64,000 bases of DNA from NCBI GenBank assembly GCA_963790475.1, contig CAWBOS010000012.1, positions 160,001-224,000 of the forward strand. The letters run 5' to 3'. Origin of the DNA: an uncultured delta proteobacterium. GTDB lineage: Bacteria; Desulfobacterota; RBG-13-43-22. Below, one piece after another: positions 1 through 64,000 of the stretch. Each line of letters starts with the position of its first letter. Position 1 is the stretch's first letter. Both the position numbers and the translations under genes were made by a program. The notes under the pieces are model-generated. The model worked only from the letters and a program-made list of their open reading frames with translations. It was not told where the DNA came from and made no database searches.

Positions 1-163
1 TGATAAACACCGGTACTTCTTTCCAATCAGGGATAACTACCGGCCTTGGGACCCCTTCTTTTGTATAAACGAAATGGACCTCTTCTATTCTTACACATCG
101 AAATCCGGCCTTTTCAAAAATTCTCCTTAGACGGTCAGGAGGTATCGGAGTAATTTTGGGCAT
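1..163 (-). CDS. hicA: HicA-family toxin (partial, runs off window)
   Basis: Manual translation from ATG at 163: MPKITPIPPDRLRRIFEKAGFRCVRIEEVHFVYTKEGVPRPVVIPDWKEVPVFI, a HicA-like pattern; directly downstream of a HicB-like gene. Confidence 0.8.
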   Translation of the reverse strand, partial: MPKITPIPPDRLRRIFEKAGFRCVRIEEVHFVYTKEGVPRPVVIPDWKEVPVFI

Positions 164-168
164 TTTAC

Positions 169-435
169 TTAATAGGCGCTCACCAATTCGGTAGCCACCA
201 GTTTGGGGGGTATCCAACGTCCGGCAGAGTCTTTCTTATATCTTGATTCATCCAAAATATCTTCAAGAGTCCCCATTTTTTCTGCCTCTTCGACAAAAAG
301 CCGTACTGCTGTCTTCAGCATTTCTTTGGCCTGTTGAACATCTTGGCCGCAGCTTGAGATGTCGAGCTCCGGACAGTAAGCCACATAGGTATGGTCTTCC
401 TTGAAAACAATGACATCATACTCAATTGGTATCAT
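169..435 (-). CDS. hicB: HicB-family antitoxin (short form)
   Basis: YVAYCPELDISSCG...AKEMLKTAVRLF is a HicB RNase-H-like pattern; start taken at MIPIEY (435). Confidence 0.8.
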   Translation of the reverse strand: MIPIEYDVIVFKEDHTYVAYCPELDISSCGQDVQQAKEMLKTAVRLFVEEAEKMGTLEDILDESRYKKDSAGRWIPPKLVATELVSAY

Positions 436-718
436 CTTTGCTCCCGTGATTTTTAAAACGATTTTGTTGGGTTGTCTAAAAGATTTTTGAAACAAACTAG
501 AATTATTTTATCAGAATTCAGAATAAAAAGCCAAAAAATAAGATTTGGGTGCTGGGGGAAGTTACCCCTTTTCTGATACTGGTAGGAAGCCATTCCAGAA
601 CATCGAAAGACCGGTACTACCAAAACTCGAAAAGCCCCGTCGATTCCGGGTTTGGGGGTTTTTCTTCTCTCGGTACTATTAGGTGACCTCTAAAACAAAA
701 GGCGATTAAACGCTTAGG

Positions 719-1110
719 TCATCTCCCCTTGAAGACGGGCGGGCGTTTCTCGAAAAAGGCGTTTACTCCCTCAGTGAAGTCCTGGGTGCGGCCGGCCTCG
801 GTCTGAAGCTCGGACTCGAGGTGGAGCTGTTGTTCATAGGTATTATTGAAGCTTTGCCAGTAAGCTTTTCGGATCAGCGCCAGAGAGACCGTGGGCCCGG
901 CAGCCAACTCCCTTCCAAGATCCATGGCGGCATTGAGCGCCTGGCCATCGTCAACGACCCGGTTGACCAGACCCCACTCCAGGGCCTTGTCGGCCGGTAG
1001 CCGCTCGGCGAGCATCGAGAGTTCCATTGCCCTGGACCAGCCCACCTTTCGAGGCAGCAGGAAGGTTGAGCCGCCGTCCGGGATGAGACCGATCCACCGA
1101 AAGGCACATA
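719..1110 (-). pseudogene. Enoyl-CoA hydratase/isomerase C-terminal fragment (5'-truncated)
   Basis: AFRWIGLIPDGGST...A.EWGLVNRVV...EGVNAFFEKRPPVFKG is the crotonase C-terminal half; the N-terminal half is missing; a GGAGG + ATG (1109) lies out of frame at the junction. Confidence 0.7.
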
Positions 1111-1194
1111 ACCTTCTCCTCCACCTTTCGGGCGACGACAAATATACATCAAAGCTGATAATTTTGTACGAGACCCTTGAAAAAAGAACATTTT

Positions 1195-2379
1195 TCAAGG
1201 GTCATGATACATCTGCATGATCTCAGCCGGGGCCCTGTTTTCGCGCAGGAGCGCGGTCATGATGCGCATGGGGCGATCGATGTGCCTGAAAAAGGCCTTG
1301 TATCCTTTACACAGATAATTCAGCCCAGTCTCCCCTTTCGGGGTCTTGATGAACCGGTCTTTGGGGCAGCCGCCGTGGCAGGCAAAACGGACCACACATT
1401 CCTGGCAATAGGGGGGCAGCAGGTCCAGTTTGTCCTGGCCGAACTTTTGCTGCTGGGGCGAGGCCACCATTTCGATCATGGGGGTATCGGCGATGTTTCC
1501 CAGGAAATGGTCCGGGGAGACGAAGTGATCGCAGGAGTACATATCTCCGTTATGTTCCAGGGCCAGGGTCATCCCGCAGGTCGGCGCGAACACGCACAAA
1601 CTTGGCGGCTCTCCGGCCCAGTTGGCCAGGGCGACGTCGAACATATTGACAAATGTTTCCCCCACATCATGGCGCACCCATTCCTCGAAGACAGCGATCA
1701 AAAAGCGGCCATACTGCCCGGAGGTGACCGAGAAATCGCTTACGACCTTGTTTTCCATCCGGCGCTCGACGATGGGGATGAGCTGGATGTAGCGGATACC
1801 CAGATCATCCCGCAGGAAGCGGTAGACGTCCAAAGGGTTATCGGCATTGGCCTTGTGGATGGTCACCAGGGCGTTAAACTCCACCCCATGTTTCTTCAGA
1901 TAGTCCAGGCCCTGCATCACCCGATCGAAGGTCGGCTTGCCCTGCTTATCCCGCCGAAAGGCATCGTGCCGCTCACGGGGCCCGTCGATGCTGATCCCTA
2001 CCAGAAAGTGGTGTTCCCGGAAAAAAGCGGCCCATTCGTCATTGATCAGGGTGCCGTTGGTCTGGATGGTATTCAGGATAGTCATACCGGGGCGGCGATA
2101 TTTCTCCTGGTACTCGATCGAGCGTCGAAAAAAATCCAGGCCCATCAACATCGGCTCGCCGCCCTGCCAGGCCAGGGTCACCTCGGGAAACCGGTGGGCC
2201 TCGATGAGCCGGCGGATATAGGTCTCTTGCATCTCGCCCGTCATGCGGAAGCGGCTGCCGGGGTAGAGCTTCTCCTTGGAAAGGTAGAAACAATAGCTGC
2301 AGGCCAGGTTGCAGATGGCTCCCGTCGGTTTGGCCAAAAGGTGAAAGGCCGGTGGCGCGGGCAGGTCGATCGGCATCAA
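1195..2379 (-). CDS. Anaerobic sulfatase maturase (radical SAM/SPASM)
   Basis: KPTGAICNLACSYCFY, WQGGEP, SPASM Cys motifs YSCDHFV and C..C..RFACHGGCPKDRF. Confidence 0.93.
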   Translation of the reverse strand: MMPIDLPAPPAFHLLAKPTGAICNLACSYCFYLSKEKLYPGSRFRMTGEMQETYIRRLIEAHRFPEVTLAWQGGEPMLMGLDFFRRSIEYQEKYRRPGMTILNTIQTNGTLINDEWAAFFREHHFLVGISIDGPRERHDAFRRDKQGKPTFDRVMQGLDYLKKHGVEFNALVTIHKANADNPLDVYRFLRDDLGIRYIQLIPIVERRMENKVVSDFSVTSGQYGRFLIAVFEEWVRHDVGETFVNMFDVALANWAGEPPSLCVFAPTCGMTLALEHNGDMYSCDHFVSPDHFLGNIADTPMIEMVASPQQQKFGQDKLDLLPPYCQECVVRFACHGGCPKDRFIKTPKGETGLNYLCKGYKAFFRHIDRPMRIMTALLRENRAPAEIMQMYHDP

Positions 2380-3854
2380 TCGGAAACCGGCGGCCGGCGG
2401 TCTTTCCAGGGCCGTGCTTTTTCAAGCTGGGCCGCCAAACGAAAAAGCGTGGCTTCATCGCCGAACCGTCCGGCGAATTGGACTCCGATGGGGACATTGG
2501 CCTTGTTCCAGTAAAGGGGAACGGACATGGCCGGCTGTCCGGTCATGTTCTGGACCTTGGTGAAGGCCACAAAGGCATTGGTTACTCGAAGCCAACCTCT
2601 CGAGTCCTCGGCCTTGATCTGAAAGGCCCCCAAGGGGGTGGGCGGGATGGCCATGGTGGGGGTAAGAAGCAGGTCGTATCCCCCCTCCTGGTACCAGCGG
2701 GCCATCTTTCTCGAGAAGCGTTGGATTTCCTGCACGGCGACCAGGTAATCGGGTCCGGACCTCCTTAACCCCGCCTGAAGGCTGCCCCAAGTGATGGGCT
2801 CCAGGTCGGTTTGCCCAATCTTCTTTCCCAGTTCCCGTTCCCAATAGGCCACCGAATGGCCGGTGTAACAGGAGAAGGCCGCACCGAAAGTGGCGATAAT
2901 GCCCGGCTGATCCAATACCCGGGGTGAGATGACTTCGACGGTGTGCCCCAATTCCTCGCACAGCCGGGCGGCGTCCTTAACGGCCTGCTCGCAATCCGGA
3001 TGTAATTGGCTTTCATCGTGCCAACCGGCGGGGATCTCCGGGAGGACCCCGATCTTTAAACGTCCCGGTTCCCGGCTTACCTCCTCCAGGTAAGGAAGGT
3101 CCTTTGGCGGAGCCCAGTAAGGATCTCCAAAGTCCGGATCGGAAGTGGCATCCAGAAGGGCCGCCGAATCCCTTACGCTGACGGTTAGCGCGTGTTCGCA
3201 GGTAAGCCCGCTAACCAGGTCTCCAAAGAGGGGTCCCAGAGGGTTCCGGCCCCGGGTGGGCTTGAGCCCGAAGAGACCGCAGCAGGAGGCAGGGATTCGG
3301 ATAGAGCCTCCGCCGTCGTTCCCATGGGCCATGGGGACGATGCGGGCCGCCACGGCCGCGGCCGATCCGCCGCTCGAACCTCCCGGGGTCAGGTTCGGGT
3401 CCCAGGGATTTTTCGTCGGGCCGTATAATTCCGGCTCGGTGGTCGGGAGAATGCCAAATTCAGGGGTGTTCGTTTTCCCCACGATGATCAGACCCGCGGC
3501 CTTCTGCCTCTTAACGAGTTCGGTGTCCAACTTGGAAACGTACCCGCTCAACGCGCGACAGCCTTCACAAAAAGGCGTCCCCTGGCACTCGGCGGTTAGA
3601 TCTTTCAGCAGAAAAGGGACACCGGCAAATACCGCTTCAGCGGTCTGGCCCTCTTCCAGTCTTCCGCTCCAGGTTCGTACTGTCTCCCGCGCCTGATCGT
3701 ACAGTTTGTGGATGACCGCGTTAATCTTAGGATTTATTTTTTCTATCCGTTGGATGGTAAATTCAACCAGTTCGTCTGCTCTTATTTCCTTTTTTTTGAT
3801 CAGCCGGGCCAGGTCAATGGCATCCAGAAAAGCCAGATTATCGTATCCCTTCAT
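2376..3854 (-). CDS. Amidase-signature family amidase
   Basis: [46 protein letters not shown]. Confidence 0.93.
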
Positions 3855-3888
3855 GGGAATTTTCCTTTCCTTACCAGGCAAGACCGTA

Positions 3889-4596
3889 TTATTTCGGCCG
3901 TTTCCAGAAGGGGCCGGTCTTATTAATCTCCTTCATGGTTTGGATCATCTCTCGGGCGTACTCAAACATATGGGAGACATAGTCTTCATCCATCCGTCGT
4001 CTGAAATAGGGACCGGAAAAAAGTTTCATCATATCGGGTAAGGGGGTTATTCCTTCTTCGGTTCCTTCAACATAGGAGGCCCAGTTGCGAACATGCGCTT
4101 CCGACCGGAAGCAATTCATGGTGCTTCAGGCAAAGCTTGAATCTTCAAACCATTTCCAGAAAGGCACGGAAACGTAAGTCATATAACCCGCCGATTCCTG
4201 GCCATTGAGGAACTGGCCATCCTGAAGCACGACCCGGAGGGGTTCACCGCAATCGAGGCAGGGGAAATCGATGGTTACTTTCTTGCCGGGGAAGAACCAG
4301 CAGACCGCCAGCGATTCAAAGGCTCACTGGCCGAACCATTTCTGTTGGCCTTCGACGGTGATGCGGTACTGGGTGGGGAGATTGTTAAAAGGGGCGAAGG
4401 AGACGATGTGCTCGGTCCGGGGGTAAAGCCAGCCCGGTATTCCGGAGGTGAAGAGGTCATGGAGGGTCTTTCTTCCTTCTTCCACTGAAAGACCGAGTTC
4501 GGAAGCCAGTTCCGTGTAGAAAGGGGCCTGGCCGGTTTCCACCATGCGCTTCATGATGACCTGAAAGGCCTGGTCTAATAGGGTGGGACTATTCAT
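3889..4596 (-). CDS. MerB-like (organomercurial lyase family) protein, predicted selenoprotein with two Sec (codons 91 and 157), 235 aa
   Basis: One frame with TGA at 4324-4326 (KWFGQ-U-AFESL) and 4126-4128 (SSFA-U-STMNCF); N-terminal winged-helix-like segment, APFNNLPTQYRITVEG and PCLDCGEP match MerB layout; SECIS-like hairpins follow both TGAs. Confidence 0.88.
4091..4125 (-). promoter_or_regulatory. Bacterial SECIS-like hairpin after second Sec codon
   Basis: UGA AGCAC CAUG AAU UGCUUCC GGUC GGAAGCG CAUG; 7-bp stem, GGUC loop 19 nt after UGA, lower CAUG/CAUG stem. Confidence 0.78.
4291..4323 (-). promoter_or_regulatory. Bacterial SECIS-like hairpin after first Sec codon
   Basis: UGA GCCUUU GAAUCGCUGGC GGUC UGCUGGUUC; GGUC apex 17 nt after UGA, GCGGUCUGC resembles E. 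coli fdhF SECIS GCAGGUCUGC. Confidence 0.7.
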
Positions 4597-4663
4597 GGCT
4601 TGTTTCTCCTTTCTTGGGTTTGGAAAGGTTCTCTCTCAATTCTAATCGATTCGTAACTTAATT

Positions 4664-4740
4664 GTCTCCCCGGTGAAAACCGGGGTCCAGTCACCTTATG
4701 ACTACTAAAACCACTGGATTCCGTCTTTCGACGGAATGAC
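4664..4740. repeat. REP-like inverted palindrome pair
   Basis: GTCTCCCCGGTGAAAACCGGGGTCCAG...CTGGATTCCGTCTTTCGACGGAATGAC; family recurs at about 11431, 18727, 25657, 30551, 58090 and 60653. Confidence 0.8.
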
Positions 4741-4825
4741 GAAAATGGGATTTAATGACTTATTACAATTCCGTCTATTCGATTAATCCGGATTTTTTCC
4801 AAAGAAGGAATGAGCCGGGTTACTA

Positions 4826-5617
4826 TTACAGACTAAGCCCTCCGTCGAGATAAATGGTTTGACCGGTCATGTAGTCGGAAGCCGCGGAAACCAGATAAAG
4901 GGCCAGCAGGCCCACTTCCCGCAACCGGCCGGCGCGGCCTAGAGGGGTCATCTTGGTGATGTATTCGTTCATTCTTTTGGCCGTTTCTTCATCCCGGATA
5001 TTCAGCGGTTCGGGAAAAAGGCCGGGAGCGATGGAATTAATCTGGATGTTATAGGGGGCCCATTCCAATGCCTGGGTGCGGGTAAAGCCCACCACCGCCG
5101 CTTTAGCCAGGGAGTAGAGTACCACTTCCTTCCCGCCTTTTCCGGCCGTGAAAGAAGAAATATTAATGATCTTGCCGCTACGGCGTTCGAGCATCTGCGG
5201 GCCTATGGCGCGGGTGCAGAGGATGGCGGCCGTAACGTTGAGATCGACTATTTTCTTTATTTCCTCATCCGTGGCCGGTTCTCCCTTTTTCCCCGGGAGG
5301 GTAACCAATGGTTTTTGAATGGCGTCCCCCAAGTTATTGACCAGGACGTCTATCCGGCCGAACTCCTTCATTACCGTATCCACCGCCCCTTGCACTTCAG
5401 CGGATTTAGTCACATCGGCCAGGATAGGCAATACCCGGCGTCCGCTGGATTTGGCGATTTCACGGGCAGTGTTTACGACATAGCGGTCTGTAAGGGCATT
5501 AAGGGCGATATCGGCTCCGGCTTCGGCCAGAACCTGGGCGATTCCCTTGCCGATACCGCGGCCGGCCCCGGTGATAAAAACAACCTTTCCTTCAACATCG
5601 TATTCTTTGGGCAGCAT
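4826..5617 (-). CDS. Short-chain dehydrogenase/reductase (SDR)
   Basis: TGAGRGIG, YSLAK catalytic motif, NSIAPG. Confidence 0.93.
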   Translation of the reverse strand: MLPKEYDVEGKVVFITGAGRGIGKGIAQVLAEAGADIALNALTDRYVVNTAREIAKSSGRRVLPILADVTKSAEVQGAVDTVMKEFGRIDVLVNNLGDAIQKPLVTLPGKKGEPATDEEIKKIVDLNVTAAILCTRAIGPQMLERRSGKIINISSFTAGKGGKEVVLYSLAKAAVVGFTRTQALEWAPYNIQINSIAPGLFPEPLNIRDEETAKRMNEYITKMTPLGRAGRLREVGLLALYLVSAASDYMTGQTIYLDGGLSL

Positions 5618-5863
5618 ATGAAACCTTCCTGATTAAAATATTATTATCAGTTTAGCTTTTTGAAATGATTTCATTTCGCTTCGCGAATATGCGGTCCAAA
5701 ATTGCCGCAGGCAGACAGGTTTTCAAAAATCGGTATCTCCGGATTTTTGAAAAAAAGAGCCTCTGTGCTCTCTGTGCCTCTGGGTGAAAAGGATTTTCAT
5801 AAAGCTAAAATATTACAAATAATTGTTAATGAATAAGAATTGAAAGTTCATCGAAAAAATCTT

Positions 5864-6271
5864 TTAGGACTTTTTCATAATTTCAAAAATGGCCCCTCCG
5901 GGACCGCCGCCATCGAGGTAGGCGAATTTGCCCGGGTCATGAATCAGGAGCTTGGCCCCTTTTTCGGTCAGTTGCTTCACTTCCCGGTCAACATCCTCGA
6001 CATAGAAACCCAGATGATGAAGCCCTTCGCCCCATTTGTCGAGAAATTTGGATTGAAAAATCCTTCCTTCCGTGCATTGAACCAGTTCGAACTGGACCGG
6101 TCCGATATAGGTAAAGGCCATTCTTATTTTCCAGGGCCGCCCCTTGGCATCCTTACCGCTGTTTTCCACGAAGGTCCAGGGTCCCATTCCATATAAGGCC
6201 GACCATTTTTCAATAACCGCATCAATGTCATTTACAGCGTAGCTGATTTGGTCGACAGATTTTAATTGCAT
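5864..6271 (-). CDS. VOC/glyoxalase family protein (methylmalonyl-CoA epimerase-like)
   Basis: DQISYAVND, FELVQ, GEGLHHLGFYVED. Confidence 0.85.
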   Translation of the reverse strand: MQLKSVDQISYAVNDIDAVIEKWSALYGMGPWTFVENSGKDAKGRPWKIRMAFTYIGPVQFELVQCTEGRIFQSKFLDKWGEGLHHLGFYVEDVDREVKQLTEKGAKLLIHDPGKFAYLDGGGPGGAIFEIMKKS

Positions 6272-6310
6272 TCAGGCACCTCCTTATGGTTTATATTCCC
6301 GCGTCTTTTT

Positions 6311-6868
6311 CTAAGAAGTTTTCGGTTTAAAAACAACGGCAGGTTTGGTCCTGGCGGAATATTTAAATCCTTCCGCCTTTTGAATATCGCCGTATCGGGC
6401 TTTTAATTCTTCAAAAGGTCCGGCATCAAAGGCCCTGGTGGGGCAGGCCTCGACACAGACCGGTAATTTATTTTGTTGATGCCGCGTCAAACAATAATCA
6501 CACTTACTCATCTTAGCCCCCGGTTCAGGTCCGAACTGAGGGGCGTCATAGGGGCAGGCCTTGAGGCATTTGGTGTCGCATTTTTCATTGCCCAGACAAG
6601 CCTCTTGATCCACAATGACGATCCCGTCTTCGTCACGCTTGCTGATGGCCTTGGTCGGACAGGCGGGAATGCACACCGGCGTAAGACAATGGTAACAGGG
6701 GACGGCCAGATAGCTGACAAAGAGTTTGGGATATTCCCCTTTCTCGGTATAAAGGACCCTCATCCATTTTACCGGTCCGGCCGGGATGTCGTTCCAGTCT
6801 TTGCAGGCCACCTGACAGGCCCCGCACCCGGTACATCGGGTTTGATCAAAGTAGAATCCAACCTGCAT
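6311..6868 (-). CDS. DmsB-like 4Fe-4S electron-transfer subunit
   Basis: MQVGFYFDQTRCTGCGACQVACKDWN, CYHCLTPVCIPACP, CLKACPY, KCDYC...CVEACP; start at 6868. Confidence 0.9.
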   Translation of the reverse strand: MQVGFYFDQTRCTGCGACQVACKDWNDIPAGPVKWMRVLYTEKGEYPKLFVSYLAVPCYHCLTPVCIPACPTKAISKRDEDGIVIVDQEACLGNEKCDTKCLKACPYDAPQFGPEPGAKMSKCDYCLTRHQQNKLPVCVEACPTRAFDAGPFEELKARYGDIQKAEGFKYSARTKPAVVFKPKTS

Positions 6869-6920
6869 GATCGATCTCCTTCCAACCGAATAAATCGGGA
6901 CTGAAAACTCGAAAATCTTT

Positions 6921-7107
6921 TTCACCGCAAAGTCGCTAAGGACGCAAAGAGATTTTTTTGAACAATCCCGTGAGAGGCGGGATTGTTCAAAACCAGCCCT
7001 GGCCTCCGGCCAAATCATTGCCCGCAGGGCAGCGAAAGCTTATTCCTTCCCCTCAGCAGAAAGGAATAATTATTTCTTCTTTGCGCCCTTTGCGGCTTTG
7101 CGGTGAA
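6921..7107. repeat. MITE-like element with ~30-bp terminal inverted repeats (CGCAGAG/CGCAAAG periodic family)
   Basis: TTCACCGCAAAGTCGCTAAGGACGCAAAGA versus reverse complement of TCTTTGCGCCCTTTGCGGCTTTGCGGTGAA; related ends at about 5761, 15210-15348, 50445-50660, 54322-54530, 62704-62960 and 63825. Confidence 0.75.
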
Positions 7108-7148
7108 CAAAATCTCTTTTTTCAAACAAAATAACTGCCAAAAGGCCG

Positions 7149-9386
7149 TTAGGCCTTTTTGGCCTCAACCAGAACGGTCTTGAGGACCGCTGCCCCGCCC
7201 GGCGAATATTCATCCAGGGTCAGGGTATTGGGACACCCTCCCCGGTCAAGCCCCTCTTCGTCCGGATCGTACCAGGCCCCTTCGGTAACCGAAATAGCCC
7301 CGGGAACAATGCGCGCGGTGACCCAGGCCTTGATGGCGATCTTGCCGCGATCGTTGAAGACCTGGATTTCATCTCCGTCCTTTATTCCTCGCGCGTCGGC
7401 ATCCACCGGGTTTATCCAGGCCCGGTGGGGTTCCACCTCCTGCAGCCATTCCACTTTGAACATGGTGGAATGGGCCCTGGTCCGGGGATGGGGCGAAAGC
7501 ATCTGAAGCGGATATTTTTTTATCAAAGGATCGAAACGGTCCTCTTTGACCCTCCGGTATTTCGGTATGGGAGGGACATTTTCCGGGTCCCCGATATCGG
7601 CGGCCCGCTGGGAAAAAATCTCGATCTTTCCCGAAGGGGTTGGAAAGGGGTTGTTCTCCGGGTCCTCGATCTGGGCCTTGAAGGCCACAACAGGTTCCTT
7701 AAGTTTGACGCGGTGAACACCCTGGGCCTTGAACGTCTCATAATCCGGAATTTCTTTGCCTGTCTCCGGGTTTTTTTCTATAAAGTTTCTTAAATATTGG
7801 TCGTCAGACAGGGGGCGGAAATCTTTGATGCCCATCCTTTCCGCCAGGTCAGCGGCAATATCCAGGTCGGACTTGCACTCTCCGAGAGGCTCAATGGCCT
7901 GGTTGATAAAGGCATAATAGGGACCGGAAGGCCAGGGACGGGTGGTGTCGTTTCTTTCCGCCGGAGAGGTCACCGGCAGCAGGATGTCGGCATAACGGGC
8001 CGTGGGGGTCATAAACAGGTCATTGACCACCATGAATTCCAGTTGTTCATAGGCCCTGGCCGATTTGTTGGCGTTGCCAAGCTGATTCAAGTGATTGTTG
8101 GCGATATTGAAGACAAATTTGATATCAAAGGGATAGCCTCCGGCTTTCCCCTTGAGCATGGCATCATGCATTACATTGGTATGGACCCGCTTGACTAATC
8201 TCAACTTCAAATCCAAGGTCCCCCGGATAGAAGGGCCCCCGGCTTCAACGGGATTTTTCCCGGCAGGAATATTTGACCCGAAAAACATATGCCCCACCGG
8301 GATGCCCATGAGACCACCGGCCGCGGAACCTCCGGGCCGGCCGGTGTTCCCGGTCATGTTGGTCAAAGTCATGGCACAACGGGTGTATTGCTCCCCGATG
8401 GCCGACCGGGCCGGCCCCTGGCAGTCCATGAGACAAGCCGGTTTAGTGGTGGCGTACTCCCTGGCCAGCCTTTCAATGGTAGAAGCGGGCACAGCCGATA
8501 TGGCCTCGGCCCAGGCCGGAGTTTTCGGCTGGCCGTCCTCCTTACCCAGGACATAGGATTTAAACTGGTCGAAACCGATGGTATATTTATCCAGAAAAGC
8601 CTGATCCTGCAGATTCTCCCGGATCATCACATAAGCCATGGCGATCATTACGGCCGTATCGGTGCCGGGTTTTATGGGGATCCATTCGTCGGCGGCTACC
8701 ACGGCCGTGTCCGTGTATCGCGGATCTATAGAAATGACCCTGGCCCCGTTTTCTCTGGCCTTAATCAGGTGATACATGGTATTGGTCCCGGAGATCATAC
8801 GGGCCGGGTCCCATCCCCAAAGGATGATCAGTTTGGAATTCAACATATCTTCCCGGCTATGACCGACCATAACCGAGCCGTAGTGTGTCAGACAGGCCCA
8901 AACGGGTCCCTCAGAGGAGACATTTCCGTAACTGCCCGAGTACCCGCCCAATTGATTGAGGAGTCGGGCGAAGGCGGCACCCCCGCTGTGCAGGGAGCCC
9001 AAATAGCCACCGCCAGTGCTCAGAAAGACGCTGGAATTCCCGTAGGTCTTAATACAGTATTTCAGCTTTTCAATAATGGTTTCATAGGCCTCATCCCAAC
9101 TGATTCTCTTGAACTCACCCTTGCCTTTGGGGCCGATCCTTTTCATAGGATAGAGAAGCCGGTCGGGGTGATAGATGTAACGGCGAAAGGCACGGCATCT
9201 CAGACAGGCCCTGAGCTGTTCGTCCGGCCCGGCCGTGTCATCACCTTCTATACGCAAGACCCGGCCCTCCCGGACATGGAGCCTCAAAGGGCAACGTCCG
9301 CCGCAATCGAAGGCCGTTGTTGTCCTCACCGTTCTTATTTCGTTATCCATGGATTTTGCTTGACCTTTGTTCATCTTCCTCTCCAT
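7149..9386 (-). CDS. DMSO-reductase-family molybdopterin oxidoreductase catalytic subunit (DmsA-like, no Tat signal)
   Basis: DCGGRCPL, RACLRCR, DRLLYPMKR, RISWDEA, PIKPGTD, TARYADILLP, NDRG. Confidence 0.92.
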   Translation of the reverse strand: MERKMNKGQAKSMDNEIRTVRTTTAFDCGGRCPLRLHVREGRVLRIEGDDTAGPDEQLRACLRCRAFRRYIYHPDRLLYPMKRIGPKGKGEFKRISWDEAYETIIEKLKYCIKTYGNSSVFLSTGGGYLGSLHSGGAAFARLLNQLGGYSGSYGNVSSEGPVWACLTHYGSVMVGHSREDMLNSKLIILWGWDPARMISGTNTMYHLIKARENGARVISIDPRYTDTAVVAADEWIPIKPGTDTAVMIAMAYVMIRENLQDQAFLDKYTIGFDQFKSYVLGKEDGQPKTPAWAEAISAVPASTIERLAREYATTKPACLMDCQGPARSAIGEQYTRCAMTLTNMTGNTGRPGGSAAGGLMGIPVGHMFFGSNIPAGKNPVEAGGPSIRGTLDLKLRLVKRVHTNVMHDAMLKGKAGGYPFDIKFVFNIANNHLNQLGNANKSARAYEQLEFMVVNDLFMTPTARYADILLPVTSPAERNDTTRPWPSGPYYAFINQAIEPLGECKSDLDIAADLAERMGIKDFRPLSDDQYLRNFIEKNPETGKEIPDYETFKAQGVHRVKLKEPVVAFKAQIEDPENNPFPTPSGKIEIFSQRAADIGDPENVPPIPKYRRVKEDRFDPLIKKYPLQMLSPHPRTRAHSTMFKVEWLQEVEPHRAWINPVDADARGIKDGDEIQVFNDRGKIAIKAWVTARIVPGAISVTEGAWYDPDEEGLDRGGCPNTLTLDEYSPGGAAVLKTVLVEAKKA

Positions 9387-9522
9387 AAGTTTTGGGTCAT
9401 ATCCTAAAACGGGATTGTTTACGGCAGGGTTAAAGATTAAACCAGGTTTTACCCTGAGTCAATGAAAAGAAAAGGCTTGTTGAATAATGGCTTTTTAGAT
9501 AAAAGGGGGTTAAAATAGGAAA

Positions 9523-10686
9523 ATGATAAATATTCATTCAAGCCAAAGCAATCGTAGCTCTAAAAGAAAGGGCAGGTGGGAAGCCTCTTATCGGACCCTC
9601 CTTGTTTTAGTAATTCTCCTTCTGTCCGCCTGCGCCGGCCGCCATCCACTGCCGCAGTTTTCGGTTGAACCGTTGCCCCGCTATGAGGCCCTTTTTCAGC
9701 GCAGTCAGGGATGGACCGGGGGTGATGGTGTTTTTTCCGTGGGACTCGACTCCAACCGGATTTTATGGCTCTTTGGCGACACCTTTATCGGTGAGGTCAA
9801 GGACGGGAGGCACATCGATGATGTTCTGGTCAACAACTCCATTGCCATTCAGAAGGGGAAGGAGCCGTTACCAACCGGGATAAATTTTTATTATGGTGAA
9901 ACAGTAAAGGGCAAACCTGAGGCCTTTTTGCGGCCTTCGGACGGGGTCGGCTGGTTCTGGCCTTATCATGGGGTGCGGACCAAAGACGGTCTGTTTCTTT
10001 TCCTGATTCAGGTTGAACGTACCGACGGGATACCGGGTTTCGATTTCAGGCCCGTGGCCACCTGGCTGGGCAAGGTCAGCAACCCGGATGATCCGCCCAA
10101 GAGCTGGCAGGTTTCACAGCAGAAGATTCCCTGGTCCGGAGAAAACAGGCTTTGGGGGTCTTCAGTTCTGGTCAAAGGAGAGAACTGCTATATCTTCGGC
10201 ACTGTCGATGAATCTTCCGCCGGCGTCAGACAAACCCAGTTGATCCTGGCCAGGGTACCTGCAGCCCAGATTATGGATTTCGATCAGTGGCGTTTTTTTT
10301 CTAAGGGGGAATGGGTGGACGAGGCCGACCGGGCCGAGGGCCTGAGCGCCAATGTGGCCAGTGAATTCTCGGTTTCTTTTCAGTCAGTCATCAATCAATA
10401 CCTGATGCTCTATACCCAGGACAGCCTTTCAAAATATATGGTTTTTCGTCTGGCCCCTGAACCCCACGGCCCTTGGGGCGCGCCGATCCGGTTTTACCGA
10501 TGCCCGGAGGCGGAGTGGGACCCGCGTATTTTCTGCTATGCCGCCAAAGGGCATCCTGAAATCTCTCTCTCCCCCGAGGAACTCATCGTCACCTATACCA
10601 CTAACTCAACGGATTTGGACTTGATTGAGTCGGACGCACGCCTGTACCGGCCCCGGTTCTTGAGGCTTCGGTTTTGGAGTCCTTAA
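9523..10686 (+). CDS. DUF4185/DUF5005-like beta-propeller lipoprotein
   Basis: Lipobox LLLSAC; GWTGGDG.FSV...LWLFGDT; YAAKGHPE. Confidence 0.7.
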   Translation: MINIHSSQSNRSSKRKGRWEASYRTLLVLVILLLSACAGRHPLPQFSVEPLPRYEALFQRSQGWTGGDGVFSVGLDSNRILWLFGDTFIGEVKDGRHIDDVLVNNSIAIQKGKEPLPTGINFYYGETVKGKPEAFLRPSDGVGWFWPYHGVRTKDGLFLFLIQVERTDGIPGFDFRPVATWLGKVSNPDDPPKSWQVSQQKIPWSGENRLWGSSVLVKGENCYIFGTVDESSAGVRQTQLILARVPAAQIMDFDQWRFFSKGEWVDEADRAEGLSANVASEFSVSFQSVINQYLMLYTQDSLSKYMVFRLAPEPHGPWGAPIRFYRCPEAEWDPRIFCYAAKGHPEISLSPEELIVTYTTNSTDLDLIESDARLYRPRFLRLRFWSP

Positions 10687-10727
10687 GGTTTTATGGCAAC
10701 CGGAAAATTGGAAGAAGATGTTGAAGA

Positions 10728-10800
10728 GCCTAACAAGCGCCGGAACACGGATAGCCATCAACCTGCGGCTGTCGTCCATCGGTGAGACGTAACGCTGAAA
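10728..10800 (+). repeat. Degenerate attC-like site
   Basis: GCCTAAC...internal GATAGCC/GGCTGTC palindrome...GGTGAG...GCTGAAA (GTT core degenerate). Confidence 0.45.
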
Positions 10801-10816
10801 AAAGAATGAGGAACTA

Positions 10817-11209
10817 ATGGAAATATATACATTAACTATTTCATTCCCATATGATGAGGATGATGTCCCTTGGTCAAGGATATTCGAGGTTAAGGAAGAC
10901 TGTACTCTACAAAATCTACATAAGTATATTCAAAAGATAGTAGATTTTGATGATGACCATTTGTATGAGTTTTACATCGGGAAAAATCCTAGAAATAGAG
11001 CTTATGCTGTTCCAAAGAAAACGAAACTAAATGAAATATACCCATTGACTGGCTGCAAATTATATTATCTTTTCGATTTTGGAGATAACTGGTTATTTGA
11101 GATCAAAAAATCAAGAAAGAAAAAAACAGAAAGTAAGCAAACAAAATATCCTGCACTAATTGAATCATCAGGTGTGAACCCAAAGCAGTATCCTGTTTAT
11201 GAAGATTGA
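10817..11209 (+). CDS. pRiA4b ORF-3-like family protein
   Basis: TLQNLHKYIQ..VDFDDDHLYEF and YLFDFGDNW motifs; AT-rich cassette-like gene. Confidence 0.8.
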   Translation: MEIYTLTISFPYDEDDVPWSRIFEVKEDCTLQNLHKYIQKIVDFDDDHLYEFYIGKNPRNRAYAVPKKTKLNEIYPLTGCKLYYLFDFGDNWLFEIKKSRKKKTESKQTKYPALIESSGVNPKQYPVYED

Positions 11210-11212
11210 TGC

Positions 11213-11264
11213 AGCTAACCATGCAGCCGATCTCTTAACTCTCCGGCTGATTGCCATGTTGAGA
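11213..11264 (+). repeat. attC-like site
   Basis: AGCTAAC just after the stop, CAGCCG/CGGCTG stem, GTTGAGA before the next start. Confidence 0.5.
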
Positions 11265-11590
11265 AGAGAGATCAATATGAACGACATCGATATGTCAATT
11301 CAATGGCAAGAAGGTAGCGGCGAGTCGGTAGAAATTGGTTTTCTAAATCCCAACCCGGACAAGCCGGAACCATATTTGAAATATTGTAACATTTGGTGGA
11401 TTCGTAAAAAGTCACCGAAAGCCTATTTTCGTCATTCCCTTGAAAAAGGGAATCCAGTGTTTTTAATAAGTTGAGAATAGCCTGGATTCCCGCCTCCGCG
11501 AGACCTTATGATTGAAAAAGAAAGGCAAGTCTCGAGTTTTCGGATATAGTCTTTTGTAGCAGCAAAAAACAAACCGAAAGGAGACTTGCC

Positions 11591-12657
11591 ATGGAACATG
11601 TTAACAAATTGGATTTTTCGGGTCAATCGATTTACGTAGGACTGGATGTCCATAAGAAGAGTTGGACCGTGAGTATTTTTTCGGAACAATGTGAGCATAA
11701 GACTTTTACCCAACCTCCGAAAACAGAAAAACTGGTCCATTATCTTAAACGCAATTTTCCCGGAGCGGCCTATCAGGCGGTGTATGAAGCCGGCTTCAGC
11801 GGCTTTTGGACTCATGATCAGCTTCGGGAGCAAGGAGTCCATTGTATTGTGGCCAATCCGGCCGATGTTCCGACGACGAATAAAGAACGAACCGGCAAAC
11901 GGGATCCCAGCGATTCCCGGAAGCTGGCCAGGAGCCTCCGGAACAGGGAATTGAAGGGGATATACGTACCGGTCCGTTCGAAACGGGAGGATCGCAGCCT
12001 GGTTCGAACCCGTCAGAGCATGGTGAGAAAGCAAACCCGGTGTAAAAATCAAATTAAGGCGCTCCTTTACTTTTATGGGATTAATCTGCCCGAAGATGTT
12101 GTTGACCGCCATTGGTCTCAAAAATTTCTTCGCTGTCTCGAAAATCTTCGAATGGAGCGGAGCAGTGGAGATAGGGCCCTCAAGGCCCACTTGGACGAAC
12201 TCCATCATCTCCAAGAGATCATCGCTTCTTTAAACCGGTCCATTATTTTGCTGTCCCGGGAAGCAGAATATCGCGAAAGGGTCCGGTTGTTAAAAACGGT
12301 CCCATCAGTACCCTGACGGCCATGATTTTCTTGACCGAGCTTGGTGAGTTGGCCCGATTTGCCTCTTTGGACAAGCTGGCCAGTTATGTCGGACTAATCC
12401 CCGATGTCGAATCCACTGGGGAGACCGAACATATAAAAAACTTAACCCATCGGCGAAACCCCCAGTTAAGGGCTTTGCTCATCGAAGCCGCTTGGGTGGC
12501 TGCCCGGAAGGATCCGGTCCTGCTCCTGGCCTTTAATGAATATTGCCAACGGATGAAGAAAACCAGGGCCATTATTAAAATTGCTCGGAAACTGCTCAAC
12601 CGCATTCGTTATGTATTAAAGAACCAGGTAGAATATGTTCCTGGGGTAGTTCAATAA
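11591..12657 (+). pseudogene. IS110-family transposase/recombinase, frameshifted near 12303
   Basis: YVGLDVHKKSW, YEAG, KRDPSDS (DEDD RuvC-like), C-terminal ASYVGLIP..ESTG, RNPQLR; split at the KTVP(G)I motif. Confidence 0.9.
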
Positions 12658-12689
12658 TAACTTGAAGAGGTGCTTCCAATCCGATAAAT

Positions 12690-13020
12690 TGGCTCGTGGG
12701 CGTAAACGGTCCGTCATTCCTGCAGCTCATCGGTAGAGGGTGTCTGCTCTTCGCGAGACTCCGTGCCCACGATTTTAATATAATCAAGATGATGCAGCTA
12801 TCTGATCCAGATATGTCTGCTGATAGAAGGTTGATTTTAAAGATTGGTTCAGCCCTTAAGTTTGGTTTCAATTGCTCGACGGATCGGCTTCCGGGCTAAT
12901 CTCCTGCGGTTAAAAGAGAATAGCCCCAATTGGCCTCTTCATGGATGGCTGCCTGTTTCTATCGCAGGTAGTTCAGCCTCCTCAGGAGATCATACAGGTA
13001 GCCATCCATGAAGAGGTTTA
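12690..13020 (+). ncRNA. Predicted bridge/seek RNA of the IS1111-like element
   Basis: Stem TCGTGGGC..ACGG / CCGTGCCCACGA encloses an internal loop whose strands match both sides of the insertion site; 22-bp stem 12934-12955/12995-13016. Confidence 0.7.
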
Positions 13021-13395
13021 TCTTAAAAACCTTAAAAACCATTTAAAAGTCATTCTCTAATAAAAAAGACTTGCTTTTCAACATAGAGGAATGACGACGA
13101 AATATTCTATCCAAATTTGAGTAGAATTCTATTCCTAAGTTACTAACGGCCAGCAGTGCTGCGGTCATTGCGGAGTTCCGGGTACTGATCATGGGCAATA
13201 TGCATACAAGACTGAATGTACCATCTGTGGCTGTGTGTATGGAACAAATGGATCCGATATGCACGAAAGGCGATGTCCCGAATGCCAGAAAGGGGCTGCC
13301 GGGATAAAGTACTGGAGGACTATCCCCGGCTAAACGCAGGGTGACTACGGATATGGCCGAATCGATCAATCAGATAACCCAGGACTTTAATTTTA

Positions 13396-14940
13396 TTATC
13401 CAAACAATCCGCTTCCGCCCAGTTCATCCCACAGCAACCGAAACTCACGCCGATAATCATTCTCGGCCCGGGTGTTGACATCAAAAATCATAGTGGCCCG
13501 CCTGACGGCGTCATAGGACGGCCAGTCGGGAGTGAGGTCCGAATTCGGGACCCCGGTTTTGGCGAAGTTGGTCCAGACGGCGGCGAAACGGTCCACCAGC
13601 AATTTGCCTTCCCGGTCTCCGCAATCGTTGATGGGACCGCGGGGATCATGCACAGCCGCACCCACATCCACCCCATGAACGGCGCCGAATTGGCCGTTAT
13701 AAGATTTGACCGTCTTTTCCCACAGGTAATAATAAACAGGGGCGCCATTCTGAGCCGCCTTCAATTCCGCCTGTTTAATGGCGCTATAACGGAAACCCCG
13801 ATCAGTGGCAATGCGGGCCTGGATCAGGAACGGCGCCACCTGGGGATAAGTTTCCCGATAGAGTTTATAAACCCGGCTGGCATTTCCCTCAAATTGTTGG
13901 TCCAGATTCTGTTTGAGTTGAGCTTCACTGAGATCGAAGTTGGCCATGCCGATAGCCGCATCGTCCAGGGTCGTGCCGATGATGACCGGAATATGGGCAG
14001 ACTCCGGAGGTGCCGTTGGATGAAAGGGATGATGAGGCAATACCTCACTGCCGATGACCGGGACGAATCGTCCCACATCAAACCCCAAACTGGTCTGGGC
14101 AGCCAGGATTTGAGTGAAAGGCAGATTCTGCAATTGGGGGATATTCTTTTTGTCGATACCCAGCGCTTTTAAAAGGGCCTCGGTATTCCTGGTGGCATTT
14201 TCCGGTTCTGCCAGACGCAAGGAAGAGCCGCTTTGCACCCCGGCGCGATGAAAGAGACCTTTGGCCGAAGGCATGGCCAGGAGGGTGCTGGTTTTAGCAC
14301 CGCCTCCGGATTGGCCGAAAATCATCACCCGGTTCGAGTCGCCCCCGAAGTGTTCGATATTGGTTTGCACCCATTGCAGCGCGGCTACCATGTCCATGGC
14401 CCCGACCACGCCGGCATATTTGAACTCCTCGGGCGCCCCCAGGTCGGCCAGGTGCAAAAATCCGAAGGCGGCCAGGCGATGATTGACAGAGACCATGACC
14501 ACATCGTCGTGGCGAGCCGCCGGTTCCCCGTCAAATCCAAAGGCATTGCCGGAGCCCGTTACAAAACCGCCGCCGTGAAATATGACCATCACCGCCCTTT
14601 TGGCGCTGTCGTTGACACTTCTCGTCCAGACATTCAAGGCCAGACAATCTTCGCCGATGCCTCCTGGTTGCCTGTCCCACAGAATGAGATTAGTGTAATC
14701 GCCTCGTCGGTCTGCCGGAGTCTGCGGGCTGATTTGACCGTAATTGAAGGTGTCCTGAACACCTGTCCAGGATGCCGGCGGTTGGGGCGGCCGGTAGCGG
14801 TTTTTACCTTCCGTAGAGGCCCCATATCGGATACCTTTAAAAGTTTTTACGCCTTGGTGATTAATACCGCGGACCTTACCATATTGCGTTTCTACCACTG
14901 GGAATAATTTGGCTTCCATAACCGATGCCGGTGTGTTCAT
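13396..14940 (-). CDS. Type-B carboxylesterase (para-nitrobenzyl esterase-like)
   Basis: FKGIRYG, EDCLALNVWT, HGGGF, FGQSGG, GAVHG; start at 14940 after AAGGAG. Confidence 0.92.
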   Translation of the reverse strand: MNTPASVMEAKLFPVVETQYGKVRGINHQGVKTFKGIRYGASTEGKNRYRPPQPPASWTGVQDTFNYGQISPQTPADRRGDYTNLILWDRQPGGIGEDCLALNVWTRSVNDSAKRAVMVIFHGGGFVTGSGNAFGFDGEPAARHDDVVMVSVNHRLAAFGFLHLADLGAPEEFKYAGVVGAMDMVAALQWVQTNIEHFGGDSNRVMIFGQSGGGAKTSTLLAMPSAKGLFHRAGVQSGSSLRLAEPENATRNTEALLKALGIDKKNIPQLQNLPFTQILAAQTSLGFDVGRFVPVIGSEVLPHHPFHPTAPPESAHIPVIIGTTLDDAAIGMANFDLSEAQLKQNLDQQFEGNASRVYKLYRETYPQVAPFLIQARIATDRGFRYSAIKQAELKAAQNGAPVYYYLWEKTVKSYNGQFGAVHGVDVGAAVHDPRGPINDCGDREGKLLVDRFAAVWTNFAKTGVPNSDLTPDWPSYDAVRRATMIFDVNTRAENDYRREFRLLWDELGGSGLFG

Positions 14941-15456
14941 CAGGGTCTCCTTTTTCATGTGATCTCTTTTTATGTTACCCCGGTTGACAGAAACCTGCCT
15001 TGAGGTGGCTGAAGTATAGGTGAAGATTTTCCGGCGTGTCAAGAAATATTGGGCATTAAAATACAGAAGGGAAACCAATAAGAGGCGTATGGGGATGATG
15101 AGGTAAATAAAGAAAGCCCAGCCAACTATTAACGAGAGCTTAAAATAGGTTACATCACTGAAACATTTTTTCACCGCCCACTCGTCGGGATAAAAGCGGG
15201 ACTCGTTCGAGACGCAGAGAACGCAGTGATAAGATTTTCATTTGCCGGTGAGAGGCGGCAAACGAAAAAAGCTCTTTTTGCTTTCCGGCCTCTCACCGGA
15301 AAGCAAAAAATGTTCTTGCTCTGGGTCCTTTGCGGCTCTGCGGTGAAAACAATCTATTTTTTGCTCCTCTTAATAGATAAAACAATTAACAGGCGAAACC
15401 TCTAATTATTCCTGAATCCGGCCGGGCTTCTTCTCTCTAAAAGCGAGACATAATTT

Positions 15457-17436
15457 TTAGGCCGCTGCCATCTCCCTCCTGGCCGCCATATCAACAAAGA
15501 TCCTTTCCCGGGCCTTGTCAATACCGAGGGCCTTTCGTTTCTTGTCGATATGTTCGATCATCAATCGGGCCATTTCATAGGGATCAGGGGTGAAGGCCCA
15601 CTTGCCCAGCCCCTGTTTTTCCAGCCCGTCAAAAAGGAGGTCATAAAATTTGGTATCTTTTATGATCGGATAGGTTACACCGAAGACCGTAAAAACACCG
15701 GAGGCGACGAAGTATTGTCCGATGGTAATCGCCTTTTCGCTGTACCATTCCGGGGCCGCTCCGGCCACGGGCAGATCGGCGATGCTGCTGCCCAAACCTC
15801 CAACCTTGACCATCTCGGCAACAGCCATCAGGATTCGGCTGTTGTCAATACAGGAGCCCATGCCTAACACCGGCGGCATACCTACTGCCTCACACACTTC
15901 CCTCAGCCCCGGCCCGGCCAGTCTGGCCGCTTCCGGCAAACACAACCCGGCCTTGGCCAAAGAGATTTGGGAACAGCCAGTTTGGACCACTAAGATGTCG
16001 TTCTTGATCAGTTCCTTGACCAATTCCACATGGACCCAGTCCTGTTTGACTCGCGGGTTGACACAGCCCACCACCCCGGCCACCCCCCGGATTCGGCCGT
16101 TGATGATATTGTCGTTCAACGGGGTGTAGGAAGACCGAAAGCTGCCCCCCAGCATATAATTGATGTACTCATGGGAAAAGCCGTGGATCCCCAGGTTTCT
16201 TATCTGAGGGATCTGAATCTGGCCTTTACGATTCCGGAATCGGTCGATGGCTTGTTCCACAATGGCATCCGTGCATTTCCGGGGCTCGTGTTCCACAAAG
16301 GGAATGTGTTCCACCCCTTCGATGCGGCAACTGGGATTGGTGGTAAAAAGCCTGGTTCCGTAGCATTCAGCCACCTTGGCCAGACCCTGCATGATGCATT
16401 GGACATCCACACCCATGGCGTCAACCGCCCCGGTAACCATTATTGCTTCCGTGGACATGAAATTTCCGGCATGGGGAATCCCGTGGCGGCAAAGCATTTC
16501 CAGCCCTGAACAACACATACCCACTAAATTGATCCCCTTGGCCCCGGCAGCTTTGGCCTCAGCCAGCAGTCCGGGATCATTGACCGAGGCCAGTATGGAT
16601 TCCAACAGATTGGGTTCGTGGCCGTGAATGACGATGTTGACTTCCTCTTCCTTGAGGCAGCCCATATTGACCTCGGCCCGAACAGGTACGGGGGTGCCGA
16701 AAAGGATATCCGAAATTTCCGTGGCCAGCATGGCCCCGCCCCAGCCGTCGGCCAGGGCCGTACGGCTGATCTGCTTGGTCAGATTCTCATAATCCTGGTC
16801 CATGCCGGCATGGGTCCGATTCATGAGCTCCATCACCTCCAGCATGGCCCCGCGGGGGACGATATTCATTTTACGCCAAAGCTCCAGGGTCTTTGGGGGA
16901 ACCCGTTTGGCAAAAGGTGTTTCTTCTTCCACTTCCATAAAGGTCCGTTCAAGTTCTGTACATAAGTCCAGGGCGATTTCTTTTGTGGAACGTCCTTCGG
17001 TTTCAATGGCCAGGGACCGGGCCACTTCTTCCAGCTTTACCGGGTCTTTGATGGTGTAATCCTTTATTTTTCCCTCAACCACGTCTTTAAACAGTTTAAG
17101 CATCACCCGGCCGTGAGAGGAATGGGCTGCGGTTCCGCAGGCCACCATGCGGGAAAAATTCCTGGATTGGACGGTATCCACTGTGGCCCCGCAAACCCCG
17201 ACGGCCCCATAAGGGTCTTTGGAGTTCAAGCGGCACGGCCCCATGGCACAAATCCGGCAACAGGCCGATTTGGCCCCGATGGGGCAGGGCTTCATGTCCG
17301 ACGCCCGGTCAAAGGCGGTTTGAACCCCGTCTCGTTGGGCCTTTTCCAGCATCTGGGCCGTGGCTTCGCAGGTAGTCCAGTCCCGCACATTGACCTCTTT
17401 AGCCTTGACCATTTTTAACTCGGTATCTTTTTCCAT
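15457..17436 (-). CDS. cooS: Anaerobic Ni,Fe-carbon monoxide dehydrogenase catalytic subunit
   Basis: CPIG...CCRICAMGPC..CGA (D/B clusters), HGHEP, GMCC, DVQC, VGC, TGC, GSCIDN (C cluster), AAHSSH, SEKA. Confidence 0.95.
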   Translation of the reverse strand: MEKDTELKMVKAKEVNVRDWTTCEATAQMLEKAQRDGVQTAFDRASDMKPCPIGAKSACCRICAMGPCRLNSKDPYGAVGVCGATVDTVQSRNFSRMVACGTAAHSSHGRVMLKLFKDVVEGKIKDYTIKDPVKLEEVARSLAIETEGRSTKEIALDLCTELERTFMEVEEETPFAKRVPPKTLELWRKMNIVPRGAMLEVMELMNRTHAGMDQDYENLTKQISRTALADGWGGAMLATEISDILFGTPVPVRAEVNMGCLKEEEVNIVIHGHEPNLLESILASVNDPGLLAEAKAAGAKGINLVGMCCSGLEMLCRHGIPHAGNFMSTEAIMVTGAVDAMGVDVQCIMQGLAKVAECYGTRLFTTNPSCRIEGVEHIPFVEHEPRKCTDAIVEQAIDRFRNRKGQIQIPQIRNLGIHGFSHEYINYMLGGSFRSSYTPLNDNIINGRIRGVAGVVGCVNPRVKQDWVHVELVKELIKNDILVVQTGCSQISLAKAGLCLPEAARLAGPGLREVCEAVGMPPVLGMGSCIDNSRILMAVAEMVKVGGLGSSIADLPVAGAAPEWYSEKAITIGQYFVASGVFTVFGVTYPIIKDTKFYDLLFDGLEKQGLGKWAFTPDPYEMARLMIEHIDKKRKALGIDKARERIFVDMAARREMAAA

Positions 17437-17637
17437 TAATTTCTCCTTCTTACTGAGGTTTTGATAAACCCTTATTTCTTATTTTTTAAAAAATGCCTTT
17501 CAAACTGCCCTTTTGCCTGGCATAAAAATTTTTATCAAGCCTAAATAAGTTAAGACTTTTTTTTTCTTTGGCAAGACCATCATTGGCCTCAAACCATCCA
17601 GGTCCGGATTATAAATTAGAATTTTCCCGGTTGGAAC

Positions 17638-17651
17638 ATGACTTAAGTCAA
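17638..17651. promoter_or_regulatory. Palindromic CRP/FNR-type operator candidate upstream of cooS
   Basis: ATGAC-TTAA-GTCAA; second palindrome ATAAAAATTTTTAT at 17522-17535. Confidence 0.35.
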
Positions 17652-17769
17652 GGACTTTTCAAAAAGTTGACCTAAAATACTTTTCAAAAAGCATGTTATT
17701 AACCCAAAGCCAAGTTCCTTAAAAAATTTAATAAAAAGGAGAACGCCTGCAAAACGGTCTGCTTATTGT

Positions 17770-18402
17770 TTATTGGCTGGCGGGGAAAAGGATATGGATT
17801 ATCTGTTGATGAATTTGATCCGGGGAAAGGGTAGCATCGATCACTTTAATCCGCTCCGGTTCTTTGCGGGCCAGGGAGAGATACCCCTGACGGATTTTTT
17901 GATGAAAGGTCCTGGCCTCTTTTTCAAAACGGGATTCCTTCTTGGATTCTTCGGATTTATTGATCCTCTCCCAGGCCCGCTCCAGACCAATATTAACCGG
18001 CAAATCCAACAAAAAGGTCTTGTCCGGCCAGACGGAACCCAGGATCATGGGCCGGAGTTGTTTGAGGAGTTTCATATTCAAACCCCTGGCCAGCCCCTGA
18101 TAAACCACGGTGGCGTCCCAGAAACGATCTGAAATAACCCATTGGCCTTCGGAGAGGGCCGGACCGATCTTTTCCTTCATATGCTGACAGCGATCAGCCA
18201 GATAAAGAAATAATTCGGCCAGGGGGTCCATTTTTTTATTCTTCCGGTCCAGCAAGATAGCCCGAATCTGCAAACCGATCTTGGTAGCTCCCGGCTCCCG
18301 GGTGACCAGACAGGGGATGTTTCTATTTTTCAGAACTTTGTGCAGCCGTTTGATCTGGGTGGTCTTCCCCGACCCTTCTATGCCTTCGAAAGTAATGAAC
18401 AT
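17770..18402 (-). CDS. tmk: Thymidylate kinase
   Basis: FITFEGIEGSGKTTQ, TREPG, ISDRF, YQG. Confidence 0.96.
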   Translation of the reverse strand: MFITFEGIEGSGKTTQIKRLHKVLKNRNIPCLVTREPGATKIGLQIRAILLDRKNKKMDPLAELFLYLADRCQHMKEKIGPALSEGQWVISDRFWDATVVYQGLARGLNMKLLKQLRPMILGSVWPDKTFLLDLPVNIGLERAWERINKSEESKKESRFEKEARTFHQKIRQGYLSLARKEPERIKVIDATLSPDQIHQQIIHILFPASQ

Positions 18403-18413
18403 GATGCCTCTTA

Positions 18414-18540
18414 ACAGGTTGCTGAAAAAGGCCCAACTACTTCGTTGCCCTCATCCCTCGTCATTGCGACGTACTACTTTGTACGTCTCATTCCTCGGGA
18501 TTTCGGGCGCCTTGTATCTGGACCTTTTTGAGCAACCTGT
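18414..18540. mobile_element. MITE with 18-bp terminal inverted repeats
   Basis: ACAGGTTGCTGAAAAAGG ... CCTTTTTGAGCAACCTGT, with internal palindrome GACGTAC/GTACGTC. Confidence 0.7.
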
Positions 18541-18708
18541 AAAAATCAAATTTTTCCAATTCCTATCTTACCGAAACCATTTAGCTTTTGATAAGAATTC
18601 CTTTGGGATGGATGAGTATAGGATAAGCCTGAAAAGGGGTCAAGGAGAAAAATTCTCTGTGTGGTCCACTTAAAAAAAGCGGGCATAATAATTACTAAAA
18701 CTCAAATA

Positions 18709-18844
18709 TTGATGAATTCGTAAAAAGTCGTTACCCCGGCGAAAGCCAGGGTCCAGAAGAATTGTTGCTACTCAAAATACTGGATTCCGGCTTTCGCCAG
18801 GAATGGCGTCACTCGGGTTTCAGCGACTTTTATTAACTTGTCAA
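18709..18844. repeat. REP-carrying MITE (TTGATGAATTCGTAAAAAGTC ends)
   Basis: TTGATGAATTCGTAAAAAGTCG-REP pair-CGACTTTTATTAACTTGTCAA; same architecture at about 25638-25905 and 58026-58137. Confidence 0.75.
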
Positions 18845-19614
18845 ACATTGAGGACGGAAGATATCGGGACCATGTATTTGGAAAAGTTTCCGGGTCCGGA
18901 GAGAAGTCGGGAGATGGCCCTTGCCGTTTCCGGGAAGGGGTGGCCTATGCCTACGGCACGGCCATATTTAATGGCCTCCTTTTCTAATATTTGAAGCTGG
19001 TTGATGATGTAAGCTTCACTTCGAAGATTATCCAAAAAAATATTTCGGAAGGTGGAGGGGATGTGCCGCCTGCTGGCCTCCTGATAGGCTATGGAATGGC
19101 TTGAAGTAAAGCTGTCCACGAAGAAAAGGGAGTTGCTCTCGATCACATTGAGTACTTGGTTCATTTCTTCCCGGCATTCGGTAAGCCGGGAACCCATGTG
19201 ATTGTTGACCCCCAGGGCGTAGGGGATACCGGCGATGTTTTCTCTTACCACTTCTACTATTTTCTCCGCCCCGTATCCGACATAAAGCGCACCAGGCCCG
19301 GGATCAATCTTGCTGTTATGGGGTTCCATGGGTTGATGGAGCATGATTTCATGCCCCCGGGCGTGAATTTCTTCGGCCAAGTCGAGAGATTTATCCAGCT
19401 TGGGGAGTATGGCGAAGGTAATCGGGACCTGCAGGTCCAGAAATCTTCTGGCCGGGGATCGGGAAAATCCAATATCATCGATTATTATGGCAATACGGGG
19501 GAGGGGTTTCTGTTCCCCATCGGAAAACCCAAAGGCCTTGGACAGGCCGTCGAGCCCCAACAGGCCGCTGAAAAGAAATGAAGCGCTGTTTAGCAGGAAG
19601 GTCCTTCTATTCAT
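18841..19614 (-). CDS. Divergent polysaccharide deacetylase family protein with Tat-like signal
   Basis: NRRTFL; IAIIIDDIG, MLHQPMEP, GVNNHMGS, FVDS, RNIFLDN, IGHP. Confidence 0.92.
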   Translation of the reverse strand: MNRRTFLLNSASFLFSGLLGLDGLSKAFGFSDGEQKPLPRIAIIIDDIGFSRSPARRFLDLQVPITFAILPKLDKSLDLAEEIHARGHEIMLHQPMEPHNSKIDPGPGALYVGYGAEKIVEVVRENIAGIPYALGVNNHMGSRLTECREEMNQVLNVIESNSLFFVDSFTSSHSIAYQEASRRHIPSTFRNIFLDNLRSEAYIINQLQILEKEAIKYGRAVGIGHPFPETARAISRLLSGPGNFSKYMVPISSVLNV

Positions 19615-19801
19615 GTCTCGAAAGTCGTGAAAAAAATCCCCTTTCTTCCAATATCAGTGACAGACTCAAATTGATTCCTCGAAATATTCCAGCATTGCCA
19701 GGGCGCTAATGTGCGGAGTCCTCCTGGTCTTCACGTTTAACGCATCCCCAAGGATTGATTGTAAAGTTTAGAAAGATGAATCCGGCTTCTAAGCTAAATT
19801 A

Positions 19802-19829
19802 CTTATACAAGTTATTGTATAAATGTCAA
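19802..19829 (-). promoter_or_regulatory. Sigma70-like promoter with overlapping palindromic operator
   Basis: Minus-strand TTGACA-16-TATAAG; perfect IR TTATACAA-GTTA-TTGTATAA at 19803-19822. Confidence 0.5.
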
Positions 19830-19920
19830 GAAAAAATACCAGATATTGTATAAATTAGAATAATTGGGGGTCAGGTCTATACTGTTGGACTTTGGTCCAG
19901 AGATTTGATATGTTGGGTTC

Positions 19921-20778
19921 ATGGCTCGTCCACTCCGTATAGAATATCCCGGGGCTGTTTATCATATTACCTCGCGTGGCAATGAGAAAAAGGTCGTCTT
20001 CAAAGACGAGCAGGACCGAGAACTGTTTCTCAAGATCCTGGCCCAGGTCAATAAACGCTACCACTGGTTCTGCCATGCCTATTGCCTGATGGACAACCAT
20101 TACCATCTTCTGATTGAAACCCCCGAGGGGAATCTTTCCCGGGGGATGAGACAATTAAACGGAGTTTATACTCAATCGTTTAATAAAAAACGTAATCGGA
20201 CCGGTCATCTTTTTCAAGGCAGGTATAAGGCCATTCTTATCCAAAAAGACAATCATCTTCTTGAAACCGGCCGATATGTGGTATTAAATCCGGTCGGAGC
20301 CCGACTGGTAGATCGGCCTGAGGACTGGAAATGGTCCAGCTACCGGGCAACAGTCGGAGAAGAAACGGCCCATCCCTGTCTGACAGGAGATTGGATACTC
20401 GGGCAATTCAGCAGGACAAGGGCCAAGGCAGAAAAAGAATACCGCCGGTTCGTCACCTGGGGGATTGGCAAAGGAACCATTTGGAAAGAGGTCAAGGGTC
20501 AGGCGATTTTCGGAGAAGATGATTTTGTCAACAGCCTCGCTGATTATCTGAAAAGACACAAAAAGGTTCCCGAGATTTCTAAGAGCCAACGGTATGCCGA
20601 CCGACCGGCTCTTGACCAAATATTCAGAGAGAGTTTTATCAAAGATAAACAAAAGCGGAATCAAAAGATTGCCGAGGCTATCCAAAAGTACGGATACACG
20701 CAACGGGTAATCGCCGATTATCTTGGATTTCATTTTACCTATGTGAGTAGAATTCTTCATAAGCAGGTGGAAAAGTAA
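19921..20778 (+). CDS. REP-associated tyrosine transposase (RAYT, Y1 HUH) with C-terminal HTH
   Basis: MARPLRIEYPGAVYHITSRGN, YCLMDNHYHLL (HUH), GHLFQGRY, YVVLNP, WKWSSY. Confidence 0.9.
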   Translation: MARPLRIEYPGAVYHITSRGNEKKVVFKDEQDRELFLKILAQVNKRYHWFCHAYCLMDNHYHLLIETPEGNLSRGMRQLNGVYTQSFNKKRNRTGHLFQGRYKAILIQKDNHLLETGRYVVLNPVGARLVDRPEDWKWSSYRATVGEETAHPCLTGDWILGQFSRTRAKAEKEYRRFVTWGIGKGTIWKEVKGQAIFGEDDFVNSLADYLKRHKKVPEISKSQRYADRPALDQIFRESFIKDKQKRNQKIAEAIQKYGYTQRVIADYLGFHFTYVSRILHKQVEK

Positions 20779-20783
20779 AGAGT

Positions 20784-20925
20784 GAGAGCTTTGAGAAATG
20801 TCCCCTTTTGCCCAATCTCTGCGTCAGACTCAAATTTTAATCCTCAAAATACTAATTGTATTCTTGTGGTTAAAATTTTCGTCTTCCTTGACCTTGAACA
20901 AAATTGAACATTTTTCAAATCTCTC
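20784..20925. mobile_element. MITE-like element
   Basis: GAGAGCTTTGAGAAATGT ... ACATTTTTCAAATCTCTC inverted ends. Confidence 0.55.
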
Positions 20926-20980
20926 AAGGTATCGGCCCGTCCCTGATATCATTGATCATTGATTTGAAAGGAGAAGAAAC

Positions 20981-22711
20981 TTGAGCGTCAGAACCTACCC
21001 GGAGTTCAGCACCAACTACAATTTGCTACTTAAAACCCTCATGAAGCGGCCTGTGGATATTTATCCTAATGAGATCGGGCTTGTTTACCGTAATCCTAAC
21101 ACCGGCGAATATTTTCGATTTACCTGGCAGCAATGGTATGAGAGGACCTGCCGACTGGCCAATGCTTTAAATGGACAGCTGGGTCTTAATCCCGGAAAAC
21201 CCCGTCAACCCGGGGACCGGATTGCGACCATGGCTTTGAATCATCACCGGCACATGGAGTTATATTATGCCGTGCCGGGCAGCGGGGCTGTGCTGCATCC
21301 CATCAATACCCGGCTCTCCCAGGATCATATCGTCCATACCATCAATCACTCCCAGGATAAGATCATTTTCGTGGATGATATTTCCTGGCCGTTGCTGGAA
21401 AGAATCTACGATCGGATCAAAGGTACGGTGGAAAAATTCGTTTACCTGTCCGATAAACCGGGACTTCCTCAGACAAAAATCGCACCGGTCTATGAATATG
21501 AAGCATTAATCAAAGAGCAACCCCCTGAATTCGAGTGGCCGATCCTCCATGAAGATACCTATGCCACGCTTTGTTATACGACCGGCACTACGGGCCTGCC
21601 CAAAGGGGCCATGTTTACCCATCGGCAGCTCTATTTACAGACCCTGCATGTTATTGCCTACAATCATTTCCTCAACGATCCCGCTCGCGTCAGCTTTGGA
21701 GAGGCCGAGGTTTGGATGGCGATAACGCCCTTGTACCACGTGCATGGCTGGGGCGCTCCCTTTCTCAATGTCTTTTCGGCCAACAAACTGGTCTTACCGG
21801 GTACCTTTACGGTGGAGGGATTCTGCGAACTGGTACAAACCGAAAAGGTGACCTCAACTTCTGTGGTGCCGACCGTCCTGGCCATGATCGTAGAATATAA
21901 AGACATTCACAAATACGATCTCAGCAGCCTGAAGAACCTGGGCGTCGGCGGTGGGGCCTTGTCTTTGGGATTGAAAAGGAAAGCCGAGAAGATCATCCCG
22001 GGATTCAAGGTCAGATCCGGGTATGGCATGACCGAAACCGCACCGGCCGCTATCCGGGCCTTTGTCAAGAAAACCATGGTCAACTGGCCCGATGAAAAAC
22101 TGGACGAGATCAGGGTAAAAACCGGATTGGCCGTCCCGGGGCTGGAGGTGAGGATTGTCGATGAAAAGGGGAGCCCGGTTCCCAGGGACAACGAGACTGT
22201 GGGTGAAATCGTCATCCGGGGACCGTGGATCATGGAGCAGTATTATAACGAATCGGAGAAAACAGCCGAAGTCTGGCGAGACGGCTGGTTCCATACCGGG
22301 GATGTGGCCAAGGTGGATGAAGAAGGGTACGCCACCATAGCGGACCGGATGTCCGATATGATTCGCAGCGGGGCGGAGATGGTCCCGACTGTTTTGCTGG
22401 AGAACCTTACGGCTATGGCGGATTTCGTTCTGGAGGCCACCTATGTGGGGGTCCCCGATGAAAAGTGGGGACAGAGGCCCCTGGCTATTGTGGCCCTGGT
22501 TCCGGGGGCCAAGGAAACAGAGAAAGACATCATTGACTTTTTGCAGATTGAGGGTGTGGAGAAAGGTAAGATCACCAAATGGATGCTTCCCGATTATATC
22601 CTTATCACCAAGGCCATTCCCAAGACCAGTGTGGGAAAGTTTGATAAGATCACGATAAAAAAACAATTGGACGATCTGTTACCCAGGGCCAAAAGGACTC
22701 GGGATTTATAG
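20981..22711 (+). CDS. Long-chain fatty-acid--CoA ligase (AMP-forming)
   Basis: YTTGTTGLPKG, GYGMTE, WFHTGD, KWGQRP, PKTSVGKFDK. Confidence 0.93.
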   Translation: MSVRTYPEFSTNYNLLLKTLMKRPVDIYPNEIGLVYRNPNTGEYFRFTWQQWYERTCRLANALNGQLGLNPGKPRQPGDRIATMALNHHRHMELYYAVPGSGAVLHPINTRLSQDHIVHTINHSQDKIIFVDDISWPLLERIYDRIKGTVEKFVYLSDKPGLPQTKIAPVYEYEALIKEQPPEFEWPILHEDTYATLCYTTGTTGLPKGAMFTHRQLYLQTLHVIAYNHFLNDPARVSFGEAEVWMAITPLYHVHGWGAPFLNVFSANKLVLPGTFTVEGFCELVQTEKVTSTSVVPTVLAMIVEYKDIHKYDLSSLKNLGVGGGALSLGLKRKAEKIIPGFKVRSGYGMTETAPAAIRAFVKKTMVNWPDEKLDEIRVKTGLAVPGLEVRIVDEKGSPVPRDNETVGEIVIRGPWIMEQYYNESEKTAEVWRDGWFHTGDVAKVDEEGYATIADRMSDMIRSGAEMVPTVLLENLTAMADFVLEATYVGVPDEKWGQRPLAIVALVPGAKETEKDIIDFLQIEGVEKGKITKWMLPDYILITKAIPKTSVGKFDKITIKKQLDDLLPRAKRTRDL

Positions 22712-22833
22712 ACGGCTGAAAACAGGAGTTACTAATGTATGACTTATCGGTGGATATCTAATAAGCTGGACACCCCAATAGGCTTCTTACCGATTCTCTC
22801 CATTAAGAAAGACTTACGAAAGGAGAAATCATA

Positions 22834-23337
22834 ATGAAGACGTTGGTGGCCTATTTCAGTCAGACCGGGAAAACCAAGTTAGTGGCCGAGGCAATTTACG
22901 AGGCCATACGGGGGGACAAAGAGATCAAGGAATTCGATCAGGTGGGCAGCCTGGACGGGTATGACCTGGTTTTTGTTGGCTTCCCTATCATTGCCTTCGG
23001 CCCGGCCAAACAGGGAAAGGATTTTCTTGAGAAATATGCTACTGGTAGAAGAGTGGCCTTGTTCATTACCCACGCCTCACCGGAGAAACAGGAGGGGCTT
23101 GACCAATGGCTGGACAAATGCCGGGAGGCGGCCGGCGGGGCCGATCTGATAGAGATGTTCGACTGTATGGGTGAACTGTCCGAGCAGGTCGCCGATTTCC
23201 TGGTGAAGAGCGCCGATCCTATGATGCGCTCCTTCGGGGAAAGGCGGGGGGAGACCTTGGGGCAGCCGGACGAAAGCCGCCTGCAGCGGGCCCGGGAATT
23301 CGCCGCAGAGATCGTGGGTAAGGCGGGTAAGCTTTAA
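22834..23337 (+). CDS. Flavodoxin-like protein
   Basis: VAYFSQTGKTKLVAEAI; YDLVFVGFP; ALFITH. Confidence 0.8.
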   Translation: MKTLVAYFSQTGKTKLVAEAIYEAIRGDKEIKEFDQVGSLDGYDLVFVGFPIIAFGPAKQGKDFLEKYATGRRVALFITHASPEKQEGLDQWLDKCREAAGGADLIEMFDCMGELSEQVADFLVKSADPMMRSFGERRGETLGQPDESRLQRAREFAAEIVGKAGKL

Positions 23338-24218
23338 TGAACTTCGAGGTTGCAAAAAAATTGAACAATCCTCATTTGTTGACCCAGAACATCGGGGATG
23401 CCACAATAAAGTATCTTCTCTATGACGGCCCGGGAAAAAGCCTTGTTCTGCTGCAGGCCACCGGATTTCCACCTGAGTTGTGGCATCCCATTGCCCAAGA
23501 CCTCTCCAGGTTTTATCGTGTCATCGTGCCTTTTTATTATGACCATCGGGAGGCGAAGTCATCAGATGAAGGGATCAGTTGGTTGATACTGGCCCAAGAC
23601 CTGAAGGCCTTTTGTGATAACCTTCAATTGGACAAACCGTTGGTCGTCGGCCATTCCATGGCCGGAACGGTGGCCGCCATTTCCGAAGCCGAATGCCAGT
23701 TGACCGCCGGGGGACTGATTTTTATCGAGCCCATATTCCTGATGGAAGAATTGTATCAAATACTTTTTACTACTCAGGACCATCCCCTGGCCTCGAAATC
23801 CCTGAAACGGATAAATCATTGGGAGGATGAAAGGGAACTCCGGCAATACCTGGAATCTAAAACCCTTTTCAAGGAATGGGCGGAGGGCATGCTGGAAAGG
23901 TATATCCGGTATGGATTTGAAAAAGACCCCCAGGGGGGGATACGACTGTTGTGCTCCCCTCACAAGGAGGCCGCTCTGTTAATGGGCGGCATGAAGAATA
24001 ATCCCTGGCCGATGTTTCCCCGAGTAACTTGTCCGGTCCTGATCCTGGAAGGGGAAACCAGTGAGAATCGCCTCTATACCAAACTGGAAAAGGCTTCATC
24101 CTTGATGCCCCGGGGTTCTTATGCCCTGGTTAAAAAGGCCGGGCACCTCATACCCATGGAAAGGCCGCAGGAGGTGACCCCGATCATCTTGAAATTTTTC
24201 AGGGAGGTTAATTATTGA
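23337..24218 (+). CDS. Alpha/beta hydrolase
   Basis: VGHSMAG nucleophile elbow, AGHLIPME. Confidence 0.88.
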   Translation: MNFEVAKKLNNPHLLTQNIGDATIKYLLYDGPGKSLVLLQATGFPPELWHPIAQDLSRFYRVIVPFYYDHREAKSSDEGISWLILAQDLKAFCDNLQLDKPLVVGHSMAGTVAAISEAECQLTAGGLIFIEPIFLMEELYQILFTTQDHPLASKSLKRINHWEDERELRQYLESKTLFKEWAEGMLERYIRYGFEKDPQGGIRLLCSPHKEAALLMGGMKNNPWPMFPRVTCPVLILEGETSENRLYTKLEKASSLMPRGSYALVKKAGHLIPMERPQEVTPIILKFFREVNY

Positions 24219-25630
24219 TGGATGTTCAGATGAAAAAATCCTTAGACGCTATTTTCAGACCGGCATCGGTGGCCGTTGTGGGGGCGAGTAATAATATCCA
24301 GTCCTGGGGGTTCGGGATTTTGAACAGTCTGATCGCCGGAAGATATCGCCAGACCATTTATCCGATTAATCCCAAGGAAAAAATAATTCAAGGGATTCCT
24401 GGTTATCCAAACCTCAGGGATGTACCGGGTGGGATTGATCTGGTGGTCATCGCCGTCAATGCCGCATCAATCAGCCAGATTATTGAGGAATGTATTGCTA
24501 AAAAGGTAAAGGGGGGGATCGTCATCACCGCCGGGTTTGCCGAGATCAGTTCAGAAGGCGCCAAGCTCCAAAAAAAAATTGCCGAAGAATCGAAAAGAGC
24601 CGGTTTCTATTTTCTGGGACCCAACTGCCTGGGGATCTGGAGCACCGAAGGGAACCTGAATACCTTTCCCAATTTAACCAGGCGCCCCCATCGGGGACCG
24701 ATTTCCTTCATATCCCAGAGTGGTACCCTCAGTCATTACCTCTACGAAGCATCACGAAATTATGGATTCGGGGTCAGTAAAGCCATCAGCTTCGGAAATC
24801 AGGCCTCCATTACTTTTGTGGATCTTCTTGAATACCTGGGAGATGATCCTACGACCCAAGTCATCATTTCCTATGTGGAAGATATCGGAGATGGAAATCG
24901 ATTTTTAAAAGTGGCCAAGTCGGTAACCCGGAAAAAGCCCCTGCTCATCTACAAGGCCGGTTCGTCGGAAGCGGCGGCCCGGGCGGCCCGTTCCCATACC
25001 GCGGCCCTGGCGGGGAACGACGAGATTTTTGATGCTGTATGCCGTCAAGCCGGTGTCATACGATGGTTAGATTTCATGGAAATGTTTTATATGGCCAACA
25101 GCCTTTGTTATCAACCGCTTCCGAAGGGTAATCGGGTGGCTATCGTGCACGGCGGTGGAGGATTTTGCGTAACGGCCACCGAGGCCTGTACCCGGTTAGG
25201 TCTGAGTGTTCCGGAAATGAGTTCCCAGGCGCAAGAGGAGCTGCGGGAACAGATGCTGCCCTTTTCTCCTCCCCCGGTTAATCCCATTGACTGTATCGGG
25301 AGAAAAAATGAGGAGGCCTACATCAGGATCATAGAAATCGCCGCCAAACAGGATAATATCGATGGGCTTATCGTCATGCCCCCCCGTGATAATTTTGACC
25401 GCTACACCAACTCATCGGAAATGATCGCCACCATTAAGTATGCCGAAGCCATCGCTACTATCCCCAAAAGATACAATAAGCCGATCGTCGTGGCCGGGAA
25501 TGAGGGAAGAGTGGGCGGGCCGGTTGATGAGATCCTCAAACGTTATCACATCCCCCTGTTTGAAAATCCTGTTGACTGCGCCAAGGCCCTGTTAGGGATA
25601 GTCAAATACAGGAAGGTGCAGGAACGCTAA
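24215..25630 (+). CDS. NDP-forming acyl-CoA synthetase alpha-type subunit (CoA-binding)
   Basis: SVAVVGAS, GPNCLG, ISQSG, ARSHTAALAG phospho-His, NPID. Confidence 0.9.
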   Translation: MMDVQMKKSLDAIFRPASVAVVGASNNIQSWGFGILNSLIAGRYRQTIYPINPKEKIIQGIPGYPNLRDVPGGIDLVVIAVNAASISQIIEECIAKKVKGGIVITAGFAEISSEGAKLQKKIAEESKRAGFYFLGPNCLGIWSTEGNLNTFPNLTRRPHRGPISFISQSGTLSHYLYEASRNYGFGVSKAISFGNQASITFVDLLEYLGDDPTTQVIISYVEDIGDGNRFLKVAKSVTRKKPLLIYKAGSSEAAARAARSHTAALAGNDEIFDAVCRQAGVIRWLDFMEMFYMANSLCYQPLPKGNRVAIVHGGGGFCVTATEACTRLGLSVPEMSSQAQEELREQMLPFSPPPVNPIDCIGRKNEEAYIRIIEIAAKQDNIDGLIVMPPRDNFDRYTNSSEMIATIKYAEAIATIPKRYNKPIVVAGNEGRVGGPVDEILKRYHIPLFENPVDCAKALLGIVKYRKVQER

Positions 25631-25725
25631 ATCAATATTGATAACCTCGTAAAAAGTCGTCACCTCTGGTGAAAACCGGGGTCCAGAATTTTTTAAATTC
25701 TTAACAATACTGGATTCCGGCTTTC

Positions 25726-25856
25726 GAGACCGTGTCGCAATTGAAATAAGTGTCATCCCAAAGGTGTGAGAGGAATCTTAACATGTTGAATTTATTAAGG
25801 CCAAGATTTCTCGCTTCGCTTCGAAATAACAAAAAAAGTAATTGCGACACAGTCCC
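25726..25856. mobile_element. 131-bp MITE inserted into a REP loop with 3-bp TTC duplication
   Basis: GAGACCGTGTCGCAAT / ATTGCGACACAGTCCC IRs; TTC at 25723-25 and 25857-59; removal restores CTGGATTCCGGCTTTCGCCGGAAT. Confidence 0.8.
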
Positions 25857-25904
25857 TTCGCCGGAATAACGAAAATGGGATTTCGTCGATTTTTTACGAA
25901 AGCC

Positions 25905-27104
25905 TTAATATTTAAACATCCCCTTTTCATAGATCACCAGTTTCTTTCCTGTTTTTAGATGCGCGGTGACGGTCTTTTTTTCCGTATTCACCAGGTCCCA
26001 GTGAAGGGCGGAATCGTTAAAACCCAGACTCTCTTTTAATCCTTTGGTCAACCGGGCCGGATTACCACTAAAGGTGTCGGTATAGGAGGCCCCGAGGGCC
26101 ACATGGCAGTTCCCTTGGTCCCCGCCGTAGTTTTCATCAAAAAGCGTATCGGCCATAAAGTGATCGATCCGTGAAAAACGCTTATCCGTCAGGGAAAATT
26201 CCCCAACCCGTGAAGCCCCTTTATCCATGGAGATCTGTTTTTCAATAAAGGCCTTCCCTTTGGCGGCTTCCACCTTTTTTACCGATCCTTTTTCGAAAAA
26301 AAGCCGCACTTTTTCTACATAATTTCCGCTGCGAAAAGAAGGCAGATTGGAATAATAGACCCCTTCCGTTCCCCGATAATCGGGGGAAAAAAATATCTCG
26401 AAGCTGGGAACATTATGACCGGATACGCCTTTCCATAATCTTCTCTCCCCCGGAGTGATTTTCAAATCCATATTCGGAGATTCGATGTGGAGATACTTCA
26501 CGGACAGACTATTGAGCCAATTTTTTATGGCCCTGGCATTCCGATGGATGTTTTCCCACTCCTTGACCGGATCCTCGTGGTCGAGATAACAGGCCGTCAC
26601 CAGCCGTTCGGTGTATTTTCTGATAGTCGTTTTGGCCTGTCGGGCCAGTTCCCGGGTGGGGAAGGAGCACAGGGTCCAGCTATAAAAACCTTTCTCTTCC
26701 CGTTTATCCATGATCTCGCGCAAGGGCTTTCTGGAAACCAGGACCTTCCCTATCCGAAGAGGATCGATGTCTTTCAAGTGGGTCAGTGATTCCGGAGCCC
26801 TCAGGAAAATCCTCCCATGAATATGCTTGAGCAATTCTTTTTCTCCAGGGGGGATAAAGAGGAGCTGGTCCGTTGTTGATCTTTTCAAAAAATCATGCTC
26901 CATGCCATAGGTCAACCCCATCCTTTGAATCGGGTTCATTCCCCGGTCGATGGTTTTGGCAAATACAATTTCGGCCAGTTTTAAAGCCGGAGGTTCATAC
27001 TGGATCAGAATAATGTCCTTCTTTTTAAAAGGTCCCTTCCGGGCCGTCTTTAATCCCCAGAAAAGCACATCGGCGTATTTGTTGAGTTGGTCATCGGTTA
27101 ACAT
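25905..27104 (-). CDS. Aminopeptidase (M29, AmpS/PepS/thermophilic metalloprotease family)
   Basis: NVPSFEIF, GEFSL, TLFDEN, HVALGASY, NDSALHWDLV. Confidence 0.9.
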   Translation of the reverse strand: MLTDDQLNKYADVLFWGLKTARKGPFKKKDIILIQYEPPALKLAEIVFAKTIDRGMNPIQRMGLTYGMEHDFLKRSTTDQLLFIPPGEKELLKHIHGRIFLRAPESLTHLKDIDPLRIGKVLVSRKPLREIMDKREEKGFYSWTLCSFPTRELARQAKTTIRKYTERLVTACYLDHEDPVKEWENIHRNARAIKNWLNSLSVKYLHIESPNMDLKITPGERRLWKGVSGHNVPSFEIFFSPDYRGTEGVYYSNLPSFRSGNYVEKVRLFFEKGSVKKVEAAKGKAFIEKQISMDKGASRVGEFSLTDKRFSRIDHFMADTLFDENYGGDQGNCHVALGASYTDTFSGNPARLTKGLKESLGFNDSALHWDLVNTEKKTVTAHLKTGKKLVIYEKGMFKY

Positions 27105-27437
27105 TGTTCTCTCCCTTAAGATTCTCAATAAATCAGTCGGGGAGATTATACTCTAAATGAATTTCAAGACAAACAGGAAAAAGGAAGATAGAACTTTTTT
27201 GCAATGTGGAAGTATGAAATGAGTAGCATTAGGCCACAACACCCGGCAAATAGGAGAATGCTCTTCTGCGATTTCCAAAGCTATGTGTAACATACGGTGA
27301 ATGAGTGATGATGGCCCTTGTTTCTTACAACACCGTCTATGGACTTTAACAAAACCTGAAGAAATCTTTTCCACTTGACAGCATTCTTTTAATGGGTGAC
27401 CCTAAACAAAAACTTAACAACCAAGGAGCCCTGAAGC

Positions 27438-28232
27438 ATGAACTATGAAAATCTGATTGTAGAAAGATCCGGACGGATCGCCGAAGTCAAATTCAACCGA
27501 CCGGATCGTTTGAATGCCTTGAGCATCGACTTGATGCGGGACATTGAGATGGTCACCGAAGAGTTCCGGGAGGACGTCGAGACGCGCGTGGTGATTTTCA
27601 CCGGACAAGGCCAGCATTTCAGTGCCGGTGCTGATTTGAGGGACCCCAAACGGGCAGCGGCTGCCAATGCTTCTCTGTTGGGTAAACAGCGGCAGTTCCA
27701 TCTGGGCCCAAGGATGATCCAAAAACTCTATGACATGAACCAGATCACCATAGCGGCCATTAACGGGGGGGCACTGGGCGGCGGGGCTTGCATCGTCTCG
27801 GCCCTGGATTTCCGTATCGGTGCCGAGGATTGTTTCTGTGCCTATCCCGAAAGCGCCCTGGGTATCCCCTTGAGCTGGGTCAGCCTGCCTTTATGCGTGC
27901 ATCTGGTCGGACCGGCCCGGGCGAAACGCTTTGTGATCCTGGCCCAGAGAGAAAAGGCCGCCACCCTGCGGGATTGGGGCTTTTTAGATGAAGTGGTCCC
28001 GCTGAACCGGCTAATGGATCGGGCTCGGGCCATGGCGGCCGAGTATGCCTCTATGCCTCCAGTGGTCGCTCAGATGATTAAAAGAAGTGTGAATGCCATC
28101 TCTTCCGCCCTCGACCGGGCCGTCATGCACATGGATTCCGATCAGGTCCTGCTGGCTTCCCTGACCGAGGATTACCGGGAAGGGGTGAGGGCCTTTTTTG
28201 AGAAACGCACCCCTGACTTTACGGGCCGTTAA
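27438..28232 (+). CDS. Enoyl-CoA hydratase/isomerase family protein
   Basis: NRPDRLNAL, FSAGADL, IAAINGGALGGG, YPE. Confidence 0.92.
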   Translation: MNYENLIVERSGRIAEVKFNRPDRLNALSIDLMRDIEMVTEEFREDVETRVVIFTGQGQHFSAGADLRDPKRAAAANASLLGKQRQFHLGPRMIQKLYDMNQITIAAINGGALGGGACIVSALDFRIGAEDCFCAYPESALGIPLSWVSLPLCVHLVGPARAKRFVILAQREKAATLRDWGFLDEVVPLNRLMDRARAMAAEYASMPPVVAQMIKRSVNAISSALDRAVMHMDSDQVLLASLTEDYREGVRAFFEKRTPDFTGR

Positions 28233-28330
28233 CGGTCTGGTTTGCCCTCGAGAATATTCAGATGTCTTCCCTAAAATGAAATCCTCTCCAGGAATCAAAC
28301 GATGAGAATTGTTGAAAAAGAAAATCGACC

Positions 28331-28825
28331 ATGAGGGATCTTAATCCGAAACATGTGGAAGCGGTCCTTGAACTTATCAATCAGGGCCCATTTTTCAGAC
28401 TGCTCTCTATACAAATCAAAGACCTGGGCCCAGGTTATTCGCTGGTCGAGATGGAAGTGGGCCATCAGCATCTTAACCCCTTTGGAGGGCTTCACGGCGG
28501 GGCTTATGCTTCAGCGATCGATACAGCGGCTTATTGGTCGATTTATTGTGAATTGGATGAAGAAGCTGGTTTGACCTCACTCGATCTCAAGGTCGATTTT
28601 TTGGTACCGGCCAGTATCGGGAAAATGATTGTCCAGGGACGGCGCATCAAAATGGGCAGGACCATCTGCCTGGCAGAGGCGACGGCCTTTGATCCACAGG
28701 AGAAATGGCTGGCCCACGGCGTTTCCAAAATGATGGTCCTTCAAGGCCCTCAAACCATAAATGATGCGACTAATTTCTTAGGAACGGCATCGCTCCCGCC
28801 CAAATTCCATTCCTCCATTGCTTAG
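28331..28825 (+). CDS. PaaI-family thioesterase (hotdog fold)
   Basis: HLNPFGGLHGGAYASAIDTA. Confidence 0.92.
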   Translation: MRDLNPKHVEAVLELINQGPFFRLLSIQIKDLGPGYSLVEMEVGHQHLNPFGGLHGGAYASAIDTAAYWSIYCELDEEAGLTSLDLKVDFLVPASIGKMIVQGRRIKMGRTICLAEATAFDPQEKWLAHGVSKMMVLQGPQTINDATNFLGTASLPPKFHSSIA

Positions 28826-28942
28826 ATCCGGCTGCTGGACCGATCAAGAATTCAGACGGTTTGTCTGATCTATTGTTAATCCCAGGGACGACAGGGAGGA
28901 TGTTCGGGCTGTTGATCCTATAAATTACTTTGCCCGGGACTC

Positions 28943-30403
28943 CTATCGCCTTAGTTTGGCCTGGAATTCGTGGTAATCGATGAACCGGGCCATGGCCCGG
29001 GCGGCACTTTCCAGATTTGGATAAGCCGGAACGCCGGAGGTGACGAAATTCAAGCGTAATTGGGAGGCCCGGTCTGCGCAGTACAAGTCATTGCCGTAGA
29101 GGTCCATGGAAACCGCCAGCGGTTTGTTATAGGGATTGTTCCCGGCGAATTCGATCAGAAAATCATTGACCTCTCGCAGCCCCTTTTCTTGCCCCCCCTC
29201 AGGGCGTTCATCATCATCAAAAACATCCAGACCGCCTACCACCCGATCGACAATGGCCAGATCTATGGCCGGGTCAGCCAGGGCTATTTCCATTACCTGG
29301 CGATAAAGCTGAACCTCTCTTTGCACCATCCAGACATCGAGGGGGTTCCTGGTGCTGTTTCCGGCCAGGCGGATGAATTCGTTAAGTTCCTTCCTGGTTT
29401 TTTCGGAAAGGGGAGGTATCTCCAGTCCCTGGCGACCGCAAATGTCGGCAAAGGCCACCGAGTTACCACCGCCACCGGCAAGGAGCAGGGTTCGTTTTCC
29501 GCGGGGCGGCTTCAGATACAGGAAGGCCAGGACTACGTCAATGATCTCTTCCAGGGAGTTTACCCTGATCGCCCCGGTCTGTCTAAAAAAAGCCTCCCAA
29601 ATTTGATTATTACCGGCCAATGACCCGGTATGAGAGACAACGGCCCTTGAACCGGACTCGGTCAAGCCTGCTTTCCAGATGATGACCGGCTTGGTTCGGT
29701 TGATGTCTTTGATGAGCCGGGTAACCCGGTTACCCTCCTTGATCCCTTCCAGATAAATAGAAATGATGTGCGTATCCGGGTCCTGGTGTAGGTATTCGAG
29801 AAAATCCCCCACCTGGAGTCCGCAGGCGTTTCCAAAGCTGATTATTTTGCTGAAATAGACCCCCAGCGACTGGGCATAGGCGGTGAGTATTTCACCGTGG
29901 CCCCCGCTCTGGGAAAGGAAAGCGAGATGGCCTGTCCCGGCGGGCTTCACCCCCCAAGCCGCTAACTTACTGGCGGGCACATACAGCCCCATGCAGTTTG
30001 GTCCCACCACCCGCAGGTTGCCGCGCGCTATTATCTCCTTAATTTGTTGTTCAAGTTTTATGCCTTCTTCCTCTCCGGTTTCACCGAATCCGGAGCTGAA
30101 GATATGCACATTCTTTATGCCCACAGCAATACAGTCTTCCAGAACCTTCGGGACACCCGGCGCAGAGATGGCAATGATTACCAGATCGACCGTTTCAGGG
30201 ACGGATTGCAGGTTCGGATAAACCTTTAACCCCAATATCTCGGAGGCGTTAGGATTGATCGGGTAGATTTTTCCGGGAAACCCGATGTTACGAAGCCGCA
30301 ATAAAAAACTGGTTCCTCCCCACCCCTGTGGATTCGGTGAGGCGCCGACCAGGGCAATCGATTTCGGATAGAACATGGTATGTAATTCGTGACCTTCCAC
30401 CAT
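28943..30403 (-). CDS. NDP-forming acyl-CoA synthetase alpha-type subunit (CoA-binding)
   Basis: SIALVGAS, VGPNCMG, LSQSGG, SHTGSLAG, NPLD. Confidence 0.88.
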   Translation of the reverse strand: MVEGHELHTMFYPKSIALVGASPNPQGWGGTSFLLRLRNIGFPGKIYPINPNASEILGLKVYPNLQSVPETVDLVIIAISAPGVPKVLEDCIAVGIKNVHIFSSGFGETGEEEGIKLEQQIKEIIARGNLRVVGPNCMGLYVPASKLAAWGVKPAGTGHLAFLSQSGGHGEILTAYAQSLGVYFSKIISFGNACGLQVGDFLEYLHQDPDTHIISIYLEGIKEGNRVTRLIKDINRTKPVIIWKAGLTESGSRAVVSHTGSLAGNNQIWEAFFRQTGAIRVNSLEEIIDVVLAFLYLKPPRGKRTLLLAGGGGNSVAFADICGRQGLEIPPLSEKTRKELNEFIRLAGNSTRNPLDVWMVQREVQLYRQVMEIALADPAIDLAIVDRVVGGLDVFDDDERPEGGQEKGLREVNDFLIEFAGNNPYNKPLAVSMDLYGNDLYCADRASQLRLNFVTSGVPAYPNLESAARAMARFIDYHEFQAKLRR

Positions 30404-30550
30404 AGGAATAATCTCCTTAATATTCTTCCCTGCAAGTAAACATCACAAAAATAATTAAGGTTATTTTTATAACCCTTAAAAATGATATGTTCAATTCTTT
30501 TCTTCAGTTCGAAAATAACCTTAAATAACCTATAAGTTTGTTTGTTCTCC

Positions 30551-30630
30551 GTCATGCCGGGCTTGATCCGGCATCCAGGGGCTTTGATGCTATGGGAATA
30601 ACCTGGATTCCCGCCTCCGCGGGAATGACG
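30551..30630. repeat. REP-like palindrome pair (intact target-type copy)
   Basis: GTCATGCCGGGCTTGATCCGGCATCCAG ... CTGGATTCCCGCCTCCGCGGGAATGAC. Confidence 0.82.
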
Positions 30631-30825
30631 GCTTAACTCCTTGGTCTTAAAAAATTTTCATGCTTCGTAGTGGCTCAACGAGGCATGAGGGTTTAGTTCG
30701 AAAATTCCCCCCGGGACGCTTGCCTAAAAAGGCCGATTGACTTATAATGGCAGAAATGATTCCCTCTGACCAACACATGGGAACCAACTCTAAATTTCTT
30801 ACCCGATCACGTGCATTGGAGAACA

Positions 30826-32379
30826 ATGAGCGGATTAATTGTCAATACCACCTATGGAAAAGTTGGCGGGGCCAAGGAAAATGAAGTAATCTCTTTTAAA
30901 GGGATACCCTATGGTGCACCCACCGGAGGGAAAAACCGTTTCCGGTCGCCGCAGCCGCCGGCACCATGGTCCGGTGTGCGCCAGGCCTTGGAATTCGGGC
31001 CAATTTGCCCCCAAACCGGAAGACTGGTCAGTCCACCTCCCGGGGAGACCCAGGTATTGGGAATCAACCAAACTTATTCTTTGGGGGAGGATTGCCTGGT
31101 CCTGAATATTTGGACCCGGACCACCGGGGATATGGGAAAACGGCCGGTGATGGTCTGGCTGCACGGGGGAGGTTTTGCCAACGGCGCCGGCTCTGAACCA
31201 CTCACCCACGGCGCTGCCCTGGCCAAAAGAGGAAACGTGGTGGTGGTCACCCTCAACCATCGGCTGAACGCCTTCGGTTACCTTTATTTGGCCGAGATCG
31301 GCGGAGAAGCCTTTGCCGCTTCCGGGATGGCCGGTATGCTGGATATCGTCCTGGCCTTGCAGTGGGTCAGGGACAATATCGAGGCCTTCGGCGGCGACCC
31401 GGGCAACGTGACCATATTTGGTGAGTCCGGCGGAGGCCGGAAGGTCAGTATACTGATGGTCATGCCTTCGGCCAAAGGCCTGTTCCACAAGGCCATCGTC
31501 GAAAGCAGCCCGGGTTTGCGGGGCCGGACCCGTCAAGAGGCCACGGAACTGGCCGAACGACTGCTGGGCATTCTGGGGATCAAAGCCGATGAAATGGAGA
31601 AGTTGCAGGAGCTGCCCCCTGAGAGGATACTGGATGGTATAAGCCAACTTCCACCGCTGAAAAAGAGCTTGGGGCTCCTGGGTGAAGGCAGCGGTCAGAT
31701 CTTGCTCTTGGGTCCGGTAGTGGATGGACAATATCTGCCCTCTCATCCATTTGACCCGGTAGCCGCACCGACCATGGCCGATGTGCCCCTGATCATCGGC
31801 ACCAACCGGGATGAATCGGCTCTCTTCTTAGCCGCAGACCCAAGACGCCGCCGGCTTACCGAAGAGGAACTTCGCGAGCGACTGTCCCCCTTTCTCGGGG
31901 AAAGGACGGACCAGGTCATCAACGTTTACAGACGCTCAAGGCCAACGGCCACGCCCTGGGATTTGCTGATCGGGATTACCAGTGAAGACCGGAGATTGGG
32001 CTGCCTTCGTCTGGTGGAACGAAAAATGGCTGCCGGGGTGGCTCCGGTTTATATGTACCTGTTCCGGTGGGAATCCGATTACAAAGGGTATCTTTTCAAG
32101 GCTTGCCATGCCCTGGAAATTCCCTTCGTCTTCGATAACGCGGACTCCTTGCCCCTGACCGGCTCACGACCGGACCGCTATGAATTGGCGGCCATCATGA
32201 GCCAGTCCTGGGCAGCCTTTGCCTATAAAGGGGATCCCAGTCATCCGGGATTGCCAAAGTGGCCGGGTTACACGCTGAAAGACAGGGAGACGATGATTTT
32301 TGATATTCCCAGCTATACTGAGAAGGACCCCGCCCGACAAGAGCTTGAGGCCTGGACCGGCATGGAAGTAATTCCCTGA
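30826..32379 (+). CDS. Type-B carboxylesterase (paralogue of 13396-14940)
   Basis: [34 protein letters not shown]. Confidence 0.92.
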
Positions 32380-32576
32380 GCTCGGTCAAACAATTCTTAT
32401 TATGTCTTAAGGGCCCGGCGCTCCGGCTCCATGGATAGATAGTTTCCAATTTACTAAAGGCTAATTCTGGGAAGGTCATAGGAGAGCATTTGAGCTTTGG
32501 GTTGTCTTCCCATACCAATTATGCTATCATTGACCCATTGATTTAAGGGAAAAAATGATGCCCGTAGGAGGTTACT

Positions 32577-32861
32577 ATGGGGGTTGCAGTAAGAAAGCCA
32601 AAGATTCATCCCCATGTTTTTAGAATAAAAGATATTTGTGGCGGAAGAGATATCATAGCTGGAACAAGGATTCCCGTCTGGTCCATTATCAAATGGTACA
32701 AGCTGGGTCTATCAGTTGAAGAAGTAATGAGAGAGTTTCCTCAGCTAACACCTTCTCAGGTCCACGATGCCTTTTCTTATTACTATGATAATCCTAAAGA
32801 AATTGAAAAAGACATTGTGGAGAACGAAAATGAAGGTCTTCTGAGGGAGAGCATAGGTTGA
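32577..32861 (+). CDS. DUF433 antitoxin
   Basis: ICGG..IIAGTRIPV...EFPQLT..QVHDAFSYY. Confidence 0.88.
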   Translation: MGVAVRKPKIHPHVFRIKDICGGRDIIAGTRIPVWSIIKWYKLGLSVEEVMREFPQLTPSQVHDAFSYYYDNPKEIEKDIVENENEGLLRESIG

Positions 32862-33064
32862 TCAAACTTTACCTCGATGAAGATGTTCCCGAGGCCGTTG
32901 CTATGGCTTTGAAATTAAGAGGGTATGATGTCTTAACTACCAGAGAAGCTGATAAAAGGGGGCTTACCGATATTGCCCAACTGGAATATGCTTCTTCAGA
33001 AGAAAGAATTTTGATAACCCATAATATAGCCGATTTCTCTAAAAAGACTGAACGGACCAAATAG
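32858..33064 (+). pseudogene. DUF5615 PIN-like toxin, C-terminally truncated
   Basis: KLYLDEDV, GYDV, RILITHN.ADF; ends after 68 aa where a repeat block begins (about 33049). Confidence 0.75.
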
Positions 33065-33179
33065 ACAATAATTCCTTTGAGCCTTCTGCCTTGAACTTTC
33101 AGTTCTGAGATTTGGGTCTATAACATTGAACCTTGAACTTAGAACATAGAACTTATCCTTTTAGTTTTTTCTTTGAATT

Positions 33180-33254
33180 TTGTGAAGTTACATTCCCTTG
33201 CTTTTTAAGTAACTCCCCGGTCATTAGGCCGGTTGAAGTGATAGCTAAGCAAAC
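33180..33254 (+). repeat. ~75-bp direct repeat preceding defence/TA cassettes (copies at 35177-35250 and 38047-38123)
   Basis: TTGTGAAGTYA(A)CATTYCCTTGCTTTT.AAGTAA.T...GGCC.GTT.AA...ATAGCT.A.CA in all three copies. Confidence 0.8.
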
Positions 33255-33365
33255 AATTTTATTTCTTCGAACGAAAAATTTCCAAATTATGTTTAATAGG
33301 AAAATATTCCCCTTTTTCATTGGCTAATAAAATAGAATGATAAGAGAAAAGGTGGTATAATTGAA

Positions 33366-33650
33366 TTGAATATTCGTTATTATATCGATCAGGAAACAGG
33401 ACTCCCCCATATCTATGGACACGATGTTGAGGAAATTGAAGTGGAAGAAGTTCTTTCTAATCCGGGAGAAGATCGACCGGGTCGGGAGGGATCACGAGTT
33501 GCAGTTGGAAAGACATCAGACGGGCGTTTTCTTAGGGTGATTTATATTCCTGATCCAGAGCCAAGGAGTGTTTTTGTAATCACAGCATATGAACTTCGAG
33601 GCAAACCTTTAATCGCCTATCGTCGCCGTAGAAGGAGAAAGCAAAAATGA
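33366..33650 (+). CDS. BrnT/DUF4258-like toxin
   Basis: HIYGHDV...EVEEVL, GKTSDGRFLRVIY, FVITAYEL; TTG start. Confidence 0.75.
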   Translation: MNIRYYIDQETGLPHIYGHDVEEIEVEEVLSNPGEDRPGREGSRVAVGKTSDGRFLRVIYIPDPEPRSVFVITAYELRGKPLIAYRRRRRRKQK

Positions 33651-33847
33651 AAGCAAGTGGATTCCCACCAGGATGGGATGCTGAACGTGTGAAAAGGGTA
33701 TTAGCCCATTATGAATCCCAGTCTGAAGAGGAGGCTGTGGCTGAGGATGAGGCTGCATTCGAAGCTTTGGGACAGACCGTCATAGAAGTCCCAACAGAAA
33801 TTGTTCCGGCAATACGCGAGCTCATTGCAAAACACAAAGCAGCATGA
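33647..33847 (+). CDS. Putative cognate antitoxin
   Basis: 4-bp overlap with the toxin gene; small acidic protein FPPGWDAERV...EEEAVAEDE. Confidence 0.65.
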   Translation: MKASGFPPGWDAERVKRVLAHYESQSEEEAVAEDEAAFEALGQTVIEVPTEIVPAIRELIAKHKAA

Positions 33848-34177
33848 AATAGCCTATCAAGCGTCTGGAGTTATCCGTGCAAAAACGGCAATTCTGCCTT
33901 TTCGTTAAATAATAAGTATAAAAAAGGGAATAGATCGATAGGCTCATATAAAATTCGAATCGGCTAAGGAGAAAAATAAGTTGTTTTAGAACCAGCGTCC
34001 CATCCTATTACGCCTCCTGACTCCTAACTCGCCGAACGACGAACGCTCGACGCCTAACGTCCTTTCTCAAAACCCCTCCCGCCTCATTTCTCCCCTCACT
34101 TTGGTCTCTCCCCTATGATTTCGTCTCCGAACTCCGAACTTTTATAGCTTCCAGAAAAAAATCTTTCGAGAAATATA

Positions 34178-34206
34178 TTGACACTAAAGTGCCTTAGTGT
34201 TAAATT
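34178..34206 (+). promoter_or_regulatory. Sigma70 promoter with TA operator palindrome
   Basis: TTGACA-17-TAAATT; ACACTAA-AGTGCC-TTAGTGT perfect IR at 34181-34200. Confidence 0.7.
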
Positions 34207-34228
34207 TTACTTTAAAAGGAGACGAACC

Positions 34229-34507
34229 ATGAACCGTAATCAAACTTCCTCTGTCCGATTGAATATCTATCTTCCCGACAAGGCCACCCGACAGCGGATC
34301 AAGTTATTAGCCACCGAGCAGAATGTTACTCTTTCCCATTTTTGCCTTCGGGCCATCGAAGCCCAGCTTTCTGAGGCAGATAAAGAGAAACAAAGACCCC
34401 CATTAAGCAAGGCCGTGGATCGGGCACGGAAATTCCAACGACAGGCCTTCGGGGGACAGGTTTTTCAGGTCAATTCGGCTGATCTGATTCGCCAGTCTCG
34501 AAGGTAG
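34229..34507 (+). CDS. Putative RHH-type antitoxin
   Basis: AGGAG RBS; RLNIYLPD..RQRIKLLA....TLSHF ribbon-helix-helix-like; upstream of a PIN gene. Confidence 0.7.
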   Translation: MNRNQTSSVRLNIYLPDKATRQRIKLLATEQNVTLSHFCLRAIEAQLSEADKEKQRPPLSKAVDRARKFQRQAFGGQVFQVNSADLIRQSRR

Positions 34508-34516
34508 GAAAACCGA

Positions 34517-34951
34517 ATGGAACAAAACGTGGTTATCGATGCCAGTCTGGCCGTCATGTGGGCCGTCCCGGAAAACTATTCCGCACGGGCTCTCCTGTTG
34601 GCCGAAACTTGGGATGAAGAGGAGACTCGTCTCTTGGCGCCCTGTCTGCTGTTGACCGAGGTAACCAATGCCCTTTACAAAAGGATTATCCGGAAGGAAA
34701 TGGATTTGCCTAAAGTCCGAGAGGCCCTGGAGGTGATACTGGCTTTCGGAATTGAGATTCTCGATGAGGCCGGCCTCCATACCCTGGCCATCGAGGTTGC
34801 CCTGCAACTGGGACAACAGGCTACCTATGACGCCCATTACCTGGCTTTGGCCCTAATGTACGACTGCCCTCTCTGGACCGGGGACCGACGATTTTATAAC
34901 TCGGCCAGGAAATCATTTCCCCAGGTTCATTGGGTTGGGGAAGGAGGGTAA
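34517..34951 (+). CDS. vapC: VapC PIN-domain toxin
   Basis: VVIDASLAV.W, EVTNAL, YDAHYLALA, LWTGD. Confidence 0.9.
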   Translation: MEQNVVIDASLAVMWAVPENYSARALLLAETWDEEETRLLAPCLLLTEVTNALYKRIIRKEMDLPKVREALEVILAFGIEILDEAGLHTLAIEVALQLGQQATYDAHYLALALMYDCPLWTGDRRFYNSARKSFPQVHWVGEGG

Positions 34952-35306
34952 CCTATCAGCTATGAGCTCCTTTTTTTGCCTGTTCCGGCAAAAAAAGATT
35001 GACTTCCCCCCTTTCCCCCCTTTATTTTCTTTGTATTATCTTAGTGTTTTAAACTTTTAGGGCTAAATTTCCTATTTTTTACTAAATGACGAACGAATTT
35101 TTTCTCCAAATCCCTTTGAGCTATGAGCTATCAGCTTTGAGCTCTGATTTCCGCTATGAGCTTTGAGCTCCCCAAATTGTAAAGTCAACATTTCCTTGCT
35201 TTTGAAGTAAGTCCCCGACCAAACGGCCTGTTAAATGGATAGCTGAACAGATTTTTTTCAAAAATTAGTATTGAGTATTTTAAAGTGTTAGTTTATAATT
35301 CTCAAC

Positions 35307-36476
35307 ATGAAATATATTTCCAGACAGATAGAAACCGAGCTCACAAAGGCCTCAAAGAGTTTTTCTGCGGTTATTCTCACCGGACCTCGGAGGGCGGGGA
35401 AGACGACTCTACTTAGAAAACTCTTCCCCCAAGCGGCCTATTATCTGATTGAAGACCCTGATGTAATCGCCCGGCTGCAGAGCGATCCGCGTTCCTTTCT
35501 GGACGACATTCGCTGCCCGGCCATCCTGGATGAAATCCAGAACGTCCCTGAGTTGCTGAGTTATGTACGTTCCCGAATCGATCGTTCTCCGAACAAAAAG
35601 GGACAGTGGTTTTTAACCGGATCACAAGAAGCGCCGCTGATGAGAGGCGTTACGGAATCCTTGGCGGGCAGGGCCGCCCTTTTTACCCTTCTGCCGTTTT
35701 CCCAGCAGGAATCACCGAAGGTTTCGTTACTCAAAGGCGGGTTCCCGGAAGTCCTGGCACGCCCTTCGGCCGGGTCTATCTGGTTTCGCTCCTATGTCCA
35801 AACCTATCTCGAAAGGGATGTCCGATCGGTGACCTCCATCCGTAACCTTTCGACCTTCAGGCGATTCCTTGCACTGGTAGCCAGCCGTTGTGGGCAGATC
35901 TTAAACCGTACCGACCTGGCCGCTCCCTTGGGAGTTTCCGTTCCGACGATCTCTGATTGGCTGAATATCCTGGAGATAACCGGACAGATCATCTTAGTTC
36001 CGCCTTTTTTTGAGAATTTCGGGAAAAGGCTGATTAAGTCACCCAAATTGTACTTTGTGGATTCCGGCTTGGTCTGTCACCTGTTGGGGGTTGAATCAGA
36101 GAAGGGATTGGATCAATCCCCTTTTCTTGGGCCTCTTTTTGAAGGGTTTGTGGCTGCAGAGATACTCAAACAACAAATGGCCTCCGGACGACCCAGGGCA
36201 CTCTATTATTTCCGCGACCAGCAGGGATTGGAGGTCGATTTTATAGTTCCGGCCGGGGACCAGAGGCTTCTTTTTATTGAAACCAAGGCTTCCCGGACCG
36301 TTGTCCCGGCCATGGCCAAACCGATGGAACGCCTGGCCGAAGCAAAAACAAACTATAGGATAACTAAGGCCCTCATTCATCGCGAAGGTAGAGACCAGTT
36401 CCCAACCACGGCCTTAAAAAGCGGAGTGAAGGCCCTGCCGGTGAGTCGTTTGGGGTCTCTCCTGGATGGGAAGTGA
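35307..36476 (+). CDS. AAA_14 ATPase with DUF4143 nuclease-like domain
   Basis: LTGPRRAGKTT, ILDEIQ, LTGS, ESLAGR, GGFPE, KSPKLYFVDSG, EVDF..IETK. Confidence 0.92.
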   Translation: MKYISRQIETELTKASKSFSAVILTGPRRAGKTTLLRKLFPQAAYYLIEDPDVIARLQSDPRSFLDDIRCPAILDEIQNVPELLSYVRSRIDRSPNKKGQWFLTGSQEAPLMRGVTESLAGRAALFTLLPFSQQESPKVSLLKGGFPEVLARPSAGSIWFRSYVQTYLERDVRSVTSIRNLSTFRRFLALVASRCGQILNRTDLAAPLGVSVPTISDWLNILEITGQIILVPPFFENFGKRLIKSPKLYFVDSGLVCHLLGVESEKGLDQSPFLGPLFEGFVAAEILKQQMASGRPRALYYFRDQQGLEVDFIVPAGDQRLLFIETKASRTVVPAMAKPMERLAEAKTNYRITKALIHREGRDQFPTTALKSGVKALPVSRLGSLLDGK

Positions 36477-36740
36477 GCCGTCTTTCATAAAGAAGAACCC
36501 GTTGATTTGTCGATAATGCTCATCTCTTCCCCCATTATCTTAGGCATTTCAATTTTGAGATTTAAGCATCTTTTTATTCAGAAACCGTTGATTTGTTGAT
36601 AATGCGCAAAGGAGGGAAAAGGCAAAAAAATCTCTTTTATTTCGCTGGCCTTCATTGAGCAAGGTGGGGCATGCCTTCTTGGATAGATAAATGAATGACC
36701 CAAATTAGTTGTTTCTTTGGAAGAGATTCAAAGTCCTGGC

Positions 36741-37202
36741 CTATGCCTGGCCACGTTTACCGCTGACGGTTCTCTCCTTGTGCGGGATGGAGTATTTCTC
36801 CACAAACTCTTTTGGCGAAAGGATGGGGATACTTCTGTAAGTTTTCAAATTCAATAGATGCGGATCGCCGGAGACAACACACTCCACACTTTCATCCGCA
36901 GCACAAGCCAGTACAAAGTCATCATCACGGTCTGGACTAACCGCGTTTGGCGCAGGGACTCCCGGGGTGAGGATGGCAAATGCGCGTAGAAAGTCAAGGA
37001 GAATTTCGGAGTTTTCGGCGGCTTTAGGATATTTGCGAGTAATGTGTCGACGCAAAATGACCTTGCTGAATTCTTCAAGCAAGTGTGCGGATGTGACCAG
37101 TTTGATTTCTTGACGTTGGGCGGCATCCAAAATGGAAGCAGAATATCCAGAGGCAATGATCCCGCTGATCAAAACATTGGTATCAAGAACGACTTTTCGC
37201 AT
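36741..37202 (-). CDS. PIN-family putative toxin
   Basis: VVLDTNVLISG, DRDDDFVLACA, VSGDPHLL. Confidence 0.9.
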   Translation of the reverse strand: MRKVVLDTNVLISGIIASGYSASILDAAQRQEIKLVTSAHLLEEFSKVILRRHITRKYPKAAENSEILLDFLRAFAILTPGVPAPNAVSPDRDDDFVLACAADESVECVVSGDPHLLNLKTYRSIPILSPKEFVEKYSIPHKERTVSGKRGQA

Positions 37203-37440
37203 GACTCGTCTTGCGCACCTGGTGCGTTGCTTTGATTGCGTCTTTCATCACTTCTTCTTCGCTGACATGAATGTAGGTTTTGCGAATGGAATTGATCGAA
37301 GATGCGAATCTTAGGGCAATGGCAGGACGGTCGAGATCTTTATCCAAAAGGCGCCAGAGGGCTATTTTCTCCTGTGGCGGCAGTTGGCGCAGAGCCTTTT
37401 TAATTTGATCAAGCGGTAAATCCAATCGGAGGGTGTTCAT
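37183..37440 (-). CDS. Putative antitoxin
   Basis: Small ORF overlapping the PIN start, GGAG RBS. Confidence 0.6.
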   Translation of the reverse strand: MNTLRLDLPLDQIKKALRQLPPQEKIALWRLLDKDLDRPAIALRFASSINSIRKTYIHVSEEEVMKDAIKATHQVRKTSHAKSRS

Positions 37441-37639
37441 TTTCGGTCTCCTTCACGGCATCCAAGCATGTTACCCCGATTAATCAGGCTAAAAACTTTC
37501 AACGCGTTCAATTATTTCAAGACTTAGACAATAAGGTTCTTTATTAAAATAGTATAAGATAAGGAAAAGAAGTGGTCAAGGAGAAATCCAGTCGCCTCTT
37601 CTCCTTTTTTCTGGCTGGTCCGGTTAGTGCCTTTCGCCT

Positions 37640-38040
37640 CCTGCCTCTTGCCACTCCCCTTACTCTATCCCCCATGCCCTATGCGTCTTGGAGCCCCCTC
37701 ACCCCTCAAGCCTCGTGCCTCGTGCCTCATGCCTCATGCCTTTTATTCGCCGAACGACGAACACTCCTGCCGATCGCAGGCGCCAAACGTTTTTGCCTTT
37801 TTTCTTGACATTCCCCCTTTTCCCCTTTATTTTCTTTATATTATCTTGGGCTATTTGTTTAGGGCTTCTTTTAAACCCAATCAACCCGATCGACCAGATA
37901 GATTGAACGGACCAAATAGACCAAATAGACAATAATTCCTTTGAGCCCTCTGCCTTGAACTTTCAGTTCTGAGATTTGGGCCTTAAACATTGAACCTTGA
38001 ACTCTGAACCTTGAACCTTTTCCCTTTGAGCTTTGAGCTC
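37640..38040. repeat. Low-complexity 7- and 9-bp tandem repeats plus duplicated block shared with 33049-33140
   Basis: GCCTCRT x4, ACCAAATAG x2, TTGAACY x4, TTTGAGC; ~95-bp near-identical copy at 33049-33140. Confidence 0.75.
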
Positions 38041-38181
38041 CCCAAATTGTGAAGTTAACATTTCCTTGCTTTTGAAGTAAGTTATCCGGCTAAACGGCCC
38101 GTTGAAGTGATAGCTGAGCAAACCATCTCATACTTCCAGCTGCTAAGTGATAAATAGAGAAGGTCAAAACCTAAAGAATAA

Positions 38182-39044
38182 ATGGTTAAGGCTAGAAATT
38201 TGGAAACACCAATAAAAAATAAAGTTGGCCATACTTATACACGAGCAAAGGTCCCAATCCGTTACCCGGGAGGGAAACAGCGTTTTCTGGACCAGATTGT
38301 TGTCCACATGCCCAAGCCTGAGGAAATAGAAGGTCGCTTTGTGGAGCCATTTCTTGGAGGAGGGGCCGTTTTTTTTGCTATTCAGGCTAAACCCGCTATA
38401 CTAAATGACAAGAACCCAGATTTGATCGATCTATACCGCGGCATCCGCCATGCCCCTTTGATGGTTTGGAAGATGTTCTGCAGTATCCCCCCGACGAGGG
38501 TACCTACTATCAAGTGAGGCAAGAAGATACGAAGGGTTGGGGTGTAATTGACAAGGCAGCCCGAACGCTTTATCTGAATCGCACATGCTTCAAAGGAATG
38601 TGGCGGCAGAACTCACGTGGTATGTTTAACATCGGGTATGGAGGCCAGAGCAGGCGATGGGCTATCACGGAGGATGACCTCATCGCCGTGTCAAAGGCGC
38701 TACGAGGCACAACTCTGCATTGCACTGATTTCGAAGATATTGTCGACGACACGAAGCCAAATGACTTGCTTTTTGTAGACCCTCCATATCACCCCGGTCG
38801 GCGCGAATCCCGGGTGGAACACTATATGTTCTCCCAGTTTACGTTTGAATCCCACAGACGTCTTGCCTATTCATTGAAAAGAGCCACACGTCGGGGAGTT
38901 AAATGGGCGATGACGACATCATCACATCCGGATATAGTAGCCTTTCATAAAAAACAGCGTCAAATACCCTTCAAAGCGGGAGTGGGGGCAGCCCCAGGCA
39001 ACATAACGAGAGAAGCGGGCGAAGTTTTAATATTGAACTACTGA
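38182..39044 (+). CDS. Dam-like (D12 class) DNA adenine methyltransferase, frameshifted at the C-run near 38490
   Basis: RYPGGK, VEPFLGGGAVFF, YLNRTCFKG, FVDPPY, EVLILNY. Confidence 0.88.
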
Positions 39045-39055
39045 AGAGGTGGCAG

Positions 39056-41067
39056 ATGAAGCAGTTTTTCGAAACGGCAGCCATGCAAAATCATCCTCTG
39101 CGTATTCTAAAGACTTTCATGGAACGCGAGGACGCCAACGAGAAAGCCAAAAAATACGAGGATATGCGTTTCGTCGGCTATGTTCTCGATATCGGCTATG
39201 ACACTCTCACTATTATCACATCTGACCCTTTCAAGATTGCCGTCGGGGGGATTCCTCGCAATTCCCTTTTGATCATGGCATCAGCGAAGATAGACTCGCT
39301 CCCTCCGCATTTCACACTGCTCAGGGTTCTCGAATCGGCTCCGACACCGCTGTCACAAGAGGTGCAACAAACCTATTTTGAACTGCAAAAAAAGTCTATG
39401 CCAGAACTGGATGTGTTCACTCAGAGCGAACTTCAGTGGGGGGCCCTTAAGACTGCCGTCTTGGGTATGTTCTATCCCCATCCCGAGAAACTTAACGAGG
39501 TGGAATTTTCTGGTGACCTGAACAACTTCGTCAGCGCCCACAAATACCGTGTCTACGCGCCTTGCGACGATCTACTAAATCTTATTGTTAATACCCTTGT
39601 TCGCTCTGAAGGCCAATTCAAAATCGGCAACCTTCGGCTCACTGAGTGCCGCCTACCGTTACCCGGAAAGCCGGGCCCAAGGGTTGATGTCAACGTCTCG
39701 ACTGTCGACTTCACAGGATGTCGGACCGCTATGTTCGGTAAAACTCGCCTGGGCAAGAGTAACGTCGTGAAGCTGATCGCCCAAAGCCTCATCGAGACCC
39801 AATCCAATGTCGGTCAACTTATTTTTGACATAAATGGGGAATACGCCAACGACAACCCTCAGGACAACAACCGCTCCATAGCAAGCGCCTACCGCTCCCG
39901 CTGTGAGGTCTATGCGCTTACAGCAAAGGCCGCAACACCTTCTCGTCCATTGAAACTCAATTTTTACGAATGTCCTGAGAGTTCACTCCCAATATTGGGT
40001 AGCTTATTGCGTCAACATGGACGTCAGTCTGGCTATATACAGAGCTTTGCCAGTGTTGAATTACCATCCATACAGGAAATTAACGATTTGCCAGTTGGCA
40101 ATGACAAAATAAGGTCGATACGCAAACTTCAGATGTATTGGGCGGTTCTAAAGAAAGCTGGTTTTGATGTAGATCAAATGCGATTGCGCAGAGCGGCTCC
40201 ATCCAGCGGGCGCACAAATGGTTTTAATCCTGCTTTCAGTGCCCAACTCAGAACAGATGCGTATCAGCACGCAGGCACCCAGTTATTAGCGAACATAAAC
40301 ACTCTCGACGATCTCGTCGGAGAACTTGAAGTGATTAGTAGGTTTCGCCGAGACAATTCTACCAGTCCATCACTCACGACTGGAAGCAACAACCCGGTGT
40401 TTCAACCTGACGATGTGGCAATACTGGAGTTTCTTGAGCCAGCACCTGGTCGTTCCGGTACAACGATGATCCAGCCATTTCGAATATACCACGACCGGTC
40501 TGCCGGCGACTTCGTCACAGAGGTACTGGCTTATCTAGACGAAGGGAAAACAGTCATCCTCGACCTCGGTAACGCGAATCCAGAGGTCATGCAATACTTT
40601 TCTGACGAATTATCAAGGGCCGTTTTCAATCATCAAGTAGACAAGTTCAGCAACAACAAACTGGGAAATCATTTCATCCAACTTTACTTCGAGGAGGCCC
40701 ACAACCTTTTTCCTCGAAATGAGGATGTGACTACCATTTACAGCCGCTTTGCCAAAGAGGGAGCGAAGTATCACATCGGTATGGTCTACTCCACCCAGTC
40801 CCCTACTACTATAAACAAGGACCTCCTAGCTCAGACAGAAAACTTCTTCATAGCTCACTTATCATCGCGAGACGAGGTTGCCGCACTGGGCAGACTCAAT
40901 GTCGCTTACGACAGCATGCAAGATGACATTCTGTCCGCAAAGACACCAGGCTATATACGCATGCTAACGCGATCTCATAGGTTTGTCGTGCCAGTCCAGG
41001 TCCTTCTGTTCACTCCACCAAAATCAACCACAGGAGAAAAACGCGGCCGCCCCAGCTGCAGTTTTAA
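39056..41067 (+). CDS. herA: HerA/FtsK-like ATPase (DUF87)
   Basis: N-terminal HAS-barrel-like region, FGKTRLGKS Walker A, IFDINGEY, YFEEAHN Walker B, KEGAK, STQSP; reads into the next gene in this assembly. Confidence 0.85.
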
Positions 41068-41080
41068 GAGGAAAACGCTG

Positions 41081-42390
41081 ATGCCATTTCAGGCAGGCAG
41101 ACGACTACCCGGCGAGAGGGCGAGCAAGATCGGCCACCTTGAGGTGCTGAAAAACCCGCTTGTCCAGAATCTCTGTAAGCAACTCATTGACATCCAGCCT
41201 GACCTTGCCATTCTTGGCGGTCTATGGCAGATATCTCAGATTGAAGAAAAACCTCTCTCCGTTGTCTTTAGCGTAGATGGTTCCTATCAAGTCATCACCA
41301 AAGAAACACCGCCTTACAGTGCTAGAGCCTTCATAAAGACAACTTACTACGCCTCGACCAGCATGCTTTGAATAGAATCGATCACGACGATCCACACCCT
41401 TTTGCTCTTCGAGACATTCTTAGCGATAGTGCCATGCATCACGCTACCGTTTTCCCCCTTCGTCACGTCGAAGTCGCCGGCAAAAATCTTTATGACGCAG
41501 TTCGCGAAATCATCTATATGTCCCTAAAGGAAGATGCTATCCTGGAGTCTCAACCCTATGAGACATTGAAGTGGATCGTTTATAAGAAATGGAATCCAGG
41601 ATTACTAAGCCATATTCCTGACTTTGAATGTCCCCACTGCCAGTGGGGACACGCCACGCTTCCTTATGATGCCGACACCGGCAATTGCCCCAAATGTGGC
41701 AAAGAGATATTGTTGACTGATATGCTAGGTTTCCATCAGGAAATGGCCCCAGATTCAGCTCCCGACACGGTTGCGTCCTCCTATATGGCGATTCATGAAA
41801 CATTAATGCTTTTCACTGGAATCCGGTACTTTTGGGAAGGAAATCGTAATATTCTCAGAAACTGTCTCTTCATTAAGGATGGCCCCTTGTCAATCCGCGC
41901 TCAGTACTCCAAACTTGTTGGCCCTATCCGCCAATTCATTGAATATGCCAGCGCTGCAGGATGCCCCATTCACATCATCGGCCAGGAGAAATCTGGCAGA
42001 TTCTGGGATCATCTATCGCTTATCCGGAATCACGCCCCCTACCCTGCCTATTTTATTCCCGATGATGCCTATATCAAGCAGTGCATCCAACACCGCCCGA
42101 ACCAAGGGTCTCCCTACGGTTTAGACACGAACTATGGCGCAAAGATCTTTCTTAAGCTCAATCCATATCATTCCATGGTCATCAACATCCCCACCGGACC
42201 TCACAAGCCGAATCCCACATGCGGGGACCTCATCGGCTTCGATCGTATATTATCAACTCTCCCGTCGCTTCTCAGCAACCGCTACGAAGGCGCCTTGGTG
42301 CCAGTCGAAATGGCCAACGGAGTAGCGTCACTCTCGACGTACCCATCAGCTAAAATACTCAATATGTTTGCAGAGCGAATGAACGATTGA
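41081..42390 (+). CDS. nurA: NurA-like nuclease with Zn-ribbon insert, frameshifted near 41342
   Basis: AAGAGG + ATG at 41081; VFSVDGS, IKDGPL, IGQEKSG, CPHC/CPKC, LVPVEMANG. Confidence 0.78.
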
Positions 42391-42733
42391 CTGCGATGCT
42401 GTCTCAGATAGATGATAAACGTAAAGAGTCTTATTCGATGCATTGATGCCATTACCGCAAGCGCGGGGCCTTAGAAGCCTCAATGAAGATGTTCGGGGAT
42501 TGAAGTATAATGGAGGGTGGGATCATCCGAATGGATTGAAGTCACGGAGTGATTTTATGTTCCAACTTGATGAAGAGAAAGCAGGACTGATTGACAAATA
42601 TTTAATTATATGATAACCATCATTGCCAAATAAAAATAATTCATCTAACTTTTTTTCTAAACGAAGTTATTTAATTTAATACATAAAAATAGGGATGTTA
42701 AACGGTAAAGATCTTCTTAGGTAGATAACATAT

Positions 42734-44046
42734 ATGAGAATCCGAGATGCGATTAGCGGAGATATTGTTCTTGACGATCTCCAGGAATACTGTGTTCGTC
42801 AACCTACCTTTCAACGACTGCATCGGATAAAGCAACTAGGCAACACCTTTCATGTCTATCCCACAGCGACGCACACCCGCTTTGAACACTCACTTGGCGT
42901 TTGTCATCAAATAAAGAGGTTACTATCTCAGCTAGATTTTTTTCCAAAAGATTATAAACTTCAACCTCCAGAATCTAATAAACTTATCGAATTGGCTGGC
43001 TTACTTCATGATATAATACACACTCCTTTTAAACACACATTGGATCGTGACTCAGGGGTTCTCCAGAACCAACCTTAAGGGATGAATATCTAAGCTGAGA
43101 TTTGACCAAATGCAACTTGAAAAAATCTTGTCAACTGATGACGTCAGAATTTCTCTTAAATATTTTATCAACTGAGAATTCATTCGACTTAGAAAAGCCG
43201 TATCTAAGACAAATCATCGAAGATACAATCTCTGCAGATCTTTTGGATTATAGCCGAAGAGATGCTTATTTTACCAGTGGCTGGGGCCGACAATGGGATG
43301 ACAGGTTATATGACCATATTGCCGTTGCGCTATGTAACTTTAAACCATGCCTTGTTGCAAGAATTTCATTTGCCAATGAAAAAGTAACCAGCGCGATAAC
43401 TGAACTGATAAATCTTTTTCAAATAAGGTATATGCTTAACGAACGCGTTTATTTTTACCCAACTAAAATTGCCGCTGACGCTTTATTGGTGAAAAGTGTA
43501 CGTTGTCTGATTAAAGATGAGGAACCTGAGATCTTTCAAAAAAAGATAAAGGATTTTTCGGACGAGGAATTAATTAATTTTCTCATCGCAAATACACCAC
43601 CAGAGATCCCAAATTATGCCCAATTATTAAAAGATCGTAATTTACCAGGCCTAGCGGAAAGTTTTGCTCTTTCAGATCTTCCACAGCCTCAAATAGAGAA
43701 TGTATCTTTGTGTTGTCGTGGCCATAATCGGCTAGTAGATTGGCAAAGATGTGAGGATGCAATTGCTGAAAAAGCTGGCGTCAGTTCTGACAAAATAATT
43801 GTTTATTGCCATGATATTGCGATGCAGAAGAAGAAACCTGATTTTTTAGTCCAAGCCAGTCGTGACTCTGAGCCATATCCTGTAGCAAAATATGAAGCTA
43901 TGATGGGTGAAATCGAAAATATCGCCAAAAAACACGAGAATCTTTGGCGTTGTTATGTCTTTTCCATGGACAGATCTCCAAATATAATTGACAAAGTGAA
44001 GCTATCGGCTAAAAACGTCCTTATGGCTCTTAAGCCAAACAAATAA
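42734..44046 (+). CDS. HD-domain phosphohydrolase (SAMHD1/dNTP triphosphohydrolase-like), split near 43080
   Basis: FQRLHRIKQLG, HTRFEHSLGV, LLHDIIH.PF.H, ADLLDYSRRD, VYF. Confidence 0.82.
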
Positions 44047-44076
44047 GGGAACTCTCTTGATAACGGGAGGTATCCA

Positions 44077-44523
44077 ATGGAAGTAAATATTCCTAGCTCA
44101 TTAACAACTATTCGATTTTTAGAGCTTACCCTTCTGGCCCTCGCAGCAGTCGGGGCTTGCGGGGCTGCTCTATTCACTTGGAGAGCCGCAAGAGCGACCG
44201 CCAAAGCTAATAGAGGACAAACAATACTAATGTGCTTGGATAAGTATATTTCCATAATGAGAGACAAAAGCGAAGCTATCAAAGCAAAAGAGGAACGGCT
44301 TGCTAAAGATTTTTATCGGGAATTATTTGACCTTCATTGGAGTGAATTTCATCTTTGGCACGAAGGAGCAATTCCAAATTCCGTAATGAGTCCCTGGATA
44401 AACAGTCAGGAGCAAAAAACTTTAATTAGGAATGATATAGAACGTAGGTCAAAGAAGGAAACAATATTCAAATTTCTTATGCAAGTAGTTGGAGCGAACT
44501 TAAAGGCGAGATATTTTCAATGA
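44077..44523 (+). CDS. Hypothetical protein with N-terminal transmembrane helix
   Basis: GGAGG RBS; hydrophobic LELTLLALAAVGACGAALFTW. Confidence 0.55.
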   Translation: MEVNIPSSLTTIRFLELTLLALAAVGACGAALFTWRAARATAKANRGQTILMCLDKYISIMRDKSEAIKAKEERLAKDFYRELFDLHWSEFHLWHEGAIPNSVMSPWINSQEQKTLIRNDIERRSKKETIFKFLMQVVGANLKARYFQ

Positions 44524-47458
44524 AACTGATTTTTTGTTAATTTCACTGGACACAATCCATATTCGGAAGACATTGTGAATATAAGAAAACTTAAAAGAAA
44601 GACTAAAAGGAATAAAGATGTATGATTACAAAATACATGCTGCACCGCTTTTTTATAGCCGATCAGAATTCGCAATGTGTCTCGAGTTAATTCATTACTT
44701 CTTGCAACTCCCCCTAATGTCGCACTATCACTTCTTGCTCACTAACCACGCAAGGCACATCTCTGCAAGAGCACAACAATCCTCCCAAACTGAATGTTCC
44801 AACAACACATCCATATTCAATTCCACTACACCCTGCCCATGCAAATATTGTGCATACTCAACTCACCCTATGTAGATTGAGCATATTGCTTGAAAATGGG
44901 ATATGCTTTTGTCATACAAACCTATTCTAACATATCAGAAGTGATTTGCTACATCCCTGAACATAATGGGGTCAATCTAATGATTGCTAAAGCTGTTCTC
45001 ATTAATGCTGTGGTTACCCACAAACCAAATCAAAGCTGGAATAAAAACTCCCCATTTATGATTATTATTAGATTAAAAACAAATCTTCCTTCACAAATTT
45101 TTTATTCTTCTTTTACTATTATTTTCGTTTTATAGAATTATTCTGAAGCATCTGATGGTGTTTCATAATGATGAAAAAGCTAAGATAAACAATTATCATT
45201 ATTTAGGTACATACCTTTCAGGATTAATACCTCTCAACTTTAGCACAATCATCAGCAGATTTCAAGCATGTTCCTCTTCACAACACAAAGTACAATATTT
45301 TCCAAGAAACATGAAGTTCATTGCTGGAACTCAACTTGCTAAATTATTGGGAAGAGCTTTACATCATTTCATCATCCATCTTCTATCAAATGCATAGAAT
45401 GAACGGAAAAAGCAATTCGGATCCTTGAAGAAGAATGGAATCATTTGAAAAATATTTTCCATTAATAATCAAAATTATCATGATATCTTGATCGAGGCCT
45501 TTGATCATATTCTCATGAATGCTCTATCAACATATGAGAAACGAAACAACCCCACCGTATATTCATTTTAAGACGACTTTCGATAATTTTATTCGAACCG
45601 GACGAGTTCACTGCGTAGAAGAGACAAGTAGGTGATTTGATAATTCATTTTAAGCTTGATCCCTTGCAGTCTGAAAAACTATCACACTTCTCAAAGTCAT
45701 AGATTTTTACAACTATATACATCCTATTATGTTGCCATCAAGCATCTATGCACCAGGCTTCCCTTTACTTGCCTATTTTCTTTTTGGATCGTTCTTTTGA
45801 GTATAACGGAAAGAAACGATGAACGAATTCAATGGGAGTGAGGGAAATTCGAAGTTGGAATGAGAAGGAAAGGGATAAGAATGATTGGAAATAAAACATA
45901 CTTTTTGTCTGAACATGTAATGTACGAAATGTTATCGATTATCTACCGATTTTGCAAAAAAATATTAATGGCTGTAGCGATTAAATTAATAGGATCTATT
46001 TTTTAATCAAATAAAATAAGGACAACATCATCATTGATTTTGAAATAGCGGGTCGTCTTATCCACTATATCCTCATCATATACAATCTTCGCTGATTTCT
46101 TTATCAAACGCTGCCGGGAGAAGAAGTTGGCGGTGCCAGAAAACAACCTGATAGGATATTTTTTTTATTAAGAACGAATTCCAATCTTTTAATGAATCGG
46201 AGTCACCTTCGTTTTATTACCTTAAATAAAAATATAGAAATTCCCCTTCTACAATTCGATATCACAAAAAGAAGACAGGGAACTACTTTGATTAACAATA
46301 TTCTTTAAAAAGTCATATGGAATATATACCCGCCCGACTTCTTCCTATTCATAACTGCCAATATGATAGGCATATCAAAACTTATGATCAACGAATTACT
46401 TTTAAAAAGATGCAGTTGAAGGAGTTTTCAACCTTCTGGATATGCTCCTTGTTTTATCCATTCATCATTATTAAAATCATCCATAGAGGGCTGTTTTTTC
46501 AAGTCTCTCTATACAATATTTCTATAACCAAAAATAAATAGTCACGTTTTCTCAAGGAGATAAAATATCTGTAAAAAGGGTACATTGGGAAGTAATAGGA
46601 TCCAACTGATGAATTAAAAGTAATGCTTCACTTCCAGCTCAACGAGTTGAACGGCTTACGTAATATAAATATTAAATATGATGCTCAGAGGACATTTCTG
46701 GTTAATAGAGTTATAGGTAAAGTAATAGAAGTTGATGATAGGAGTATTAAGATCAAGCTCCCTTCAAAGCACTTAGGCGCGGTGTTACTCATTGTGATTT
46801 CCTCAATAAAAAGAAAACCTCGAATTCTATGGGTGAATTTCGTCTAATTTAGGAGTACAGGCACGTAGCGATTAAATTGGGGGAAGGAAACTTCAAATTC
46901 ATATTTTGGATTATTTTCTCTGCTTTCCTTAAAATTTTCTCATCTACCTTAAAATTATTACCATCTTTTAATAGTAAAAGATTTATCTTGTCGATTCACT
47001 CCTTCGTGAATTGATCTTATTAATAGTGCAAACCTTCCTCATCACATCAATTAACCCAATGAAATTTACTTGAGTTATCTGGTACGTTACACTCTTCCAA
47101 TCTTATTGTAATTTTAAAAAATTATTATCTTCTAATTTTTCGACTTCCAAATATTTAGGGTGAGCTTATTTCTTTTTGTAGGAAATCCCTCTTTTATTGG
47201 GAAAATTAGATAGGCAAATAAGAGAAGTCAGATTGTTTAATTGCTTTCCAGATAACTGGCTCCCATAGTTCACCTGGAAGAATATCTTTTTGTTCATCCC
47301 AGGCTTAAAAGTATGGCTTTTTATTTAGCAAAAAGTCAATACAACCTCGACTCTGTCTATATCTTCGGAGGCATAACTTAGAAAGATCCTTATATTTTCA
47401 TCCATTTTATTAAACCGAGTGTTGCTGGCAAAGAAGGGAACCCGATAGTGATTTATTA

Positions 47459-48433
47459 TTATTTCACACTCTTTGTATTTTCAAACCTGAACTTACTGGC
47501 CTTTAAATATTCTTCTATACTTTCCATCGCAATCCATCGTCTATTCAAACTTTCAGCAGTAGCCCCGGTGGTGTTTGACCCGGCAAAAGGATCAAGCACC
47601 ACATCATATTCATCAGAAAGCAATTTGATAAAAAATTCAGGTAAAACAGCAGGAAATCTGGCAGGGTGGATCTTTATCCCGGCCTCTTTGCATTTGATGG
47701 TATAAGGGTCATTGGCTGCATTATTACCGAATCTGAGCAGGTCCGGGGCGGTTTCATCCTCAAAAAAGTTGGCGGGAATAGAGCCGCCGGCGTCAACCTT
47801 ATCAAAGGTTGATCTAATGTTGTGACCGGATGGACGGACGGTTGCGCGGACACCCCGTTGATTTAACCGCATCATGTCCTTGCTGTAAGGCTTCAGCACG
47901 TTCCGGTTATTTGCCTTTGGCCAGGGGGTTTTGGAAAACCACCAGACATACTCCACTGAATCTTTGATGCGAATCCGGCGTACCGTTACCCATTCGGCCG
48001 GCATGGGCATTTTGGCGGGGTTATACCAGAAACATTCCTGCGCCAAATGGAAGCCAACCTCTTCAACAAGGGCAATCAGCAGCTTGAAGTGGTATATGGA
48101 CCGGGTAGGCTCCCCCCGGTTATAGCTTCCTCCTATATTCAGAACAAAGCTTCCATCCTCCCGGAGTATCCTTAAAATCTCCTTTGCAAAGGGGATAAAC
48201 CATGATACATAATCAGATTTTGATACGTTTCCATACTCTTTTTTGAAGTGAAGGGCATAAGGAGGGGAAGTAATCACCATATTGATAGAACCGTCCGGAA
48301 TCCGCCTCATTATCTCTAAGGAATCGCCCCAATAGGCGGCCCCGAAATCGGTTGCATAATAGGGCTTGATATCTGCAATCAGTTCGCGGAAATTTTGCTT
48401 CCTAGCCAAATGATTGAAAATGGAAGTTTGCAT
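47459..48433 (-). CDS. Site-specific DNA methyltransferase (N4-cytosine, beta class)
   Basis: ITSPPY catalytic motif before HPARFP and [11 protein letters not shown]. Confidence 0.92.
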
Positions 48434-48497
48434 ATGGTCCTCTTTATTTATATTAACACAAAAAACGACAAGATAAAAATATCATATTGGGTTTACA

Positions 48498-48716
48498 TTG
48501 TCAACCAATTTAATTCAAAAAAATATTGACCTCTCCCAGTGGGTATCACAGGCGGAGGCGGCCAGACTGAGGGGCGTTACACGTCAGGCGATTGCCAAGC
48601 TGTGTAGAAAAGGTAAATTAAAAACTCTGGAAATGGGGGATATTCGTTCGTCAACAAGCAGGAAATCCTTGAATTCAAGGATGGGCCGGCGGGCGTCCAA
48701 GAACAAAACATGGTGA
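48498..48716 (+). CDS. Small HTH DNA-binding protein (controller-like), probably frameshifted at the 3' end
   Basis: WVSQAEAARLRGVTRQAIAKL; divergent from the MTase gene. Confidence 0.65.
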   Translation: MSTNLIQKNIDLSQWVSQAEAARLRGVTRQAIAKLCRKGKLKTLEMGDIRSSTSRKSLNSRMGRRASKNKTW

Positions 48717-49396
48717 ATCTACAGGAAATCAAGCGATCTGATAAATGATTGCAGTGATGACCAATGTAGTGAATTACTGCAGTATATCAGGGCCAGGGTA
48801 ACATCCACCCCCTTGAGACAAAACTTGGATGCAAGGCCGAGATCATTCTTGAGGCCATTTCAAGAGCCAGCGACCTCACCTTAAGGGGTATACGTGGTAT
48901 TATTGCTGAAGCGGCCTTCAAAAAAGATGTACTTGAAAGCCTGGCAGGCTGGGAGGATATAAGTACGGAAGGCGATCAGCCCTATGATTTCATTATTCAA
49001 GACAGTATTGGCGCTATCAGAATTCAGGTCAAGATGCAGCGGCAGAAAAACCAACGCCCCATGACCGCAAAAGAAGGCTACAGAATTTTTTCGGCCGATA
49101 AATGGGTCGTTGAGACCCAAAAGACCAGGGGCGGATTAAAAAAGGGCGTAGATACAAGACCATACAGGTTTGATGAGTTTGACATCCTGGCCGTGTCCAT
49201 GCATCCCTCAACAGGAAAGTGGAGCGATTTCATGTATGTTCCATCCAGGTGGCTTTTGCCGAGGAGCGAAAAGGCAAACCTGATCATGAAGTTTCAGCCG
49301 GTGTCAAAACAGGCCGATGCAGATTGGACGGACAACATCCTAACGTGTATTAAACGGTATCGCAGCAATAAACGAAAAACCATTTCGGAGAAGTAA
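48710..49396 (+). CDS. PD-(D/E)xK restriction-endonuclease-like protein, frameshifted
   Basis: Manual reading: EIILEAISRASDLTLRGIRGIIAEAAF...PYDFIIQD..IRIQVKMQR...VETQKTRGG...FDILAV. Confidence 0.65.
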
Positions 49397-50744
49397 AAAT
49401 CGAAAAATGCTAAGACGGGACAGCCGGTCACTGGGGAAAAAATCTTTTACCTTTGCATTCTGCTCAGTTGATCCGAATTGACCGTATGGGTTGGACATGG
49501 GAGGGGTGGCTCTGGTGCAAAAGCAACTTCACATTTATCCCTATCCCAAATGATTTTGATTTGTACAACAGGTGATGGGAATGGGCTCGCAATCCCGTTC
49601 AATGGGCAATTTGGTCAGTTTTACAAATCTCCCTTGCCTGATTTCTTTCTCTCTGGCCTCACAATTTTATTGAGAAATTTTTCATCATGCTCCATTTCAT
49701 AGTCGAACCAATCCTCTTCGTCATGAAATCCAATGCAGGCAGAAATTAATTCGCACCATAATGGAAAATAAGAAACCAGTTTTAGAAGGAATTTATTGGG
49801 CCTGGCTTCATCCCTTTTGCTGCCTGATTGGGCGAGGCCTAAGCTGCCCTTTTCAAGCTGATCCGCATACCTGCCTTAGTTGCGAGCACAATGAGCATCT
49901 CCTGAGACTCGAATTTCTCCATTTCCCCCTTATTATGTCAAGCTGAGACACGAGATTGGCTGACTTCTAAAATTTTTGCCGCTTCAACCTGCGTCGAGCT
50001 TCTTGCTCTGGAGAAATTGACGAAGATCAGTCATTATCTCGGCAAACCCATTGAAGAATTGCGGCTTCTTCGGGAGGAATCCTGAAATCCGAAAGTAATT
50101 GCCGGAAGATTTAACAATTGACTTTTTCATATCTAACCTCTTCCACATTGAACGGCATATAGTTCAAAGCCGGCAGCTCTGCGGGCTTCGTCGGAAAATT
50201 ATGAAGATCGTCCAGACTCGTGCCAACGAAGTTTAGGAGTTTCATATTTAATGATTATATTATATAAGTTTTTATATATTTGACAAGTAAAAATTGTCGT
50301 CAAAACAAAATTTGTGAGACAAGGGGACGATGTTCACGGGATTCAGTAACTTTTTTCTTTTTGGCACAGATGAGGAGACGCTGATGGTGAGACAACTCGA
50401 TTCAATCGTATAGCGGATTTTGATTACAGGCAAAAACTGACAGCCTTCTCTCGCCTGTTCCTTTGGTCACTCGAGGCCCTTAGAGTTCTCAGAGAGGGAC
50501 TTTATTCTTCAGGTAAATCGTTGAGTGGGCCGATTTACCGTGATCCCGCTGCCCTGCGGGGCAAATTCGCCGAATGGCGACAACTGGCTTTCATCGCCCG
50601 CCTCTCACCGGCAATGAAAAAATAAGTGCTTCTCCGTGTCCTCTGCGCGCTCTGTGAGAAACACAAGTTTTTGTCCAGCTTTTGTCTGTGTGGGTCTGTG
50701 GGGAAAAAGTATTTATAATAAACAGCTGAAGTATTACGATCGGT

Positions 50745-51418
50745 CTAATCTCCTGAGGGGTAAAAGAGACTTGCCGGCTTCAGCTTCTCCTGGAAGGAAG
50801 GCAACTTCCAGCATATCTTAGGTTCCACGAATAAGGCTTTATAGCCTTCCATATAAATATAAAACAATTTCGAACCGGGGGTATCCCCGGCGTTTCCCCA
50901 AAAAAGCATAAAATAAACCAGGACAGCAAAAATCATAAGAACCGAGACCGGGCCGGAGGTGAGTATTCGAATGACTCCATTTTTCTTCTTGTCACGCCAT
51001 CTCCAGAATAATTCGCCAAGGCAAAGAGACAAGAGCTGGAAGCACGAAAAGTCCTACCGGTGCCGGGCCGAGGGCGTAATAAAAGGATTCGCCCCAGGTA
51101 AAGAAGGCGCTGACCCGCCAGATTTCTTTTAAAGTCCAGGCCAGGGGCACTATTAAAGCCCAAAAAATTCTTTCTATGGTGGAAGCGCCCCGAACATACA
51201 GGAGGCTATAGACAATCAGGCTGCTGAAGATGAGGGTAAAACCCAGCATCGAGTAGAGGATGTCGGCCGCAGTCCGATAGACCTGACCGCTGCCAAACCA
51301 CTCCAGATGGCTGGTCAGAAAATTCAGCACCACCCAGACCCCCAGGGCGATTCCCACCGGTAAGAGCACCCTTCGGCTGAAGGGCTGTCTTTCCTTCTTC
51401 TCTGCTGATCTCAGCCAT
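50745..51418 (-). CDS. Hypothetical membrane protein (frameshifted)
   Basis: Several hydrophobic segments spread over 2-3 frames; overlaps the sulfatase stop. Confidence 0.5.
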
Positions 51419-52880
51419 TGGCCTTCCTCCTTAAATATTCTTTCATTAAGGCCTGCAATTCCGGAAGGACTTTCTGGCCTTCCGGTGTGGAGATGAGGTT
51501 GTGCATGGTGCGGGGATCTTTTTGGATATCGAAAAGCTCTGCTGGTTTATTATTCCGATATTCCACATAAAGAAAACGGTCGGTTCTCACCGCATCCCAC
51601 TCGGGAACACTGTAGGGAAAATCTTTGAAGTATTCCAGATGGACGGAAGAGCGATGAGAGAAATTATTATTGCCCAATAAAATGGGCACTAAACTCATGC
51701 CCTGCATGGTCCCCGGAGACCTGCAAGCCCGGCCAGGTCCAGGAGTGTCGGCGCCATATCGATACTGAGGGCCAATTCTCCGCTGGTTCTTCCGGGATTT
51801 TTTATTTTTGCCGGATAACGCACGATAAGGGGAATTCGCGTCGCCTCTTCATAGGGGAATCTTTTGTCGATCAATTGTTTTTCACCCCAGAAATATCCGT
51901 TGTCGCTGGTATAAACAACAATGGTATTTTCGGCGATCCCCAAGCGTTCCAACTCGGACAGGACCCGTCCGATCTGCTGGTCCATGGCCGTAATGACCCG
52001 GTGGTAATCCAGGTATTTTTCCCCCACACTGCCTATCACGCCGTAATAGCCACTCCCTTCTTTGCGATTAATCCAGGAATGGTACTCGGGAGGAAGGGTG
52101 CGGCTCACATCGGCATCCTTATAGAGATTTTTTAGTTCGTGAGGCGGGGTAAAGGGCTGGTGCGGGGCCTTGTGGGCCAGATAAACACAGAAGGGACCTT
52201 CCTTTTCCTTGCGGATAAAGTCCAGGGCCAGATCCGTTAAATCCTCGGTCAGGTATTTCCCCTTTCTTTCCGTAACGACCCCATCGATGATCAAAGGACA
52301 GTCAAAATAAATCCCCTGCCCACCGGAAGCGGTAAAGGTAACGAATCGATCGACGGCCTTTCCCAAAAGATTCGGCAGTCTGCCGGGCATATGCCATTTG
52401 CCGAAAAAGGCATTTTTATATCCGGCCTTCTTGAGAAGCTCCAAAAAGGTGACATTCTTATCATTCCAGGGCGTATAATTATTTTTTACGCCGTGGCGAT
52501 GGGCGTATTGGCCGGTCAGGAAACATCCCCGCGAAGGGCTGCATAAAGGGGTCGCGGCAAAGGTGTTGGTGAATTTTACCCCTTCTTTGGCCAACCGATC
52601 GAGATGTGGGGGTTTTGATAAAGGGATGCCCGGTGTTGCCCATGGTATCGGCCCGATGGTCGTCGGAAAGGATAAAGACAATGTTCGGTTTCTTTTCCGG
52701 GATTGGCCCTTTTCCCGCCCCCAAAACCCGGGAGACCAGGCCGAAGTCGGTCGCCCCAACCGCCAGAGCGCCCCCGATGATCTTGAGTGTTTGGCGTCTG
52801 GAGACCTGGTGATCGGAAAATTTGAAGTTCCCCAATAGGAATTTCGTTCTCTCCTTGTGAAGGCTCATTTTCACGCCCAT
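51411..52880 (-). CDS. Cys-type sulfatase (formylglycine), Tat-like leader, frameshifted
   Basis: KPNIVFILSDDHR, CSPSRGCFLTG (CxPxR), GKWH, YTSDNG, ELFD..KDP; three frames. Confidence 0.85.
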
Positions 52881-52921
52881 TCCGGGATTCTTTTCGTTAA
52901 AGGCCCTCCGAAGGCCTTTGG

Positions 52922-54146
52922 CTAGTTCAACGTTTGGCGCAGATTCTCACCTCCTGTCATCTCCATTAAAGCTTGCTTTTTCAGATCATCAGGCAGATTG
53001 TGGTTTGCCTCCCGGATGACCACCTTGGGTACGCCGTTGAAAACATGATAGGCCCGATTGAGGACCCGGTCATCCCAGATGGTCTTCAAATCGTTTTTAC
53101 TAAGTCTATCGGCGACGAGGGTCGGCTTCAGACCGCCCAATTTATGGACGACCCAGTAATTGCCCAGCCAGGCTACCAATGGGACTGTTATCGACAAACT
53201 GGCCCTTTTTATCCGCCGGAATATGGTGCCGGTTTTCCAAGCAGCCAGGCCAGGGACACCATGTCGTGGGCCACAACGGATTCGGAGGCGATTACCAGAC
53301 CGATTTCCGGTTGATGAACATACCCGGCATCAGGACCGAAGGTGGTTAGAATTTTATCGGCCGCGGAAATTACCAGACGCTGTTTCTTTACCAGGATTTG
53401 GGCGGTGTTGGCCTCGGCCGTTTTCTCGTGGAAGGTGGAGGCGTCCCGATGGTATTCCAGGCGCGTGTCCGTGCGCCAGTAGCCCACCGCCGCCTTCAGG
53501 CCCAGGCTGGCTCCGGCCAGGACATGGCGGCCGCAACGGGGCATGAGGATGATATGATCGACCTCTTTCAAAATATTGGGCATCATCAGACCGCGCTTCC
53601 AGTTGGTGCCCGTGACCATGGGGTCTTCATAAAAACTGTTCCATCCGCCTTCTTCAAAAAAATGAAGCTCTCCGCCGGCTGTTTGAACTGCAAAGGCCAT
53701 ACCGGAGGTTTCCATGAGTTTCCGTGTGCTGCCGGAAAGACCGTCTTGGTGAGAGTTTTACGTGCTCGATACCGGACATGTCACCCACGATCACCCGGCG
53801 GGCCCCTTTTTCCTTGAGAAGGCTGATAATGGCGGCGATGGCCAGGGGACTGGTAGTGGAAGGATAGGGTTTGCCTGAATTCAGGGCCGGTTTGATGAAA
53901 ACCGAGTCTCCCTTAGATAACCAGGAAAAATCCGTGGCAGCCAGGGCCGCTTCTCGAACGGCTGTTTTTATGGTCTCCCCGGAAGACCCCTTGGGGACTC
54001 CAGCCAGAAAAACCTCTATTTCCTTTTTTGAAATGGGTGGCTTGTCCTTCATGGGGACCCGCGGAGATACCGAAACTCTTGGAATTAGAAAAAACCCCAC
54101 CAACGGTTACCACGGCCACCCCTTTTAAAAAATCTCTTCGTCTCAT
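52922..54146 (-). CDS. DUF362 domain protein with Tat signal, frameshifted
   Basis: MRRRDFLKG; VFIKPALNS...TTSP, VIVGD, MPRCGRH...SLGLK, GPD.G. Confidence 0.75.
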
Positions 54147-54854
54147 AAGATCTTTCCTTCAATCACGGTTTCTGGGTAGGATAAATTCGAGTGTTTTGTC
54201 TTAAAGATAAATTGTCATATCGACCGAAGGGAGATATCTTGTACCTTAATTATACTATTAACAGGCTCAAAATAATATCGACAGGCTTCTTCAACACTGT
54301 CCAGTCACACCCCAAAGACGATCTCTCGCAGAGCGCGCAGAGATCACAGAGAAAAATAATTTGTAATTGCCGTTGAGGGGACGGCAATTACAAAAACCTC
54401 GTTGCTACGCAAAGAAATCCCCGCCGGAGGCGTGAGGGGTTTAAAAAATCGCCCTCTCAGCGATTTTATAAAATATTCTTTCTCTGAGCTCTCTGTGAAC
54501 TCAAGCGACCGAAGAGGAGCGGGCGAGAGACCAGCCTGAAAGCCCCGAAAAAAGAAAATTATGCCTTCACATGTAAAAACAATTATGAGACCCGTTAATA
54601 ATTCAGATTTCTCGCTTTGCTCGAAATGACATATTATACGTCTATTAATGAGACACAACACTAGTTAATTTCTTTATAAAAGGAGCAATCTTGTTTGTCA
54701 ACGAAAACTTACTAAAGTTAATTGTAGTTAAATAAAATAATTTTTGGTTGACTTTTTTAATTTGTTTATCTACCATGATCTGAATCGGATTATTATCATA
54801 ATTTGATACAATCTGCCCCGAGATTATAAAAATCAAGAGATGGAGTTATAGATA

Positions 54855-55625
54855 ATGAACAGGACCACCTTAAAAGGCAGCAAAAAAGTTCGGGAGCTGT
54901 TGATTCAAAACGAGGTCAAACAGAAGCGGGAAACCTTTATGTTGGAACAGGCTCGAAAAATCAGCGCTGCCGAAGGGCTTCATGCCTTAACGCTCCCCCG
55001 GCTGGCCGAGGAAACCGGTTATTCCAAGCCCACGGTTTATAAATATTTTCCGACCAAGGAAGATTTGATAGTGGCCATTGCCGCTCAATCCTCGGCTATA
55101 CGGGCTTCCTATTATGAGAGGGCGGTCACCTTCCAGGCCAGGCCCCGTGAAAAACTTTACGGGTTCAACGCCTTGAATTTCGGTTTTCTCCATCCCTATT
55201 TCCGTGAAATGCTGGACTTTCATATCAATCGATTAAGTCATCAGGCTGCGACTGCCCGTCAGAAGGAACTTTTTGAAAACGAGAACCGGGTGGTGGAGAT
55301 TATAGCCGGGGTCGTTCGGGAAGCAATTGAAAAAGGTGACTTGAAGCTTCCGGAAAAGATCGATGAATATCAGATTATTTTCACTCTTAGTTCAACGACC
55401 TTCGGCGGATATGTCATGAGGGAATCGGATTCTCCGGTCATGAAAAAATGGTTTGACCGGATTCGTTTCCGGGACGGCGTCTTTGGGGAAATAGTCCTGG
55501 ATGGCCTGGGATGGAAACCGCTCTCTACGGAGTGGGATTATAAAGAAACCAGGAAAAGATTTTTTCAAGAAGTCTTTCCGGAATTGTTGGAGGCTTCAGA
55601 AGTCAAGAGAAAAGCCGCCGGGTAA
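54855..55625 (+). CDS. TetR/AcrR family regulator
   Basis: LTLPRLAEETGYSKPTVYKYFPTKEDL HTH. Confidence 0.92.
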   Translation: MNRTTLKGSKKVRELLIQNEVKQKRETFMLEQARKISAAEGLHALTLPRLAEETGYSKPTVYKYFPTKEDLIVAIAAQSSAIRASYYERAVTFQARPREKLYGFNALNFGFLHPYFREMLDFHINRLSHQAATARQKELFENENRVVEIIAGVVREAIEKGDLKLPEKIDEYQIIFTLSSTTFGGYVMRESDSPVMKKWFDRIRFRDGVFGEIVLDGLGWKPLSTEWDYKETRKRFFQEVFPELLEASEVKRKAAG

Positions 55626-55716
55626 ATTTTGATGGTTTTGTAACAATTCGGTTAAGGTCGGAATTCAGGAACCTTTAAATTACAACCAATATAGCGAGAA
55701 GTGCGGAGGAGAGAAA

Positions 55717-56763
55717 ATGGATAAAGAAAAACTGACCCCATTGGTAAAAAATCTGGTCCTGAGCTCCGGGGCGATTGCCGTTGGGATCGCGACCCCGGAA
55801 ACCCTTGAAGGGGGGCCGCCATCGACAGACCTCACTTATGTCCTTCCGGAAGCCAAGTCGGCCGTTGTCTTTGCCGTTCCCTTGGATCAAGGGGCCATTG
55901 AACGTTTCTTGAAAAAAGAGGATATGGCTTCGGCCAATATCGACAACCGCCGGGTCAACAATATGGCCAGCGGCCTGGCCTTGGAATTGTCGGAGTTTCT
56001 AATTATGAAGGGTTATAAATCCATCCCCCTGGTGGCCAATGCCACATACCGCCAGGACACCCCCAATGGCCCCTATGATGAAAAACCGCCAGTTTCCCAC
56101 CGTTATCTGGCCGTAAGGTCGGGGATCGGGTACTTTGGAAAGTCGGGCAATGTCATCATGGATAAGTACGGGGCGGCTATTATTCTGGCCTCCGTGGTCA
56201 CCGAAGCGGACCTGATCCCCACCGAGCCTTTGCCTCCTGAGGATAATTACTGCGATGACTGTCGTCTCTGCCAGTCGGCCTGTGCCTCGGGGCTGATGTC
56301 TCCGGAAGAGGAAACAACGGTCACCCTGGGAAATGTAAATTTTAATTATTCCAAACGTCGTTCCTATAATCGCTGCGAATACGTTTGCGGCGGATTTACC
56401 GGTTTACACCAATCCGGAAAGTGGTCCACCTGGTCACCGGGGCGGTTCCCGATCCCGGAAAAGGATGAGGATTTCCTGGGAGCCTTGATAAAGGCCGTCC
56501 CCGCTTACCGAAATAGAAAAAAATGGGATTACGGGCTTTACCATGCCCTGGTACCGGGGAACCTCCTGGAATTTACCTGCGGTCACTGCCAGTTCATCTG
56601 CCACCCGGACAAACAGGTGCGTCAGGCGCGTTATAAAATGCTCATCAACAGCGGGGTGGTCATCCAGGACCCCGACGGTACCTTAAGGGCCGTTTCACCC
56701 CAAGAAGCCGAAAAGCACTTATCGAATATGACCCCTGAGCAAAGGGCCTTGTATGAAGAATGA
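55717..56763 (+). CDS. QueG/reductive-dehalogenase-like cobalamin Fe-S protein
   Basis: SHRYLAVRSGIG.FGKSG, YGAAIILASVVT, CDDCRLCQSAC, RCEYVC, CGHCQFIC. Confidence 0.82.
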   Translation: MDKEKLTPLVKNLVLSSGAIAVGIATPETLEGGPPSTDLTYVLPEAKSAVVFAVPLDQGAIERFLKKEDMASANIDNRRVNNMASGLALELSEFLIMKGYKSIPLVANATYRQDTPNGPYDEKPPVSHRYLAVRSGIGYFGKSGNVIMDKYGAAIILASVVTEADLIPTEPLPPEDNYCDDCRLCQSACASGLMSPEEETTVTLGNVNFNYSKRRSYNRCEYVCGGFTGLHQSGKWSTWSPGRFPIPEKDEDFLGALIKAVPAYRNRKKWDYGLYHALVPGNLLEFTCGHCQFICHPDKQVRQARYKMLINSGVVIQDPDGTLRAVSPQEAEKHLSNMTPEQRALYEE

Positions 56764-56790
56764 TGAATTCGTAAAAAAAGGATATCAGAA

Positions 56791-58029
56791 ATGGAAAATA
56801 TGAATTTAGAAAAGATAAAACAGGACATCAAAGAAATCATTATAACCGCCGGGGCCAAAATCGTCGGGGTTGGAAGCCGGGATCGACTAAAAGATGCGCC
56901 ACCTTCCGCCGACATGAACTTTTGCCTGCCCGGTGCCGAAAGTTGCATCATCTGGGCCTATCCTCTCCCTATGAAAGCCCTGGAAAACTATTTTTCCAAA
57001 AAGGAAAGGATGAGTATAAAAAAAGCCCAACAGTTCAGCTACACCGGGGCCTGGACGACTGCGCGTATTATTTCCAAATTCATTGAAGACCATTCCGAAT
57101 ATAAGGCCTTTCCGCTGATTCCCAATGGGAAATACAGACCCCAGGAAAAAGCCCCCGGGAAATACCGGTCCCAGATGCAGTTTCCGGATTTCTCGCTTAG
57201 GTATGCTGCCGTGGCTGCGGGTCTGGGCCATATCGGTTGGTCGGGAAATCTGGTCACTCCGGAATATGGCGGATCGGTATATCTGGGAGGTGTGCTGACC
57301 ACGGCCCCGCTGGAAGCGGATCCCATGCTCCGGGAAAATCCCTGCAATCGGTGTAAAATATGCGTCAAGGCCTGTACCACCGGTTATTTTCCGAAAGAGG
57401 AAATAGAAGATTACCAGCCGGTCATAATCGGCGGCTTTAAGGAGGAATATTCCAAACGGGGAATTTATGCCCGGTGCGGCATAGGCTGTGCCGGGTGGAC
57501 CGGATTATCAAAGGATGGAACCTGGAGCACCTGGACGCCGGACCACATCTGCCTGATCGATAAGCCGATGGAAAAGGAAAAAGACCCCCAGTATCTGGGC
57601 CAGTTGATGACCACCCTTCTGGTCGATGAGAAAACGCCGAAAAATATCAGGGACTTCAACGAAAAAATTCGATATTCTTTCAACGTCATTGCCCGTGAAA
57701 GTGAAAATGTGGGGCTCCGTCCCCTGGCCTACACCAATCCCCGATGCGGCAACTGTCATTTCATCTGTGTCGGAGATCAAAAGAAAAGAACAGTACTCTA
57801 CAAGATGCTGACTACCTCGGGGAAGATGTATATCGATGAGGAGGGCAGGGAGTATGTCAAAAAAACAGATGTGGAGGGGAAAGAAACCGTTTATTACCCG
57901 CCTCCGGAAGAAGAATTTTTCACCAAAGAAGAATGGGACTTAATCGACGGGATTAGAAATCTCGATGTTTCGGATATTAAGGGGAGCCTTGGTAAACTGA
58001 ACAAATTATTTGAGCTTTACTATAATTGA
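56791..58029 (+). CDS. QueG/reductive-dehalogenase-like cobalamin Fe-S protein (paralogue)
   Basis: SLRYAAVAAGLG.IGWSG, YGGSVYLGGVLT, CNRCKICVKAC, RCGIGC, CGNCHFIC. Confidence 0.82.
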   Translation: MENMNLEKIKQDIKEIIITAGAKIVGVGSRDRLKDAPPSADMNFCLPGAESCIIWAYPLPMKALENYFSKKERMSIKKAQQFSYTGAWTTARIISKFIEDHSEYKAFPLIPNGKYRPQEKAPGKYRSQMQFPDFSLRYAAVAAGLGHIGWSGNLVTPEYGGSVYLGGVLTTAPLEADPMLRENPCNRCKICVKACTTGYFPKEEIEDYQPVIIGGFKEEYSKRGIYARCGIGCAGWTGLSKDGTWSTWTPDHICLIDKPMEKEKDPQYLGQLMTTLLVDEKTPKNIRDFNEKIRYSFNVIARESENVGLRPLAYTNPRCGNCHFICVGDQKKRTVLYKMLTTSGKMYIDEEGREYVKKTDVEGKETVYYPPPEEEFFTKEEWDLIDGIRNLDVSDIKGSLGKLNKLFELYYN

Positions 58030-58204
58030 CGAATTTGTAAAAAGTCACCGAAAGCCGCAAGCCAGTATCATGAAACTGTCCAATTTCTTCTGGACCCCGG
58101 CGTTCGCCGGGGTGACGACTTTTTACGAGTCAATCAAGCGACGACAACCAAACAATTCAGATAAAGGGTGGCGATCTTTCAGACTTCCTCAGGAAAATTA
58201 AAAT

Positions 58205-59038
58205 ATGAAAAAAATACTGATCGTCTTTCTAATGGTATTGGTTGTTCTGGGGCTGGCCTTGTGGTTTGGGCTTCCGGCCGGGTTAAGGGCCATGGGTCTG
58301 CATCCTCATTACAACGGACCGAAGGTCCAATTTCCGGGGGGCAAGGCCCTGATCATCACCACCAGCCACGAGCGGCTTGGAGATAAGGGATCAAAGACCG
58401 GGGTTTTTGCCTCCGAGATGACCGCCCCCTATTATGAGTTCAGTGATGGCGGGATGAAAGTCGATCTGGCCAGTATCAAAGGCGGCCAAATTCCGATCGA
58501 CCCCCTGTCCTTCAAGTGGTTTATAAAATCAACCTATGACGATCGCTATTTGAAGGATAGTGAGTTTCAGAGGAAAGTCAATCAATCTCTCCGGATCGAT
58601 GATCTCGATTTCACCGGCTACGACATCATCTATCTGGCCGGTGGGTGGGGGGCGGCCTATGATCTGGGCTTCTCCGAAGTGCTTGGGCAAAAAATCAGCC
58701 AGGCCTATAGCGCCGGCAAGGTCATTGGCGGGGTCTGCCACGGTCCTCTTGGCCTGCTCCTGGCCAAGGATGAAAACGGCGCGCCCTTGGTTAAAGGACG
58801 CCGCCTGACCGGGGTTACAGACAAACAGGTCAAGGAACTGGGCATTACTATGACACCCCAGCATCCGGAACGGGAACTGCGCGCTGCCGGGGCACAGTTT
58901 GAAAGCCAAACCGCTTTTCGGGATATCTTTGCCAACCATGTCGTAGTGGACAGGCGTCTGGTGACCGGTCAGAACCAGAATGCCGGGGCCGAGGTGGCCA
59001 ATAAAATGATGATGGTTGCCAAGGGAGGTCTGAGATGA
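58205..59038 (+). CDS. DJ-1/PfpI family (class I glutamine amidotransferase-like) protein with N-terminal anchor
   Basis: TGVFASE..APY, LAGGWGA, GVCHGP, LVTGQN. Confidence 0.88.
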   Translation: MKKILIVFLMVLVVLGLALWFGLPAGLRAMGLHPHYNGPKVQFPGGKALIITTSHERLGDKGSKTGVFASEMTAPYYEFSDGGMKVDLASIKGGQIPIDPLSFKWFIKSTYDDRYLKDSEFQRKVNQSLRIDDLDFTGYDIIYLAGGWGAAYDLGFSEVLGQKISQAYSAGKVIGGVCHGPLGLLLAKDENGAPLVKGRRLTGVTDKQVKELGITMTPQHPERELRAAGAQFESQTAFRDIFANHVVVDRRLVTGQNQNAGAEVANKMMMVAKGGLR

Positions 59039-60549
59039 ACACTAAGTCACCCAAGTCTCCAAGCGAAACGATCTTCCGGATTTTGGCCGGGCTGGTCGGC
59101 CTTTTATTTCTCATCCTCGGCCTTGGGTTTATGACCTTTCCGGACGTTTTTGCCACGGGATTTTCAGTCCAGCCGGCTACCATTCAAGGCCTGAACGCCA
59201 TCAGGGGTGATTTCGGCGGCCTCTTTCTGGGGATGAGTTTTTTTTGCTTTCTAGGGGCGGCAACACGACGTTGGTACTGGCTCGTTGTTCCTATTCTCTT
59301 TCTCCTGCTCATTATTACCGGACGTCTGATCAGTCTTGGCCGGGATGGGTTTTCCCTGACCGGGTTCAGGTCTTTAATCATTGAGGCTGTTTTGCTGGTC
59401 CTTTTGATCGGCTCGACCATAGTGCTCGCCTTGAAAGCCGGGCCCAACGAAAAAGGTTTTAGAATTAATGAAATTTTGAACCTCAAGGTCCTGGTAGGCG
59501 CAGTTGTTGTCGCGGTGATTATCACCGGACTTGTTCTTTCACAGAAAAAGATCGGTTTAGCCTTGGTAAATGGGATTGCGGCCAAAAGTATGGGCACTGA
59601 TGTCATTACCGATCTACCGGACGGGCTTCATGTCGCCCTTTGCGGTTCCGGGTCCCCCTTACCCGATCCGAGACGAGCCTCAGCCTGCACGGCGGTGATC
59701 GCCGGCAAAAACTTCTATGTGGTCGATACGGGACCCGGCAGCGAGAGAAAGCTGGAGCTCATGAGGCTGAATCCCGGAAAGGTGAAGGCCGTTTTACTGA
59801 CCCATTTTCATTCCGATCATATCGGTGATTTGGGTGAACTCATGTTGAAACGATGGACCGGGGGTTCAAGGAAAACGCCTCTGGATGTTTTCGGCCCCAC
59901 CGGAGTCGAAACCGTGGTCAAGGGATTCGATCAGGCCTATTCCCTTGACGATGAATACCGAATTATGCATCACGGTCCGGAAACGGTGCCACCCAGCGGG
60001 GCCGGGGGTGCGGCCAGGACATTTTCTTTTGCGGAAGGTAAGGAAGAAGCGGTCATCATCGATGAAGACGGCCTCAAAGTAACGGCCTTTCCGGTTGATC
60101 ATGCCCCTGTAAAACCGGCGGTGGGTTATCGTTTCGATTATAAGGGACGATCGGTGGTGATCAGCGGAGATACCGCACCCGTTCAATCCCTGCTTAACCA
60201 GGCCCGGGGGGCCGATTTACTGGTGCATGAAGCCCTTCAGCCGATTATGATCAGTAAGCTAAAAGGTATTGCCCAAAAAATCGGCCGTACCAACACCGCC
60301 AAAATCATGGGCGATATCCTCAATTACCACACCTCTCCGGAGGATGCAGCCAGGATCGCCGAGAAAGCCGGCGTTCGTCATCTCCTCCTGACCCACATCA
60401 TACCACCCCTTCCGGTTGCGGATCTCAAGGCGGCTTTCCTGGGCGATGCCAAAAAAATATATCGCGGCCCGATCACGGTCGGAGAAGACGGTATGCTTTT
60501 CAGCCTGCCGGCTGGAAACAAAAAAATCCAGATGAAGTGGCTTTTGTAA
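59035..60549 (+). CDS. Membrane (DUF4345-like) domain fused to RNase Z-like metallo-beta-lactamase
   Basis: About five TM helices then LCGSGSP, VDTG, THFHSDH, SGDT, LVHEA, YHT, LTH. Confidence 0.85.
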   Translation: MNTKSPKSPSETIFRILAGLVGLLFLILGLGFMTFPDVFATGFSVQPATIQGLNAIRGDFGGLFLGMSFFCFLGAATRRWYWLVVPILFLLLIITGRLISLGRDGFSLTGFRSLIIEAVLLVLLIGSTIVLALKAGPNEKGFRINEILNLKVLVGAVVVAVIITGLVLSQKKIGLALVNGIAAKSMGTDVITDLPDGLHVALCGSGSPLPDPRRASACTAVIAGKNFYVVDTGPGSERKLELMRLNPGKVKAVLLTHFHSDHIGDLGELMLKRWTGGSRKTPLDVFGPTGVETVVKGFDQAYSLDDEYRIMHHGPETVPPSGAGGAARTFSFAEGKEEAVIIDEDGLKVTAFPVDHAPVKPAVGYRFDYKGRSVVISGDTAPVQSLLNQARGADLLVHEALQPIMISKLKGIAQKIGRTNTAKIMGDILNYHTSPEDAARIAEKAGVRHLLLTHIIPPLPVADLKAAFLGDAKKIYRGPITVGEDGMLFSLPAGNKKIQMKWLL

Positions 60550-60846
60550 ATAAAACGAAATCATCTCATTTTTAAAAAACATCTTGTAAAAGGAGACCTT
60601 ATGAAAATTCTAATTACGGCTTTCCGGAATTGCGGTACTCCTTAGAAAACCCCTGGACCCCGGTTTTCACCGGGAAGTCAACCTCTTACGAGTTTATCAA
60701 AAGAATGTGCGGTAGAAAGGAGATTTCAAATATCTTTTATTATGCCGAAAAGAATACCAGGCCCTAGTTCATTATCGCACCGAGGCCCTTCTTGATTCAC
60801 GGCTCTATTGCACCATTCCAAAAGAATAAAGAGGAGGATGTTTATT

Positions 60847-61752
60847 ATGAAAACCTTAAGAACACCGGATGAGCGGTTTAAAAACCTGAAAGATTTTCCT
60901 TTTGAGCCACATTACGCCGAAGTTCCCGATGGAGAAGGCGGCCGCCTGAGAGTTCATTATATCGATGAAGGTCCACGAAACGCAGACCCGGTCCTGCTGA
61001 TCCATGGGGAACCGAGCTGGTCTTATCTTTACCGGAAAATGATCCCGATTTTGATTGAGGCCGGCAATCGGGTCGTCGTCCCTGACCTGGTGGGATTCGG
61101 CCGGTCGGATAAGCCTTCCCAACGCAGCGACTACACTTTTCAAAGCCATGTGGACTGGATGCAGGCCTGGCTCGACCAGGTGGACTTAAAAAGGATTACC
61201 TTCGTTGGCCAGGACTGGGGAGGGGTGATCGGATTGCGCCTGGTGGCCGGCCATCCGGAACGGTTCGCCCGGGTGGTGGTGGCCAACACGGGGCTTCCCA
61301 CCGGAGACAGCCAGATTTCCGAAGCCTTTTTAAACTGGAGGAAGTTTTCCATCGAAGTTCCTGATTTTAATGTCGGCCAGATTATTGCCATGGGATGCAA
61401 GACTTCCCTGGCTGAAGAAGTAATTGCCGCTTATAATACCCCGTTTCCGGATGATACCTACAAGGAAGGGTCCCGAATTTTTCCTTCCCTGGTCCCCATC
61501 ACCCCCGATGATCCGGCATCAAACGCCAACCGCGAGGCCTGGAAGGTCCTTTTGAAATTTGACAAGCCCTTTCTGACCGCTTTCAGTGACTCCGATCCGA
61601 TAACCGGCGGCGGAGATCGGATATTTCTGGAGAAGGTTCCGGGGACCAAGGGTCAACCTCATACCACCATCAAGGGCGGGGGACATTTCCTGCAGGAAGA
61701 CCGTGGTGAGGATTTTGCCCGGGTGATCGTGGAATTCATCAAACACAGTTAA
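60847..61752 (+). CDS. Haloalkane dehalogenase
   Basis: LRTPDERF, HGEPSWSYLYRKMI, GFGRSDKP, QDWGG (Asp nucleophile), GHFLQED. Confidence 0.92.
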   Translation: MKTLRTPDERFKNLKDFPFEPHYAEVPDGEGGRLRVHYIDEGPRNADPVLLIHGEPSWSYLYRKMIPILIEAGNRVVVPDLVGFGRSDKPSQRSDYTFQSHVDWMQAWLDQVDLKRITFVGQDWGGVIGLRLVAGHPERFARVVVANTGLPTGDSQISEAFLNWRKFSIEVPDFNVGQIIAMGCKTSLAEEVIAAYNTPFPDDTYKEGSRIFPSLVPITPDDPASNANREAWKVLLKFDKPFLTAFSDSDPITGGGDRIFLEKVPGTKGQPHTTIKGGGHFLQEDRGEDFARVIVEFIKHS

Positions 61753-61860
61753 TGCTTTAGATTTAGGAAAATGCATCAATTCAGTTCTTTGAAATAACTG
61801 ATAAGATGCGCTTCTTAAGAATTTATTAAAAACGAATGGCAGAAGAGTAGAAGGGGATTT

Positions 61861-62688
61861 ATGGAGGATCTAGGAAAATATCATGAAATCGGGCGAACCC
61901 TCATCGATAGATTAAAATTAACTACCTACCCGGTGGCTGTCAAAATGATTCGGCCGGAGGAAGAGGTCCCGGAGGCCGCTGTACAACCCTCCCTGGTTTT
62001 TGGCGCCGAAGTCCCGGCTTGTCTGGTTTATACTTATTGCCGCCGGACCGGAGCCTCTTTTTTCCTGACCAAGGACGATATCGCCTGCAAGCCTATCGTT
62101 CTCTATTTTGGCCTGGATGAGGTCTCTGACCCGGATGATTTATACCGGGCCTGGGCCGAACATGCCGGATATAAGAAGAATATGGAATCGGAAAAACAAT
62201 CCCGGGTCTCGGATGCCCGATTTGAACCGTTTCGATTCAAAGGGTTTGTGGTTTCCCCCCTCCATCAAACTCTGGTAAAACCCGATTTAGTGATGTTTTA
62301 CTGCTCTCCCTTAATCCTGTCGCACCTGATTCTGGCCGCCACTTATGACGGGGAGAATATTGTTAGTAACTTTAACGGCATGGAATCCAGTTGCAAGGAA
62401 GGGATCATCCGAACCTTCCTTACCGGTAAATGTCAGGTTGTTTCGCCGGGGATGGGAGACCGGGTGATGGCCGGTGTTCAGGACCATGAGATGTTATTTT
62501 CCATTCCTGAAGAAAAGCTCCGAACGATCGCTGAAAATTTGTTTCTGGCCGGGAACAGATTGAATGATCCGTCTCCCTTTAACATTCCTCATATTGCGCC
62601 CACTATGGGCGCCAATAAGTTATTGGGAAATCAGGTGGAACCGAAGGTCTGGCCAACGCTGCGGGAAAAGCTGAGGCAAAAGAAATAA
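61861..62688 (+). CDS. DUF169 family protein
   Basis: LKLTTYPVAVK, PDLVMFY..P, SSC, PGMGDR..AG.QDHEM.FSIP. Confidence 0.85.
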   Translation: MEDLGKYHEIGRTLIDRLKLTTYPVAVKMIRPEEEVPEAAVQPSLVFGAEVPACLVYTYCRRTGASFFLTKDDIACKPIVLYFGLDEVSDPDDLYRAWAEHAGYKKNMESEKQSRVSDARFEPFRFKGFVVSPLHQTLVKPDLVMFYCSPLILSHLILAATYDGENIVSNFNGMESSCKEGIIRTFLTGKCQVVSPGMGDRVMAGVQDHEMLFSIPEEKLRTIAENLFLAGNRLNDPSPFNIPHIAPTMGANKLLGNQVEPKVWPTLREKLRQKK

Positions 62689-62988
62689 AGAAAGACCTTT
62701 TGCTCTCTCGCCCGCTTCGCTCGAGCACGCAGAGATCGCTGAGAGAAGCAGATTCTTTCATTACGGTTGAGAGGAACCGCAATCAAAAGCCAGTCGGGCG
62801 CTATTGCGCAATGAAGCCTCAGACCAAGAGAGACTTTGTAGGTTGTGCCGGAGACAGGACCGATTGGTCTGAATCTCCCCCTCAGAGATTCAGACTTAAC
62901 TGAACCCGTCTTTCTCTGTGTTCTCTGCGAACTCGAGAGACCGAAGGAAACGGGCGAGATAAGTTTTTTCTAAAACCAGGAGGTGGCT

Positions 62989-63753
62989 ATGTCTGTGATT
63001 ATGGAAAAAGACGGCCCGATAACAACCGTCATCTTAAGCCGGCCCGAGGTGCGCAATGCCGTAGACCGGCAAACGGCTGTTGCCTTGGCCGAGGCCTTCA
63101 GGACCTTTGAAGCCGATGAGCAGGCCCTGGTGGCGGTCTTTTCCGGAGACCAGGGTCATTTTTGTGCCGGGGCGGATTTGAAAAAACTGGCCGAAGGACG
63201 ATCCAATCAGTTGGAGCCCGTTGGCGACGGGCCTATGGGGCCGACACGGATGCGCCTGAATAAGCCGGTCATCGCGGCTATTTCCGGTTACGCCGTAGCC
63301 GGGGGGTTGGAACTGACTTTGTGGTGTGACCTGCGGGTGATGGAGGAAGACGCCGTGCTGGGTGTCTTCTGCCGTCGCTGGGGCGTCCCTTTAATCGATG
63401 GCGGTACTGTTCGCCTGCCCCGTCTGATCGGCCTCAGCCGGGCACTGGATCTGATCTTAACCGGAAGGCCGGTCAGTGCCGAAGAGGCCTTACAGATAGG
63501 GTTGGTTAATCGGGTAGTCCCCAAAGGTACAGCCCGGCAGGCCGCCCAGGAGTTGGCCCGCCAACTGGCCGCTTTCCCACAAATCTGTCTGCGTAATGAC
63601 CGCCTCTCGGCTTACGAGCAATTCGACCTTTCCTTTGAAGAGGCCATGACCAATGAATTCCGGCATGGGCTGGAGGCCATTGAACAAGAGGCCCAAAATG
63701 GGGCAGCCCGCTTCGCTGAGGGTTCCGGCCGGCATGGTGAATTTGAAAAATAG
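62989..63753 (+). CDS. Enoyl-CoA hydratase/isomerase
   Basis: RPEVRNAVD, FCAGADL, KPVIAAISGYAVAGGLE, CRRWGVPLIDGG. Confidence 0.93.
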   Translation: MSVIMEKDGPITTVILSRPEVRNAVDRQTAVALAEAFRTFEADEQALVAVFSGDQGHFCAGADLKKLAEGRSNQLEPVGDGPMGPTRMRLNKPVIAAISGYAVAGGLELTLWCDLRVMEEDAVLGVFCRRWGVPLIDGGTVRLPRLIGLSRALDLILTGRPVSAEEALQIGLVNRVVPKGTARQAAQELARQLAAFPQICLRNDRLSAYEQFDLSFEEAMTNEFRHGLEAIEQEAQNGAARFAEGSGRHGEFEK

Positions 63754-64000
63754 TAATGCTTTAGCTTTTTATTATATTCTTTTTTGCCACAGACACACAA
63801 AGACAAAAACTGGACAAAGTCCTATCTCTCACAGAGCTCTCAGAGTCGCAGAGAAATCCTAATTTATTGATTGCCGTTGAGGGGCCGGCAATCAATAACC
63901 GGCTCATCGCCTAGCCTGCCCCGGACTCGATCCGGGGGCAAACATAGCCCCCGCAGGGTAGCGGGGTCAGGTAAATCGCCTGAAAAAGAACAAGTCGTCT

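What the first reader, a model, noticed from the sequence alone, without database searches (positions are those of the whole stretch)
11501..13088. IS1111-like element whose non-coding RNA spells out its REP target (readable bridge/seek RNA guide)
Seen: the IS splits a REP. Downstream of the transposase, a stem (12694-12709 / 12761-12772) with inner stem GCAG/CTGC encloses an internal loop. One strand, CGTCATTCCT (12712-21), is the exact reverse complement of the right junction AGGAATGACG (13087-96). The other, CTTCGCGAG (12749-57), matches the left junction CTCCGCGAG (11494-11502) with one U:G-compatible difference. Both include AG, suggesting an AG core. Established: IS110/IS1111 recombinases use a non-coding RNA pairing with both target strands, and IS1111-type elements carry it 3' of the transposase. 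Inference: a REP-programmed bridge recombinase. Caveats: the intact REP copy lacks the extra A (CCGCG-GGAATG), no donor-binding loop was identified, and this transposase copy is frameshifted.
Basis: partly seen in the sequence, partly recalled or inferred. Interest (0 to 1): 0.85.

Follow-up and report, generated by a model that had tools for sequence, protein, structure and literature searches.

The report
REP-targeting IS1111 element with guide RNA
This is a dead copy of an IS1111-type jumping gene whose own small RNA spells out the repeated hairpin it landed in; it is a clear natural example of the RNA-guided "seekRNA/bridge RNA" insertion described in 2024, not a new kind of system.

Summary

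It is an IS110-family insertion sequence of the IS1111 type, and its transposase gene is frameshifted. It sits in a REP hairpin, with no target duplication when compared with 9 empty copies.

Its 3' non-coding region holds a target-binding loop (12694-12772). The two arms of this loop pair with the right flank (10 of 10) and the left flank (8 Watson-Crick pairs plus 1 G:U, of 9).

The decisive test passed:
- Sister copies in the same genome carry different guides that match their different flanks.
- Across 28 and 30 distinct guide classes from related loci, own guide-flank pairing beat all 10,000 permutations.

Its 3' arm follows the right-end sequence in 68 of 68 loci.

The "missing A" is a systematic junction class, seen at 31 of 59 distinct right junctions.

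Verdict: a new member of a known kind (Siddiquee 2024; Durrant 2024). Expression of the RNA was not shown. Interest is modest.

The parts
11333..11500 (+). Left part of a ~214-bp repeated element that carries the REP hairpin. ATTCCC is at 11486-11491 and the loop GCCTCCGCG at 11492-11500. The left target is CTCCGCG, 11494-11500.
   Evidence: BLAST in the own genome finds about a dozen copies at 91-98% identity. Nine uninterrupted copies read CTCCGCG|GGAATGACG.
11501..13087 (+). IS1111-type insertion sequence, 1587 bp, inserted without target duplication.
   Evidence: Comparison with 9 empty sites fixes both ends. Four further copies or remnants share the ends AGACCTTATGA... and ...CAACATAGA.
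11501..11518 (+). Left end: a 7-nt terminal extension AGACCTT (11501-11507), then the subterminal inverted repeat ATGATTGAAAA (11508-11518). A second repeat block lies at 11520-11532.
   Evidence: Read. The repeat finder pair I11 (11520-11532 with 13067-13079) is 13 nt and 92% complementary.
11591..12316 (+). N-terminal part of the transposase (DEDD/RuvC-like). It is cut short by a frameshift: 4 nt are missing between 12303 and 12304.
   Evidence: PF01548, 56.5 bits. Intact copies read CCCGGGGATC where this copy reads CCCATC.
12322..12657 (+). C-terminal part of the transposase in another frame, with the motif GLIPDVESTG.
   Evidence: PF02371, 53.9 bits.
12694..12772 (+). Target-binding loop of the seekRNA/bridge RNA. 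Outer stem: 12696-12701 with 12765-12770. Right-target guide: 12712-12721. Inner stem: GCAG 12722-12725 with CTGC 12744-12747. Left-target guide: 12749-12757.
   Evidence: The scaffold was parsed in 73 of 85 sequences.
12782..12836 (+). Donor-binding loop. Outer stem: AATCAA 12782-12787 with TTGATT 12831-12836. 5' arm: GATGAT 12788-12793. Inner stem: GCAG 12794-12797 with CTGC 12817-12820. 3' arm: TGATAGAAGG 12821-12830, in which ATAGAAG at 12823-12829 equals the right end ATAGA plus AG.
   Evidence: Conserved in relatives. The apical helix shows compensatory changes (helix 6). The 3' arm follows the right-end variant in 68 of 68 loci. The outer stem is only weakly supported (helix 5, 81.9% paired, no change on both sides).
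12934..13016 (+). Long hairpin (23-bp arms) inside an extra ~200-nt module that short-NCR relatives lack. Its role is unknown.
   Evidence: the repeat finder pair I1, 96% complementary. Equivalent long hairpins with different stem sequences occur in at least 11 of the 21 distinct long-NCR sequences folded.
13067..13087 (+). Right end: repeat block AGACTTGC, subterminal inverted repeat TTTTCAACAT (13075-13084), and a 3-nt terminal extension AGA (13085-13087). TTGCTT at 13072-13077 is the -35-like half of a promoter formed when the ends are joined.
   Evidence: With the ends abutted, a -35-like hexamer, a 17-nt spacer and TATGAT appear in 62 of 62 loci (17 nt in 61, 18 nt in 1).
13088..13140 (+). 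Right part of the interrupted 214-bp repeat. The right target GGAATGACG lies at 13088-13096 and is the 3' arm of the REP hairpin.

Best explanation
Window 11501-13087 is a non-autonomous copy (frameshifted transposase) of an IS1111-group, IS110-family insertion sequence. It inserted between the loop and the 3' stem arm of a REP hairpin.

Downstream of the transposase gene it encodes a two-loop guide RNA of about 145-160 nt, of the kind called long seekRNA or bridge RNA.

- Target loop. [quoted passage not shown] The two pairings overlap at the crossover dinucleotide.
- Donor loop. The 3' arm (AUAGAAG) matches the joined right end plus AG. A weaker 5' arm (AAGA/AAGG) faces CCTT of the left end.

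The DEDD recombinase bound to this RNA would bring the circularised element and the REP together and recombine them.

Shown here: the anatomy, the family hallmarks, guide-target and guide-donor covariation, and structure covariation.

Inferred from the literature: that the RNA is made, that it binds the protein, and that it directs recombination.
For: - Family. Pfam PF01548 plus PF02371. The intact sister protein scores 198.8 bits on NCBIfam NF033542, 'IS110 family RNA-guided transposase', against a cut-off of 140.
- Sites. 9 of the 12 host-repeat copies examined are empty sites reading CTCCGCG|GGAATGACG. The other 3 carry an 11-nt remnant of the left end.
- Own-genome natural reprogramming. 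The copies on C13 and C1 (88% identical) carry CGTCACCCCT and CTTCACTAG. Their flanks are AGGGGTGACG (10 of 10) and TTTCACCAG (7 Watson-Crick plus 1 G:U, of 9).
- Relatives. 80 loci were kept of 107 relatives found, and the scaffold was parsed in 73 of 85 sequences.
- Right guide. In 28 distinct classes, own pairing averages 8.39 of 10 against 5.12 for cross pairings. 0 of 10,000 permutations reached it.
- Left guide. In 30 classes, own pairing averages 5.03 of 7 variable positions against 2.17. 0 of 10,000 permutations reached it.
- Per-position pairing gives a right guide of 9-10 nt and a left guide of about 7 nt including AG.
- Structure on 44 sequences. 92.8% of cells are paired, against 34-39% when partners are slid. 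The covariation score is 0.272, against 0.125 in shuffles (0 of 500 reached it) and 0.036-0.070 when slid.
- Donor loop. ATAGAAG, ATAAAAG and ATAGGAG go with right ends ATAGA, ATAAA and ATAGG in 68 of 68 loci.
- The arm order (top-strand complement 5' of the bottom-strand match), the downstream non-coding region, the subterminal repeats with 7- and 3-nt extensions, the GL-P----S(t)G motif and the absence of a duplication all match Siddiquee 2024.
- A junction promoter appears in silico in 62 of 62 loci.
Against: - No evidence of transcription. Metatranscriptome contigs gave only short fragments from relatives. No sigma-70-like promoter was found on the + strand inside the element.
- The fold energy of the two-loop region is ordinary (z -0.62).
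- The left 9-mer match alone is at chance level.
- No Rfam family matched.
- This copy cannot make transposase.
- The intact REP is one base shorter than the guide's ideal target. The own genome holds 0 unoccupied ideal sites and 15 sites in the REP form.
- The 5' arm of the donor loop is poorly complementary in this copy (AAGA facing CCTT), and covariation could not test it because the left end hardly varies.
- The outer stem of the donor loop shows no change on both sides.
- The transposase is 356 aa, slightly above the 330-350 aa quoted for IS1111.
Confidence: 0.93

Rival explanations
1. The matches are a by-product of REP content. On this view the non-coding region merely captured a REP fragment, and the resemblance to the flanks has no guiding function.
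For: CGTCATTCC is also the left arm of the REP-type repeat itself (11430-11438, pair I15). GGAATGACG occurs 137 times in the genome. The left 9-mer match is at chance level.
Against: The two segments sit in fixed positions of a scaffold conserved across phyla, while their sequences change with the flanks. This includes targets unlike this REP, such as AGATTACGCA, AGCATAAAAT and ATGAGGCACG. 0 of 10,000 permutations reached the observed pairing on either side.
Confidence: 0.02
2. Only the first loop is a guide (a short seekRNA). On this view the second loop is not a donor-binding loop but a structural, processing or regulatory element, and the protein recognises the ends through the subterminal repeats.
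For: Siddiquee 2024 found that a 70-100 nt seekRNA holding only the target matches was sufficient for ISEc11, and left the role of the long form open. Here the 5' arm of the second loop is weakly complementary, and its outer stem lacks compensatory changes.
Against: The 3' arm equals the right end plus AG and follows three right-end variants in 68 of 68 loci, in several separate lineages. The second loop has the same GCAG/CUGC-closed design as the target loop. Durrant 2024 reports donor-binding nucleotides in IS1111 bridge RNAs.
Confidence: 0.12
3. The structured region is a transcription or translation control element for the transposase, and the protein alone chooses the target.
For: It lies directly after the stop codon, and the whole non-coding region folds unusually well (z -4.74).
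Against: It does not explain why the loop arms change with the flanks. Protein-only recognition could not follow the 28 distinct right-guide programs found among transposases that share 54-87% identity with the query.
Confidence: 0.02

Closest known systems
ISEc11, ISKpn4, ISPst6 and ISPa11 (IS1111 family) with their seekRNAs (Siddiquee et al. 2024, PMC11187229; sections 6, 9, 10, 13 and 14 and passages read)
   Same: - DEDD transposase with the C-terminal GL-P----S(t)G motif.
- Long non-coding region downstream of the gene.
- Subterminal inverted repeats with 7-nt and 3-nt extensions.
- RNA with the top-strand complement 5' of the bottom-strand match, the two overlapping in the target.
- No duplication on insertion.
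- Natural reprogramming between close relatives.
- A long RNA form of 145-170 nt, which fits the two loops here.
   Different: - No sequence comparison with these elements was made here.
- The targets differ.
- This clade comes from uncultured soil and sediment MAGs labelled delta proteobacterium, Nitrospirota and Ignavibacteriota.
- The transposase is 356 aa.
- Some members carry an extra ~200-nt module with a long hairpin.
- Nothing here is experimental.
IS621 bridge RNA (Durrant et al. 2024, PMC11208160, passages read; PDB 8wt6)
   Same: Two internal loops, each with a left guide pairing the bottom strand and a right guide pairing the top strand. The crossover dinucleotide is included in both pairings. 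A promoter forms at the joined ends.
   Different: - The RNA lies in the right end after the gene, not in the left end.
- The order of the arms within the loop is reversed.
- The crossover dinucleotide is AG, not CT.
- The subterminal repeats are long.
- The proteins are only distantly alike: phmmer E 1.5e-5 to IS621 and 4.5e-8 to the ISCro4 transposase 9t56.
REP-targeting IS110-family elements ISPpu9, ISPpu10 and ISPa11 (Pares-Guillen et al. 2025, PMC12288879, abstract only; Tobes & Pareja 2006, seen only as a reference)
   Same: Insertion into repetitive extragenic palindromes. [quoted passage not shown] Copies and fragments are scattered in one genome.
   Different: [quoted passage not shown] Here the RNA carries clear guides, and a junction promoter is predicted. 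Relatedness to these elements was not tested.

Membership tests
IS1111 group of the IS110 family | DEDD (RuvC-like) N-terminal domain plus a PF02371 C-terminal domain | tested here: met
   PF01548 at 56.5 bits and PF02371 at 53.9 bits. NF033542 at 198.8 bits against a cut-off of 140 for the intact sister copy.
IS1111 group of the IS110 family | C-terminal GL-P----S(t)G motif (Siddiquee 2024) | tested here: met
   GLIPDVESTG in the window's second frame. GLIPDVESSG in the intact copies.
IS1111 group of the IS110 family | Subterminal inverted repeats with asymmetric terminal extensions, usually 7 bp on the left and 3 bp on the right | tested here: met
   The ends read AGACCTT|ATGATTGAAAA... and ...TTTTCAACAT|AGA. 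The repeat has a one-base indel, and a second 13-nt block is 92% complementary (pair I11).
IS1111 group of the IS110 family | The longer non-coding region lies downstream of the transposase gene | tested here: met
   90 nt upstream (11501-11590) against 430 nt downstream (12658-13087).
IS1111 group of the IS110 family | seekRNA with the top-strand complement 5' of the bottom-strand match, the two overlapping in the target | tested here: met
   [quoted passage not shown] 12749-57 has the sense of the left flank. The same order holds in the 73 parsed sequences.
IS1111 group of the IS110 family | Site-specific insertion with no added bases | tested here: met
   9 empty sites read CTCCGCG|GGAATGACG. 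The occupied site adds exactly 1587 bp.
IS1111 group of the IS110 family | Transposase of 330-350 aa | tested here: inconclusive
   The intact sister copies encode 356 aa from a GTG start. This is slightly above the quoted range, and the true start is uncertain.
IS1111 group of the IS110 family | The RNA co-purifies with the transposase and is needed for circle formation and insertion | not testable with these tools
   Metatranscriptome contigs were uninformative.
Bridge RNA as defined for IS621 | A target loop whose two arms covary with the two target flanks | tested here: met
   0 of 10,000 permutations reached the observed pairing on either side.
Bridge RNA as defined for IS621 | A donor loop whose two arms pair with the element's joined ends | tested here: inconclusive
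   The left-donor arm follows the right end in 68 of 68 loci. The right-donor arm is only AAG(G/A) facing CCTT. Two lineages show matched changes, many show an A-C mismatch, and the left end varies too little to test it.
Bridge RNA as defined for IS621 | Encoded in the left end, upstream of the recombinase gene | tested here: not met
   Here it lies in the right end, which is the IS1111 arrangement.
REP (repetitive extragenic palindrome) as the target | A short imperfect palindrome repeated many times in the genome | tested here: met
   ATTCCC-N8-GGGAAT occurs 62 times. TTTCGCCGGAATGAC occurs 54 times. The GGACCCC...GGGGTGAC type occurs 59 times. This particular hairpin lies inside a ~214-bp repeat of about a dozen copies.

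The most novel reading that the evidence does not exclude
In this clade the donor's crossover dinucleotide (AG) need not match the target, and the two junctions inherit different versions.

- The left junction keeps AG in 65 of 65 readable loci.
- 31 of 59 distinct right junctions keep the target's own base or bases instead (G/GG where an empty site is known, as in this copy), so the A is missing.
- One own-genome remnant shows the opposite pattern, GG at the left junction.

This asymmetry would be a natural record of strand-biased integration, in which one strand is transferred and replication fixes the result. That is the model argued in a 2025 preprint against the two-strand Holliday-junction model.

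In addition, two copies at different sites share the same frameshift. This implies that dead copies are moved in trans while using their own guide RNA.
Probability: 0.25. Interest if true: 0.55.

Novelty: new member of a known kind. Interest (0 to 1): 0.3.

Why it matters
RNA-guided IS110/IS1111 recombinases are being developed as programmable tools for DNA insertion.

This window adds no new principle. It does give a well-resolved natural clade with:
- at least 28 distinct right-guide and 30 distinct left-guide programs on one conserved scaffold;
- a simple two-internal-loop design for an IS1111-type element;
- readable guide lengths;
- natural data on how far the crossover dinucleotide tolerates mismatch.

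For genome annotation, it shows that the 3' non-coding region of such elements can be read directly to predict their REP targets.

Tried and rejected
- Rfam. No family matched at E up to 10 in 11000-13600 apart from chance-level hits.
- Fold energy. The two-loop region is not more stable than shuffles, so energy was dropped as evidence.
- Expression. The run search gave 5 metatranscriptome runs holding 6-10% of the sampled words. Laying 4 of them showed only short contig fragments at 90-99% likeness, clearly from relatives. One contig skips 12846-13058, as short-NCR relatives do. This says nothing about expression or habitat.
- Promoters and terminators. The scan found 4 promoter-like sites, all on the minus strand, against 2.6 expected. 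It found nothing useful for the RNA.
- First regex. My first strict regex for the loop found only 11 of 80 loci and was replaced by looser ones. The loose GTGGG...CCCAC search also hit inside the transposase gene in L021 and L024.
- Loci with no parse or no end:
  - 12 of 85 sequences were never parsed (L024, L029, L034, L042, L084, L085, L089, L090, L091, L093, L094, L095).
  - 3 parsed loci had no recognisable right end.
  - The left end was found by the first regex in 52 of 73, and in 13 more. L032 was cut at the locus edge. The rest had no left end in the held sequence.
- Poor guide matches. Several parsed loci pair poorly with their right flank and were kept in the counts: C15 at 4 of 10 in the allowed registers (its flank has two extra bases), L044 at 5, and L033, L035, L047 and L050 at 6.
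- Structure alignment. I passed 44 sequences: W, C13, C15 and 41 of the 46 distinct L-locus sequences. I dropped L017 (donor loop deleted), L076 and L078 (a long insert in the apical part that my fixed window would cut), L075 (near-identical to L074) and L087 (no right end found).
- Crossover models. I tried to fit one two-base model to all own-genome junctions and failed. W fits a target core of GG. The C13 and C1 copies need a REP variant with an extra A. Right junctions in the genome show 0, 1 (A or T) or 3 extra bases. This is left unexplained.
- Right-donor arm. Covariation could not be tested because the left end is nearly invariant.
- Supplementary files of the papers were not opened. 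Supplementary figures of Siddiquee 2024 and Supplementary Table 5 of Durrant 2024 may already list relatives of this clade.
- I did not compare the element with ISfinder entries, because none are held here. No ISfinder name can therefore be given.
Full report
**Observation.** CGTCATTCCT (12712-12721) is the exact reverse complement of AGGAATGACG (13087-13096). CTTCGCGAG (12749-12757) differs from CTCCGCGAG (11494-11502) at one position, where a guide U would face a G on the bottom strand. The two segments lie on opposite sides of an internal loop. That loop is closed outside by 12694-12709 with 12761-12772 and inside by GCAG with CTGC. The repeat finder reports the 10-nt match independently (pair I16). 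The 10-mer occurs nowhere else in the 64-kb window (2 matches, 0.13 expected). The 9-mer with one mismatch is at chance level by itself (10 matches, 10.8 expected).

**What the element is.** Two open frames, 11591-12316 and 12322-12657, carry PF01548 and PF02371. The own genome (6.34 Mb, 20 contigs) holds:
- a 99% identical copy with an internal deletion of about 135 bp, at contig 12 near 1,483 kb;
- two 88% identical full copies, on contigs 13 and 1;
- a 77% identical 5'-truncated copy, on contig 15;
- several smaller remnants.

The contig 13 and contig 1 copies encode an intact 356-aa protein. It scores 198.8 bits on NCBIfam NF033542, "IS110 family RNA-guided transposase". The window copy lacks 4 nt between 12303 and 12304, so it is dead. 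The 1,483-kb copy shares this frameshift yet sits in a different site. This suggests that the defective lineage moved after it was broken, using a transposase supplied in trans.

**Boundaries and target.** The flanks belong to a ~214-bp repeat with about a dozen copies. Of the 12 copies I examined, 9 are uninterrupted and read ...ATTCCCGCCTCCGCG|GGAATGACG.... This fixes the insert as 11501-13087 (1587 bp) with no duplication. It lies between the loop and the 3' arm of an ATTCCC-N8-GGGAAT hairpin. The genome has several such REP families: 62 copies of ATTCCC-N8-GGGAAT, 54 of TTTCGCCGGAATGAC, and 59 of the GGACCCC...GGGGTGAC type. The ends read AGACCTT|ATGATTGAAAA... and ...TTTTCAACAT|AGA. These are subterminal inverted repeats with a 7-nt left and a 3-nt right extension.

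**Covariation, the decisive test.** Within the genome, the 88% copies carry CGTCACCCCT and CTTCACTAG in the same loop positions. Their flanks are AGGGGTGACG (10 of 10) and TTTCACCAG.

A scan of one genome per species found 107 relatives, of which 80 loci were kept. They share 54-87% protein identity with the query and come from MAGs labelled delta proteobacterium, Nitrospirota, Ignavibacteriota and others. The scaffold GTGGGy...ACG-[guide]-GCAG...CTGC-[guide]AG-ACU..rCCCAC was parsed in 73 of 85 sequences. I anchored flanks on the conserved ends, found in 70 loci on the right and 52 on the left, and took one locus per distinct guide. The results:
- Right guide: 28 classes pair with their own flank at 8.39 of 10 on average, against 5.12 for all cross pairings.
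- Left guide: 30 classes pair at 5.03 of 7 variable positions, against 2.17.
- No permutation out of 10,000 reached either value.

Pairing is high over 9-10 nt on the right and about 7 nt, including AG, on the left. It falls to background beyond that. Targets include sequences unlike this REP, so capture of a REP fragment does not explain the matches.

**Structure.** I aligned 44 distinct sequences. RNAalifold predicted the target-loop stems and the apical helix of a second loop. For the structure I wrote:
- 92.8% of cells pair, against 34-39% when partners are slid.
- The covariation score is 0.272, against 0.125 in shuffles (0 of 500 reached it) and 0.036-0.070 when slid.
- Clear compensatory changes occur: C-G to U-A in the outer stem in 17 sequences, G-C to A-U in the inner stem in 6, and many in both apical helices.
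- The outer stem of the second loop is weak: 81.9% paired, with no change on both sides.

**The donor loop.** At 12782-12836 there is a second internal loop with the same GCAG/CUGC closure. Its 3' arm holds ATAGAAG, which is the last five bases of the right end plus AG, the sequence formed when the ends are joined. Where relatives have right ends ATAAA or ATAGG, the arm reads ATAAAAG or ATAGGAG. Concordance is 68 of 68 loci, and the two variants each occur in several lineages. This arm corresponds to the left donor guide defined for IS621. The 5' arm (AAGG or AAGA) faces CCTT of the left end. Two lineages with a changed left end show matched changes, but many, including this copy, have an A-C mismatch. 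That side remains unproven. With the ends abutted, a -35-like TTGNNT, a spacer and TATGNT appear in 62 of 62 loci, the spacer being 17 nt in 61 and 18 nt in 1. This agrees with the junction promoter described for these families.

**The missing A.** The guide's ideal target is left target, AG, right target. The intact REP has G where AG is expected.
- This is not peculiar to this copy. Of 59 distinct right junctions, 31 start the guide match on the last base of the element, as here, and 28 start just after it.
- The left junction has AG in all 65 loci where it could be read.
- One own-genome remnant has GG instead.
- The window copy fits a model in which the donor core is AG, the target core is GG, the left junction keeps the donor version and the right junction keeps the target version.
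- The contig 13 and contig 1 copies instead need a rare REP variant with an extra A. Such variants exist.
- I could not fit one model to all junctions and leave this open.
- A 2025 preprint (abstract read) argues for single-strand insertion in an IS110 element, which could produce such an asymmetry.

**Comparison with what is known.** Siddiquee et al. 2024 (sections 6, 9, 10, 13 and 14 and passages read) define the IS1111 hallmarks and the seekRNA. Apart from a slightly long transposase, every sequence-level hallmark is met here, including the order of the two matches. Durrant et al. 2024 (passages read) predicted bridge RNAs in the right end of 93% of IS1111 elements. [quoted passage not shown] REP targeting by this family is long known (ISPpu9 abstract; Tobes & Pareja 2006, seen only as a citation). 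The finding is therefore a new member of a known kind.

**Limits.**
- No evidence of transcription was obtained.
- No ISfinder comparison was possible.
- Paper supplements were not read.

Noticed in passing
window 12846-13058 (hairpin arms 12934-12956 and 12994-13016): An extra ~200-nt module lies between the guide RNA and the right end and contains a 23-bp-arm hairpin. At least 11 of the 21 distinct long-NCR sequences folded carry a long hairpin at the same place with different stem sequences. Relatives with a 135-191 nt distance lack the module. It may be a processing or termination element.
   Followed up: partly
own genome, outside the window: L096 (G000:C12:1576800-1579300) and copies on contigs 6, 10, 12 and 15: A 2.16-kb repeat occurs in 4-5 near-identical copies. 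It consists of the same ~214-bp REP-bearing element followed by ~1.95 kb encoding a 552-aa protein. That protein has no Pfam or NCBIfam hit, and its atlas neighbours are all 'hypothetical protein' clusters. It may be an unclassified mobile element.
   Followed up: partly
own genome C12:~318,018-318,089, C12:1,576,949-1,577,065 and C6:339,812-339,928: Three copies of the host repeat carry the first 11 nt of the element's left end at the exact insertion point, after which the REP resumes. This looks like deletion of the element between two ATGA microhomologies, followed by copying of the larger 2.16-kb unit.
   Followed up: partly
window 12303/12304 and own genome C12:1,483,050-1,484,528: The window copy and a copy at another site share the same 4-nt frameshift. 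The second also has a ~135-bp internal deletion. This implies that a transposase-dead lineage was moved in trans.
   Followed up: partly
own genome C12:~755,200-755,480 (minus strand): A remnant with the left end and 5' gene part has GG, not AG, before the left end. It is joined directly to the REP's right arm by an internal deletion.
   Followed up: no
own genome C13:~444,747-445,044 (minus strand): A 5'-truncated copy keeps the tail of the gene, both RNA loops and the right end, but lacks the extra hairpin module. It has its own guide pair and T as the first flank base.
   Followed up: no
window 10817-11206 and 11199-11474: The upstream gene is a PRiA4_ORF3-like protein (PF07929, 69 bits). 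The next open frame (91 aa, no Pfam hit) runs into the 214-bp repeat, so its 3' end may be repeat-derived.
   Followed up: no
related loci L016-L095: 11 of the 28 distinct right guides contain GTCA and so target ...TGAC-type REP arms. These come from MAGs labelled as several phyla, so this REP type and this IS clade seem to travel together.
   Followed up: no
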